A program made the position numbers and the translations under genes. The notes under the pieces were generated by a model. The model worked only from the letters and a program-made list of their open reading frames with translations, made no database searches and was not told where the DNA came from. From assembly GCA_051047955.1 (NCBI GenBank), contig JBPGPT010000002.1:124001-188000 (forward strand): a stretch of DNA of 64,000 bases, read 5' to 3'. How positions within the stretch are numbered: position 1 is the first letter of the stretch; each line of letters begins with the position of its first letter. Below, in pieces: positions 1-64,000 of this stretch. Source of the DNA: Cystobasidiomycetes sp. EMM_F5 (lineage: Eukaryota).

Positions 1-202
1 AAAGACTTTACCCATACCTGCGTCTGCCAATCTTCCGAAGCGGCCGACTGCAGACACTATCGCGACCGCAGAAAGGCTAGAAGAGGTGAATTCAAAGCGC
101 GAGAACTCAGGGAGTCTACGTAATAAAGCTAGAGAAACGCAAAAGGAGACTCTGTCTGCGAAAGCGACGCTCGCAACTCTTGGTGCCAGTCTCAATCAGT
201 GA
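1..202 (+). CDS. 3' end of an unidentified gene (partial)
   Basis: Open frame from the window edge (KTLPIPASANLPKRPTADTIA...LGASLNQ) ending at TGA 200-202; no family recognised. Confidence 0.45.
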   Translation, partial: KTLPIPASANLPKRPTADTIATAERLEEVNSKRENSGSLRNKARETQKETLSAKATLATLGASLNQ

Positions 203-319
203 TGACCAGCTGCACCGTCATCTAGTCTATATATTCAGCATCCGTTTGTTGTTGTCCTTTACGCGATTGAATGTAAAGCAAGCTTGTCGCCCTCTGACGC
301 GTTAAAGCGTTTCCGCTCA

Positions 320-1588
320 ATGGTCCTTGCTGTTGCCAGTCATGTCTACCAGTCCATCTCGCTATCTTCACTGCCTCTCCGCTACGCCCTTGCAACCCTC
401 GTACTGCTGGCCACCGTGCGGGTGCTGAGTTCGACTCCATCCCTAACTGTTCGCAGGATTCTGCATGGAAGGACTATTATTGTCTCAGTGAGTCCATGCA
501 TTTCTGGGCCTATGTAGCTGGTTTGTTGTTGACTGCTGTTGCAGGGTGGTCTCACTCCGCTCAGTGCCGCGTGCGTCCACGTTGATTGCGGTCCTGGCCA
601 TCCGCTAACACTCCTGTAACAGCTTGATACGGTCATTGGCATCACAAGGCGCACAAGTAATACTTCTCCATCGTGAGCCCGCCGCGCCTGAGGTGCAACA
701 AGTCCTACACCTCATCGCCGTCGAAACGGGTAACGAACGAATCTATGCGGAGACTTGCGACACTTCGGGCAACTCGATGGCGAGCATAAAGGCATTCACC
801 GATAGATGGAGTCACAGCCGGAAGAAATCGCCATTGGGTGACGATCTGGGTCCCGAACAGATTGATACGCTTATACTCTTCGACGATTCATCTACCATAA
901 AAATTGGCATTGGTTCGCCTGACGCAAGGGCGCAATATCATGCTGCTTGCTTGTCAGCAAAGGTGGCTCTCATTCAAGGGCTACAATCAAGCATTGCGGA
1001 AAGCAATTCCCGGATCATCAGTGTTGTATCGCCATTCTACGCTGCGAGTCCTCTCCTTCCTCTGCCGACTGCTGGAATTGACCTATCTTCGGCGGTCATC
1101 TGGAGCAGATGGCAGCCATGGACTTTCCCAGCCTCGCCCGCTCTCGGCAGTATAGCAATAATGCGACACCTGGCCAAAGAACCGAATCATCTGCAATCGC
1201 TGTCCGTTACAACAGGCATATCACGCGACTGGATCGTACAGATGCTTACCGCGCACTATACTTACATTGGCTGGGTACTCGTCGTACTGCTGAGCCCGTT
1301 CATCTGGGCACTTGGCAAAAGTACAGCGGAATGCGTTACTGCCATCGAGAGAGGAATTATGCTAGACTTCAAGGCCAGCAGCCGGAGTAGCTTGCCAACG
1401 CCAGCAGGATCTTTGGTCGCTGGAGGGCGAATAGTCAGGTGAGTAGCATCTTCATAATGTCGGCAGCTGCATCCCAAAGGATCATACTTCAATGCAGGCT
1501 GCCAAGGTCCGAAGTGACAGATCCCTCCTTCGGGAAGACTCTGTATCTACACGAAGTAAATCGCTTCAATAACAGCATTGCAACATAA
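320..1588 (+). CDS. Membrane-anchored atypical short-chain dehydrogenase/reductase, Pbr1/YNL181W-like (multi-exon)
   Basis: N-terminal hydrophobic segment, then LHGRTIIVS|GGLTPL, LASQGAQVILL, NERIYAETCD and SRIISVVSPFYAA. GT-AG introns join the frames; last exon RLPRSEV...SIAT* ends at TAA 1586-1588. Confidence 0.65.
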
Positions 1589-1694
1589 ACCGCCAACACA
1601 GCCCTTCGGGAATATGTTTGGACAGTTACAAATCTGTTCTCACGTCCGGCACAATACGTACCTGCACTACATACGTACATCTACGGAGTACACG

Positions 1695-3945
1695 TCAAGA
1701 TAGTAAATCCTCAAACGGGTCCCTCGCTTTCGCTATCGGTTTCTGTGATTGGCTTTGGCCAAAATTGCCGAGGCTATACGGGTCAGATGATTGTTGTGGT
1801 TGTGGCGCCGGTGAAGAGGGGAAAGAGCTGGGTGTCTTGGGTGTAGAGGCCATTCCGAGCGAGATGGCGCCCGATGTCCCGACTCTAGCGGCAGAATGCG
1901 GTCCGCGATTCGGACTGTTTGGTATGGTGGTAGCCATCGCTCCATTGGCTTGATGTGTAGGTGTGACTGCGCCCATGTTAGCCCATGAAACGGCTTGTTG
2001 TGCCTGTCCTGTTGGGACTTGCGATTGATATTGAGAATAGAACGGCTGTGTTGTCCCGGTGGCATTAGGCTGAGGAGTACTGCTCGTGAAATCCAGGCCG
2101 GAGAATAAATCTAGGTTATTGCCGTTCGATGTCTGCGGAGTGGATGTGGTTCCGAGAGATAAGCCATCGAGGCTGATAGCTCCCTCCAACCCAGTCGTGG
2201 ATGGTGCTGCTGGTACAGGTTCATCAAAGTCGATAAGGTTGGGAGCGGCAGATTTCTTGCTTCGCGATGATCCGGATCGGGATGACCCAGACGACTTCTT
2301 GGCAAACGCAGGATTGATCTCTGCAGAGGCAGACCGATCCCCCTTTTTAAAGCTTTCGTAACGCTCCAAAACGTTGTTGATGAGATCGTTCATCAACAAC
2401 AGCTTGTCTGGGTGTCGTAAGAGTGAGGAGAGATATTTGTGCGAAACAAGCCGAGACCTACCTATTTTATCCGCATCTTGATCTTCCTCAGCAGAGCCAA
2501 TCCACTTTTGTATCTTTGGCTGCACATTTCTACACCTTACGGCGATTTGCTGTCCAGCAAAATAGAGTCAGATAATGCGATCCGGAACCGCGCAGCACGC
2601 AGAGCGAAACTCACATCGAAGGCGTCCCCTTCCGCAAATCGTTCGTTTGGCTTTACATTGTCAAGCATTTCGTTTAGCATCAGTATTCTGTGTTGTATCG
2701 ATGCAAGCTCTTTTGCCGTCTGCTGGGCGTAATCGGGCTTCTTCCCAGGTTCCTGTTTGCTCGGAGGTATCAGTTCAGAATCGCCTAGTCTTATCCTACA
2801 AGAGTACTGACAGCACCAGCCATCACCTTCATAAGTTCTTGTGCAGCTGCTAGATCTTTCGGCGTGCCTCTACGGATCAGCTCTTGTAATTTCTGGCAAA
2901 TGGCTCTGTTAGTCACTATGCAAAGGCATGCGGGGCAAGCGGAACTCACAGCAGCTTGTGCAGCTCGATCCTCCTCTTCCAGCTCGTCCGGTGACTTCAG
3001 GCCCTGTCTCATAACGTCTGAATTGAAGTGCCTCTAATAACAATATCGTTGCACGTACATCGGTCGGCGACAGGACTGAGGCTGCACGTCTATCGAAGTC
3101 GCGAAAGCGATAACCTGGATAAGACAGCGTAAGAATGATGAAGCACCATCAGGAAATGTCTCGTAGATTACCCTTATACCCAAGTAATCGGTGCATGTCT
3201 CGTATATTTGACAAGTCCTCCTTGTATTTTGACGAAACGCATATCGTATTCTTCCACTCATGAATAAGTTCGAGAATTTTGTTCATCGGTGGAGGTGGGA
3301 AAGCTGGAGGTCGTTCAGGGAACCGACGGACCAGCTCGTTCAGGAAGTCTTTTGTCGCTATTTGTAAGTGCATCGGGTAGCCGCAATTCTTGACCAGTGC
3401 ATCGAGAACCTGCCGCAGGGAACAGCGGAGGACTGTGCATCAGTGACATATTGCATCGCACTTCGACTCGCTTCCAGCTCATGCGCACATTCAGAGCCAG
3501 CATGGACTGATGCGTCATGCGACTATTGATGTTTTTCAGTATTTCGACGGCTGCCTCGCGCGGGCTGTGTGGAATGGCTGTCAGAGCTGTCCAGCATGGT
3601 ATCTCGCAGTACAAGGCGGCCGCACGCGTTCGCCTTCTTTGCATTCACAAGGTCTGCGATTTCGAGAATGAGCGACATATTAGGTTCTGGCTGCATTGGG
3701 TTGCAGGCGCGGTCTAGCGACAATACAATAGTTGCGAACGGGTTGTTCAAGTACGACACAAGTCAGTACAGTGCCGGCCTGCCGTTGACACGTATATACT
3801 GACCGATAAAAGCGCGAAGTTGGTCGTACGGGTCAGCCGCACTGCTGCTGCCCAGGCCAAAGCCCCGCCCGTCGTCTCCCCATCCTGTCCCTCTGCTGCT
3901 ACTGCTGCCAGCTCCACTGCCGGGATATCTCGACGAGCCATACAT
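1695..3945 (-). CDS. GGA: GGA-type VHS+GAT clathrin adaptor (multi-exon)
   Basis: VHS motifs (DRACNP..EPNMSLILEIADLVNAKK; HLQIATKDFLNELVRRFPERPP), GAT-region motif LKSPDELEEEDRAAQAA/KLQELIRRGTPKDLAAAQELMKVMAG, and clathrin-box-like LIDFD. Confidence 0.85.
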
Positions 3946-4203
3946 GTTTTCGGCAGAGCAGCTGTTGCGAGAGCGGTGCCAAAGAAGCTGACACGTCGAG
4001 AGCAGACAGGACCTCTTTGGGCAGTTATAGGCACGTCAAGGGCAAATTCAAGAAGACTTGGATACTCGGTACACGTATTCTATTGCTTCCAGTACGCTCC
4101 GATAATGAATACATAGTGCGACACGACTCTCCGCCGGTGGCGGCCAGCTCCCGCACAATAAGCGCAGTGGAGGTGCTTACACCTCGACACTCGTCCTTCA
4201 TGC

Positions 4204-5421
4204 TTACGTATAGTGCTTGCGGTTCTCTGTTGAAAGATTCAGCAAGAATGCATTCATAAATTAGAGGACTCAATCACCATTTCGACCAAACAAGCCTTCG
4301 CGCAGCTCGGGCAGCATCTGTACGAAAGGCAGGTCGCTCAGCTCAACCTGCACGTCCTAGGACAGATATCGAACGCACCTGCTCTTCTAGCAACCTAAGA
4401 CGCTCATCAAGCGTGTTGTCCACCTTGATTCGGTTGCCATGCCCGGTCAGCACTACACCGCCCGCTCTGTAAGAGGGCGTCAGTGTGAGACAGTAGATGT
4501 GAGACCTGCAGCTTACGATTCAGCTGGAAGGTCTCCATCAACCGTCAGCTTGACTTCATAACCAGCTTCGCTCTTGAACTTCGCGGCTGCCTCTTTCGTT
4601 GCTGCTTCGGCTAATTGCACATCCTTGCTTCTGACGGACACCTTCGCATCCTTCTCCATCAAAGTGAATAAGGCCTGGAACCTACGTCAGGTGGTATTCA
4701 TAGGCAAAACAGATTAGCAGACGACGTACCTGTAAGATTAGATCTTCCAAGACGGTCTTGTATTTGCCTTCATCGTTGGTGACTTCCTTCAGAGACTTGC
4801 GGGCATCATCGAAGGCTTTCTCGAGCAGCTCTTCACGTAATGATAGCAGCTTCAGTCGGGACTTGTTGTTCTGGTTTGAGGATGCACTGGTGACGATATG
4901 GTCCGATCAATGAGCATGCACACTTGCATGTGAATCCGACAAGTTGCAGCCCACATTTTCTTCTGAATCTCTACTTGCTTTCTCTTGCGCTCGTACAGTG
5001 CATCGATGTTTGTCGTTTCTTGCCGAACAATCTTGCCCTATTGATGTCGCATGCCCTTAGCATCAGATGGAGGCCGTGAACGCCAGTACTGAAAACACAA
5101 CCACACCTTTTCGATAGCAAACTCTTCGTCTGCCTTGACTTTGACCTCCTTTGCCTTCTCTAGTGCCTCTTGCTTGATAAAGGCGACCTGTTGAATGATG
5201 CACCGACGTCCAGATCATTACGCACAGCAGACACCAAAGCATAGCTCGTAAGTCAATGTCTGGCCGTATACCACATCCTCTGTGTCTGTGTGCCGTACCA
5301 TCTTCTTCATCTCGCTCAAGACCTGCAGACCTCTCCATCAGTCCTCGTTCCCTTTGACGGCATCTCAATACCGCTTCGAGCTCATTCAACTGCGCACCTC
5401 GTCATCATTGAGTGCAGGCAT
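4204..5421 (-). CDS. VMA4: V-type ATPase V1 subunit E (many small exons)
   Basis: Spliced translation MPALNDDE|VLSEMKKM|VAFIKQEALEKAKEVKVKADEEFAIEK|..KIVRQETTNIDALYERKRKQVEIQKK...MLPELREGLFGRN|ENRKHYT*; largely missed by the ORF track. Confidence 0.92.
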
Positions 5422-6209
5422 ATTTGCAATGCGTCTTTCAGGTCAAGTTGTCGTTGCAAGCTCCTCGTATCCGCCAATAAGTAGGTGGTTGAGCAACCTG
5501 ATGCATTCGTGACAGGTCTTATCAGGACAATATGCCACTTCCGCACAAGAATGAGCTCTTAAGGATTACATCTATAGCACACGGACCGTGCTCACTGACA
5601 ACATGATGTTACCGTTCGCAATCGCCAGAGAGATTCCGCTGATGCGCTCATGCTCACCCGGCAAATGTGAAGGCCATTCTCATCGGGAACATCTCGATTC
5701 CTACGACCTTATAGGCCTTACATTCCTGAGCACGCCAACTATTGATAGTCGCAATCAAGCCAGACCCGCTCCGCTAATGCCCTAGGCTGTAGTTTATACC
5801 CATCAAGTCTCTACTATATATGGTCATCTTTGAAGCTATACGCAATGACGCATCGACGCATAGACTCGCCCGCTGCCAGAACAAGATCTGCAACTATATA
5901 GAGCCCGTACGTGAAAGCGGCACGACTTCCGTGGTCCGTCGCACATCATTGGGACCTCTGCGGCTGTGAGTGTGCCAGCTTTACACCGAGTACTTCTCGC
6001 AGGTCAAGAGATATAGGCTCGCGACTTTCGACCAATCACCAGTCAGGACGCGCTATCAGTCCTGCGGTTGATGTCCAAAGAGGTGAATATCGCCACCGAC
6101 GCAACGACAGACCGTTTTACGGAAAAAGTATCATGGCCGTGCAAGAAAATTATGGCACTCCTCTGTGTCGTGCTAACCTTCCCCGTGTCTGCCTCTGCTA
6201 ATCCCCTCG

Positions 6210-6969
6210 ATGGGCTATACTACGGACTTCAAAGGGCACTTCGTCTTCAATCGCCCTCTGGACGACGAGACATGCAAACTTCTGACGGGTCTTGCCGCCA
6301 CTAGACGTGTGAAGCGCAAGTTTCGCCAGACGGATGGTTACGGTATCGATGGAGAATTTTACTGCTCTGACCAGGAGCCTATCGACCAGCAAACAGGCAA
6401 GGTTATCCGCAACATCGTAGACGATAATGAACCACCACGCACGCAGCCGAGTCTGTGCTTGCAATGGGTGCCATCCGCAGACCGAAAGGAACTGCACTGG
6501 GACGGAGGTGAGCTAAAAGACCGCCGGTTGAGCTGCAGGCTTACAGACGGCTTGCTACAGGAGAAAAGTTCTACGGCTACGTCGCTTGGCTTGAGTATTT
6601 GCGCGAGAAGATCCTAGCTCCGAGAGGCTACAGTCTTGGCGGCACTGTGCTTTGGTTTGGCGAGGCCGCTTCCGATACTGGCGTTATCACTGCAGTGCCG
6701 GAGGGTTTCATCATCAAAGGTAATATTGTCGAACAAGGCTACGCGTATGCTCACAAAGCCGGCTGCTGGCTACATAAGGACACTGAAGAGAAGCCAAATA
6801 ACTGCTTTAGTAAGCAGCCAGCTTCAATTTCTGCTCACACAGCTTGCTGATACCGGCCCTCACCATCACGTCAGGCTGCCGGCAATACGCCAACGTGAAG
6901 AAAGTTGACAATCTTCTCGACCATTACTACAGTGGAGAGGATGTGGATGTACCGCTTTCCGAGTGGTGA
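6210..6969 (+). CDS. Uncharacterised protein, copy A, resembling a phage/giant-virus/bacterial hypothetical family; 3 exons (6210-6507, 6561-6809, 6875-6969)
   Basis: MGYTTDFKGHF...TRRVKR...YGIDGEFY...NEPPRTQPSLCLQWVPS...HWDGGEKFYGYVAWLEYL...GYSLGGTVLWFGE. Introns 6508-6560 and 6810-6874 (GT..AG) restore a frame collinear with copy B. Confidence 0.8.
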
Positions 6970-7639
6970 TAAATGTATTTGGCGACCCGTAACACGCCTC
7001 AGACGGGACTCCTTTTGTAGTCTTCTCATATTGTTTCTTATGGCCGATGTACTCATTTGTGCGACCCTAGCGTGCGGACTAAGCTGAACTCCAAAGAGAG
7101 CAAAGGTCCATTGGTTACCAACTCTATAACTTCTGCTCATTCTCATTCCATCTGACGCTACGCTGCACTCCTGATGACATCAATGTTAAAGCCCTCCGCT
7201 GACAACGAAGCACAGATATGGCTGCTGTGGTCATCACATGCTCTACGACGGTCTCCTGTCCCTTCGCGGCCCCAGATCGCTAAGCCACTCAATGCAAAAA
7301 AGGCAATGTACGAGTCTCTAAATCCAACCCTATTTGAGCTCTATTGAAGTCTTGCTGCATCTCTCTGCCGCTTCGAAAGAAAATAAGCTCCTATATCATC
7401 CAACCCAAGCGGAGTGTATTTGACACAGACTATTCTCATGATAGAAAGGACTGTCATCAACACCGCGCTTTCTCACCAGCGGTAACGTTCACAGTACGAA
7501 GCGGCGGACACAATCGCCACCGACTATGGTGTGATGCGCAACCGTTTGACGCCAGCCTGGCGAATTTTTAACGGCGTTTGTTTCGCATATTTCTCGTCCC
7601 TCCTTCTCTTTACTCGTCACCCGACCCAAAGAGTCAAAT

Positions 7640-8434
7640 ATGGGCTACACGACAGTGTTCAAGGGTCACTTCACATTTTGCTGCGCTCTCGATGATGAGA
7701 CGTACAAACTCTTGGCGGGTCTTGAAAGTACTAGGCGCATGAAGCGCAAATTCCGCAAGACGGACGGGTATGGCGTAGATGGGGAGTTCTATGTAGCAGA
7801 AGACGAGCCGGTCGATCCTGCGACTGGTAAGCGTATCTCTACCATCGTAGACTACAACGTTCCACCTCGCACGCAGCCGAGTCTGTGGTTGCACTGGATC
7901 CCATCTGAAGATCGGAGAATGCTACACTGGAGCGGAGGTGGGCTGAAAGGGCAGTCACAGAAGCTGCAGACTGACACAGGCGGTCAACAGCGGAAAAATT
8001 CTATGGCTATGTGGCTTGGCTCGAGTACCTGCGCGAAAAGATATTGGCTCCGAAAGGCTACAGTCTCACTGGAACGGTACTCTGGTTCGGAGAAGACGGT
8101 TCCGATACCGGTGCCATAACTGCAACACCGGAGGGATTCGTGATCAAGGGTAACGCTGTCAGACAAGGCTACGCATATGGCTTTAAAGAAGAAGAGTGCT
8201 GGAAACACAAAAAAGAGACGAAAAAGTCGAGCGATTGCTATGGTGGGTGTTGAAACGTCCTCACATTAACGCAATTTGGCTAAGATTTGTGCGGTCTATG
8301 TGTTCACGCTAGATTGCCGCGACCTTATCGCTGCCGAGGAGAGAGACGATCGCCTCGACCGCTACTACGAAGGAGAAGATATCGAGGTGAACAAGGAGGC
8401 TGCTCATGGCTGGTCTGTCATCCGTGGTGCTTGA
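7640..8434 (+). CDS. Uncharacterised protein, copy B (tandem paralog of 6210-6969); 3 exons (7640-7937, 7991-8242, 8313-8434)
   Basis: MGYTTVFKGHF...TRRMKR...YGVDGEFY...YNVPPRTQPSLWLHWIPS...HWSGAEKFYGYVAWLEYL. Introns 7938-7990 and 8243-8312 sit at the same positions and phase as in copy A. Confidence 0.8.
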
Positions 8435-8761
8435 AGGTGGACATCTGTGGCATGTTTTGCTTCAGACCGGGTCGGAAATGTTAACGGTATCTCGTATCAA
8501 CAATGTCGATTGAGCACTGTGCGAGAGATTGGTGTCTTCTTCGGCTGGTTAATGGGCGGCGCTTTATGAATTTTTGCGAATCACCACTGGTGTTAGGGTG
8601 GATGAGGCGGAAGATCCAAATGGAGATCCGGCCTGCGTGGTAGCTTCGTTTGTCCATCTTTCAGTGCTATTGATTAAATATGCCGTACGCGCGGGCGTAA
8701 TATCAGTGCATTGGTCGGAATGTACGTGTAAACTAGGTCTCTGACCTACATCCAAATTGCC

Positions 8762-9504
8762 ATGAATCACCAGACTAGATATGTTGCAGCAGGTAGCACT
8801 GTCGCACTCGGCATTGGAGCGGTAGGTTCCCCTGCTAGCAAGCTTGTTGATGGCTTCGTGTGACGAGTATGCAACAGGGCTTAGCATTGTCGTATCCCTT
8901 GATACTACGCAAAAGCGTAGCCGCCCTGGATGCCAAGCAGCGCCTAGCAGTGTGGCAGGCTAGCTACAATGCGGGAGTTGGGTGCTCTTTGTACGGCGCT
9001 TCGAGCGGTAACTGACGAGCTTCTTCAGAAAGCCGCTATCCTGCCCATACCTCTGATGGGCGCTTTCGGATTTGTGACCAGTGCCATAATGGCGGCAGCC
9101 TACGACCATGGACGCGGTGTGATGTGCGCGAGCCTTGCTTCACCCTTGATTGAATACGGGCCGAAGTTCTGAACGGTGGTTCATTGACGCTAATGCGCAG
9201 TCCTCTTTCTGCCGCTGCTGCCTTGAGCTGCTGCCACATCGTATTCACCGTTGGTTTCATGCTCCCTACCAACAGTAGGTTAGAAGACAAACTTTCCTCT
9301 GGCGCAACCCAGTGACGGTAAATGCTGCTTCTCCACACAGACCGCCTGATGGACCTGAACAATCGCATCAAAGCTCTGCGCGATGCCGAAGTGAAAGAAG
9401 TCGAGACAAAGCTGTGGAAATGGTATAATCTACATGCCGTGCGAATCTTGTCACTTTTTGCAGCAACTTCGGTCGGCGCGTTCGGCGTTGCTGCCTTGCA
9501 GTGA
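8762..9504 (+). CDS. DUF1772/anthrone-oxygenase-like small membrane protein, copy 1 (multi-exon)
   Basis: MNHQTRYVAAGSTVALGIGA|GLALSYPLIL...LAVWQASYNAG...FMLPTN..L...EVETKLWKWYNLHAVRILSL. The W..Y..G, PTN and W...H.VR pattern is typical of DUF1772. Confidence 0.7.
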
Positions 9505-10155
9505 TTCCGCAAGCTACAAGGCGGCCGACAAATGCAATACAATCACAACTGGTCACGCGGAAAACATCCTGTATGTGTACACCCCTGCTGAACAAGTCGA
9601 CGGCTGTACGAGTTGGATCTCGCGGTTGGGGTACCACCGCCATGATGAGATCAGAGTTGTCACGCCGCCACGGACTTCGACCGTCCAGGAGAGCCCCCTC
9701 ATAAACAGTCAACGATAGCTGTCAGAACCTCGTTCGAGATCGCCTGAAACCTCGGGTCATGCTCTTATTCTCGTTTGGCGCTGGGCAGTCAGACTTATCA
9801 GCTCCAGATGTGTTGCCGCTCGCAAATCTTGCATGCGGGACGCTGACCTCAGCTGTCTGCCCTTGCTTTAGCCTGAATGGCCAACTGTGTTGTTCATGCA
9901 ATTCGGGCAACTGCACTTGGTACAAGTAGTTACCGTTAAGTGCATTCAGCGGGGTCGTGGAGATGGGGAGGTTTGTGGATATCCAGACGCTTCCGTAATG
10001 AGACTGTCTGTCCGAAACGACTGCACAGTGAGTTAGCTTTGCTGCTATATTTGGTACTTGAGTCCCTGTACCGTGCTAGGTGCCTTCTCCGCTTTCCGAG
10101 CTGCCTGTATCACAAGTGATTTTCGAAACAGCCCACCCGACAGCCAACACGTAGC

Positions 10156-10899
10156 ATGAGCCAAGAGACAAAGTACCTTTCGATTGTCAGCACCGTGGTC
10201 CTCGGGATTGGCACAGTCAGTCAGAACTTCACCGTTGATCCTCTCGCTTTCGCGCGTGAATGAAGGCTAACCTTCGGTACGTCGCAGGGACTGGCATTAT
10301 CCTACCCAGTCATTCTGCGCAGAAGCGTAGCTACGCTGGACGTCAAACATCGCCTAGCTGTCTGGCAGGGAAGCTACAATGCAGGGGTATGCTGCAACAA
10401 GCTGTTGCGCTTCCTTATCACTGAATTGCCTCTTAATGGACAGGTTGCGGCTATCGTACCCGTTCCATTGGCGGGAGCTGTTGGTTTTGCTACCAGTGCT
10501 GTCATGGCGCATGCCTCAAACGCTGCAGGAGGGGTCATGTAGGATACAATTTGCTTTTTATTTGCATGCTGATTGTGGCGAACCAACGAACACACTGTAT
10601 CCGCAGTCCCCTCTCAATAGCTGCCGGACTAAGCTGCTGTCATATACTCTTCACGATGGGCTTCATGATACCTACCAACAGCGAGTTGTTATACGATTAC
10701 GCACGCGACCACTACTGACTCTGCTCGTCTCCACACAGAGCGCCTCATGGATCTGAACAAGCGCGTCACTAGCCTGACCGATGCCGAAGTCAAAGACGCA
10801 GACGTGAAAATGAAGGACTGGTACGGCTACCATGTCGTCCGCGTCGCGTCTCTTTTGGCGGCTACATCGGTCGGCGCTTTCGGCGTTGCAGCTCTGTGA
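10156..10899 (+). CDS. DUF1772/anthrone-oxygenase-like small membrane protein, copy 2 (multi-exon)
   Basis: MSQETKYLSIVSTVVLGIGT|GLALSYPVIL...LAVWQGSYNAG...FMIPTN...KMKDWYGYHVVRVASLLAATSVGAFGVAAL*; collinear with copy 1. Confidence 0.7.
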
Positions 10900-11398
10900 T
10901 AAACGACAGGGTGTCGCCATGCCACCGCTCTCAAACATCATAAGTCTGTCAATCGATCAGAACGCGAACGACGCTGTATCCAACCATGTTGTGCTAAACG
11001 CCTGCTGTACTAGTGTGTGCGCCGCAAAACTTATTTGACTGAAGCGGACTCAGGTCTGGCACGTAAGTACGACTAATAATGATTGAGCACATCCAGTTCA
11101 ATAGACTGTGCGCACACTGAGCAAAGGCGGGTAGCCGGACGGCTGCTGTCAACAGCTTGTTTGGATTGACAAAAATGTATTAAATGAATGTGGGAACAAG
11201 AAATAGTAGGATCAACCGGGAAAGGACAAAAGGAGAATGTCGGATAAGGGGAGACCAAGCTCGGGAAAGACAGAAATATCCGCGCGTTAATCGGCGTTCT
11301 AACCTATCGCAGAAAGGATTTCTTCGGTATGTATGACCAGCAGCATAAAAGCGTAAGACGTCCGACTAGCGGACTCCTTTTCCAGGCGAAGGCGATGT

Positions 11399-12220
11399 CT
11401 ACGCCGCCTTGAGTCGCAGATCAGCAGCCTGGACCTGCCTAGCCTGAACTTCAGGCAAGCGACGCTTGTGACGCTTAGCATTTGACAAGGCGGATCCGTT
11501 TGTGACGGGCGCATCATCGCATGGGGTTGCCAAAGAGTCGGGGTTGACTGCTGCCGCGGCTTTCGCATTCATGGTGTTGTTTGTAGTAAATGCTACTTGA
11601 GCTTTTGGCTTTTCGCATGACCCAGTCTCGCCGTGCGTAGAGCATTTAACTGGTAAATTTAAAACATCAATCAGGCGTGGTTTAGGGTTGCCAAACTTAA
11701 GATTCACATACAGCCTTGGGCGCAGGTGATCGTTTGTTGATTGAGCGCAAAGGGATCTTGGGAATTGCAAAGCGCTCCTGCACCACCGCACGTGCCGTTT
11801 CCTGTAACAATTTGCGAAAAAGCAGAATAGTAGACGCGTCAATCGAGTGAGATTGTTTTGAAGAGGAAGAATAGTCGAGCCTACCGCAGTAGTTGAAGCA
11901 TTGATCGTCGGAATTACATTTTGCACCATTTGATGCACATGTGAGGTCCGGTGCGCAAAAGCCATTCACGGTAGTGGTAGCGTTGCCATGCGCGGTAGAG
12001 TCGTCGGATATGTCTGTCAATAGTGACGAGCCGCAAAGAATTAGCTTGAGCGGTGGAGACACGCGTAGACCTGCGCAAATATGGACGATGGCTTACAGGA
12101 GCACGCTGCGCCAACTGTGGTACACGATGTTCCGGATTCTACGTGAAAGGCGCTAATCTGAGCGCACAGCGCTGAGAGAGCGACAAGGATCGAAGCGAGA
12201 TTGGCGTGAGACGCGTGCAT
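11399..12220 (-). CDS. Small secreted cysteine-rich protein (multi-exon)
   Basis: Signal-peptide-like MHASHANLASILVALSALCAQISA, then exons SCTTVGAACS, FCAPDLTCASNGAKCNSDDQCFNYC, TCGGAGALC..ITCAQG and KCSTHGETGSC, separated by GT-AG introns. Confidence 0.6.
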
Positions 12221-13278
12221 GATGGCAATAAGAGGTCGTATGTGGACGAGGAGCTGGTGTATTTGTAATTATAGACGAAGGAGGATTGTATGCAAGCGTA
12301 ACGCGTTGTATAGATTGAATAGAGAGCCAGAAGAGTTTCAAAGAAGGTGGGTGCGATGTGCTGCGCTGTGCAGATAGTGTTCTGCTTGATACGCTCGCAG
12401 CACTGCCGTAATTGTCGTTGTCAAATGCGTGAAGCGAAAGTGGGTTTGTTGGTAAGTGGAAGGGATGGGTCAGTGGTGTATACAGCGTCGGATAGTGCGC
12501 GTCTACTCTCTGTCACAATAAGACAGCATGGTATCCAGAGGAATGTGCGCTCTCTACGCCCAGCATTTAAATTGGGTCAGTGCGCGGTGCCAGAGCTTTC
12601 TGAAATCTTGCCTTGCCCGCCTTGGCTGTAGCGATCCACTGCATGCATAGTTAATAATGTGCTTCATTCCAATTAACGTGAACATTCGCATTCCTCGCCG
12701 ACCTTTCTACGCGACTAATCTTCGACCCACCGAATCAGCTCGACGCGTCGAGTTGTGCCTGGCTTGCATGTTTTGGTGTCAGCATGCCTCAGAAGTAGAC
12801 GCGAGACATTCAGCAAGAGCAGAATGACGTGGATTAGGACTGGAGACACAACTGCGTCAGAGAGCTCTCTAGAAGGACGAGTGGAAGGGGCCTGCTCTGC
12901 TACGGGATTTGCACTCGTAATATCAGTATTGGACCTGGATATCAAAACTTTCAGACACGATGAAGACATGTTTTCGTAGATATTCCTGCCCTGTCTGGCA
13001 ACGTCTGACAATTTCGTTGACTCCTGCACACCATTATCGACATCCCGGGCACCTAGTAAGGCGGGCTGTGCAGACCTCTGCGTTCTTTTTGTATTCTTGT
13101 ATTCTCGATTGCCCTCGAGCTCCTTCGGCATCTGCTAGCGCACGGTGCTCCCAAGTCTGCTCATACCAACGACGACGTCTTTCTTTGCACACGGCTGCAC
13201 GATATTCGACTGCCAATCCAACTGAGCAGCAAGACTTGAACACACTCACTCGCTGCCTACCCTTCATATCTCCAAACC

Positions 13279-15064
13279 ATGGTCAAGTTTGCTCTGGCCG
13301 CAACGGCAGTCCTGGCAGCTCCCGCAGCACTCGTACGCGGCCATGCGCACGAGGGTGTCGGGTTTCACGTATCCCACGATGAGCGGGCAATGAATGAGCC
13401 CTTCTACCAGGAACTCCGAGCGAGATTCGGCAACGCCCCAGCGCGCGTCCTGGACTCGAGAAGCCCTCATGCATTTGGGAAACGGCAGCAGACGGCGTCA
13501 AGTGCTGCAGCGTCGTCATCCAGACCTGCTTCAGGCAGCAGCAGTAGCAGTGGAGTCGGGCTACTGTCGTCCATTGCAAACACGGGCGGCTCAGTCACCA
13601 TGGGAACAATTCCAATTGGGACAACGACCACACCCGGACCCACGTCTCCTCTGCCTACGACGTACGCTGCTGGTGCGACCGCCTCAGTCTCTGGTGCTCC
13701 TACCCTGCCAAATGGTGAGTTTTTATTACTCTGTCCTTCTTTTCCGCCACCATTTGCCAGAACCGTGCACCGCCCGCGTTCATAGACGGCAAACTGATGG
13801 CAGTCGACGTCAGCCACATGTCAGCATCAGCACACTGACAGCATGTTTGTCCTCGCTATGCACATCTAGTCGTTATTGATCCGACTCAATGGCCTGCGCT
13901 CGACAAGACACCGCCCACAAACTCGTCCATTGTACAAGGATGGATATCCCAGATTGACTGGAGCAAAGTACCCAATATCCCAGTCAACCAGCTCGGAGGC
14001 TGCGGTAATGCTTCAAACGCACAAGCAGTGACGAATGCTGCTACCAACGGATGGTGGACATGCGGTGGCAATACACGCTCGTCGGATGTTGTCGCCTGTC
14101 CGACAAAGAATACCTGGGGTCTATCATACGAGTGAGTTATTTGAAATTCTTCGCTGGGACTCTTGTTGACGCTGTGTGTTATTGCGAACAGTGATGGTCC
14201 ATCTCCAGATACTCCGCGCCTCCTGCAATACCTTGTCCAGAATAACCTAAAATCTACCTTCTTTGTCGTCGGATCGCGAGCCATCTCTCGACCGCAGATG
14301 CTGCAATACGAATACATGGCCGGCAACCAGATTAGCGTCCACACTTGGGAGCACCCGTACCTCACCACAAAAACGAACGAGGAAATCGTTGCCTCGCTCG
14401 GCTGGACAAAATACGCCATGAAGCAGATTGTGAGTTGCTTCGCATGACGAATTTATAGGATTTGTCCTGACAGATCCCTGGTGCCCGCGAATAGCTTGGT
14501 GTTACCCCAAACACCATGAGACCGCCATACGGTGATATCGATGACCGTGTTCGTGCTATCTCTTTGCAGATGGGTCTTACACCAATCATCTGGACCCGTG
14601 TCAATGGATCCTCTTTCGACACCTTTGACTGGGAGGTTGCGGGTGGCGTAGTCAACGCCGATACTGTCGTCGCACGCTTCAAGACCATTATCGACAATTC
14701 CGACAAGCTCAACGAGGGCTTCATTGTGCTCGAACATGATCTCTACCAACAGTCTACCTCGCTTGCAATCGACTATGTCTTGCCGTATGCGCTCGCAAAG
14801 ACAAACCCAAAACTTACGCTACAGCCAATCTATCAGTGCCTGGGACAAAAATTGTCGGATGCCTATATCGAGACGGCATCAAACAAGACGGGCGCAGCGG
14901 CTACCTCTACTGTCGATCGTGGCTCGTCGGCTTCGTCTGCCATCAATAACAATGCCGCGGCGGCTACCTCGACAAAGCCGAACAGCGCATCCTCATCGAA
15001 GACGATGGCTACTACTCTATCTGGCCTGATTTTTGTCGGAGTCGCCGTGGCTCACCTATTATAA
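13279..15064 (+). CDS. GPI-anchored chitin deacetylase (CE4, MP98/Cda-type)
   Basis: Signal peptide, Ser/Thr linker, NodB motifs WGLSYDDGP, TFFVVGSR, SVHTWEH, RPPYGD and LEHD, and a hydrophobic C-terminal GPI-signal-like tail. Confidence 0.92.
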
Positions 15065-15438
15065 ACTCGAAGCTAAGGAGTGGTAACTTCGTGGCGATAT
15101 CTGGTCGTATTCGGAACTTCTAGTCAGCCTTCCCGCCTGGTATTCATACTATACTACTCATAATGATCTGTGACGCATTCTCTTCCCCATCAAGTAGTCA
15201 TAGCTCTCAGTCAACGCTCCAGCGATCTACGTTCAAGATCGTGCCATCTTCGCCCTCATCAGCTGGTCTGTTCTCGTGTTGGTTCATATTTCAGCATAGC
15301 TCTCAAAAGCGGCTAGTCATGCCATATGCAATTCTGCGCGTTGTGTTTACAATCTTGTCGCTTCGATCATTAATGGACAATTTCTTATACCTCTGCAGAA
15401 CTGCGTGCTGCTGCTCGATTCCACAAAACTACAGGACT

Positions 15439-17875
15439 TTACGCAGAGTAAAGTTCAAATACTCGCAATTCTCGCGCCGGCATGTCCAAGATTGTAGCTT
15501 TCAGTGCCTTCACTTTCGCGTCGTCTGCAGAGGCGGCATCACCGGACAAAGTGAAACCACTGTCGTACAGCGTAAAAGCCGGGAGCTGGATGGCAGGTAT
15601 CCTAAGTGCGATATTCTGAGGTGATTGCGCATCCGCAGAACGCTTCCTTGGCTCCGGGTTGTGAGGCTGTCTTAGTTCGGAGTTTTCAGTTTCCACCGGT
15701 TGCCCCGACGGATCAGAAGCGGGAACAGGTGTTACTGCTTTATTCACAGGCTGACCTGCAGGAGCAGGAGACCGGCTAGCGATGCGCTCGCTTCCTGCTT
15801 CCTTCGGCTTTGGAGCGGCTTGAAATCCGCCGAACTGAAAAGTGCCTTCAGAAGTAGCTGCTTTAGGTCTCGCCGCAAAGGAGAAAGGCGTAGATTTGGA
15901 AGATTGTTTAGGCGATACGAACTCGGTTTGAACAGATGGCTCTACCGATGACTCCCTCGAGTTCTCTTCTGAGACTTTCGTAGCCTTGTTCTCCGTTCTG
16001 GGAGCCTGTTCATCCCTCGAAGGCGGGCGCGGAGACGGCCCCCGTCCTTTAGCCGGTTTAGATGACTCGACAGGCGTTTCCGATGCCTCCGACCTACGTT
16101 TTACATCTGCAGCGGTCTGTGCACGTGTCTTTCTGGCACTGGCCGGAAGCGGAGGCGGTTTGGGCCTTCCTGGGCGACCATTGCTGGCATCGCTTCGAAG
16201 TTCGGGAGGTACAGTGCGGTCGAGCACTTCAGCTGCCGATAACTTTGTGGGCTGCTTGACCAAATTCTCACGGGGCACCTGAAGAGCCTCGATACTGGTC
16301 AGCGGAGCAATCCAAAGCGTACCAGGAGAATATACCTTTTTCCTCGACGGCTGCTCGTCAGACTTTAACGGAGTCGATATAGGTACCCTGTCCACCCCGT
16401 TGTGCTGTGACGACTTGCTTGGAGGAGATGACCCGGACTCCTGCGATTGTCGCGTATCTCCGACAATCTCCATCATCAAGCCAGCTGTGCGGCTTATGGT
16501 ACGAGGCGTTGAGGTTCCGTTCGGCCTCGTTGCCGGCACCGACGGTGGTGTCGCAAAGGGCGTAGATGCAACTGTAAAAGGCTGGATTAGTGTCGTTACG
16601 CCTGTCTGACTACTGGACACTGACCGGCACCATTTCTCCGAAGCGGCGACGGCTTGATCGGGGTAGCCAACGTTGCAGCAGCGGCAGCTCGCAAATTAGG
16701 AGACGAAGCGAAGAGACCAGCTTGTAGAGGCCGTGCAAGGTTCGGTTGCGGTGAGGCGGTATAGAAGGGCGGCGGAGCGGAGCTGTCCGGCTCTACTGAC
16801 GTACTAGGCCGCTCCGACTTACTGGAAGAAGGAAGTACCGTGAATGGTGTGGAAGTTTCGGCGTCCTCGCCCACGCGACGCCGCTTTCCCGGCGTACCTA
16901 TCATCATTGGTGTGGACTCGGACGAGGCGAACGATTCGATATTGCTAAAGAGGCTAGCGGCTGCTCGTTTCCTTCGAGCAGCAGCAGCAGTAGATGAATA
17001 CCCGGCGCCGAGATAGATCGGTCGAGCAGCCGCCCTCCGACTCGCTGCAGATCGGGGATTGGAAGCAGCTGGCACCCGTGTCGATCCGTTGGATGCAGCG
17101 GCACTCAACGAAGCGAGACCGGACATGGACTGGGAGCCAGTCAAGCCACCTCTTAAAGCAGGAAAACGCCCATTATTGCTAGGGAATGCGTTCCCGCCGT
17201 TTGTAGAGCTGTGCGATCTTGATATACTGTAATTAGGGGGAGCCAAAAGCTTAACACAGAACGCAAGTCATCAGATTTAAGAACAGATATGTGGAAGTCA
17301 CTCACAGCCGCTGTGGTCGTAGGTCGTGCAGGTGAAGGTATCGCAAATGTAAATTTGGGCGATGCTGGTCCAGCTGATGATGTTTCGGAGTAGCCGCTCG
17401 TGGGCGGTCCTTGCTGTAGCAGTGTTGCAACATGTCGACGTTCGTCAGCAGTAAGTGTCTGCGATCCTTTGCCGGCAAAGAAGTTTGCCAACGCAGAATT
17501 GACGTCTGCTGGCGATTTCGGTTCATCCATCTCTGCATTGCTGCGCTTCTTGGGCGACTGGGCTGGTGTTGTATCCGGCGTAATGTCGTCAAAGTCTCTG
17601 TGAGCAGAGCGCAAGTCTCCAAAAGTATGCGAACTTGTTAGCCGTCCTGGACCCTGCGACCTATATGTAGGCGATGGCGAGCGGCCTTTGCCTTTCTGTT
17701 GGGCTGTCCATCTCGCAGGAGCAGGCTCTACGTTACTCTTTTCGTCCTCTTCGTCGTCGTCGGATATCGCATGCACTTCTGTGTGACCATTCTCTTCAGC
17801 TTGCCCAATACGACCATCCGAGTCCGCCTTTGGGTTCGCATCTTTCGAAGAGCCCCAGATTAGGCTGGACAGCAT
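15439..17875 (-). CDS. Long disordered Ser/Pro-rich protein, possibly a nuclear-basket nucleoporin (Nup60/Nup1-like)
   Basis: Three frames joined by short introns; low-complexity sequence with FxF motifs (FTF, FSF, FQF), NLS-like PKKR and KRRR, and many SP/TP sites. Family call is tentative. Confidence 0.4.
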
Positions 17876-18227
17876 CGAGCGCAGTCCGTATCGCTACGGA
17901 CCCATCAGATCAGCGAAGATATTTCCATCGAATGGTCTAGCCTTACTTTGGGTGGATCCGGCTGGCCTTGTCCGACATTATTCACGCTGTTTGACCGCGA
18001 CGCATACGGCGATCCAGAGCGAGCATTGCGTGAGGCCTCCTTCGAAGATCTCGTCGCAGGCATTGCAGGCTTGTTTCAGGATCACGCCGGAAGCAAGGGT
18101 CTGCACTCTGCACTCTGAAACAGACAAAGAATTAATACGATGATCTTATGCTATGAGTACAGAACCTATGTAATAGATATGATACATGATCTCAATCTAA
18201 ATGCACCGGAAGCGAGACTGGTTATGC

Positions 18228-19244
18228 TCAGGGGATGCGAAGTCCGCTCTGGCTCCCGAAAAGACTTGTTGCGTGAGCAAAGACCAGTCCCGCAAAAGCG
18301 CCAATACCCCATGCTGCCAATATGAACTTTGCCAGAGTAATTTTACTGAGGGTGATATGCGTGACATCAGAATTGGCGGATGTCGTCGAACTTGACGACT
18401 TCTGTATGTTGAAGGGTGTCTCGAGGGACTGAGATGGATCTGTGCAGAACTTGAGCCCCGGCATATGGTCTATTGAGAAGCTATTCTTCATATTCCAGTA
18501 CTTCATGAGCTCTGGTGACAGCTCGTCTCCCGCACAGCTCGGGTCTTCTTTGGGTTGGTAGTACTCGTCGAGCGTCAACCGCTCGCCGGTGTAGTCAAAG
18601 AACGGCACGCTAAAACCACAGCTGGTGCCAACTTTGTGAATGTCCACCCAGATGATGGCTCGTGTCCCTGGTAATATACGCTCATCGTTATCCGGGAGGA
18701 GAGCCCTGAATTCGGGTGTTCCGCGCTCAAATACTTTGCCTGTTTGATATTGATCTTAGCAAGGAAGCTAGTTGCATCTACACACTGCAAGTGACTCACC
18801 TCTGCCGAAAAAACGGACTATCCTTGCCGGGCCTTCAAAAGCCACAAACATGACCGTGATACGGCCGTTGCCCTCTTCATATAGATGAGATAGTGTCTCA
18901 TTTCCTGCTTCAAAAAATCAGTCTTGTGCTGGCTCTATCTGAAAGCCGGCCGCACCAGACCCGGTCATGTCGGTATACCAACAAGCATTATTGCCGACTA
19001 AGTTAAAGGATGGACGTCCTGTGGAATAGGTCAGCCTGACTACAGCAGAACTTTCGATCGTCAGCGAATGTACCCTTTGGGGATGTGTTGACATGACCAT
19101 CGCCGGAAAGCGGCGCCGTGGCCACCCAGAACATTTCTAAGGGACTCGTCGTCAGATCTCATTGCTTGCATTAGAATTTGCCTTACTCTGGTCAAGGATC
19201 CATTCCCGAAGATCATCTGGTATTTCGTCAAAGAATTTGCCCAT
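18228..19244 (-). CDS. Pyridoxamine 5'-phosphate oxidase-like FMN-binding split-barrel protein
   Basis: MGKFFDEIPDDLREWI...FWVATAPLSGDGHVNTSPKG...WYTDMTGSG..ETLSHL..NGRITVMFVAFEGP..IVRFFG...VGTSCGFSVPFFDY; hydrophobic C-terminal tail. Confidence 0.85.
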
Positions 19245-19693
19245 GGTATATCGGAATGCCTTGTACTCTAGGTGCCCGGCACCGAAGAAATGGTTATCAA
19301 GGGGTGCGAAGTCGCTGCAGCCTTTCTAGATCCAGGAAGCAGGGCAGCGTGGAACAGTATGAAGAAGGTCCAATGACAATGTACGAGCAGGATTGGTGCA
19401 AAGGCAATGTGTCGCTGCGACTCGTCAACGCCACCTCGCGTGGAACGGCGGCGGAGCTCGACAATGCCGAGGCAGGTAGGCGGGGCAAGCAGCCGAAATA
19501 GAATGCCCCAACAGACGAATACGAAGGTCACGTAGCAGGCTATCATACAACAAATACTCCGAGCCGAGTAATTGCATGTGTTCGCAAAACTGACCCTGTA
19601 AGCTGTCACTCATTTGCTTCTAAGTGGTCAAGACAAAGTCACCACTGCGGACGACGACCCGACTGACTCCAGTGAGCCGTATGCTTTACTCGT

Positions 19694-22600
19694 CTACAGC
19701 TCAGCACGCTGTCGCAGTGCAGCCGTAGCACTGCTCGCTGCAGAAGAAAGGCTGGAGGCGATGGATTGAGCATGCTCGATGACACCCTCAGGACTAGGGG
19801 TCGCGCCAGCTGCGCTCAGAACTGATCTTGTGGCTTGATGTATACCGCTCGAGGCTGCTTCGGCGACAGAAGCTACGCTACTGCTAATCTCACTTGCCAG
19901 AGACCGGGCCGATACAGACACGCCTGAAAGAGAGGGAGGGGTGGGTATCGCATCGGCTGCGACGCTAGCTAGACTTGACGCTACAGACGATGCCTGCGAG
20001 TAGGCGCTTTGAGCATGCTCGCTAACGCCTTCGGGTGTCACAGATATGCCTATCGCGCTAGCGGCACTGCGTGTTGCGGTATGTAACCTTGATTTCATCG
20101 CGTCCCCAACAGGCGGCAGCGTAGGCGCTTGCGAGACGGCGGCTTCGACGAGCAGTGACACTCTATCTGCTGCAGATGACACGCTGGAAGCAAGTGCGTC
20201 CGCATACGCGGCCGCGGATGCGCTGGCAACAGAATATGCAGAAGCTGCCGACCCTGAAAGATCGGTTGGCTGAGTCTTGTACCCGGCAAGCGATGCAGCC
20301 GTCTTGGATGCCTCTGATGCATAGGATGCCAGTAACTCAGATGCCTCATGCTGTACGAGCGCAACATAGTCTGTAGCCTTGGCATAGACATTGTTGGCGG
20401 TTTGGTACGCATCAGTTGGACTGGGCGTTGCGCCAAAGGCTCGATAGAGATCCTGCGATGCATCGCCGAATACCTTTTGCAATTTCACTTGAGCGTTCTC
20501 CAGCGCGCCAGACACTTGTGTAGGAAGGATGGCTGCAGAGATAGACGAAATGACCTGCTCGGCGCCGGAGCTTGCGACTGCAGCAAGGCTGCTTGCGGAT
20601 GCTATCGCTTCAACGCCCAGTGACGAAGCCGCAGGGATTCCGCTAGCATACACAGACGAGACACTTGCGGATGCCACTGATGCTACGCTTGAAGCTGATG
20701 CAGCGGCTGCTGCGCTCAGGGACGATAGAGAAGGCACTGCCTCGGCATAAGCAGAGGATGCGCTAGCGGATGCGACTGATGCAAGGCTGCTGGCGGACGC
20801 AAGCGCCTCTGATCCTACGGATGTAACGGAAGGCGATAGAGAGGAAAGAAGAGAAGATGCTCTGGCAGACGCAACCGCTGCAGCTGCAGCTGCAGACATG
20901 GCTGCATCAGACGCAAGCGCCGAGGCTGTCGACAAGATTGAGGCTGCAGGCGGGGCACTAGCATAAAGCGAGGAAGCGCTGCTCGCAGCAGAATCGGCTA
21001 AGCTTGCTGCAGAATCGTAGGCATCGGTACCAAGTGAGATTGCTGACGCAGACGCCTGGGAGTACAGACTACTGGCCGTGCCAGCAGCATCCGTGGGAGT
21101 AACGGTGGTGCCGCTGATCACCGAACTGATAGCGCTAGTCACAGCTCCGTAGCCCCGGGTCACGGCGTCCTGAACTCCCAAGAATTGTCCTCTAATCAAC
21201 TTCTCTCCTAGAACACGAGAAGACTGTAGGCTGGATTCGGAACTCTGACTGAGCGATGCAACTTCTTGCTTGATTGCCTCCAGCGGCGCTGAGACGCTCG
21301 ATGTGGAAGCCAGTCCAGGATGCTCCAGCGAGCCGTCGCGTAAGGCCGAGAAGCGATGATGGATGCTACCTTGCAACGCTCCAAGTGTGTTGTAACCTGC
21401 GTATTACGACGCGTCAGTCAGCGCTTCGAGCCAGATTTGAGGCACAACATACGTTTCCAATCTTCTGGCGAGATATCAGCCAATTTCGCATACTTTGCAC
21501 CGAGATCTTCTTGCGCCTCGCTGACGAGAGTCTCAATAGTCTTGAATGCCCTTTCAACGCTGGTGATCTCCCGAGCGGTATGCACTCGTAAGTATGCATC
21601 GACTTCATCTTCAATCTCTTCAGCCTGGTCGCCCAGCTTAATGCCTGCTTTACGCGCAATTAGGTCGCCATCTTCCAACTTATTCTCGACCGAGGTTCGC
21701 TCATCTCTGGCTGCCTTGTCCCAGTCTAGGTGGCGATCGCTCGCACGTTAGCAGATCGCGCTCTAGTTGCTGTATCTGCAAGACTTACACTTATCGAGTC
21801 GTCCTACCCATTTTGCACATTCAGCACTAAAGGACTTGACGCTGGGAGCGAAGCGAACGGGAATATCGCGGACTGCAGCCATCCGGAGAGTGCTTAGTCG
21901 GTCTGCAAGAAGTGCCAGTTCCGTATCTCCAAGTTTATTGATCTGCGCTTCGTATAAATCGTGCAGCGCAATGACCGCCTTGCGCGCTTCAGCATTGGTG
22001 ACTACCTGTGCTGCCTCAGCACGTATAGCTTGCGCAATAGGATCATCCTTCTCCTCGAGATTAGCCGATGCATCAGGTCCTCCGCTCACATCCGGAATTG
22101 GTTCGACAGTGCCGACAGGAGTGGCCAGCAGTGGATCCGCAGTAGTCGCAGCCAGCGTTGCAAGCAATGTCGTCCGGAGATCTATCGTGCGCAAGTCGAG
22201 CGTGCAAAGTTCAGATGCATCACACACCCAAGATAGCAAAGAAATCACAGACCTGCAATTTCCTCAACTAGCTCATCCTTTCCCAGTTCCTTGTCCATTT
22301 GAATGACTTTTTCATCGGCCACCTTCTTTGCCTTGTATGCCCAAGCTCTGTCCTGAATCTTGGAGAGTTGAGGATAGACATACTTTGATTGGAAGCGACC
22401 TAGCCATGGCAAGACCGTCTCGCCGCCAATGCGTCCTATCGTGCGACCTGACGTAACGATTTTTGGAAAGACTTGATCGACGTACACTTTCCTGGTGGTT
22501 GCGTAGGATGTCGAGGCTAGCGGCAGGACAGTGTATTTCAAGTGATGCTGTGCAGCAGGGTATGCTCTCGACAAGACGGGTTGAAAAGTCTTTTTGGCTC

Positions 22601-23560
22601 GGGCAGATATTGGCCGATAGGTCGTCTTGACCGAGAACAACACTTCGTCAACATATGGTTTTGCATTCAGATCGTAAAGCTCCTTGGCAAGATTGGAATA
22701 GCGCGTTATGTGTGGAGTGACAACACGGTTGTATTCGGATTCTGCGCGGCTCCAGTGTGGGCGTACAAAGCGATGAGAGTGAGTGACAGCATCCAGTAGC
22801 CGTGGCTTGACTTGAGTTGTGTACGAGGATTGTGCTCGTCTGATTTGCGGACGTACGGCCTTATCTGCACTGGCATAGTATGGTGCGGCTGCATTGATAT
22901 AAGGCGATATTTGCGGCTCGAGCACCGCACGGGCTTGTGCGATATGAGGACGAGTGTATGGCTCCAAGTAGGAGACTGCTTTCTGGCGATACTGATCGAT
23001 ATTGCGATACGACTGGCATACTGCTGGAGCTCGGGAAGGGTCGTTCGGGCATATGAAGAAATATGCTACCAGCGCATACAGTGCAGTGATTTGTACTGCG
23101 AGCCGTGTAAGACTGAACCCTTTAGACTGCGTTTTCATAGACATGGACGGATTAGCTTTTCATGTAGCTACCGCACGAACGTAATCAAACTGACGGTAGG
23201 ATTGGCAGAGCGCGTCTTGGGCTTGGTCACCTTCGTGCTGAGCTTTATCGGGGTAGGGTTAGTTACTTTGCGCTTCCCTCCTGTAGGTCCCGTTGCAATC
23301 GCAGAAGATGAACGCATTGTTGCCCGGTCCAGACTGCTTGCGCCTTTCGATAATGCATCATCCTCTGGCGTCGATGGTCGGACGTATGTCTGCATTGATG
23401 GCTTTGCGGTGCTCGCAGTTGACGCTTTACTATTTTCACTTGCGGGCGAGACTTTGGTGCCAGAACTGCTGGCTGAATCTGGCTTCTTTGCTGCAGACGG
23501 CGAAGTCATTGGCACCGACGGGAAGACTGGCACGCTCTGCCCAGCTCGTCTCGGTGGCAT
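19694..23560 (-). CDS. Membrane-anchored helical protein with a very long Ser/Ala-rich C-terminus (She10-like)
   Basis: MPPRR start, TM segment LAVQITALYALVAYFFICP..C, repetitive PY/PH helices, a coiled region, and more than 500 aa of S/A-rich sequence. The She10 call rests on architecture only. Confidence 0.5.
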
Positions 23561-23877
23561 GCAAGCCTGGTTGACAGCGCGAAACTTTAAAGAACTTCGA
23601 TATTGTCGTTTGCTCAAAGGTCACAGTGACGTTTCGATATTGCAGCACTTTTGGCTTTGACGTCGGTGTTTGACGGAGTCAATTTATTGCAAAAAAACGG
23701 CAGTGGAGGCATAACACCTCTACGAACATATGTACAGCTTTCCAGTGTGCTGTCCACTATAAGCCTCAGACAGACTGCTGACGTAGTCCATCCGATACAA
23801 CCTGAGTATCGGTCCCGATCATTCCCTATCTCTCGCCAACCTGTTGCCGACCTTTGTCTTCCCAGCTGCTGTTCATA

Positions 23878-24527
23878 ATGTCACACCAAGGGCATCGCAG
23901 CGCCCGCAGAGCTGGCATAGATGAATCGGCTGGCCACGAGCTGAAACTTGGCGGTGAGGCTGCCGGCTGGCTAGCTTGAGAAAGGGCCATGAGACGCTGA
24001 GCATGGCTCTACGTTCCGCTACCGACCATGCATACAACTGCACTCCTCTTTCGGCAACGCATCAGACTTTGAGACGGCCGGTTGTCTGCAAATCAGCGAA
24101 GTCCGGATTCTGCTCGAACAACGAGAAAAGCCGGCCGACAATACGTAAGCGGCCACCAGCGCGTGGGCTGAAGCTGGACACCATTCTCACGTTGATACTG
24201 CTGCTGGTACACAGGGTATACAAGAAGACATTCGACTACGTCAGCAATTTCGCCCAATTTCGCAATTCTGATGAATGCACGGCTGTGCGAAAGTGAGCAT
24301 CATGTACCGACTTCTTCTCTGACACATTTCATTGACGTCCGTCATCTGTCAGGGCGCTCGGCAAGGATGCTTCGTTGAAGCAGTTTGAGTTGGCACAGCT
24401 GGCAAACCTGTGTCCAAACGATGCAGAAGAAGCGAAAGCTCTGATACCAAGCCTGCAGTCGCGAGACGATGATGCTCTGCAGCTCATTTTGAACGAACTC
24501 GTAGCTCTCCGGGCGTTCAGTCGGTAG
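23878..24527 (+). CDS. RPB4: RNA polymerase II subunit Rpb4
   Basis: ELKLG|DFETAGCLQISEVRILL...VYKKTFDYVSNFAQF...QFELAQLANLCPNDAEEAKALIPSL...LQLILNEL (HRDC-like). Confidence 0.92.
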
Positions 24528-24804
24528 AAGAAATGGCTTCGCTTGATTGCAGGAGCATCAGGCCGTGTGCAAGGGAAGTACTGCAGCGTGTTGTTGTAGA
24601 GCGTACCATGTAGTTGTACGATTCAGTAAGGTCTGAAGATGCTTTTGACGGTTTTTGCGCGTAATTTGACACTTGGCATGCTCTTTATTGACCACACCGC
24701 CACGCCCTGCGGCGTTGTCCAGCCAGCGACACGACCTTGGCGATACAAGTCTTCTCCCAACAATCTCACATTCGTTTATTCGTCTTTCTGCTTGCGACAC
24801 CAAC

Positions 24805-26383
24805 ATGCGCTCCATGCTATCGGCGTCTTCTCTAACCTGTTACTGGGCCATCGTCCTTCTTGGCGCGCAGTCAACATTCGCGGCCTACACGCTGCAGACC
24901 AATTATGCTGGGTCCAGCTTCTTTAGCAATTTCGTCTACAACGTGTCGGTCATCGACAACTCGACAGGCGGAAACATCCAGCAAGTCGCTGTCCTCCCGA
25001 CAACTCGCGACCTACCTGTCAGGCTAATTTAGCGCCACCCGTTGGATTTCTATTTACTTTCTTGCAACAGCTACGTTGGACCATCTGCCAACCTGACCTT
25101 TATCAATGCGGCTGGTAATGCGATCATCAAAGTAAGCTCATTGTGATGCTACAATGTCAGAAGGCTTAGACCCTTCTTGTGGCTGAAAATCAGGTCGATA
25201 ACTCGACTTCTGGTGCTGGCGATCCAATTTTTGGAAGGAACAGTATAAAGTTAGTCAGCAATGCTAGCTACGGTATCGGATCGTTGGTCGTTGCGGATGC
25301 TGTGCATCTGCCATACGGGTGCAGCGTTTGGCCAGCGATTTGGCTATTGTCAGAACAATACAAGACAGACGTAGGCGGAGAGATCGACATCTGGGAGTCC
25401 AGTGCGTGCTTGAACATAACGATTCTATGAGCGTTCTGCGTACTGACACCTTTTCGACACAGTCAACCTCGCTCAAAATGCACAGTACACATTACATACA
25501 AGAACTGGATGCACACAATCCAATAACACAGCGCTGCCTTACTCTGGTCAGGTCATTTCCACCAACTGTGACTACGCGGTGAACGGTAATCAAGGGTGTG
25601 CCTTCCGAGAAACGCGCAACGGAACGTAAGTCTCCGCTTTTCGCGCATACATTCGTTTCCACGGAATTTGATCGGAGGTGGGCATACTAATCATGCTTCG
25701 ATGATAGCACTGGCGCTGCATTTGCGCAGGGCGGCGGCGGCGTATTTGCTACCCTCTACGATGCGAACGGTGTACAGACCTGGTTCTTTCCGGTGAGCGG
25801 TACGATCAGAGCCTCGTGAAGAGGCTGCTGATACATGCTTGTGTCATCTAGCGATCTTCTATACCAAGCGATATCACGCTTGGTAATCCAACTCCCTTTA
25901 CTTGGGGCAGGCCTTCTGCATCGTGGCCGGCGCCTACTTGTAATATGGCAACGTACTTCACTCCGCAAAACATTGTGATCTCAACTACGTTATGCGGACT
26001 TTGGTATGTCAGTCATTCGCATCAATGTATCACTTTCTCAAACGTTTGTTTGCAGGGCTGGTGCCCCCGACGTCTTTGCACAAACGTGCCCCGGCTTGTG
26101 CACGGATTACATTGCAGATCCAAAGAACTTTGATCAAGCATACTTTGAGCTAAAGAGCATCCGTGTCTATTCTGGCGGGAGGTATGGTTATCCTCAAATG
26201 TTGCATCATCGATAGCTTACCGCGTCACTTCGCAGGACTACGCCGAATATCACTGTTGCAACGCAAATTAACGCTACCATTAACAATAATGCAAATATAC
26301 CACGCAATTTTGGACAGAAACTGACTTGGCCAGGTAGCTTCAGCTTAGCTGCTGCTGCGCTGGCGGCAGTCGTCGCCCTCTAG
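24805..26383 (+). CDS. GH16 endo-1,3(4)-beta-glucanase-like protein, copy 1, GPI-anchored
   Basis: Signal peptide, HLPYGCSVWPAIW, catalytic GGEIDIWE, GGGGVFATL, AYFELKSIRVY, and a hydrophobic C-terminus. Confidence 0.88.
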
Positions 26384-26751
26384 ATGCAGCCGCGACACCT
26401 CGCAAGCAGTACCTTATCTCAGCATCATTGCACTGTATAATACCAGCATACTAATCATGGACTCTATCGCCATTATAGCATTTCCCGCAATTGTCGGACC
26501 ATGGATGTCTATGGGCTCTGCTTTTCAGGGATTGCGGTCGCTGATTACATTTTGTAACACGACTGACGTCGACGAAGGGTTGCTGCAGCCAAGTGATCAC
26601 TTACTGACGGCAAGGCACGGCTACAAGGCATGCCGCCACATTGTTGACATGTCAGGTACGACACTGAACGAGAAATGCGTGTTCGTCGCGAGACGCTCAA
26701 GCAGCCTGCGTTCCCTTCTCTTAGACACCACACTGTACACACGATGAGAAT

Positions 26752-28299
26752 ATGGCCCTGCCGATCTTGCTGATCACCACTCTTGTTGGGCTTCTGTTCC
26801 TGACCACAGAAACCCGTGCCCAAAACTTTTCTTTAATCACAGAATATAAGGGCGCATCGTTCTTCCCAAACTTCCGGTATAATATTTCAATCGATAACAC
26901 GACCTGGGGTAACGTCAAGTAGGTAGAGTATATGCCGAATTTTGTCGAAAAGTTAAGGAGTCTGATTGTGTATGACGATCTGAAAGTTATGTGGGACCTT
27001 CCGCTAACTTAACTTACATTAATACTGCGGGAAATGCTATCATCAAGGTGGTCGCCGTGATTTCGGCACAATTGTTCGCATTTTGATGTGAATTCCTCGT
27101 TCGCACCGTGCTCAGGTAGACAATACCACCACCGCGGCCAAAGGCAATACGAGCTTCTTCCGCGACTCGTTTAAGCTCGTCAGCAAGGCGTCATATGATG
27201 TTGGATCATTGATAATCGTGGACGCTCTGCATGTTCCGTACGGCTGTTCCCTCTGGCCGGCGATCTGGCTGTTATCGACCATAACGACGGATGATGGAGG
27301 AGAGATAGACATCTTCGAGAGCGGTAAAGCTTGCAGATATGCTATTTGGTGAAAGGAGAAGGTGCTGAGCTTGGGTAACGCCCATAGTGAATATGGACCG
27401 CGCGGCACAATATACTTTGCACACCAGGAACGGCTGTACCCAATCCAACAGCTCAGCCATGCCATATACTGGCCAGATTATCTCCACGAACTGCGATTAT
27501 AACAACATGGGCAACCAAGGCTGTCAATTCCGCGAGAAACGGGCTTCATCGTGAGGTTGATAGTGGTAGAGGGCTGCGTCAACACAGCTGACAAACGAAA
27601 CTACGGCAGAGCCGGTGCTGACTTTGCGAGGGCCGGCGGGGGTGTCTTCGCAACACTGTTTGACGCCGATGGGGTGAAGACCTGGTTCTTTCCCGTTCGT
27701 TGAAATCCGAAAGATATTAGCACTGCCGTTATCTGACGCCGAGATGTTATTTCTGGTCTATAGCGGTCATCGCTGCCAGCAGATATCGGTTCCGCCAATC
27801 TCGATCCTTCGAAGTGGCCAACGCCTTCAGCCACATGGCCCGCACGATCTTGTGACATGGCGAAGTACTTCACTCCTCAAAACATCGTTATCAATATCAG
27901 CATCTGCGGTGACTGGTGAGTTGCTAATTTTGTGTGCTTTACCAGTTGATCACACACCTGAGCAAATTGGCAGGGCCGGGCAGGATAGTGTTTTCGCCCA
28001 AACTTGTTCTGGCAAATGTACGGACTACCTTGCTGACCCAAAGAATTACGATACCGCCTACTTTGAGCTAGCATCCATTCGCGCTTACTCTGGCGGTCTG
28101 TAAGTCTGAAAACCTTGCTTGCCAGGTCAGGAAAGTAAACCATTTGTACAGGAGGCTTCCGAACGGGACCAGCTCTGGAAACAGCAATGGGACTGCCATC
28201 GACCCAAGTATCCCCAAGAATACTGCGATGGCGTCAGTCCTGCCCTTCAATTATGCCAGCATGATGATAGTCTTGGCAGCTTTAGTTATGTCGACTTGA
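26752..28299 (+). CDS. GH16 endo-1,3(4)-beta-glucanase-like protein, copy 2, GPI-anchored
   Basis: MALPILLITTLVGLLFL signal, HVPYGCSLWPAIW, GGEIDIFE and AYFELASIRAY; same intron layout as copy 1. Confidence 0.88.
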
Positions 28300-28351
28300 C
28301 TATGCGAACAGGCTACGTTACTTGGCGACATGCGTCCGCCGTGCTTCATTG

Positions 28352-29760
28352 CTAGGCAGGCGCGTAGTACGCGGTCCACAAGGCTATTGAAACAGCGCCC
28401 CAAATGATACAATACGACAACCATAGTCTGGCCGTCTTGGCGTGAGTGTCGGCAAGGTACGCCAAGTACCACCATAGGACTGGATTTGTGCAAGCTTGAC
28501 GCAAAGCAATCTGTACGTGGCTGGCAGTGAGGAGAAGCAATGACAGGATAGTGTGGAGATAGATGTAAGGGAGCAACCTGGCCGACAGGAAGGGATGCGG
28601 AGCAGCAGCACGAAGCGCGACAGCGGGCTTGAGGCAGCGAGGTAGGCTCATCCTTACTAGATGTTTAGAATGATGAGAATAATATCTGATGCTGGCGGAA
28701 GCGGCGACAGTCAGCACAGGTGCCGCAAGGGCAAAATTGGGAATCTGCTGAGGACTGAAATATCGCAAGAATCCGACATTCCTGCAACAATGCATGAGCC
28801 AGCGTAAGACTGCACGGACAAGGCTACCGACCAGTATTCCCGCTGCGCGAATTGATAGACAAGGGGCAGTGTGTTATTGCACCAGGCTCGCGAAGCATTC
28901 GGGCCACAGAAGCGCACGAAAGCTTGTGACTGATGCAGAATGAAGGGAGCGGCAATGAACAATGCTTGCATCGCAACTATGGGCAGCTTTGCAGCAGCCT
29001 GGCATATCTTATAAGCGGGGAGTACAACCCGGCTTTACAAAATCGCTCACTGATAGTATAGAAGGTTGCGAGAATAGGCCATACCAGACAATGAAGCCTG
29101 CATTGAGAATGCCGTTTGCCCTGAATGCTGTAGCTAGCGCAAATGCGCAGGAAGCACTCCAAATCCAGTCATAGCATGTCCAGAGCATTGCAAGGAATGT
29201 GAGAAATGCGTAGAAAGGCTCCGTGTATGGAACAGATAAGACTGCAGGGCTTGGAGTGAGACAATATAGTCGTGCTACTCGCTTCGCATAGATCGGAGCG
29301 CCGGTCATTTGATGGGTGAGTCTGTTTGCAGCTGTGCGTTAGCGAATAACAAACACGGTTCGAAACGAGAATACCTGTGCAACAGAACAGGTGTCATGAG
29401 ACTCAGCAGACCAGCTAGCAGAGCGGTTCCGACCACTGCCCGGTCTGCAGACAGACTTCCGTCAGATGACCATCCGAAGAGCCTGAGTAAAATCGGAGAT
29501 CCTGGTAGAAATGCATTGTGCTGTTCAAGGCGGTAGCCATGTCTGGCTACATCGATGAAATGCACGGTGTCCCATTGTACGGAAGGCTTCGCGGCTTTCG
29601 CGAGCCAGAAAGAGCCTTCACGTTTTATTGCAGCATGACCAGAATCGTCGAATACTCCAACGCATAAGTGACTACCGAGTGCAAGTGCCCATATTGCGCA
29701 TCGTGTAGCGATGGAGAAATTCAGGATGGATGCCTCATCTGCAGTCAGGTATGGGCGCAT
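28352..29760 (-). CDS. GPI18: GPI mannosyltransferase II (PIG-V)
   Basis: QWDTVHFIDVARHGYRLEQHNAFLPG, SVPYTEPFYAFLT, FRANGILNAGF, NVGFLRYFSPQQIPNFALAAP, HVQIALR and C-terminal YYAPA. Confidence 0.92.
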
Positions 29761-29920
29761 TACGCGCGTTCGCGCCCAGGCAAACGCGTCACGATAAATC
29801 CCAAACACAAACACAAAAAATGCAGGATGATGGTGGGCATTGGTGGCTAAAACGTATGCGATGTGCTGGGAACTAAAGTACAGATGAAAGGTGAAGCTAC
29901 GTGACTGCAAAGGCGCACAT

Positions 29921-31091
29921 TCATACTGAATTGCGCTCTGGTTTCTTTTCGCTTTTATGCAACATTCCCTCGGGACTATTTGAAGACGGTTGTTCGCCTG
30001 GCACGCGGGTCACTCCGGAGTATCTCGGAGCCATATTGACCAGTAAGAGGATGGTGACGACGATGATTTCCGGAAGGAAGACCGTACAGTAGAATGCCCC
30101 TTTATTATAGTACCAATGGTCGATCATCGGGTTGGCGAAAGACTGAGTCACTTTTACAGCCTGGTAGTAAGTAAGAGCCTTATCAGTCTTCTGACGTGGT
30201 ATGACAGTGACCTGACTCATACATATTCGAAGATTAGGCACGCCGCGGCCAAGAAAAGATAGGACAGGTTCTTCCAAACCCGGGAATCTGAATCCCAGGA
30301 CTTCAGACCATACTGTCCTACTTCGTGCTGTCTTTGGCGATCTCCGCTTCTCATTCGCCAAATCGCAATGAAGGCCAGAAGCGGGATTGGCATCAGGCTA
30401 TAAACTAGGAAGGCTACAGAACCTATCCTCTTCAGAGTAGTATCGGTGCTTTGTATGCTGGGGTCCGTCGTCAAAAACCCTTGAATTGCTCCCGTAATAA
30501 GAATAGCCAAGAAGGCTAGTATACCAAATGACAAGGCGGCAAATATTTTGTGCACTATCGCTTTGCGCGCGAGGTGCTGCTGCCAGTAGTGATACTGCGA
30601 TCTATAGATTGATTTCTTGCAGCATTGTATTACGACCTGTCGGAGTCATTCGGTGAGACTTGCAGTCAATCTCAGGCTACGAAACGGACGCACCAGCACC
30701 AGGATTACGGTACCAGCATTGGTGAAGACTTGCGAAGCGATTGCAATGCCTGAATCCGCAGGGTGAACAGCCCAAGCGATTCGAGTGCACATGGTGACGA
30801 TGCGAGACTTTACGGCAGAAAATTAGAAAGAAAATGCCACGAGCGGGAGACAAGCGAGCCGCATTACCGCGCAAAATCCAAAGGTAGCCATTTGCCAGCT
30901 GTTTCAACAAGTTTTGAGTTACGGTGAGCTCCCAGCTTACAGCGGCACTCACCGCAATTGTTTACTATATCGCAGGAAGAAGAAAACGTTGAGGACCGCG
31001 CCAACGATGTATATGGGAAGGAGGATGGAGCAGATGATTACATCGGGATGAACCGAGGCTATTCCTCCAGCAATATGGACCCTATTGACAT
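29921..31091 (-). CDS. Multi-pass membrane protein, DUF3112/RTA1-like
   Basis: GGIASVHPDVIICSILL, RIVTMCTRIAWAVHP...IAIASQVFTNAG and WYYNKGAFYCTVFLPEIIVV; about 7 hydrophobic segments. Confidence 0.65.
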
Positions 31092-31481
31092 CGCATCGTT
31101 AGATTAGGCCCACAGTGTCCGATGACTTGCCGACTGGCCTGCCAGATAGCACGGCGCCGAAGGGGTCCACGCTCTGCATGCTAGCCATTGTGTGCAGTGT
31201 CAGATATTACAGGTGTTGCATCAGAACAGAGCTGTGCGAAGGCCCAAGATGGTTTTTTATCGGAACAGGGCTGACATCAGGCGCGGAATTAGGCGGCCTA
31301 ACGGCGGTGATACTGTACTTGACAACTGCACGTGCTCTGCGGACTTATCGCAAACAAGGTGCGGTAGGAGCGTTCATTATGCAGCATTTGCAATGTTCTC
31401 CGAAGAGTACTAGTGCCCTGACAAACGCCAGCCGAAGTCTACTAGAGCTTACAAAGGAGACGACACCAATTCTACAAGCAG

Positions 31482-32983
31482 TCACATCCACGTACCGGCT
31501 GACTTTTGGAATACATAGAGCGGTCTCTTGAAACCTGAGAGATGCAGATCAGCTATGGTCGACAAGGCTTGATTTCGTCGGTCACCTTTCCCCGTATCCG
31601 TTAACAGCTTCTCGACGGATTTAAATCCAATATCCTCCAGCAAGATCCGCTCGAAATCATCCGGGCGTAGTTGCAAATTGCCGTAAGACTCTCTGAGTTC
31701 GTCTGACAGCCGCGTCGCTTTGTGGTAGGACTGCCAAGGCTGCGGCTCAAGAATAAAGCGACCTGATGGTAGTAAAGCGATAAAGACGCGCGCAAAAAAG
31801 TCTCGCAAACCTTGGTCTCCACCATTCAGATGTATCCATTTCGAGACAGAAAAGCTGTAATTATCCAAGGTCAGACATTGGTGTAGATATGCATCGCAGA
31901 ATCTTACGCCAGTATGCAATGATAACCACGCCTGTCAGACTCAATCTCGTCGTTCACCCAATCGGCCTTTTTGAAAGCAATGTTTGATGCAAACAGTCTG
32001 ACTGCTACTGGCATCACGGCTCCTCTCGAGACTTTTCCATTACGTCTCTGAGCGCGAGAACGGCTTTCCTCTTCGTCCGGCTTCACATACTGATGTAAAT
32101 ACGAGCTTGAGGATAGTTGCGGTAAACAGCCAAACATGCGGGACAAGGCTATAGGAAAGTGCGAAGGCTTTGGTATGAAGAGCTTGTCGGATTCGATAGG
32201 AGATGGCGAGCGCGACGCGTCTCTGCGAACATACGTTTTGTGTCGAGCATTGTCTTTTGCAGCCTTGACGGCCGCCTTTATGGATGGCACCGGTTCCTGC
32301 CGTGACCAGGCAATGCGAACTGTAAGACCACAACGATCAGACACAATGCCGGGCATCTGAAGAGTCTTGTGACTCACCATTGCGTTGTGCTCTGCGGATG
32401 AGTTCGCCATCGATGTCGACCCCCGTCACACGCTTAGGACCGCACAACTGCGCTGAGAAAAATCATTTAGCAGCTGATTGTAGTCGACGTGAACTTGAGC
32501 GTCCGCACCAATCTCTACGGTGACCTTCCCCTCGTTACAACCGACGTCCAAGATATATTTACCGTGCAGCCACTCTTTCGGTATAAGAGCTAGCCTTGAG
32601 TCGCCAGCACTCGGGTCTTGCACGAAGCGTCGTTTCGTATAGTATCCTCTATAATTGCCTGCCCGAGAGGGTCAGACGTTGAGTAGCCGCACTCTCGCGA
32701 GCCGAGACTCACCATGTTTCGGTACGAATGCATCTTGCTTTTGCACAATTGCAACCGCATCAACCGCGTCAGCGCCGATGACAGCATGCACGTCGCTGGA
32801 CGTCTTTGCTATTGTAAGCTGATCTCCAGACGAGCCAGACGGCTCTTGTTCAACAACATCAGCCGGCTTGTCGGTCGACGACTCAAGTTCGAGGAGAGGG
32901 TTGGCCGAGCGATTGCCAGAGCCAGATGCATCAAGGCGTGCTCGCTTATTGCTTTTGGATTGCCGTGGTTCAAACGCCCGCAT
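31482..32983 (-). CDS. Bin3/MePCE-type RNA methylphosphate-capping methyltransferase (Bmc1-like)
   Basis: GNYRGYYTKR..DSRLALIPKEWLHGKYILDVGCNEGKVT, FSVSKWIHLNGGDQGL, FILEPQPWQSY and GFKRPLYVF. Confidence 0.88.
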
Positions 32984-33297
32984 GATTGGTGAAGAAGCAG
33001 GTTACAGGCCTGATGTACAAGCAGGAAAAGGTCACTAGATTGGCTACGAGCTACAGTACATGGCATTGAGAGTATACCGGAGCTCACTCAAGCGACTGCA
33101 GACAGTCAGGCTTGTAATCGAAAGAACTGATTCGGAATCACTACCACTGATCCCCCTCTCTCTTCTTAACTTGAGCTTGTACGGCTAAGTCTCTCGCCCG
33201 ACAGCGCAAGAACTGAGATACTGTACGATCTTGAATTGCGAACACTATGTAACCCTATAGCCGGAAGTGTCAATCAAGAATGCAAGCGCCCAGCCCA

Positions 33298-35604
33298 TCA
33301 TTCCGCCATAGACTCGTGGATTGCTTCCATGGGAATTGGGCTATGATCCATCGAGATGGCGCCCATGCCGAGATATTCTTCGAGACGCATGCTGTGCGGC
33401 GAATCTCTAAACATGTCATCATCGGGATGGACATGCAGTGGCGTGCTGCCCGTTGACATGGAGCTGCCGCTACCCAAATGTCCAAGACTTTGGCTGGCTG
33501 GCGCAAGATTACTTGGTCGCAAAGTAGTGCCATGGTCATTGTACGAGTGTTCGGTCAGACCTCCGCCATGTTCCATCATTTGAAGGCGCTTCTCCAATTC
33601 CCGGTTCCTGTCAGCTTGCAATTGAACTAGCTGTTGCAGATATCGAATATATTCGACGCCCTTTGTGAGAATGATGCCCTTGTTGGGCTTGTTTACGGAG
33701 TTTACTTGAGCAATTTGGGCAGGCGTCAAATGAAGCGCTTGATTTGGCATGGGCGGGGAGCCCGTGAGGCGTACTTCCTGTCCTATTGCTGAAGGCGATT
33801 CGCCGTTAGCAGACTGCTCACGGACCCCTGCACTTCCATTCGCAATCGGGTCGAGCAAAATCTCGGGAATGAGGGTAGCCAGCTCGGCGATGCGTTCGTT
33901 GATGTTATCGCGCCTTCTTCTCTCAACTGCATTATGAGATTCCCTCCGCTTTTTGCGCTTGTCTTCCGGAGGACGCTTGCCGCTGTAATTAAGATCAGCT
34001 TTGCTATTATTACGTAAATATCCTTGAACATACGTATTGTCCTCGTTGATCGTCTCCAGGTCATCGCGTAATGGTGGTGAAATGCTTGTTGAGAAGGGAT
34101 AAGTTGCTAGCTGACCACCTCTGTTACCCTCTTCCACTACCGGCAGGCCACTCATTAGCGGGGATTCGCCAAAGCTGGACGGTGCAAACGACCCGACATC
34201 CGATTGCCGACGTTGCTGGGCAGAGGGGGCGGCAAAGGGGAAATTGCCTGATGGAGGTATGACCCCAACACCATTGTTCCAGGACGCTGATGTGCCGTCG
34301 ATCATTGAGTAGCCCTGCAGGGATGTGCTATACCGAGGAATCTGACTGTTGTCGTAGCCATTACTCCCTGCATAGCCTGATATATAAGTGGCAGTACCTT
34401 GTCCATTTGAGCTCTGGAGGTGAGGATAGCCCGGCATCTGAACAGTGCTCATTGGCGGACTCTTTGCCGAGTTTGAGGTTGTGCTAGGTCGATTGTCTGC
34501 TGGAAGGCCGCGCGGAGAGATTGTACGAGAATAGCTTGGTCTCCTGGTCCGACTGCGGGAGGGCCTTGATGGGGGTGCCCTGCCTGTACTTGCGTTGCGA
34601 CCGCGCGGCTTTTCGGGATCGTTGGGCGATATGCGGCGACCTTGCCGCTCTCCGCCTTCTTCGCTGAGCGTTGTGGCTGCGGTCGATAGGCTGCCACACA
34701 CCGAAGTCGATGCTATAGTACTGATACTACTGGCGACAAGCGACGGCGTGGAGGTGTTTGATAAAGAGGTCGAAAGACCGAAAGAATTGGCAGGAAGCTG
34801 GCGAGTCCGGGAAGTAGCTCGTTGCGTACCCGTCCTTGGCAAGTCGACCGCCTCGTGCACTCCACCAGCGCTCAAGCTCAATTCTAGTCCAGATGAGGAA
34901 GGTTTCCTTTCTGTCGGCGTAGCACAGGCGGTAATGTCCTGTACACCTTTCCACGATGACGCTTCTTTTGCCGAATAAGTGGCAACAGGGCTTGACAACT
35001 CTGGCGGAAGAGGGTCAAGTCCCGATGTCGCGGCCACAGGAGACAGAGGCACAGGCGCAGAAGTTGGTGAACGAGTATAGCCGTGAAAGTTGAAGCTGAG
35101 TCCACGAGTGTCAAAAACGTTCGCGTTCGAACTGCCAAGACTGCCGCTATGTCTGCGTCGCGATGAGCGAGGAGACTCTAGATGACTCTTGCTGACCAGA
35201 GACTGCAATGCCTCTGTAAACTCATCGTGGGCTGTGCATGACCCTTGTCCAGACATGGGAGCTGATCCGGCATTGGCACCCTCGACGAGGCTGTCGGGGT
35301 TGCTCCATGGGGCTTTGAAGTAGCTGTAGCCGGTACTCGAACCGTCGTCAAGATCTGCATAGAGCGAGTCTGGCTCCGCATGCCGGTCGCGCGACTTGTT
35401 TGACAGTATGGATGGGTCTATTGTAAACGACGGAGGCGAAGGCAGTCGAAAACCTCGCTGGATCATGGGACTCTCGCACACCGGCACAGAGTCCTGCTTT
35501 GGTAGACGGAATGCAGTCATGCTCTCAGAATTGCATGCCCTGTAGAAGGACCATGGGTTGGAATGACGGGGCTCCTTGCTGCGTTCCATCTTTGGTGGAT
35601 GCAA
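33298..35604 (-). CDS. bHLH-Zip transcription factor (Rtg3/TFE/MITF-like)
   Basis: KRRESHNAVERRRRDNINERIAELATLIP...KPNKGIILTKGVEYIRYLQQLV followed by a zipper. The true start codon is uncertain. Confidence 0.85.
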   Translation of the reverse strand: MHPPKMERSKEPRHSNPWSFYRACNSESMTAFRLPKQDSVPVCESPMIQRGFRLPSPPSFTIDPSILSNKSRDRHAEPDSLYADLDDGSSTGYSYFKAPWSNPDSLVEGANAGSAPMSGQGSCTAHDEFTEALQSLVSKSHLESPRSSRRRHSGSLGSSNANVFDTRGLSFNFHGYTRSPTSAPVPLSPVAATSGLDPLPPELSSPVATYSAKEASSWKGVQDITACATPTERKPSSSGLELSLSAGGVHEAVDLPRTGTQRATSRTRQLPANSFGLSTSLSNTSTPSLVASSISTIASTSVCGSLSTAATTLSEEGGERQGRRISPNDPEKPRGRNASTGRAPPSRPSRSRTRRPSYSRTISPRGLPADNRPSTTSNSAKSPPMSTVQMPGYPHLQSSNGQGTATYISGYAGSNGYDNSQIPRYSTSLQGYSMIDGTSASWNNGVGVIPPSGNFPFAAPSAQQRRQSDVGSFAPSSFGESPLMSGLPVVEEGNRGGQLATYPFSTSISPPLRDDLETINEDNTYVQGYLRNNSKADLNYSGKRPPEDKRKKRRESHNAVERRRRDNINERIAELATLIPEILLDPIANGSAGVREQSANGESPSAIGQEVRLTGSPPMPNQALHLTPAQIAQVNSVNKPNKGIILTKGVEYIRYLQQLVQLQADRNRELEKRLQMMEHGGGLTEHSYNDHGTTLRPSNLAPASQSLGHLGSGSSMSTGSTPLHVHPDDDMFRDSPHSMRLEEYLGMGAISMDHSPIPMEAIHESMAE

Positions 35605-36874
35605 TTTGATCGAGGCAATGCTGGCTTCGGCCGCTCTTCTGGCGTTTCCTGAGTCGTCTGACGTGGTAGCAGTGTACGCTGTTTGATGGTGATGTTCTCG
35701 ACTGGCCGTTGTCCGATGCCGTCGTGACAGTCCGGCTACTTCGCGGGGCCCCTCTGGCAGCCCAGCCAGGTGTTTGTGCAGACTTCAAAAGTGACAGGAC
35801 TGATGTGTCGACAAAGCAAAGTATACACGTAGTGACAAAGTGAGAATGCACGTAGATTGGCTGGATACACTACACAGCTGCAATCGAGGGGCTAGCCTGG
35901 GCGTGCTAAAAGTGTGCTGCCGAGGCCCCTGAGGAATGACAACAGCGCAAGCATGGATGACCGATACGAAGAGCCCACTATGTAGTGCTGAGCTTTACGA
36001 GTATTGCTTATTCCCCTGTCACAGCCGGTGCATGCAGAAGTAACAATCTACAATAATTTCCGCGAGTGCTGTCCAGGTCCTGGTGTGCGGGGTTCCTATT
36101 GGCTTACACGAGCACTGTAGGACTTTGTGACTTTTTCCGCCTTTCCGTCGACATTCTCTTCTCGCAACTGAGGCGAGAGCTCCCTATTCCGCGATTTGTT
36201 GTGGCTTACCAGACTTCTTTCTTCGGGCACCTTGCCAGAACGCTGCATGTAAACGGCGCCGCGTTGTTGACGTTGGACAGAGAATTCAAAATCTCACGGA
36301 GGATGACATCTTGAATCACAGTGCGAAAGCCCAGGTGTGCAGAGGTATGTGCCCGACATCGCCTGAAGCTGGCTGGTAACACTGCTTCAGCGGGCTTGCG
36401 CGGTAAGCAATAGTCCTGATTTCACGAGGGTACTCTGTTCTTACGTATGTCAGCCATCCTTGCCCAAGTCATCAGATTGGTTTGATAGTTCATCGTCGTA
36501 CCTTTCAACCCGTCCATGGCGAGCGGCATTCTGTATTTGTGCGAGTCCATGTTCATACTTTGTCTGCGCTTTCCGAACAGCACGCTACTGCTGCAGCACT
36601 TCCGCTTACCTCTGATATCCTAAATATTGCATATCAATCGTAGAATCATGCGACGTTATCAGCGTTTGTGCGGGCTGGCATCGGTCAGATGTTAATCATG
36701 TCATGACAGAGACAATCACTGCTCGAACTCTGGGGACAGTCATTGCATGATGACGGAATTTCGACGGTTTGACATTCTGAGAACCAGTCCACGATTTACA
36801 CGTCGTTTCGCATACCTGAGCCGGACCACCGTCTCGCCCATCTGAGGTGGTGATGTACTGTCCATCGACACCAT

Positions 36875-39153
36875 ATGGGCACGAAGTATGAGCCTCGCGA
36901 GCTGGTCGAGCGATTCCATAAAGTGCGCCAGAAGCCTCCACTCCATGATGCGGCCTGATTGTATTGTACGCCTTCCGCGGCTCGTATCAATCCGTTCCAC
37001 CTTGTGCTCCTCGACGCATTGACGGTCGTCATACTTAGTCTGGGGACGTCGCTGATATCGATGAGGCTGCAAGGCTGCTCGGGGAGCAAATAGAGCGAGC
37101 ATCAAGAAACGATATTAAACGACTTCCAGAGATACTGGCATTCATCGAGGACATCGTTGTCGAAGATTACGTCAACGATCTTGAGGTATGCTCCTAAGCA
37201 GCGTTCGAGGCTGTCAACCCAGTATTAGGCTAAGACGAAACAGCATGGATCTGGCGACCCGACGCCCAGCCATCCGTCCATAGTACAAGATGGGGCGTTC
37301 GCTTGCATCCCATTACTAGCTTGCTTTCCCACATCTTCTCCAGACTCGCCGTCGTCGACTTCGATAGCCAAGCTCATGGGCATATTTGCAGAACATGGCG
37401 ACAGCAAACAAACGTTCATGGCCTGCGAACAAACGCTTTCTACGGTTCTGACTAGAGCACAGTCCTTCGCTGACCTACCAGAAATACCGGAATGGTACGA
37501 CGACAAAGCGTCCTCTTACATCACTACTTTCTTTTGCTTGCCAGTCATCCGATTGTTAAGTGCAAGCAGTACAAGTAGGCTACCTTTAGCAGCAGGTGAA
37601 AAGTTTTAACTGACGTTCCCCTAGCTCTGAGACGCATCAGAAGCAGAAAGCCATATGCGCTGCTACAACCTACCTTACGGACGTCACAGGCGATCATTGG
37701 TCAGCTTGCACAACTTCACGAGCACATAGGAGACATTGCTCCTGGCGATGCGGCTGTACTTCTCAACGCGTGTTCGCTGCTCGTCGTTCAGAGTGCAGAA
37801 AAATGGGGAATCGAAGATGCGGGGTTTGCGACGGTATTTGCGGAGACCTTGAGCACGATGATTGTGAAGCTAACATAGTCAATAGCTATTGCAGCATTCT
37901 ATCGCCGATGTGGTGCTTCAATTAGCGCCGCTACTGCCCGTACAAGCCAATCTATCACGTGAAGTACGCACTCGCTCTGATGGTCTGACAGGCCACAAGC
38001 GCGTTCCGGAATTTACAATACTGATGGAACAGTGGAGGCTTGCTCTGGTGAGCGGGAAAATTACTTGGATGACAAGTGTTGAGGAGGAGCGTGGTTGCAG
38101 CAAGCTGCCGAAAAAGTTGCCTTCCCCCGCGACTTGATGTCGGTGGAAACATCTTCCAGTCAAACAATGATAATCGCGTCTGTCATAATAGCCTCACTGC
38201 GTCAGGTGCACGAGCCTTCACCGTGGACTTCGAGTAGCTTTCGCACTTGGGATCATGCCTTGTCTACAATCCTGCTCAACAGGGAGGAAGCATACTCGGC
38301 ACCGGCTCTCGATGCATGCCTTTTCATTGTGTCCCAAATACTGCACGACGTTCAGGAAGTTGCACCACCGGGTCCCGGACACTTCCGATTGGAGGATTCG
38401 GATCTGGAGTCCACGACCAAGGTAGGCGCATTTCATAGACGCGCGCGTTGGTTTGCGCTGACTTTGGTAACGATGCCGTGACAGACAATTGCTGACAATC
38501 TCATTCTGCTGCCACAAGAGCTCTCTGCTGCCGCCGTCGCTCTCCTTGAGCAGCTTGTCAAAGCAGTCACTGGCGTGGGACAGCAGAATTTAATCTTGTT
38601 CATGCTCAGTCACGCCTCGCTGGCAGTTCAAGTCACAGGCATATCAATATTACGACATATCGTGGTGGATTCACTCGAGGTGTGCCACCGTCTCAGCTCC
38701 TTCCGCAGACCTTGAGCTGATCTATCGGCAATCTTACAGGGAGACACCCGCAGCACTCAACCGGGGTTAACGGAACTCTGGTCAACTTACGGTCCTCTGC
38801 TGTCGCGGTTGGAGAACCCATCGGATGAAGCGTTCTTGGATGATCAATACAATAGTCGCCTTATCGCCAGTCTCAATTTAGTCTACTTGGTGTTCCAGCG
38901 CGACAAGATCGCCCGGCGTGTGAGTCGACGCCTTTGAACTTAATGTAAATGTGTTGATGGCGGGAGCAAGCTCGACATCTGGCAAGCCCGTTGCCTGAAA
39001 GACGTGAAGACGTGGCTTAATTCCGTCGACGCTTGGCAACAGCAATACCAGTCGACTTTGCAACCACCAGGCGATGACCAGTCGGGACTCGACATGCTAA
39101 ATGTGGTATTGAGTACGTCAGTGAACCGCGTGCGCCAGAGTCTCCCGTCGTAA
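36875..39153 (+). CDS. Ybp1/ALF4/glomulin-family helical protein (multi-exon; start uncertain)
   Basis: LMGIFAEHGDSKQTFMACEQ, ALRRIRSRKP, AVQVTGISILRHIV and LIASLNLVYLVFQRDK resemble YAP-binding/glomulin conserved segments; stop TAA 39151-39153. Confidence 0.55.
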
Positions 39154-39331
39154 TCATAGTACATAGGATGACTGCATGACACCCTGTAAGTCGTCGAGTC
39201 GCCTATACCACCAATCTGCCTCCGAGCCCGCCGCGTCAGGTTTCGTATGTCAAATCTTGCCCCTTCCGATAGTCACCACTGCTTTCGGTTAAGATACGCT
39301 AAACGCTGTCCTTCGGTCAGGCGATGCATCA

Positions 39332-42300
39332 TTAGAAATTGTCAATGTCATCATCGCTCAGATACAATTTGTCCTCAACGTCCGCAGGGTCGTTCCGCTC
39401 AGTGGCGCTGGCAGTGTCATCATCCTCGATCTTCACAGCAGGCATGTTCGGCTTCTCCTCCTCGTCCTCGTCCTCCACTACGTCTTTGTCATTGAGAGTA
39501 GTTACCGTTCCGGTAGTCTTGACTTGCGGAAAGAATGCCACTTCTAGCAGTGTCTTGCTGAATTTGGGTACACCATGCTCGGTGTGCCTGTCCTGGTCTC
39601 GTCGCTTGTCTGGCGGCTTCTTGAACATGGAGGTTCCGGCGCCATCGAGACCATGTGGTGCCTGAATCAATCCGGCCAATGGCAAGGTTTCAAGTAGTAT
39701 CGAGAGACGGCCAGGCAGCAAATCTAGCAAGGAAGAATGAGCTCCGCCATACTCGTGAGCATCTGTGCAGCACACTCACCGGCACATTGATCGTCTTTCA
39801 TGCGGCTTCTGCTGAGCCTGCCTATCCAGTCTTCTATGTGTGCCATATTGTCCTTCGCTCGCCGCTGAACATCCCAGACTTCCGATTTGAACATTTTTTG
39901 ACCACGCCGCTGTACCGGCGAGGGTAGGGCAAGCAAGGCGCCTCGCACGGAGACTTGAAATGAGTAGTGCGACGTGAGGGCATGGCGCGTAAACTGTATA
40001 CCTGCTAGTCAGCAAGATGGTTATGAAAGGGTTTGCCTGTCCGTACGATATCGCCTTCCATTCGCATCAGAGAATCAGAGATGCTCAGGTAGTCCATCAT
40101 ATTGACGCAGTTGTGGATACCGTCGCAAAAGGGCGGGTAGTTTTGATGCAAATACGACATGAACATGTCGGAGTCGACGGGAGCATCCGCGAATAACGCC
40201 TGCAGGTACCCTCTCAGCCACAGACCCGAAATATGGAGGAACGTCATACATTGGCATCGACCTTCGACAGGCGGCGCTCCCATGCATACAAATGCTTTGG
40301 CAGTTTCTCCAGATCCGGAGGTTTCGGTTCTTCGCTCTTCGCGTCTTCCTCTGGTTTCTCGCCCCATCTCTTATTGAACAATACCTTGCCAAGGGCGTGA
40401 AAGAGAAAGAGCGAAGACTCTTTCGTCGCCAGGAGGTGCATTCTATACTTCAAGCTCAGCATGCCACATCTACTCCATGAGTCTTCATACTAACAATGCT
40501 TTATCTGCGCTTTTGCCCTGCAACGAGGATTTGGAAGTGCCGGGCGCTTTCCGCTTCCTTGTCTTCTTTTCAATAGCGTTCTGCAGCGAGTCACCGCTAC
40601 CATCTCCAATCACAAACTGCAGCGTATTGAGAGCCGAGCGGATGTCTCCATCCGATGCCCGGATAACAAGGGTGAGAGCGTCTGCCGAAGGTCGTTTCCC
40701 CACATCTCGGGCATACTCGTGATCGATGATGGCTGTCAGTGCCTTCTTCATCAGGGTGGCCGCAATGGGATTGAACCTGACGAGAATGCTTAGCAATACA
40801 TCCTTTTCTGCACGCAGAGTTGCATCGACACACTTGAACTCGGTAGCATTTCCAGTCCGCATAACATCAAAGGGAACCACACTTCTCACGCTGATGCTCA
40901 CTTCTCCGGTACCTTGGTACTTGTTTGCTGCGACTTCGCCCTGATTCTGCCCAGGTCTTGCCAGTGATTCGCTTACAATAATTGCAAGAGGCACGTTGGC
41001 ATTGGGCTCCAATGCTGCTGCTGCCGAGCGCTTACTGCCTGCTAAGCCCAGTAAAGCTGACTGAAAGGCAGAGCGGGTTGTCTGTGATGTGAAAATGTTT
41101 GGAAAGTCTTCAATCAGTAGGAGTCGGCGTCGAGGCTTGACCCGAGTTGAGGTCGTAGCTGCTTTTCGAGCAAAGCCCTGAAGACCGATTGTAGCGGTAC
41201 TATTGTTTGAAGAGTTGGTACTCTTCCGGTCTTCTGGACGCACAGCTATTCGATCGTCAGCTGTGAGCGTACCGAATGACAGAGACGTGGCAGACGCTGC
41301 CTTGGCCAGAAAGGCTGGCAGATGTCGGGAAGCCGTTTCTGAATGTAGAATTTTATAGCGTAAGAATGACGGACGTTACTGCGTGCAGACAGCTCACCAG
41401 TACTGCCTTCACTCGTCTTGTATTCTGTAATCTCGAAACCCATCTCTTTGCTCAAAACTCGCAAAGTGGCTGTTTTCCCGCATCCAGCGGGCCCTGACAG
41501 AATGATGATCCGCTGCAAGTGAGAATGTACAGGTTGGCTTACGAGCAAAGTACTCCGTGAAGTTGAGACATTGCCTTACGCGATATTTGCTGATGCTTCC
41601 GCCTGCCCAAGCTTCTTGTAGCCAGGCTTGCACATCCTGGACCTTCTTTTTATGAACACAGAGCGAGTCTAAATCCGAAGGCCAATACTTCTCCGACCAG
41701 AGTGCGTCTGGTAGGAATATCATTGGTCACTACGAGTAAGCACAGCTGATGGTTGTCGTTCGGCTTACTCGCTGTGCTATCGTGTATATCAAGCTCCACT
41801 ATCCTGTTGTCGTCGACAATCTCGCGTTGCTTGCCTTTTGATTTAGCAGAAAGCTTGGACGTTTCGTTGCCGTTCTGCTTTACTACATTCGTAGTTTGCG
41901 TAGCGGGAACAGCAGACGTCTGATGTGTTTTGCCACTCTTGCGGGTACTGCTTGTAGTTTTGACGGCAGGCTGGAAGCCAGTCAGAACGAGATCATCGTC
42001 GTCTTTTCCTTCATCGTCGCTGTCAGATAATGCCTTGATGCCATCAAAACTATCGTCCACGATAACGTCGTCGTCGCTCGAGAGCTCGATTGCCGCCTCT
42101 GCAGTCTTGCTCTTGCTCGACGATGCTGATACCTCTTTGCTTTTGGCGCTCGCGACCTTCCGTTTCGAAGCTTTGGGACTCTGGGAAGTTGAAGACGATG
42201 CTGCTACGGAAGATGTATTGCTGCTTGCTGGCGGCCCAAACAAGGTCGACAGCGGTCGGAATGGCTTTGCTGGTGCTGCAGAACTGACACCGCTGCCGGA

Positions 42301-42390
42301 ATTGGCGCTTGAGCGTTTGCGCTTTGAGCTCGAGCTCAGGCTGCTCCCTGTTCCGCTGTCGTCAGCCTTTTGCGCTTTCTCCCGGGCCAT
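39332..42390 (-). CDS. RAD17: Checkpoint clamp-loader large subunit Rad17/Rad24
   Basis: LWSEKYWP..LCVHKKKVQDV, Walker A LSGPAGCGKTAT, LLLIEDFPN, FNPIAATLMKKAL, GDIRSALNTLQF, SLFLFHALGKVLFNKR and C-terminal DDDIDNF. Confidence 0.92.
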
Positions 42391-42613
42391 TGCAGCATGG
42401 TTGGGTGCGCGTAAACAAGCACTGGAATCGCGAAGCAGCGAGCTAAATGACAACCCAGATCAACAAGTAACGATGCACAGAGTTTGCAATATTCATACTA
42501 ATGGCGACAACATGCATGACCGAGATTAGACGCGTCCTGCGCAACTTGCAACTAAATTGGAAGCTCAACTACTGTACTCGCCAAAGCAACACAAAACGTG
42601 ATAGTGTCCGTAA

Positions 42614-44234
42614 TCACAAGCGATGGCCCGGAACGAGCGTGAATAGAGTAGTGGCACAGGCAACGAGCACAATGGTCAGAAAGGTTACCCTGTACAGCAT
42701 GTCAGCGCGAACAGAGGGGTCATTTCCTCTGCGACTTGCCATATTGACCTGCCAATTAGCAATTTCTTGACGTATGGCTCTTTGATGCGTAGCGTACGGA
42801 AAGCGGTCTGCGATGAGCATTTCAGCATGCTGTCGTCCGCAGATACTCCGACTGTTGCGTACCGTTTCCGAGACGCCCCAAAATACCATGAGAGGGTCAA
42901 GGTCATACGCGTATGACAGAATAAAGAGAAATGCGATCGAGAAGGGAAGGAGAACCTTTTGGATCACAGTAAGAATAGTCATGGAAAGATTACTACCGCG
43001 AACTCACCCAAAGCCGCCTCGTCTTTGGAGTGGTGTTGAGGAAAATGAATGAAAAGGCCAAGCTTAGTGCAATCCACATAGCGAGGAGGCCAACAATGAG
43101 GCGAATCATTGCCGACATGGGTGTCAGGTTTCCGAAAGCCTTGCTTCGCAAAAAACGAGGAAAGGAATCCTGCTCCATTGCCCTGTACACCCATTCCTTT
43201 TGCGAATGAAACATGTCTGGTACACGAGCCAGCGCATCACTCTCGACGTCATATCCAGGCTCAGAGTACGTCTGAGGGAGTTTGCCGGAGGATATGGGAA
43301 ATTCCTGGACGCGCAGGACATTGGGCAGGAAGATTTCCTTTTCGGCGCCAGCCATTAGATATCGCATATAGATGCGCTCGGCAGAGGCAATGAGATCCGT
43401 TCGAGTAATTGCGCTGTCGCGAGGAATAACTGGCATAGCCATTTGCTTCTTGCCATTGCCCCGCACGTTGATTGACATGGCACCTAGGGACAACCGACCT
43501 TTGGCAGATACAGATGTTGTATTGGGTGAAGCTGGCTGAGCACCAGCAGACGAGTGTCTCGACTGCCTCCCACCAGGACTCTGTGCCGGTGCCGAATCAT
43601 TAGGATACAGTGCACGCAAGGTTGGAGAAAAGTTGGCAGTCAGATTAGGCCGAGGTCCGTTTGACGTCGGGGAAGGGGTACGTTGCAAATCACGGCTTCT
43701 CTGGTCGCGGCGGTCTGCAACGAGTCCATTCTTGTTGGCACTATTGTTGTTACTGGTATCTCCGCTGGTGTCGACGTTTGTCGTTGTGGCATCGGTCGAC
43801 GCGCTGATGTTGTTTACGTCTACGAGGCCGTCACTGTCCTCGCCGTCTGCAGCCTCAAGGGTGACGCCGTTGACGCCGTTCCAAGCGCTACCTCTACGTT
43901 TGGCTACCTCGTAGTATCGGGGCCACTCAGTCTTGACGCTCCGCCCGTGCTTGTTGAGATCCTGAAAGTAGGCCCTGACCAGCGACTCGTGAGTCCGGAC
44001 GTCGAGCCAAAAGTCGAGCATGTCCTCTGCGCCCTCGCGCTGCAGAAACAGGTAGTAGCAGTACAGGTCTACGGGCGGACTCGTACGCCGGCTCAGCACT
44101 TCCTGCAGCGTCGGCAGCCTGTCCCGCCGCGCCATCTTGAGCTGGTGTTGTTGCTGCTGTTGCTGCTGGAAGTGCTGCAGATGGTCTGGCGAGGCTGGCG
44201 ACGCTGGCGACGCTGGCGACGCTGGCGCAGACAT
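42614..44234 (-). CDS. RAX1: RGS-domain bud-site/polarity protein Rax1
   Basis: RLPTLQEVLSRRTSPPVDLYCYYLFL..DMLDFWLDV, SAERIYMRYL.GAEKEIFLP, MEQDSFPRFL.SKAFGN, then TM segments and C-terminal VPGHRL. Confidence 0.88.
44186..44227. repeat. 9-bp tandem repeat (CTGGCGACG units) encoding SPA repeats in the Rax1 N-terminus, next to a polyQ tract
   Basis: ctggcgagg-ctggcgacg x3-ctggcg seen directly in the sequence. Confidence 0.8.
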
Positions 44235-44491
44235 GGTCAGGTGTCTACTTGGTCGATGAGACTCATAGAGCAGATTGTGAATCGCTACATGGATGGCGTT
44301 CGACGAGGGCGCGTGCACGGCAAAGCGGGGCTGGCAAGAACAAAAACATGAAAAGATGCGAATGCCGATTTAGCGCAAAGCCGTTAGATAAACTTTGGCA
44401 ATCGTCTTGATACTCTTTCGGATACTATGATACATCGACTTGTTTCTTCTGGACTTCGCGCACTTCATCAGCGCGACTTATAACCATCTTC

Positions 44492-47400
44492 TCACACTAG
44501 ATCCGGATGCAGGGCTACTTCGTCCATCGGGACTTGCACCGTCACTTTCTGCCCATCAACATCAATGTCTGCCTCGACGTGTTTCCCGTCAGAACTGACG
44601 TGAGCTCCTTCGTGCACTCCCGGCCCGCGAATCTCCTCTCCGGGCGTAGAGACTGACTGCCTGCGGGGGAGTGGGCGAGTGAGTGCACTGGCAGCTGTCT
44701 TGGATGGTGAGGATGCTGGCCAACTCGGCGGACTACTAGCCACAGCGTCGGAGTTCGCCGTGTGTGAAAGCATTGGTCGATTGGGCGATTTTGAAGATGT
44801 CTGCTGTGAAAAGTCATAGTCTCCCGACGCAGCATGTTCGTCGCTCGTTGCAAAGTCACCAAAATCGTCGTCGTCAAATTGACCGTTCGGCGTCAGACTG
44901 GGTGACGACCCGTACTCAAAATCGCCGAAATCGGCATCGTTTGCTGATCCTTCAAGCTCCGAGGTGTCGTAATTTTGTCTGAAGGATGCACTCCAGTCGG
45001 CAGCTACGCAACATGCACATTGATCAGCTTTCACCACAACGCCAACGACACCTGTACGCACGAGTGAGCTTTTGCGGGCGGGAAGCATCATCCGCTTTCG
45101 AAGTACTGCTGCTTCCGAAATCGTCCTCAAAAGATAATGGCTGATCTGTCGAATTATCCGCCGCGTTCGTATCGGAAAAGGGATCAAAGTCATCATCGTC
45201 GGCTAAGTCGCGATCGCCGTGGGAGAAGCCATCTTCGCTGTCATCGTCAGATCGGTGATCGAAGCGAGTCTGCTCATCCAAGCCATTTTGAGTTTTCCCC
45301 TTTACCGCGATCAATCTGACAACCTGCACTCACATCAAATCCAAGCCGTTCTTGCCGCTTGCCTGAAAGCGATGACTCGTGTATGCGTCTTGTCTGATTG
45401 CCATCCGAAGTACCGACGCCAAGATCGTAATCGTGCAAACGCCTAGTTTGCTCGTCAAAGGCACCCTCTTGAATATCGTAATCGTCCAGAGTAGAATCGC
45501 CATTGACATGGCGTCTAGACGAAGATGTTGTTCCGGCTTTTTTGGCGAAATGTGAGACTGTATGTTCGGATCTCTCCTCACTATCAGAGGACGAATCGGA
45601 ATCTGATGAGCTAGACGATGCCGCTGATGGGTCCAGGTGATTGGAGCCGGAGAAGTCTGCAGACATGTGCGCCTGCATATACCTTGCAAACTGCAAGGCG
45701 AAATTCAGAGAAATGGTCTGCGATATGATGTAATTCATTACGTACGTGTGCCTTTTCTGGATTTGCGTCAGATCCTTCGCTGACTTGGTCTGCACTGAAC
45801 AGGGTTCGTCCAGCTTGACCGGGAAACTCATCGTCCGTTTCGAGAACACCAATGCCACCGCTTCCGTTGGACACGCTAGGATTCATCTTTACGCTTACCG
45901 CGCCACCCAAACGCTGCAAGTCGCGCTCTCGAGTCTCTCGCAGGTGGCCTTCGACATAAGCCTCCCATCTCTGACGATCAAATGCAGACTTAGGAATTTC
46001 CGCGAGAATAATGGTTGGATAATCGTAGAACAATTTGACGATTTCTTCGCTTATCAGGGTCAGATGTCCCATGTTACCCAACCTCACACCATGTGGGATG
46101 GAGCTGCATACGAAAGCACTTCAGTACCCTAAGCAGCGATTGTGACACGAAATGCCCTACGTAATTTTGCGGTTCTCTTCCACTGCGTCTAGAACTCGAT
46201 TGACAAGGCCTTCCTGCTGACTGAACACGGAAAGGCAAAGCTCTCGATTGGGTCCGGTTTCTAGCTTGCCATTGAAAACCTGCTGCAGCAAATCGTACAC
46301 CACGTTATGAAGGAAATTGTTCCAAGGGAATCGGAAGAACAGGTCCTGAAGATGAATGTGCACAGAATCAGCCTTTAACGAACGGTACGAGAGCAATAGT
46401 CCCGGTAAGTCCTCACGATGGCTGCAGGCACAACTTGGAGATTGACAAAAGCTTGCTTAAGAGCTGCGCCTGCAGGTAGCTGCTGAATCCGCGTGTCATC
46501 GGGTTTGGCGTCCACCGTTGCGGGCTCGATAGAATCATGGCTGGGCATTGCGTCATTGGATGAGTTTGCATGTGTCTGCGATATCAGAGGAGACTTTGAC
46601 AAGCTGGATGACTTGGGTACGACTTGCAACGGAAGCTCTCCATCGTCGCCGAGATCTATGTCATCTGTCGCCGAGCTGATGAGGTCTATTACGTCGTTCG
46701 AGTCGTCTCTGCTGTCCTGTTCGGCCGAGTGCGCGTATGAGGATGTAACGTCACTCTCAATGGACGATGCATGCGAGTCACTACTCTCGAGAGCGACATT
46801 TTCAATCATGCTTGGTCCATCATCTTCCAGCGTGTCATGAGCGGCTGCCATCTCCGTCGGCAGTAGTGGTGAAGTTGGTGAAGGATTTAGCGCTGCATTG
46901 AGTCTATGGTATGCCTCTTTCCGAGTACCCAAAATGCGGCCTGTCTTTGAGTCGTACGAAGGTATGGGTATTGAGCCGGGCTTTTGCGATTGTACACGAT
47001 TCAGAATAGTCATATTTGAGCAGTGAAGAAGCTCGGCGTAAAGCTCGCATATTCGGAATCGTTCGAAAGTGAGGGGTTCTTGTTTTTCTACTCCCTGCAG
47101 AGTCGTTAATTTCGGTGTAATCTGCAAGACGGCCAGTAGTGTTACTTTGGCTTCGCTGATTTGGGACGCGTGTATCATACTCACATCAGATCGAGGTTGT
47201 AATAGCAGCCCATGAAGGTCGGGCAATCTGCGAGCTAAGCTCGACAGCATAGGGCTGAGATCCACCAGTGAAGGTCCAAAGCCGCTTGTTTTGCCTGCTA
47301 TGTAGCTCTCCTCGCCTTCTCCTTCACGACCTAGATCTTCGTCGTCGCTGTCATCGTCTAGGTTTGCACCAATACTCTCAAGATATTGCAGTATTTGTAG

Positions 47401-48879
47401 TTCTGTAAAGTCTGAATTATTTTTTCGGATGATGTCGATAATGAGCGTAAGACAGTTGAGAAGAGAGGATGTAGAGGCTTCAGAAGATGCTAGAGCCAGT
47501 TTTTTCGGGAATTTATGGGCAACTGGTGTAACAGGATCATCCTGGTCCGCCTCCGCTTGTAGGTAGAATGAAGAAGGCTCTGCTGTTGGCGGAGCTTGAA
47601 AGTCGAACATGAAGTGAAGTAATCTATCGATAGTCTTTTGACAGGAAATCTCTAGGACTAGCGTATTGTTTGGCCACGGCGACCAACCATCTCCCGTAGA
47701 CCCAAAGCCACTGGCCGATGGTTCCGCTCCTGGCTTGTGACCCTGTTGCTGCGCCTGCTGCTGTTTGCTAGCGGACGCAGCCGACGCAGCTGCGACAATT
47801 CCCCGCAATAGGTCGCCTGCAGCAGTGTGCGCTTCGAGTGACGAAGTAGCAGGATTCAACAGCTCAACCGCCTGCGGCACAAGCCCTGCTGAGTGGAGCC
47901 ATGCAATGATGCCGAGTTGTGGATGTTGATCATCCGAATTAATGAGTTTTGTGAGTATATCAAAGATGGGGGAGATATACGGGAGGTGGAGTAACATCCT
48001 TTCAAGAAGCCGGGGTACCGAATGCAGGAACTGAATCATTTGGGAGATACGATTGTTGGAGAGATACTGGATGTTGACCTTTGACCAGTGTCCGACCTGT
48101 ACACTCATGCTGGCCAATTGGTCCGGTGGCTGATCCAAGATAGCGTTCCAGAAAGGCACTGTTGTGTATTATGTCAGCCACGCTGCTCCCGAAAGTGCAT
48201 CAGATTGCTACTGACACAAATAGGTATGTGTATCGCCGAATATTGTGTCTGAGATGCGCCAATTATCCAAGCAGAGAATCTCTACGCAGAGAAAGGGATA
48301 TCTACGTTGAGGCGGAAACATCAGAGAAGGGTCATAAGGGTCGACTTGGCAAGAGCCGCGCAGGTGAGACGCACTTCATACGCTTTCGCACAAGGTCTTG
48401 ATCCAGACTGCTGCTTTTAGTCGGCTCCACATCGTTGCTAGCAGCAGCCGTATTCTTTGGGAGAGCGGACAGGCCGGACCACGTCGGCTCCAGGAATACT
48501 TCTCCCGAAACATATGCGAGCATCCGACTGACGGCATACGGCGTGGATAGATAATCAATCTGTATGAAGCCATAATTTCAGTATCGACAGGTGACAGGCC
48601 TAGCAAGCCAGCGACAGTGGGTAAGTATGTTCGCACCAGCTTTTCATGGCCAGACTTGCATTCTTGCAGCAAATCTTCCTGATCCAGAAGCTGTTCCAGC
48701 GTCGGATTTACGCTATCTGAAGAGCTGAGCTCTGCATCGTGCGATACGACGTCCGAGGGACTGCTGCTCCCGCTGGACGCGGAGCTCGAGTGCTGTCCAA
48801 ACGTCCGCGACGGTTTCCACGCCTGCAGCAGCGTCTCGATGGCATTATCGTTCGCTATGCCATATTTCCAAAAAGTCAT
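44492..48879 (-). CDS. SAPS-family Sit4/PP6 regulatory subunit (Sap155/185/190, Ekc1-like)
   Basis: MTFWKYG, LEQLLDQEDLLQECK, IIRKNNSDF, EPLTFERFRICELYAELLHCSNM, LFFRFPWNNFLHNVVYD, RLGNMGHLTLISEEIVK and an acidic tail. Confidence 0.92.
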
Positions 48880-49237
48880 CGTCTATCCGCCAGCACCGCT
48901 GCCGGAGTATCGCGATAACGGGCGCAGCCAGCTTAGCGGGCAGTATGGGCAGGTTTGTGGGTCGACGCTGGCCTCTGGCCGAAGCAGGCCGCCTGTTCCC
49001 GACAGCGTTGTGGGCGGAATGGCAGAACAAGCAACTGCTACAGACCCTCATTCGGTCAATTTACGCGACTTGTGCACAACAAAATGCAACGACGATGTAT
49101 GCATTGGTGAGATGCGGTAGACTACGGCACTGGACTGATTACGACTCCATGACTGCGACTTGTCTTCATCCCATCGCGTTCTTGTCGCCTACTGAATGCG
49201 TACTGAAATTGCGACTGTCGTGCTCTCTCGCGACGTT

Positions 49238-51292
49238 TCAAAAATCGAAACTCTGCCCCTTGCTTCGAATGCCGTCAAAGATAAATGTCCCGTTTAGCGG
49301 TATGTACTGCGTTGTAATGAGCTTGATGGCTTCTTGCGCTACGATTCCGCCTAAAAGTGCAGCTATTTGCGGTAAAACAGCCCCGCCGGCGCGTGTCCTG
49401 GATAATTAAACACGACGAAAGGTCAGCATAGTGCCTGCAGGGAACAGGGTATCTGTCATCACGCTTACACTTCCGCCAAAGCCTTCTCGAGCAGGTCATC
49501 CACTTCGACTCGAAGCTGGGATTCACCGAGACAGACTGTGAGAACTTTTCTGACGCTCTCCGTAATTCCTTCGAGGTCCGCCAGACCATCAACGTCGACT
49601 TGCTCGGGCAGAGATCCCGGCCACCGGGAATGTTCGAGGTAGAAGTGGTCAGCCGCGCGCAGAGCCAGGTAGTAATGGATCGCAGAAGTGACAGCTTCCG
49701 GTGTCTCGGACGTATCGAACGGATCCGGCTGACTCGCCGCCTCGAAGGCGATGCCTAGTGCGAGGTCAGCAGTAGACCTAAACGTACGCGCGGGACATTG
49801 CGGATATACTCACGAATTCGCTTTTGATCTGGCCTTTCATATTCGTCCCTCATTCTTCTGCCACGCGCAAGATGCAGGCTAGCGACATTCTTGACAAAAA
49901 CTATAATCTGCTCGTCATCCACGAGGAGATTTTCGTCTATGCTTCCGACGTCTTGAAGCAACTTGGCCAACTCTGCTTTGACCGCAGCAAGATCGCTTGC
50001 CGCTTTTCCACGATACAATGTCTGAAGAGCTCGGAAGCCAGCTGATGTCGCTTTCATGTCAGGTAGGGCGGCTCCGTTGTACGGCAGTAGGTTCTGTCCG
50101 TCATTCGTGAATTCAGATCGAACGAAATTCCGGACAGCCCGTAAGAGAAGCCAGAAGGGTGTAGACTATCTCTCCGAGCGAGTCAGTACGCTACGAAGTT
50201 CGCCCAGGAGTCCGCTCACCTGAGTGCTTATATTCTCGCAGGCCGGATCGTTGAAAAGAGTCTTTATTTCAGCTGGTATCTCCGTCTTCTTGACGTATTT
50301 ATTGACCATATTGACAGCCTCGTCAAAGTTCTCGTGATCAGCACCGGGACCTCCTCTCTTCATGCTTTGGATCATCTGTTTCAGCTCCTTCTTCTCCGAT
50401 GTCTTGAGAGGCAGTTGACAATTATGCGAGGCTTTCCATGCTTCGATGGCTTTCAAAATGATGACGAGAGGCGGAATGTGGGCATACTCCAGGCTGTCCA
50501 GAGCGTCAAAGTCGATGCTTTCTACGTGGTTGGCCAGCTCGGGGAAGGGCGCGTCAAGCCGCAGATCTACTAAGGGATTCTCCGGATGCGTTTCGATGAC
50601 TGAAATCAAACGGAGAATACCGTGAGCTGATATGTGGACCATACGCTATATCGAGGAAACTTACAACCAGCTTCCTTAATCTGTGTCCGAACAGAACCGA
50701 TAAATCCGCAGCTCTTGACTGCAATAATTGGTATTGTAGCATCCCAGCATCGGTCTGACAACTGCAAGGTCTCCTCTGGGGACGTGTCGACAGTAATGAC
50801 GAGAGTATATGGAGCCAGTGAAGCAGGTGAAGTACTGAGAAATTCAGCTACGGTCTGAACAATACAGCCAATTAGCCGGAAACCTGCGTCGGTTTCGTAT
50901 TCCTAGCCTACTTTCTGTAGAAAGTTTGATGCGACGCTGTCATTCAACTCGGAGAGATACTTTGCAACATGCTCAGCCCTGGAGTCGCCCTCGTTGGTCG
51001 TGCCGGGCTGCAGAAAGAAGTTGTTGCCCAAGTCTGCGCCCGTGACCGTGGCGGCATCAAGGATGGTGAATGCGCCGACACCAGGCAATACGAGGTTCTT
51101 GAGAATGGACGCCCCAGTTGCTGTGCCATTTACGAGCAGAATGTGCGCACTCTCCAGCGCTGCCTGGCCTGACGCTGCCCAGAGCCTCAGCTGCCGGTCG
51201 TATCGCTGCTCTTTACGCCCTGGAACGAGCTGGTGCCCGTTGCTTGGCTTGACCACCCCAGAGGGCGCTACGTGGGACGGCGGCGTGTCCAT
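49238..51292 (-). CDS. ULA1: NEDD8-activating enzyme E1 regulatory subunit (APP-BP1/NAE1)
   Basis: RYDRQLRLWAASGQAALE, ILKNLVLPGVGAFTILD, IETHPE..DLRLDAPFPEL and AALLGGIVAQEAIKLITTQYIPLNGTFIFDG. Confidence 0.93.
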
Positions 51293-51425
51293 AATGTATG
51301 GATCAGAACTTTGGCAGAAGCATAATGCTGGATATCAATGACCACATCGATCAGGCCAAATTGCCAGGATCCATCGTTGTACAGGCAGCGGTTTGGCAAA
51401 AGACCGTCCAGCTCTGCCCAGACTG

Positions 51426-53047
51426 ATGTACAGGCTGACGGGAACGGCCGTCAAGGCAGTGCTCCCAACTACTTTTTGCAGAGAGTCGTCGAGGCATTTC
51501 GTTCCAAAAAGCTGCACAGGACAGCTGTCATCATTTCAAATTACAAAGTCACCAATAAGCCGCCTTCGCTACGCTTCAACCATCACCTCAGCGTCCAGCA
51601 CGCCCTCCAAATCTAGTGCAGATGTCCAAGTGAAGCCAACAGCGAAAGCAGTAGGCAAGAAACTCCGGCAGGATAGAAGCAGTGTTGTCAGGCCGGCTGC
51701 GCAACCCGATGGACAAGCTATAGCTTTCAGCGTCGCTCAGTCATTCAACATAGAGCGACTGACGAGATCTCTTGCGGCACGAAATCTGGTCGGGCGGACC
51801 GACGACTATGATGCTGTGAATCTGATGGGGGAAGCCATTTGGATTCCGAAGTGGCCTCTCCCAGAGCAAAGCGCTAACCCGGCTGGCGGACGACTACCTC
51901 CAGGCGGTACATCTGCCGAAAATACAAACGCAGGGGAAATATTCGTGTTCGAGACCGGTTCCTTCGTCACCTGGGGCGTATCTGAAGGTGACGCATTAGA
52001 CTTTCGTAACCAAGTCTTGCGAGCACCCGGACATCCAGGGATCGAAGTAGAGAGCTACACAGCTGATATGGAGAAGGAAGACTGGACAGAACGGATGCCG
52101 TACTTTGTCCGCGAAGGGGAACGTACCGGTGTCAAGAACGATGTGGTAATTATCGGGACGAAAGGCGCACACCGTACATTGAGTACCGACGATGCACCCA
52201 CTGCATCTCTGGAAGGGGAATATCACACACCTCTGCTCACACCCATCGAGATCCGCGCAAGGCCTACGAATTCACAGGTCAACTTGCAGCAAACTAGTGC
52301 TCCTGCCACTTCTCCCATCACCATAGGGTCAGTGAGATCCTCTGAAGAGACGACGACGCCATCGCAAAGTCGCGTTTCAGATAGCCACTCCATGCCGCGA
52401 GGCACAGCGTTACCTGCTGGTGACGATGATCTGCGTTCCAGACTCGCTTTATCAAGCGGCTTAGCTCGGTCGACAAAGCTTTCCATATACGAAGAGATGC
52501 TCGAAAACTACATGGACCGTGTCAAGGAGGTTCCGGCTCAGCTGGTACTTGGGTCATCCAGATCACTCAAACGCAAAACCATCATTCAGAACACCGGTCG
52601 CTTTTTGCAGTTGAGGCAGTACATCAATCTCAACGAAGAGAATCTGTTGGATCCTCCAGAAATGTTTTGGGCGCATTCCGGATTCGAAAAGTGCTACGAT
52701 GAGATGGTCCACGCTCTCGAAGTCAAGTCACGCTTGATCAATCTGAACCAGAAGATTGACTACAACCTAGACATGCAAGATGCTCTAAGGGAATTAGAAA
52801 ACTCTGTGAGTATCACAGAATCCCAGTCCGTGTTGTCCCGCTAATTGTGTCTCGCCATCAGTCTGCATCACATCGCTTGGAGTGGATTATCATCATACTG
52901 ATTGCAGTCGAGTAAGCCATACCATATCAGTCGTACGGCCCGTCTTTCTGACTCTTTGACCACCTCCGCAGAGTGGTGCTTGGATTAGTGCGCGAAGGTT
53001 ATTGGCCCTTCAGACCCAGTGTAGAAAACGAAAGACGGATAGAATAA
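51426..53047 (+). CDS. DUF155 (RMND1/Mrx10/Rmd1-family) protein, probably mitochondrial
   Basis: Basic N-terminal presequence-like region, EIFVFETGSFVTWG, LALSSGLARSTKLSIYE, LLDPPEMFW, and spliced SHRLEWIIIILIAVE. Confidence 0.88.
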
Positions 53048-53171
53048 GTGACCGAAGTCAGGTAAGAAGTCGCAAGTATATATCATCACACTGTTGTTGC
53101 CATAATTCTCATGTACAACAAGACCCCTTTCATCATGATGACTTAAAACATCATTACAGCTTACAGCGGGC

Positions 53172-54689
53172 TCATTCCCTCTCTCGCACAGTACGTAAGT
53201 TTGTCGCGTCGGGGGAGTGGCTTCCCATCGGCCTTGAAATTGCGCCCATCGGCGAACTGATCGCAGCTGCTGAGCCAGTCGATGCTAGACTGCTGATGGC
53301 CCTTGCTGATAATCTACCGGTTTGCGAAGTGCGAACTGAAGCACCAGATGACCCCGACGGAGCGGAGTGTAACGCGACGCTAGCTGGAGGCACTGCAGAC
53401 ATTGCCCAAGGGGCGGATGTAGGGGTTTGATCTGCTGCCATGGGGTTATCGGCCCACGGGGCCCTAGTTGTGGAGCTAGGCAGGTCCGTTCCACTGTGAC
53501 CGAACTGATTAGCTGGTCCAGCGGGATCGACGGCGCTCTGTGTAGTTATCAAGTGGTGTCCGTTTTGAGCGTCTGTCCATGACAGTATACTTCCAAAGAG
53601 GAAATGCTGCACCACCGGCTGTTTCTCTAAAACTTCGGCTTTATACATCTTGACAAGTCCGCTGTTGACCTTCTTCCAGTCCGGCACAGTCATTGCGATG
53701 TTGTATAGTATGGGAGAGTGTTCGTTGAATGGACCGCGCTTCAGGCGATTGATATGCTGGACGGAGGAGAAGAAGAGGTAGTCGGGAGCATTTTCGTCAA
53801 CGATGGAAGACTGCAAAATGTCGGGCGGGCGCAATCGTCGAGAATCTGTGATATTCATGGTCAGATGAGGAAGCCGAAGGTTGGTGCATGTGCTTTACCT
53901 ATCAGCTGTGAGCTACCCCACAGGAAGTTCAGGAATTGATGGTCTTCTAGTCCCCACACTCCCTTACTTCCGGCAGGCTCTAGCCTGTACTTTGCCTGCA
54001 GTGCACGACATACCCTCAAGTATCGCTCGAATACCTCAAAGACCATAGCGTCCTCGTCAGACTCGCTCAACAAGCCTGCATATCGAAGTACGGTGAGGTA
54101 CGCCAGGAATGCCAATTCGTGCCCGCTTCCATAGTCTATCCGAATCCAATTGCCGAAGGAGTTGTTAAAATAGGCAAGTAGTTCGACGAGTATATCCTTG
54201 TGGGACTGCGGGAGCCACGGGTCATGTAGCGTTCTTGACCGCTGCAATTGACGCCGCCATCAGCTGGATCCCACCTCATTTGACCGTAGACTCGTCAAGT
54301 GCGCACTTCGACTAGTCGAGCGCCCCAATCTCTGAAAGCAGCGTTGCCGAACCTCTGCGGACCTGTACGTAGCGGAATCTCTTCTATCCAATTTTCGAGA
54401 TCATCGAGCATTCGTAGGACTGCAGCAATAGTCTGTACCATCGGGTAAGTCAGCTTCAATTGCGCTTGAGATCTCTGCATGACCCCACCGCACTACTTGA
54501 TGGGCGTCCTTCGCATCTCTTCTTCCCTAGAGCCGCTGCGTTCAGCTGGACCACCATCGTCATTAGGCGCGAATACGCCGTCGACGAAAGCCATGCTGCA
54601 ATATCATCTGCAGTATGAATGCGCTGGATAGGCTCAAAGCAGGAGAAGTGGGTGGTCAGTATCGTGACTGGCGGTACATGCGTCGACAT
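53172..54689 (-). CDS. RRD1: PP2A/Sit4 phosphatase activator PTPA (Rrd1-like)
   Basis: GPQRFGNAAFRDW, SFGNWIRIDYGSGHELAF, YRLEPAGSKGVWGLEDHQF, KRGPFNEHSP, YKAEVL.K.PVVQHF and TRAPWA repeats. Rrd1 versus Rrd2 is inferred. Confidence 0.85.
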
Positions 54690-54833
54690 GTTGGGAACGA
54701 CACGAGCAAGCCCGACTTTTGTATGAAATTGCATTGCGCGTGGTCTCATGTGTATCTGCGCTACAGTATATCGTCATCATCATCTAATCTGCGACACTTC
54801 TACTGATACCCTGCGTTGGGTTCTTTACTGCAT

Positions 54834-55924
54834 TCAAACTCGGACGTTCAGCTCGAAATGTGGAGCTCCGCCATTGCCGTTGAGTTCGGCCTGCGCTCCG
54901 TCCTTGACATTCTCGGCAGACTGCTTGGCATCGCCCGCTGTCTCTTTGGCGGCCTGTGCAGCTTGACTGGCCTTCTGTTGACCGTAGGTAACGAGATCCT
55001 GGCTTGTCTTGAGCAACTTGGCAGCTAGACCGCGAGCTTGGTCAATGTAGGAAGCAGTCTTCTTGTCAGTCTTTGCCTTTGCATCAGAGGCAGCCTCGTC
55101 TGTCTTCTTTTCTGCGACTTCGACGTAGCTGTTCAAAGGACTCAGTTCAATGAACGGGTGCAAAGAGCGTGCGCGACCTCACTGGATGCCGATCCCAATG
55201 AATTGGCCAGCGAGTGCACGGACCTCGTCAATGAGACTGTACAAGGTTGCCTGAGCTTGGTCTTCCTGCAATATGTACCACGTATGAGCATGCTCAAATA
55301 ACTCATTGCTTACGACGCACCTTGTGTTTTGCAGACTCCTTCACCTCGTAACCCTTGGTCTTGAGGTCATGCTTGAGGTCGTTGATGCTTTCGTTCTCGG
55401 CGACAGCTTTGGCTTTCTGAAGTACAGTCAAATTGAAACATTCGCTTCAATGCATGCATAGTCTAAACTGACCTGAGCTTTCTCCTTCGTGTACGGTACC
55501 CAGGCTGTTGTGTGACGCACGTGTAAGTTAAGGATCAGCATGAAAAGTACAAGGAGGACGAGAGCCTTACACCAAGCATAGTCGTAGGTGTGGGCAGCCA
55601 GGTCAAGAGTGCTGCTGTAGAGTGTCTATTGAAGCTGGCGTCAACATCAACGAATGTACGCTTGATATTTGTCTGTCCACCTTGACATGATCTTCAGGGG
55701 TGGTGCCTTTGGAATCCTTGAAGTTCTCGTTCACGTAGTTGCGGGCTCCATCAAGCTTGCTTCCTACTTTAGCACCGTATTCGTGATACGACTTGCGCGA
55801 TGCGTTGTCGAGCTTGTCGCCGAGCCTTTACCAGATTGATAAGGGTCCGTTATCAGACACAACCCATTAGACGCGCTGCGAAGTGAACGTTGACTCACTG
55901 GGCACCTTGGTTCTCTGCCGACAT
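54834..55924 (-). CDS. Hydrophilic amphipathic-helix protein (LEA/perilipin-like), many small exons
   Basis: Spliced segments MSAENQGA, LGDKLDNASRKSYHEYGAKVGSKLDGARNYV, AWVPYTKEKAQ, KHDLKTKGYEVKESAKHK and YIDQARGLAAKLLKTSQDLV..AKETAGDAKQSAENVK; K/A/E/D-rich. Confidence 0.55.
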
Positions 55925-56222
55925 GCTGATAGTGGGATGTGAGATTTGTATTTGAGGTCGTCAATGGGTCTGAAAGTACAGTCGAAACCTCAATAAAAGT
56001 CGAAGCTTGACGCTGAAATACGGCACCCTCTGACGTCTCCGCCACTCATGTTCAACAACGAAAATGGCAGAGCGCGAGTAGGCTGGCTCGCAACTGATGC
56101 AGACTGACCGCTACAACAGCACGAAGCACCTGTTTCCTCGTTTCCTCGCAAAGTATTCCCTATGCCCGCATTTAGCGCACCAAGCCAAGCGGTGGCTTAG
56201 GGCCAATCCTGACAGGTTTGCA

Positions 56223-56745
56223 ATGACCGGTGAACCAACTTGGGGGGCCGTTCTCACCTCGAGTAGCGTCAAAGCCCACAATGAAGCATCTCCGCGCGCT
56301 CGCACTACTGCTGGCATCGATAACGACCTGGAACCCAGCATAATAGCGGAGATCGGTCGTTCGAGCGATGACTGGCTGCCGACTGTCTGGATCGCAGACT
56401 ATATAGTAATGTGCGCGTGCCGCGTTGTCGACCTGCAGCTCGGCAACTACGTGACGAGCGCCCGATGTAGCATGACTTGCACGACGTTGCGCAAGAGGAA
56501 CGCTGACATTTCTGGATGTCAGGACGTATATGACAGTAGAGTCTGTCTGGGCCATGATGCGTGGGTTCAGTTGTTCCCACTGTGGCCATCTCCTAAGGAC
56601 AGATATGCCAGGCGAAATCCGCTCGCCTGAGGAACACTGGGCACCGCACTCGACACATCGCACACCGCCGCATCGGACGACGTCCGTTCGAACGTATGAA
56701 GCATCTGAATTAGACTGTGCCCTTCGAGTGAAAGAAAGAAAGTGA
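56223..56745 (+). CDS. Possible orphan spliced gene
   Basis: ATG 56223 (MTGEPTWGAV..) and a branch-plus-acceptor (GCTGAC..CAG near 56522); no family recognised. Confidence 0.25.
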
Positions 56746-56895
56746 TAGATCAGCAAGTGTCTCTCAATCACGTATGGCAGCGTGTGGCAGCGTGTAGTAG
56801 TCTGACAGGGAATCAAGCAATTTGCAGAAGGCCGCAGTGTCACGGCTCATACTGAGTCAATGATGATTGACATCGTCGCATAGCGAATAGAACTA

Positions 56896-57469
56896 TCAAC
56901 ATATGATACGAGGAGGGCGTGGAGCCGGTCGAATGTGATGACCAAATACCATTGGTTTATGAGGCTTGCAGTTACCCGCAGACCATATCTGCGTACCCGA
57001 GCCAACCACGAAGTATGCTGTAGCTGGTCGGAAAGCATCAAGCTCTATCTGCTTTCCGACATACCGCTCCACGTCCCGCGTATGCACACTCACCAACGAA
57101 AGCGGGTGACGATTGTGTATAAAGTAGCTCACAAGTGCACCGCGCACGCTAACAGCAGCAGCAATATAGTACCGGGCTTGTCCAAGCTGCCCTTGATGAT
57201 TGACGGTAGGAATGGGAAAGAACCTCAGATTGCCTGCCGACAAGGTAACGATGACGGGGTCGCTTTGCGACATCACGCCAATCTTTCGACGAGACGGCGC
57301 TTTCGCAGGTGCTGTAGTGAGACGGCGCTGCGAGGGATTGACAGTGAAGTAACGTATACCGCGTCGCAGGATGTCTGCAATCAGTGGCGTACAAATGCGC
57401 CAGTGTGATGATGGCGGCTACATGTGACGGAGCGTCGTCGACGGGCATGTCAGTATTGTCGGTAGACAT
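56896..57469 (-). CDS. Possible orphan protein (2 exons)
   Basis: MSTDNTDMPVDDAPSH can splice in frame (GTAGCC..TCGCAG) into the 56896-57276 ORF; the donor is weak. Confidence 0.3.
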
Positions 57470-57730
57470 CCGAGTGTACTGTCTGTACTGCAGAGTGACA
57501 AGGAACAGCCCAGGCAGTTGGTGGCTAAACGCCTGACAGGCACTGCATTGGAGACTGTAGCTCGCGAGCATGGACATGGGCACTTTTGTTACCAGCAGCA
57601 TGCATGGCTTAGTAGAATACACAGCATACTATTGGCCGTTCTGCTCTACCTCAACGAGTGGGTTCAAGCGCAGTTAGGAGCAGTATTGGGCGAGTCTCGA
57701 TATCGAGCGTGACTTCGGGCCAGGTACTCG

Positions 57731-58150
57731 CTACACGACTCGTCGATGAACGTCATAAGCTTTTGAGCCGTCGGTCCTGAAGTCTACTTCTTCGCCTTCG
57801 ACAAGTTGCGCTTCTCCGCCAAGCGCTCCAACCAAGCTTTGCTTAGTAAGGTAGCTCTCAATTCTGAGGGTTTTGCGAGTAGTCCTGACTGCAAGTTGAC
57901 TATCGCTTAAGCGGACCAGTACTCCAGTACCGGACAGGGCTCCCACCCTGTCCGCAACTGGTGTGGCTAGTGCTTCTGTGTTCTCGGCCATCAAGCCATT
58001 TGCAGCCATCCTGTGCGCATCTTGATTCGATGTGTTTGTGCTGGGGGAGGTTGGCGTAAAAGGCGAGCATGGCGTCAATAGATCAGCTGCCAGCAGACTG
58101 CGAGCTGAGACGGCATTGAGTGGTAGGGGACGTGAACGTGTGCTCAGCAT
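57731..58150 (-). CDS. Small intronless protein with a C-terminal cold-shock/OB-fold-like segment
   Basis: 139-aa ATG ORF; C-terminal GTGVLV...QLVEGEEVDFRTDGSKAYDV; TATATA about 40 nt upstream on the same strand. Confidence 0.45.
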   Translation of the reverse strand: MLSTRSRPLPLNAVSARSLLAADLLTPCSPFTPTSPSTNTSNQDAHRMAANGLMAENTEALATPVADRVGALSGTGVLVRLSDSQLAVRTTRKTLRIESYLTKQSLVGALGGEAQLVEGEEVDFRTDGSKAYDVHRRVV

Positions 58151-58593
58151 GGTGTACGTCGATTCGGCGACGAAAGACGAGTGTCGGCCTATATAAGTAT
58201 ACGTTCAGTCCATCGGTGAGGTGCAAAGCACTTGTTTTCAGCGCGGCCTTAAAGGAAACGCTCCATTTTGTACCGGGAGTCTTCCGCAGCAAATGATCTC
58301 GAGAGGACTGATATCCGAACAGCAGTATTGCGGTCAAATCTCGTCTCGATAGCACTTCCTCCCGAGACCTGGTCGCGACCGGAACCAGCTTGTGAATGAG
58401 CGCGAAGAAAGGAAGGGAAGCGTCGGATTCGGGGTCCTAGCGGCTGTCCAAGTCAGTATATAAGGGGTCCTGTTCAGCATCTACACTGCGCTCGTTAGCT
58501 TCAAGAAATTCCGTCAGTTGACATAAACATAAGAGCCCGGCGGACCGCTGCTTGTTTACGTTCTGTCAATCCACAAAAACCGCTTATCAAACC

Positions 58594-60337
58594 ATGGCAG
58601 AGTACGCCGTCTAGTCCTGGTACGAGCAGATGGTCGGCATGTACTGACAGCGTCTCGTGGCCTTCCTGCAGAAATCTCGCCCAAGCAGACGATGTGGTGG
58701 CAGCGCCAGCCGACACGAGCCAGCCCGTCAACGAGACAGAAGAACAGACCAAGACTGTGCAAGAGCTCATGGACGAAGGCGTAGAAAGCCTTTCAAAGGC
58801 TAAATACGCAGAAGCCGCTGAGCTTTTCTCGCTCGCTGTAGAGAAGCTGTACGTGAAACACTCTTTACGCGTTCGCCCTGTGCCTGGCTTCCGAAAACAA
58901 AGCAGCACATCGTCCGAAGACATGTCTGAGCGAATGAAGCTGATCTAATACATTTCTCAAGGGTCGAGAAATACGGCGAGCGTGCTATCGAGACCGTCGA
59001 TGCTCTCGAGGCGTACGGAAATGCATTGCTCAAAAACGCGATTGCATCTTCGGGGGTCTTGGGCGAGAATGCTGGAAACAAGACGAAGACAGAAGACTCT
59101 AGTGAGTTGTGATCCACTCAGGTATTTGCATCTGCTTACAACTAACGTATGTGACGTTCATGTCCATACACGGCGACAGCCGCACAGCCTGCTGCCGCTG
59201 ATTCTGCTGCATCAATACTCACATCGGCAGGCGCAATTGCATCATCATCAAAGACTTCAGCGTCCAAGACAGAACCTGTGACAGCCAACAACATCAACTT
59301 TCATTTCGGTGGCGACGCACAGGATGACGACGATGAAGAAGAGGACGACGCTGAAGCAAATGACGAAGAGGGCGAAGAAGGTGCAGCCGAGGAAGATGAC
59401 TTAGAGACCGCCTGGAAAGTTCTCGACTTGGTTCGCGTGATCCTCTCTGATCAAACAAGCGAAGAACGCAAACTGCAGTTAGCTAGGGTGCGCTGCAGCA
59501 TTGCCGAAGTCGCAACAGAGTCGGCACAGCCGGACAAAGGCGTCGAAGAGTATGAAGCTGCCCTAGCGATTCAAAAGAGCATACTGCCCGCCTGGGACAG
59601 ATTGATTGCGCAAACACACCTCTTCACCGCATTGGCACTGGAATTGATACCAAATAATCAGTTCGATGCTGAAGAAAACGAGGCGCGTATCGCAAAGGAA
59701 GCTTATGACAAAGCCATCGAGCATATACAATCGGCAAAAGATGTTTTGCGCTTGCGCGATCTGCACATCAAGGGCATTGACGAGGGCAAAGGTAAACAGA
59801 AGGAGAACGGCAACATTGCAAGTAGCTCGAAAGAGCTGTCGGAGAAAGAGAAAGACGAAGTGGAGGATATCGCTGGCTTACAGGTAGAACTCGATAACAA
59901 GGTATGCTATACTCTGGCCGAGCTCCGATACAGAACTGATGATGTGTCTTGAATAGATCGAGGACTTGAGAGCACAAGCAGCTGATGTGGATAGCACGAA
60001 GAAGTCGCTTGCTGAGCAAGTTTACGAAAAGCCGACTTCACTTCCCGAAGGGGTCTCAAGAGAGGTCCACAACCTGAATACATTGGTAAAAAAGAAGCCC
60101 AAGAAGCCGGTTGATGCCGCTGGTCAAGCGAATGGTGGAAGTCACGTTGCCGAAACTACTCCAGTGTCTCCAGCGAACGGTCACAAGACCGAGCAATTGC
60201 AAGACGCTGCAGCACCAAACGCAGACAATTCTGCAGGAGGCGTCACAAAACGCAAAGCGGAGGACGACCTGGCCAAAGACACCCAAGGTACCGACTCGGC
60301 TGTGAACGAAAAGAAGGCCAAAATAGATACGGCCTGA
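58594..60337 (+). CDS. NASP/Sim3/Hif1 SHNi-TPR histone chaperone
   Basis: KYAEAAELFSLAVE, EKYGE..YGNALLKNAI..SGVLG, an acidic insert, EDDLETAWKVLDLVR, AEVATES, NLNTLVKKK and C-terminal NLS KRK..EKKAK. Confidence 0.9.
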
Positions 60338-60596
60338 TGTGGGTCACAAATTACGTCCCCACCGGGTTGTTCGAAGGAAGCGAAGTGTTCTAGCGGGAGC
60401 ATCGAAGGGGTCAGGAATTTGGAATCCAGCCGCAGTGCGGCTCGATGGAGTGCTATCGGCCTGACTTCGAATAGTCAGGGTGATCTTCGAGATTCTTCAT
60501 CGAAAAATACATTCTGGTGACAGCCATACCAATACAACAACAACATCTGTAATGTCCTGCGCACGCACGCTGTACCTTTGCTCGTAGGAAGTGCGC

Positions 60597-62143
60597 TCAA
60601 AGAATACGCTCATCTTTGCTGAGTGACTGGTGTAAAAATTGTTTGCCGTTACTACCTCCGAATTCTGCCGTAACGTGACCGTCCTTGCCATCTCCCTTGA
60701 GAACATATTTGTAGATCATCAATCCTTCCAGGCCGACCGGGCCCCTTGCATGCGTCTTGCCAGTCGATATGCCTACTTCAGTACCAAATCCATATCGGAA
60801 GCCGTCCGCGAAACGTGTAGAAGCATTGATGAAACAGCCGGCCGCATCGACAGCCCTGCAGAATGCTGTTCCGACAGTTGATGGCGATTCAGTGATAATT
60901 GCGTTGGTATGTTTGGACGAATGCTTATTGATGTGTGAGATTGCAGAAGGTAGGGAGTCCACAGTGAGGACAGCCAGGTCTAGCGAAAGATATTCGGTGT
61001 CGTAATCTTCGGGTACAGCTGCTAGCAGCTCAGACCCGGAGCCGTCAGCGAAACTAGATGACGATTGCGCAGCTGACAGTGAGGGGGCGTCGCAGTGTAA
61101 GGTGACGCGGGCTTTCACTAGCGCTTGAGCAACAGCTGGCCATACTGTTTGTAGCAGGCTGGAGTGTACGACCAATGTTTCCAAAGCATTACAGGCAGCT
61201 GGATAAGATGTCTGTGGAAGGACGTTGCCGTCAGCACAAGACGAAGCCCAAAGACTTTGCACTTGCTTTTGAATCGACTACCACGTTACAAGCCTTTTGC
61301 ACGTCAGCGTCTTCGTGCAGGTAGATAGCGCACAGTCCGTCCGCATGACCCATGACTGGTATTCTTGTCGAATGCTGAATGTTGCTGACCAGAGCGTTGC
61401 TACCTCTTGGTATCACAAGGTCGATGTATTTCTCCTGCTCCAGCAATCCAGAGATCTCGTCTCGGGTAGCTACAGTCTGTATGTACGCTTGCGGTATCGA
61501 TGTCTCTGACAGGGCTTTCTGTATCACCGTTGTCATGGCTGCCTGAGTATGCAGTGACTCCTTGCCGCCTTTAAGTATAGCTGCGTTGCCTGACTTTATC
61601 GCAAGCGAGGTGATGTTGACGATGACTTCGGGTCTCGCCTCAAAGATGACGAGGAGCACACCTATTGGACACGTCACGCGGTACAAATCGAGGTTATCGT
61701 CGAGTCGCATGCCGTACGTCGTTACGTTGCATGGGTCCGGCAGAGCAGCGACATCTGCGACACCTTGAAGCATGTCGTCGAATTTTGATGGGGACGACTG
61801 CAAGTCGAGGCGCTTCAGGAGTGATGAAGACATTGTCCCAGCTTCTACGTGCTTGCGAGCGGCCTTTGTAACGGAAATACTCACAACTCAGCTATGGCTT
61901 GACGATACAAGCTGACTCATTACTTACTTCCATGTCGAGCTGGTTGGCTTTCAGAATATCGTCCTTGGCCGCTGAAAGGGCTTCCCGGATGAGCTTGAGC
62001 GACTTTATGCGCTCTGAAGCTGCGTCGGGCAGCATCTGTGCCGCATCAAACGCTGCTTTGGCATTTCGTGCGACCTCTTCGGCAGCCGAAAGAGTTCCGT
62101 TTTGAGTTCCATTTTTTGACGAGCCAGAGTCTGCGGACACCAT
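60597..62143 (-). CDS. PRO2: Gamma-glutamyl phosphate reductase
   Basis: CPIGVLLVIFEARPEV, KSGNAAILKGGKES, IDLVIPRGS, PVMGHADGLC, YPAACNALETL and NASTRFADGFRYGFGTEVGISTGKTHARGPVGLEGL. Confidence 0.96.
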
Positions 62144-62535
62144 GGCAGCTTCGCAGCTAATTCATATGCAGAATGTGTACTTGTTGGAATGTCAAACCAT
62201 CCAGAAACCGGCAGTCGGGTTTGGCGGCGCTCGATCAGCCATCAAGAGGCGTAAAGAGGCAGGCAAGCTTCTACCCATACCAACAACATGACCTTTTCAT
62301 GACAGCTGTAACAGAATGAAACTGTCTGAAAGCTCCTAGTCCTGGCCTTGCTGCCCGAAGAGCAGACTAGCGCCCATGTCGAGCAGCCCATAACTGGTGC
62401 TAGGCAATTAATACATATACAGCATTTCGATACAGTGCTCGTATGTGCTAGTAGACGGTATCTTCAGTCGATACAGCATCAACTCTTTAGCCTACTGAAG
62501 CAGACCGACGTCCGCTTCTCAAGCCAACGATTACC

Positions 62536-64000
62536 ATGCTTCTCCTGTACGAACTTACTGCAAGGGAGCACGAGCGATACATTGATCTTCTCGGGATTGA
62601 TGTGAGCGCTCAAGATGCTCTGGCTCGAATCACTCGAGAAAGGGCCGACGGGACCAACAGATCCGCTTCTCCGGAGCCGGTGTACGCTCCTGCTCTGTCG
62701 GGGTTGGATTTCTGGCAGGAATCGGCAGAGCAGACGACGTCTTCGTCTCTTGCACCTACGACTTCCCACGAGACGCTCAGCAAAAGCGTTACTGCCGTTT
62801 TGAGTCTGCCAAAACCAGCACAACCAACTGAGGCCGAAATACAAGATTATATCACTAGGCTGTCTGATTTGCCAGACAAATGCGGAGCTTCAGCTATTGA
62901 TGAAGATGTACGCAACGCCTACCGTCTTCAGCTCAAAGGACAAGCAAAAGCAAGTGACAACGGCCCGTCAAACCTCGAACGATTGATCGGGCTCTTTATC
63001 GACTGCTACGAAGCGAAACTTGTCCGACAAGAATCGCTTGCTGGTCAGTGTCATCACATCGATTTGTATGCAGAGGGGGGCGGAGTGTCTCGAGCGACCG
63101 TGAGGGCTGCCTCACCGCGAGGAGCGGCAGCAGAGACTGCAGAAGGCGTGCCGCCGGACCGTAGTCACATTGTCCGACAGCTCGATGATGACAGAAAACA
63201 CCTTGTGAGCTCCGCGTTACTTCGAGAATTGACCATCAGCTGGCCGCTGACTGTGTAATCGGTATCCGCTGAGCAAAGCCTGTCAAGCGGCATTCCCCAA
63301 CTTCGACAGTGGCATCATTGACGTCCGGTGCAACAACAGCGTCGTCGCTTATGCTAGCCACACCACAAGACGCTGATATAAACGATAGGAAGATAACATC
63401 AAGTACAACAAAGAGCAACGAACGCTCACCATTCTCACATTTAGCTCCTACGTTCGTCGACCGAAACAGCGGTCACACATCCACCCGCGCTCGAAAACCA
63501 CTTTCTACTAAATTAGCTGTCTTTAGAGAGTTAGCTGATCGTATTTCTAAAATCAGTCGATTCCGACAGCCTTCTCACGCCGTTAAAGCTCGCAAGATGT
63601 CGGCAGAGGTAGAAGTGGAGCCGATCGGGAGATCTGGCTGGTCGAAGGATATACCACGCAGTCAGCGTCCTGCAATCGCTTCTACTGAGGAGACAAAGGC
63701 AATCGAACCGACCGAAACCCCCATACACAATCCGACTTTAGACGAGTCGACGACCGAGCGACATCAAGTGCAGCAAGATCCGTCAATTCCGTCACTTAAT
63801 CACACCTCAGCAACAGGCGGTATGGCGTTGCAGCAGGATGTGGGTTCTGCGCGCCCTCACTCAGAGTTGAAACCGGTGCAGTCGAAGGGTCACGGCAGCG
63901 ACATCATAGTATACGATGCTGCGCATACAGCGAAGGTCGAGTCCGGACAAACTATAGCTCTCACTCTACAAGATCTGCTGCGGCAATTGGACTCGGCTGA
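62536..64000 (+). CDS. Unidentified gene, partial (runs off the window; start uncertain)
   Basis: 240-aa ORF followed by a stop-free frame from about 63290 to the window end (HSPTSTVAS...LQDLLRQLDSA). Confidence 0.45.

Follow-up and report, generated by a model that had tools for sequence, protein, structure and literature searches.

A tandem gene pair in a basidiomycete yeast, probably derived from an old capture of a mobile-element gene

Two tandem paralogs in the basidiomycete yeast Cystobasidiomycetes sp. EMM_F5 very probably go back to one old capture of an accessory gene from a mobile element, which would have been followed by the gain of introns and a C-terminal tail, by duplication and by purifying selection on both copies. 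That a basidiomycete yeast captured a foreign gene long ago is fairly clear. The relatives of the pair are found mostly on viral, plasmid and prokaryotic DNA, and in our trees the yeast proteins fall inside a mostly viral clade.

Gene structure of the tandem pair

Both genes lie on the + strand of the window (the whole 64-kb stretch of DNA that was analysed), at positions 6210-6969 and 7640-8434, and each consists of three exons and two GT..AG introns (Table 1). A preliminary description had assigned to each copy two introns at identical positions and in identical phase, with a first intron of 53 nt; the spliced models reproduce these coordinates and features, and all of the conserved motif blocks quoted there recur in both copies in the paralog alignment. 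Exon 1 measures 298 nt in both copies, which sets intron 1 in phase 1, and intron 2 likewise falls behind the first base of a codon, at homologous sites in the two copies; exon 2 differs by one codon in length. Excision of intron 1 from gene 1 restores the reading frame and the W-x-G-x-EKFY spacing of the intronless relatives, and residues 1-95 of one of these, the metagenomic protein P0022, align to gene 1 exon 1 in a tblastn search. Without splicing, both copies would shift frame after exon 1 and lose the conserved EKFY..GE half.

Table 1. Features of the two paralogous genes and the spacer between them (window positions).
Feature	Position	Strand	Description
Gene 1 exon 1	6210..6507	+	ATG at 6210; 99 codons plus 1 base; product MGYTT..TRRVKR..YGIDGEFY..PPRTQPSL..HWDG
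Gene 1 intron 1	6508..6560	+	53 nt, GTGAGC..CTACAG, phase 1
Gene 1 exon 2	6561..6809	+	EKFYGYVAWLEYL..GYSLGGTVLWFGE..SDTG, then onset of lineage-specific tail; phrog_38666 E 1.1e-6 with this exon alone
Gene 1 intron 2	6810..6874	+	65 nt, GTAAGC..CGTCAG, phase 1, within tail C-x2-C (predicted)
Gene 1 exon 3	6875..6969	+	C-terminal tail, TGA stop
Spacer between copies	6970..7639	.	Stretch separating gene 1 and gene 2
Gene 2 exon 1	7640..7937	+	99 codons plus 1 base
Gene 2 intron 1	7938..7990	+	53 nt, GTGGGC..CAACAG, phase 1
Gene 2 exon 2	7991..8242	+	phrog_38666 E 4.2e-7
Gene 2 intron 2	8243..8312	+	70 nt, GTGGGT..CGCTAG, phase 1; junction as in deposited P0001
Gene 2 exon 3	8313..8434	+	TGA stop

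The spliced genes measure 642 nt (213 aa plus stop) and 672 nt (223 aa plus stop), respectively. The product of gene 2 is identical to a deposited protein of the same isolate (P0001 = KAL7009588.1, "hypothetical protein EMMF5_000495"). Gene 1 had no spliced protein record in the protein collection searched, so that outside support exists for the gene 2 model only; the deposited model is a prediction, because the genome paper describes no transcriptome. The second intron of gene 1 is predicted solely from the conservation of exon 3 between the copies.

Duplication and purifying selection

The two proteins are identical at 140 of 213 aligned residues, and the copies recover each other in tblastn searches at E-values of 1e-43 and 7e-36, far beyond chance. 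They are in register with each other, 1430 nt apart, and no third copy was found in the 64-kb window by tblastn, where the next matches had E-values of at least 0.57. Intron 1 retains some similarity between the copies (37 matching positions, as against 31.2 +/- 1.9 in shuffled sequences, with 0 of 300 shuffles reaching 37). For intron 2 the identity did not exceed that of the shuffles, and in global alignments the flanks were about as similar as intron 2. The common intron positions and phase, the residual similarity of intron 1 and the shared private tail together indicate that the introns were gained before the duplication, as had been suggested from the sequence at the outset. The order of events would thus have been capture, acquisition of introns and tail, and then duplication.

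Purifying selection on the copies, also part of the preliminary description, is indicated by a dN/dS of about 0.08 overall and 0.07 in the core, values that are rough since dS is saturated (about 3). The uncorrected proportions were 0.216 for pN and 0.737 for pS, which gives a pN/pS of about 0.29.

Chromosomal setting

The pair is situated in genuine fungal chromosomal DNA. KAL7009588.1 is recorded on a 1.19-Mb EMM_F5 contig, and the window also encodes eukaryotic GAT, PIG-V, Bin3, HLH, RGS, SAPS, PTPA and RMND1/DUF155 proteins, with eukaryotic genes on both sides of the pair. The GC content of both genes equals that of the window (52%), GC3 is 0.58-0.59 in the pair as compared with a span of 0.50-0.62 in six native frames, and the RSCU correlation is 0.48, with controls at 0.17-0.55. 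Searches of PDB sequences with three flanking frames gave no matches, and no other viral gene was seen adjoining the pair in the window.

We also considered whether the pair might be an inert relic, either not transcribed or in decay, or else an artefact of assembly or contamination. The missing protein record for gene 1 would be compatible with this, but both spliced frames remain open throughout their 213 and 223 codons although synonymous divergence is saturated, and pN/pS is low, at about 0.29. Also at odds with this reading are the GT..AG introns, the host-like composition and the eukaryotic genes on either side; according to the genome paper, a cultured isolate was sequenced to 142x and screened for contamination. 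We therefore regard a relic or artefact as highly improbable.

The MGYTT family and its carriers

The family core comprises about 150 aa and always begins at residue 1 with MGYTT, and all of the relatives examined are intronless. An E-value of 1e-3 or better was reached by 587 of 837 candidate proteins, and HMMER returned 1752 clusters at the same threshold. The profile phrog_38666 (PHROGs v4) matches all 41 of the aligned members (best E 4.6e-22), including P0001 at 1.2e-14. In Pfam, the four exon translations matched 0 families at E <= 1, and no family was matched by more than 1 of the 41 members; NCBIfam and PADLOC gave 0 families each for the 4 proteins queried.

Confirmed relatives are encoded by 190 of 409 pattern-matched stretches in IMG/VR and by 164 of 205 in prokaryote genomes (GTDB), where 48 of the 80 loci taken are cyanobacterial. 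The nearest viral contigs carry hallmark genes of tailed phages; encoded on them are terminase, T4-type portal and capsid, ERF, sigma-70, DUF932 and GP88. Plasmid carriers appeared in 13 matching records, including Enterococcus and Bacillus, and members on mobile elements are placed among early or establishment-type accessory genes. A tblastn search of curated phage genomes with P0001 and P0022 gave no match, and the phage label is thus based on metagenomic viral contigs and on the PHROG match. The preliminary description had linked the motif series to phages, giant viruses and bacteria, and this link agrees with the phrog_38666, IMG/VR and prokaryote matches, with a relative on a GVMAG contig among giant-virus-type neighbours and with a fold match in Tupanvirus.

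Gene neighbourhoods and fusions gave little guidance. The cyanobacterial neighbours VTT/DedA, STAS, Uma2 and pilin are conserved among close relatives only, and Calothrix loci have a vWA gene in their place, so that no operon partner emerged. Domain fusions are rare, with 1 TPR and 1 WGR in 31 longer members, and uninformative; another member, P0150, has a low-complexity tail rich in Ala, Ser and Thr. DUF1281/Api92-like (PF18406), a frequent neighbour at viral loci, proved unrelated to the family (hhalign probability 0.2%, E 0.35).

Phylogenetic placement and possible donors

Our careful tree comprises 78 rows and is unrooted, and its bootstrap had not fully settled (correlation 0.967). The two fungal proteins group together with support of 100/100, and with the intronless P0022, which a 171-kb contig encodes, at 97/91. 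The enclosing clade (100/94) holds 46 rows, of which 25 are viral, 13 metagenomic, 6 prokaryotic and 2 fungal, and the quick tree of 138 rows places the pair in the same way (support 89). Two starred branches part the pair from most of the family diversity. The fungal pair is thus nested in a mostly viral clade, a nesting that would be lost if the root fell on the fungal stem. This is where the phylogeny proposed in the preliminary description leads, and the placement supports its reading of a horizontal acquisition. The cyanobacterial members form a clade of their own elsewhere in the careful tree (100/100), and the chromosomal clade of filamentous cyanobacteria is well supported and roughly follows taxonomy.

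An alternative is that the pair represents an old eukaryotic or fungal gene that descended vertically and was lost or missed in sampling elsewhere, or that the transfer went from a eukaryote to viruses. The EMM_F5 lineage is poorly sampled, as the isolate has no sequenced sister taxon according to the genome paper; some of the family matches, for example P0150, could be eukaryotic, and the tree is unrooted. Yet the query itself is the only named organism among the best 120 of the 587 matches, all 160 of the 160 retrieved relative loci are prokaryotic or viral, the relatives examined share the MGYTT start and lack introns, and the two starred branches set the pair apart. Among the 1752 clusters, most of which carry no organism label, there was no other fungal match above 57% identity, which weakly suggests that the family is absent from other fungi. 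We consider vertical descent, or transfer out of a eukaryote, quite improbable.

The donor could also have been a giant virus of a eukaryote (Nucleocytoviricota), through infection or an endogenised viral fragment, and a eukaryotic virus would be the more natural route into a eukaryote. A full-length relative with 42% identity (L100) lies on a GVMAG-labelled contig beside DUF5832, an EF-Tu-type GTPase and an ADP-ribosylglycohydrolase, a second with 39% identity (L091) lies on a 440-kb contig of 23% GC, and a Tupanvirus protein matches our model by fold (E 3.3e-8). These giant-virus-like contigs are nevertheless more distant, at 39-42% identity, than the closest relatives at 50-57%, a set made up of P0022-like proteins from metagenomes and of contigs that bear tailed-phage genes. 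Among the relatives, it is the phage-like ones, not the giant-virus-like ones, that lie nearest. In the careful tree, L100 falls in a different starred subclade and L091 has no resolved position within the same large clade, and the lack of a further viral gene beside the pair in the window also speaks against this donor. We find a giant-virus origin improbable.

We therefore favor the hypothesis that the yeast lineage, once and long ago, captured an accessory gene horizontally from a mobile element of bacteria; the likeliest donor is a tailed phage, a prophage or a plasmid. The captured gene would have drifted toward the base composition and codon use of its host, acquired a C-terminal tail of its own along with two spliceosomal introns, and then been duplicated in tandem, with purifying selection keeping both copies. 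In this account the homology, the nesting, the gene structure, the duplication and the signal of selection are observations, and the direction of transfer, the donor type and the sequence of events are inferred from them.

Protein core, tail and fold

The core, about 150 aa long, is predicted to fold as a compact alpha/beta domain in which a beta strand and an alpha helix are followed by a long loop, three short strands, a second helix and a four-strand meander. The invariant basic, acidic and aromatic residues are, in the numbering of gene 2, R32, R33, N73, Q79, W83, W86, W97, E101, K102, W109, Y112, E134 and D138. The private tail of about 65-75 aa (residues 148-223 in gene 2) contains the motif C-x2-H-x9-C-x2-C; in the protein collection this segment had no relative except itself, and against the ESM Atlas it gave no usable match. 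The whole protein reached a best ESM Atlas score of 0.86, to viral hypothetical proteins, which serves as a lead only.

With high-confidence predicted models, no known fold was recognised. The family profile found 0 PDB sequences at E <= 1, the best Foldseek match in the PDB had an E-value of 2.4 with the fungal model and of 0.7 with that of P0022, a model with a pLDDT of 92, and VIA-align against 48,161 chains gave best Z scores of 4.6 and 4.8, with none at Z >= 5. Faint resemblances to TBP, McrD, cyclase and Ntn folds all lie in the noise range. Rows of the Ntn-hydrolase or class II amidotransferase type (asparagine synthetase, PPAT, Anbu, EgtC and SPO2029) had Z scores of 3.2-4.8 over 83-103 of 161 residues, noise by the tool's own statement, and removal of the Met from the M-G-Y-T-T terminus would leave a Gly, which is not a nucleophile. 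The many rows of the class III nucleotidyl cyclase or palm-like type (Z 3.1-4.2, 105-115 residues, rmsd 4.3-5.0) are in the same range, and strand 1 (Y-T-T-x-F-x-G-x-F) has no conserved Asp.

One tentative idea, to which we give limited credence, is that what the core binds or modifies is a universal ligand, such as nucleic acid or a nucleotide-like compound, and not a protein specific to one host. It is suggested by the identity of about 50% between the yeast and phages of very different hosts, and by the long-term retention on cyanobacterial chromosomes. More speculative still, and in our view rather unlikely, is that the MGYTT family represents a new-fold module of phages, plasmids and giant viruses that is useful to cells and was domesticated independently at least twice, in filamentous cyanobacteria and in a basidiomycete yeast, where introns, a zinc-knuckle-like tail and a duplication would have followed. 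If so, the module would probably act on nucleic acids or nucleotides as universal substrates, and genome defence or nucleic-acid handling would be conceivable roles for the yeast copies.

Discussion

The capture of bacterial genes by fungi with later intron gain is already well documented, and the event itself is therefore unsurprising. What deserves attention is that phages and other mobile elements are the main carriers of the donor family, and that it is large (1752 clusters) and very well conserved, with no Pfam model, solved relative or recognisable fold. That a yeast has kept it, in two copies and under purifying selection, offers a rare eukaryotic handle on the function of the family, and a yeast knockout or a ligand-bound structure could provide annotation for thousands of hypothetical proteins of viruses and bacteria.

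The closest described counterpart among phage families is phrog_38666, a profile of 144 positions. The matches of exon 1 and exon 2 are collinear on it; the best fungal stretch covers positions 40-106 (gene 2 residues 78-145), and exon 1 gives a weak match (E 0.032) at positions 30-61. Introns and some 70 aa of C-terminal tail set the fungal genes apart from the profile. As phrog_38666 has no annotation, membership in it is uninformative on function. Cultured and named carriers are represented by RefSeq proteins of Enterococcus and Bacillus plasmids (e.g., WP_103301217.1 and WP_128748543.1). The plasmid proteins cover 89-97% of P0022, with identities of 41.7-53% in 12 of 13 records and 31% in Bradyrhizobium; their genes are intronless, unannotated ("hypothetical protein") and adjoin an orphan DNA methyltransferase and small hypothetical genes. 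The sole significant fold match is A0A6N1NUV7 from Tupanvirus soda lake (BFVD), likewise unannotated (Foldseek probability 1.00, 18% identity, TM 0.39-0.44, rmsd 18 over 283 columns). On these predicted models, the match shows that giant viruses carry distant relatives and gives no pointer to function.

A survey of 750 fungal genomes identified 20,093 prokaryote-derived genes and discussed intron gain (PMC11708051). The yeast pair resembles the cases described there in being of foreign origin within a fungal genome, subject to purifying selection and equipped with introns that postdate integration. It differs from them in that its relatives reside mostly on viral or plasmid DNA rather than bacterial chromosomes, in that its family lacks both a Pfam model and an assigned function, and in that a duplication after intron gain and a private tail were added. 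Neither Pucciniomycotina nor Cystobasidiomycetes is mentioned in that article. The co-option of phage lysozyme genes by bivalves (PMC5303276) differs from the yeast pair in that the lysozyme is an enzyme of known function and of clear benefit; there, likewise, a phage-type gene was captured and kept by a eukaryote.

Gene structure of the tandem pair

Joining the predicted exons confirmed that two intact paralogs lie at 6210-8434, each with two introns at matching sites and in matching phase, and a pairwise alignment recovered in both genes all of the conserved motifs that the preliminary description had reported. Each spliced frame holds one stop, at its end, and all four introns run from GT to AG, with lengths of 53 and 65 nt in gene 1 and 53 and 70 nt in gene 2. 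Exon 1 is 298 nt long in both genes, so that intron 1 interrupts a codon past its first base, and intron 2 likewise cuts a codon after the first base, at a homologous site. The spacing from gene 1 to gene 2, in register, is 1430 nt, and a tblastn search of the 64-kb window found no third copy (best hit beyond the two loci, E 0.57).

Coordinates in the window of the tandem genes and of two split eukaryotic domain matches
Feature	Position	Strand	Open frame after joining
Gene 1	exons 6210-6507, 6561-6809, 6875-6969	+	213 codons
Gene 2	exons 7640-7937, 7991-8242, 8313-8434	+	223 codons
PIG-V mannosyltransferase match	28355-30009	-	
SAPS (SIT4-associated) match	45614-48168	-	

Retention of intron 1 shifts the frame in both copies, with loss of the conserved second half. 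Residues 1-95 of P0022, an intronless metagenomic protein that is the sister of the pair in the trees below, match exon 1 in tblastn and residue 94 onward matches exon 2, so the alignment breaks exactly at the predicted intron 1 junction; in the W-x-G-x-EKFY region, the spliced yeast protein aligns with the family without gaps. For intron 2, which lies inside a tail common to the yeast copies only, the predicted boundaries have two supports only, the deposited model and the fact that exon 3 is conserved from one copy to the other. That deposited protein, KAL7009588.1 ("hypothetical protein EMMF5_000495", Cystobasidiomycetes sp. EMM_F5), equals spliced gene 2 at every residue. EMM_F5 is a cultured leaf-surface yeast with an Illumina assembly, annotated by prediction (PMC12697161). 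No record of the spliced gene 1 protein (6210-6969) was found in the protein collection searched, where its sole entry is the window's own read-through frame of 135 aa (P0075), and gene 1 may be absent from, or differently modelled in, the deposited annotation.

The DNA around the pair is fungal. The window encodes the eukaryotic domains GAT, PIG-V mannosyltransferase, Bin3, HLH, RGS, SAPS, ThiF, RMND1/DUF155, PTPA and aldehyde dehydrogenase, several of which are spread across frames in the pattern expected of intron-bearing genes. The PIG-V and SAPS matches are split over adjacent frames, as expected for yeast genes with introns, and the region from 9 to 27 kb is largely occupied by long open frames without a Pfam match. 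The GC content is 52% in gene 1, gene 2 and the window, and 31-49% in the viral contigs nearest to the pair. Both the GC3 (0.58-0.59) and the codon preferences of the two genes fall inside the range of six native frames.

The family and its carriers

The yeast proteins share a core of about 150 aa with what we call the MGYTT family, for which no model was found in Pfam, NCBIfam or PADLOC; all 41 aligned members match phrog_38666, a profile with no assigned function, as does the gene 2 protein at E 1.2e-14. A word-indexed search yielded 587 relatives among 837 candidates, and an exhaustive HMMER search returned 1752 clusters at E <= 0.001, of which 848 also passed 1e-10 and 39 passed 1e-30. Members are mostly 145-200 aa long and intronless, with MGYTT at residue 1 in all but a few. 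The core, about 50% identical between the yeast and its closest relatives and with 26 invariant columns in the 41-sequence alignment, is strongly conserved. Among the rare longer members, P0216 contains TPR repeats and P0273 a WGR domain; in P0261, about 60 aa are inserted following the first strand.

A link to phages, giant viruses and bacteria had been proposed, and relatives were indeed confirmed in IMG/VR (190 of 409 pattern-matched stretches, many contigs being 100-440 kb), in species-representative prokaryote genomes (164 of 205), on plasmids and on a giant-virus-type contig. The 80 prokaryote loci kept comprise 48 from cyanobacteria, the remainder being from Bacillota, Planctomycetota, others and two archaeal MAGs. 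The viral contigs nearest to the yeast genes encode large terminase, T4-type portal, prohead protease, Gp23 capsid, ERF and sigma-70-like factors, together with the accessory families DUF932, GP88, SprT-like and C5 methylases; a tblastn search of a curated phage genome set gave no match for the gene 2 protein or for P0022. A single GVMAG contig carries the family beside giant-virus-type neighbors (DUF5832 and an EF-Tu-type GTPase), and a Tupanvirus protein (A0A6N1NUV7) was the sole significant fold match of the yeast protein, in a Foldseek search of BFVD. Thus, giant viruses also carry the family, with members 39-42% identical to the yeast protein. Thirteen plasmids (Enterococcus, Bacillus, Mammaliicoccus, Bradyrhizobium) encode it as "hypothetical protein," and orphan DNA methyltransferase genes lie near the plasmid member in both regions inspected.

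Several viral contigs have features of their own. L148 (341 kb) contains two adjacent copies (L148:8001-8456 and L148:8763-9242), which are 42 and 36% identical to the query and represent a tandem duplication separate from that in the yeast. On the very AT-rich L091 (440 kb, 23% GC), the family member adjoins two concanavalin-like lectin genes, an R2K ATP-grasp gene and an IS605 OrfB/TnpB-type gene. The T4-like phage contig L093 has inteins in its portal protein and PrkA-type kinase (L093:172-3051 and L093:10903-14316), with a LAGLIDADG domain within the PrkA intein.

Phylogenetic placement

Before the trees were built, filtering out rows above 90% identity and those covering fewer than 100 core residues reduced 156 rows to 112. 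A hand-picked subset of these, together with 13 metagenome proteins, made up a careful tree (78 rows), and a quick tree (138 rows) agreed with it. Neither tree is rooted, and bootstrapping in the careful tree had not fully settled. Genes 1 and 2 are mutual closest relatives (100/100), with P0022 as their sister (careful tree, 97/91; quick tree, 89), and all three fall within a mostly viral clade of 46 rows (100/94), consisting of 25 viral contigs, 13 metagenome proteins, 6 prokaryote genomes and the 2 fungal genes. This nesting, which is lost only if the root is placed on the yeast stem, supports the horizontal or viral acquisition suggested earlier.

The cyanobacterial sequences form their own, fully supported clade, whose inner branching roughly tracks taxonomy and thereby suggests long vertical inheritance; it looks like a separate, older domestication. 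This chromosomal clade (48 loci, L009-L073) spans the filamentous genera Microcoleus, Coleofasciculus, Calothrix, Scytonema, Stigonema and Leptolyngbya, and in Microcoleus-like genomes the member is flanked by VTT/DedA, STAS and Uma2 genes.

Order of events and selection

A single capture would account for the monophyly of the pair, the common intron sites and the common tail. Compared copy to copy, intron 1 has 37 matches against 31.2 +/- 1.9 in shuffled controls, a value that none of 300 shuffles attained. Intron 2 also has 37 matches, but its shuffles give 37.9 and 231 of 300 attained the observed value. The similarity of intron 1 beyond its shuffles, along with the common sites, argues that the introns are older than the duplication, as had been envisaged. 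Synonymous divergence between the copies is saturated (pS = 0.74) and the duplication is old. With pN at 0.22, dN/dS is about 0.08 for the proteins as a whole and 0.07 for the core, values to be read with the saturation of pS in mind, in line with the proposed purifying selection. The tail evolves faster (pN = 0.35), and a search of the protein collection found no relatives of it besides the tail itself. Both copies have kept C-x2-H-x9-C-x2-C in the tail, a possible zinc knuckle.

Structure and possible function

The model of the fungal protein is confident in the core only, and that of P0022, built from 146 sequences, reached pLDDT 92.3 and pTM 0.88. No known fold was found for either in a Foldseek search of the PDB (best E 2.4 and 0.7, respectively), and the best VIA-align scores over 48,161 chains (Z 4.6 and 4.8) are under the tool's typical range even for unmatched models. 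Class III cyclase, Ntn-amidotransferase, TBP and McrD folds recurred among the rows, all at noise level.

No conserved operon partner was found among the neighbors examined. In a local BLAST of the fetched flanks with seed proteins, one or more of methylase, DUF932, GP88, SprT-like, DUF1281_C and ERF turned up at 29 of the 80 viral loci and at 4 of the 80 genome loci, an uncontrolled count. Such neighborhoods resemble the sets of early or establishment genes that mobile elements carry, which PMC11541004 describes for plasmids. The high conservation across carriers of very different hosts and the long chromosomal retention in cyanobacteria led us to a working guess, admittedly a doubtful one, that the protein might act on a universal ligand rather than as a host-specific protein inhibitor.

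Comparison with known transfers

Overall, the results support the foreign-derived origin first proposed for the pair. Transfers from prokaryotes to fungi followed by intron gain are common, PMC11708051 reporting 20,093 genes of this type in 750 genomes, and the yeast pair is a further example. What distinguishes it is that the family is large, conserved and at home on mobile elements, that it has neither annotation nor a recognizable fold, and that the tail and the duplication came after the capture.
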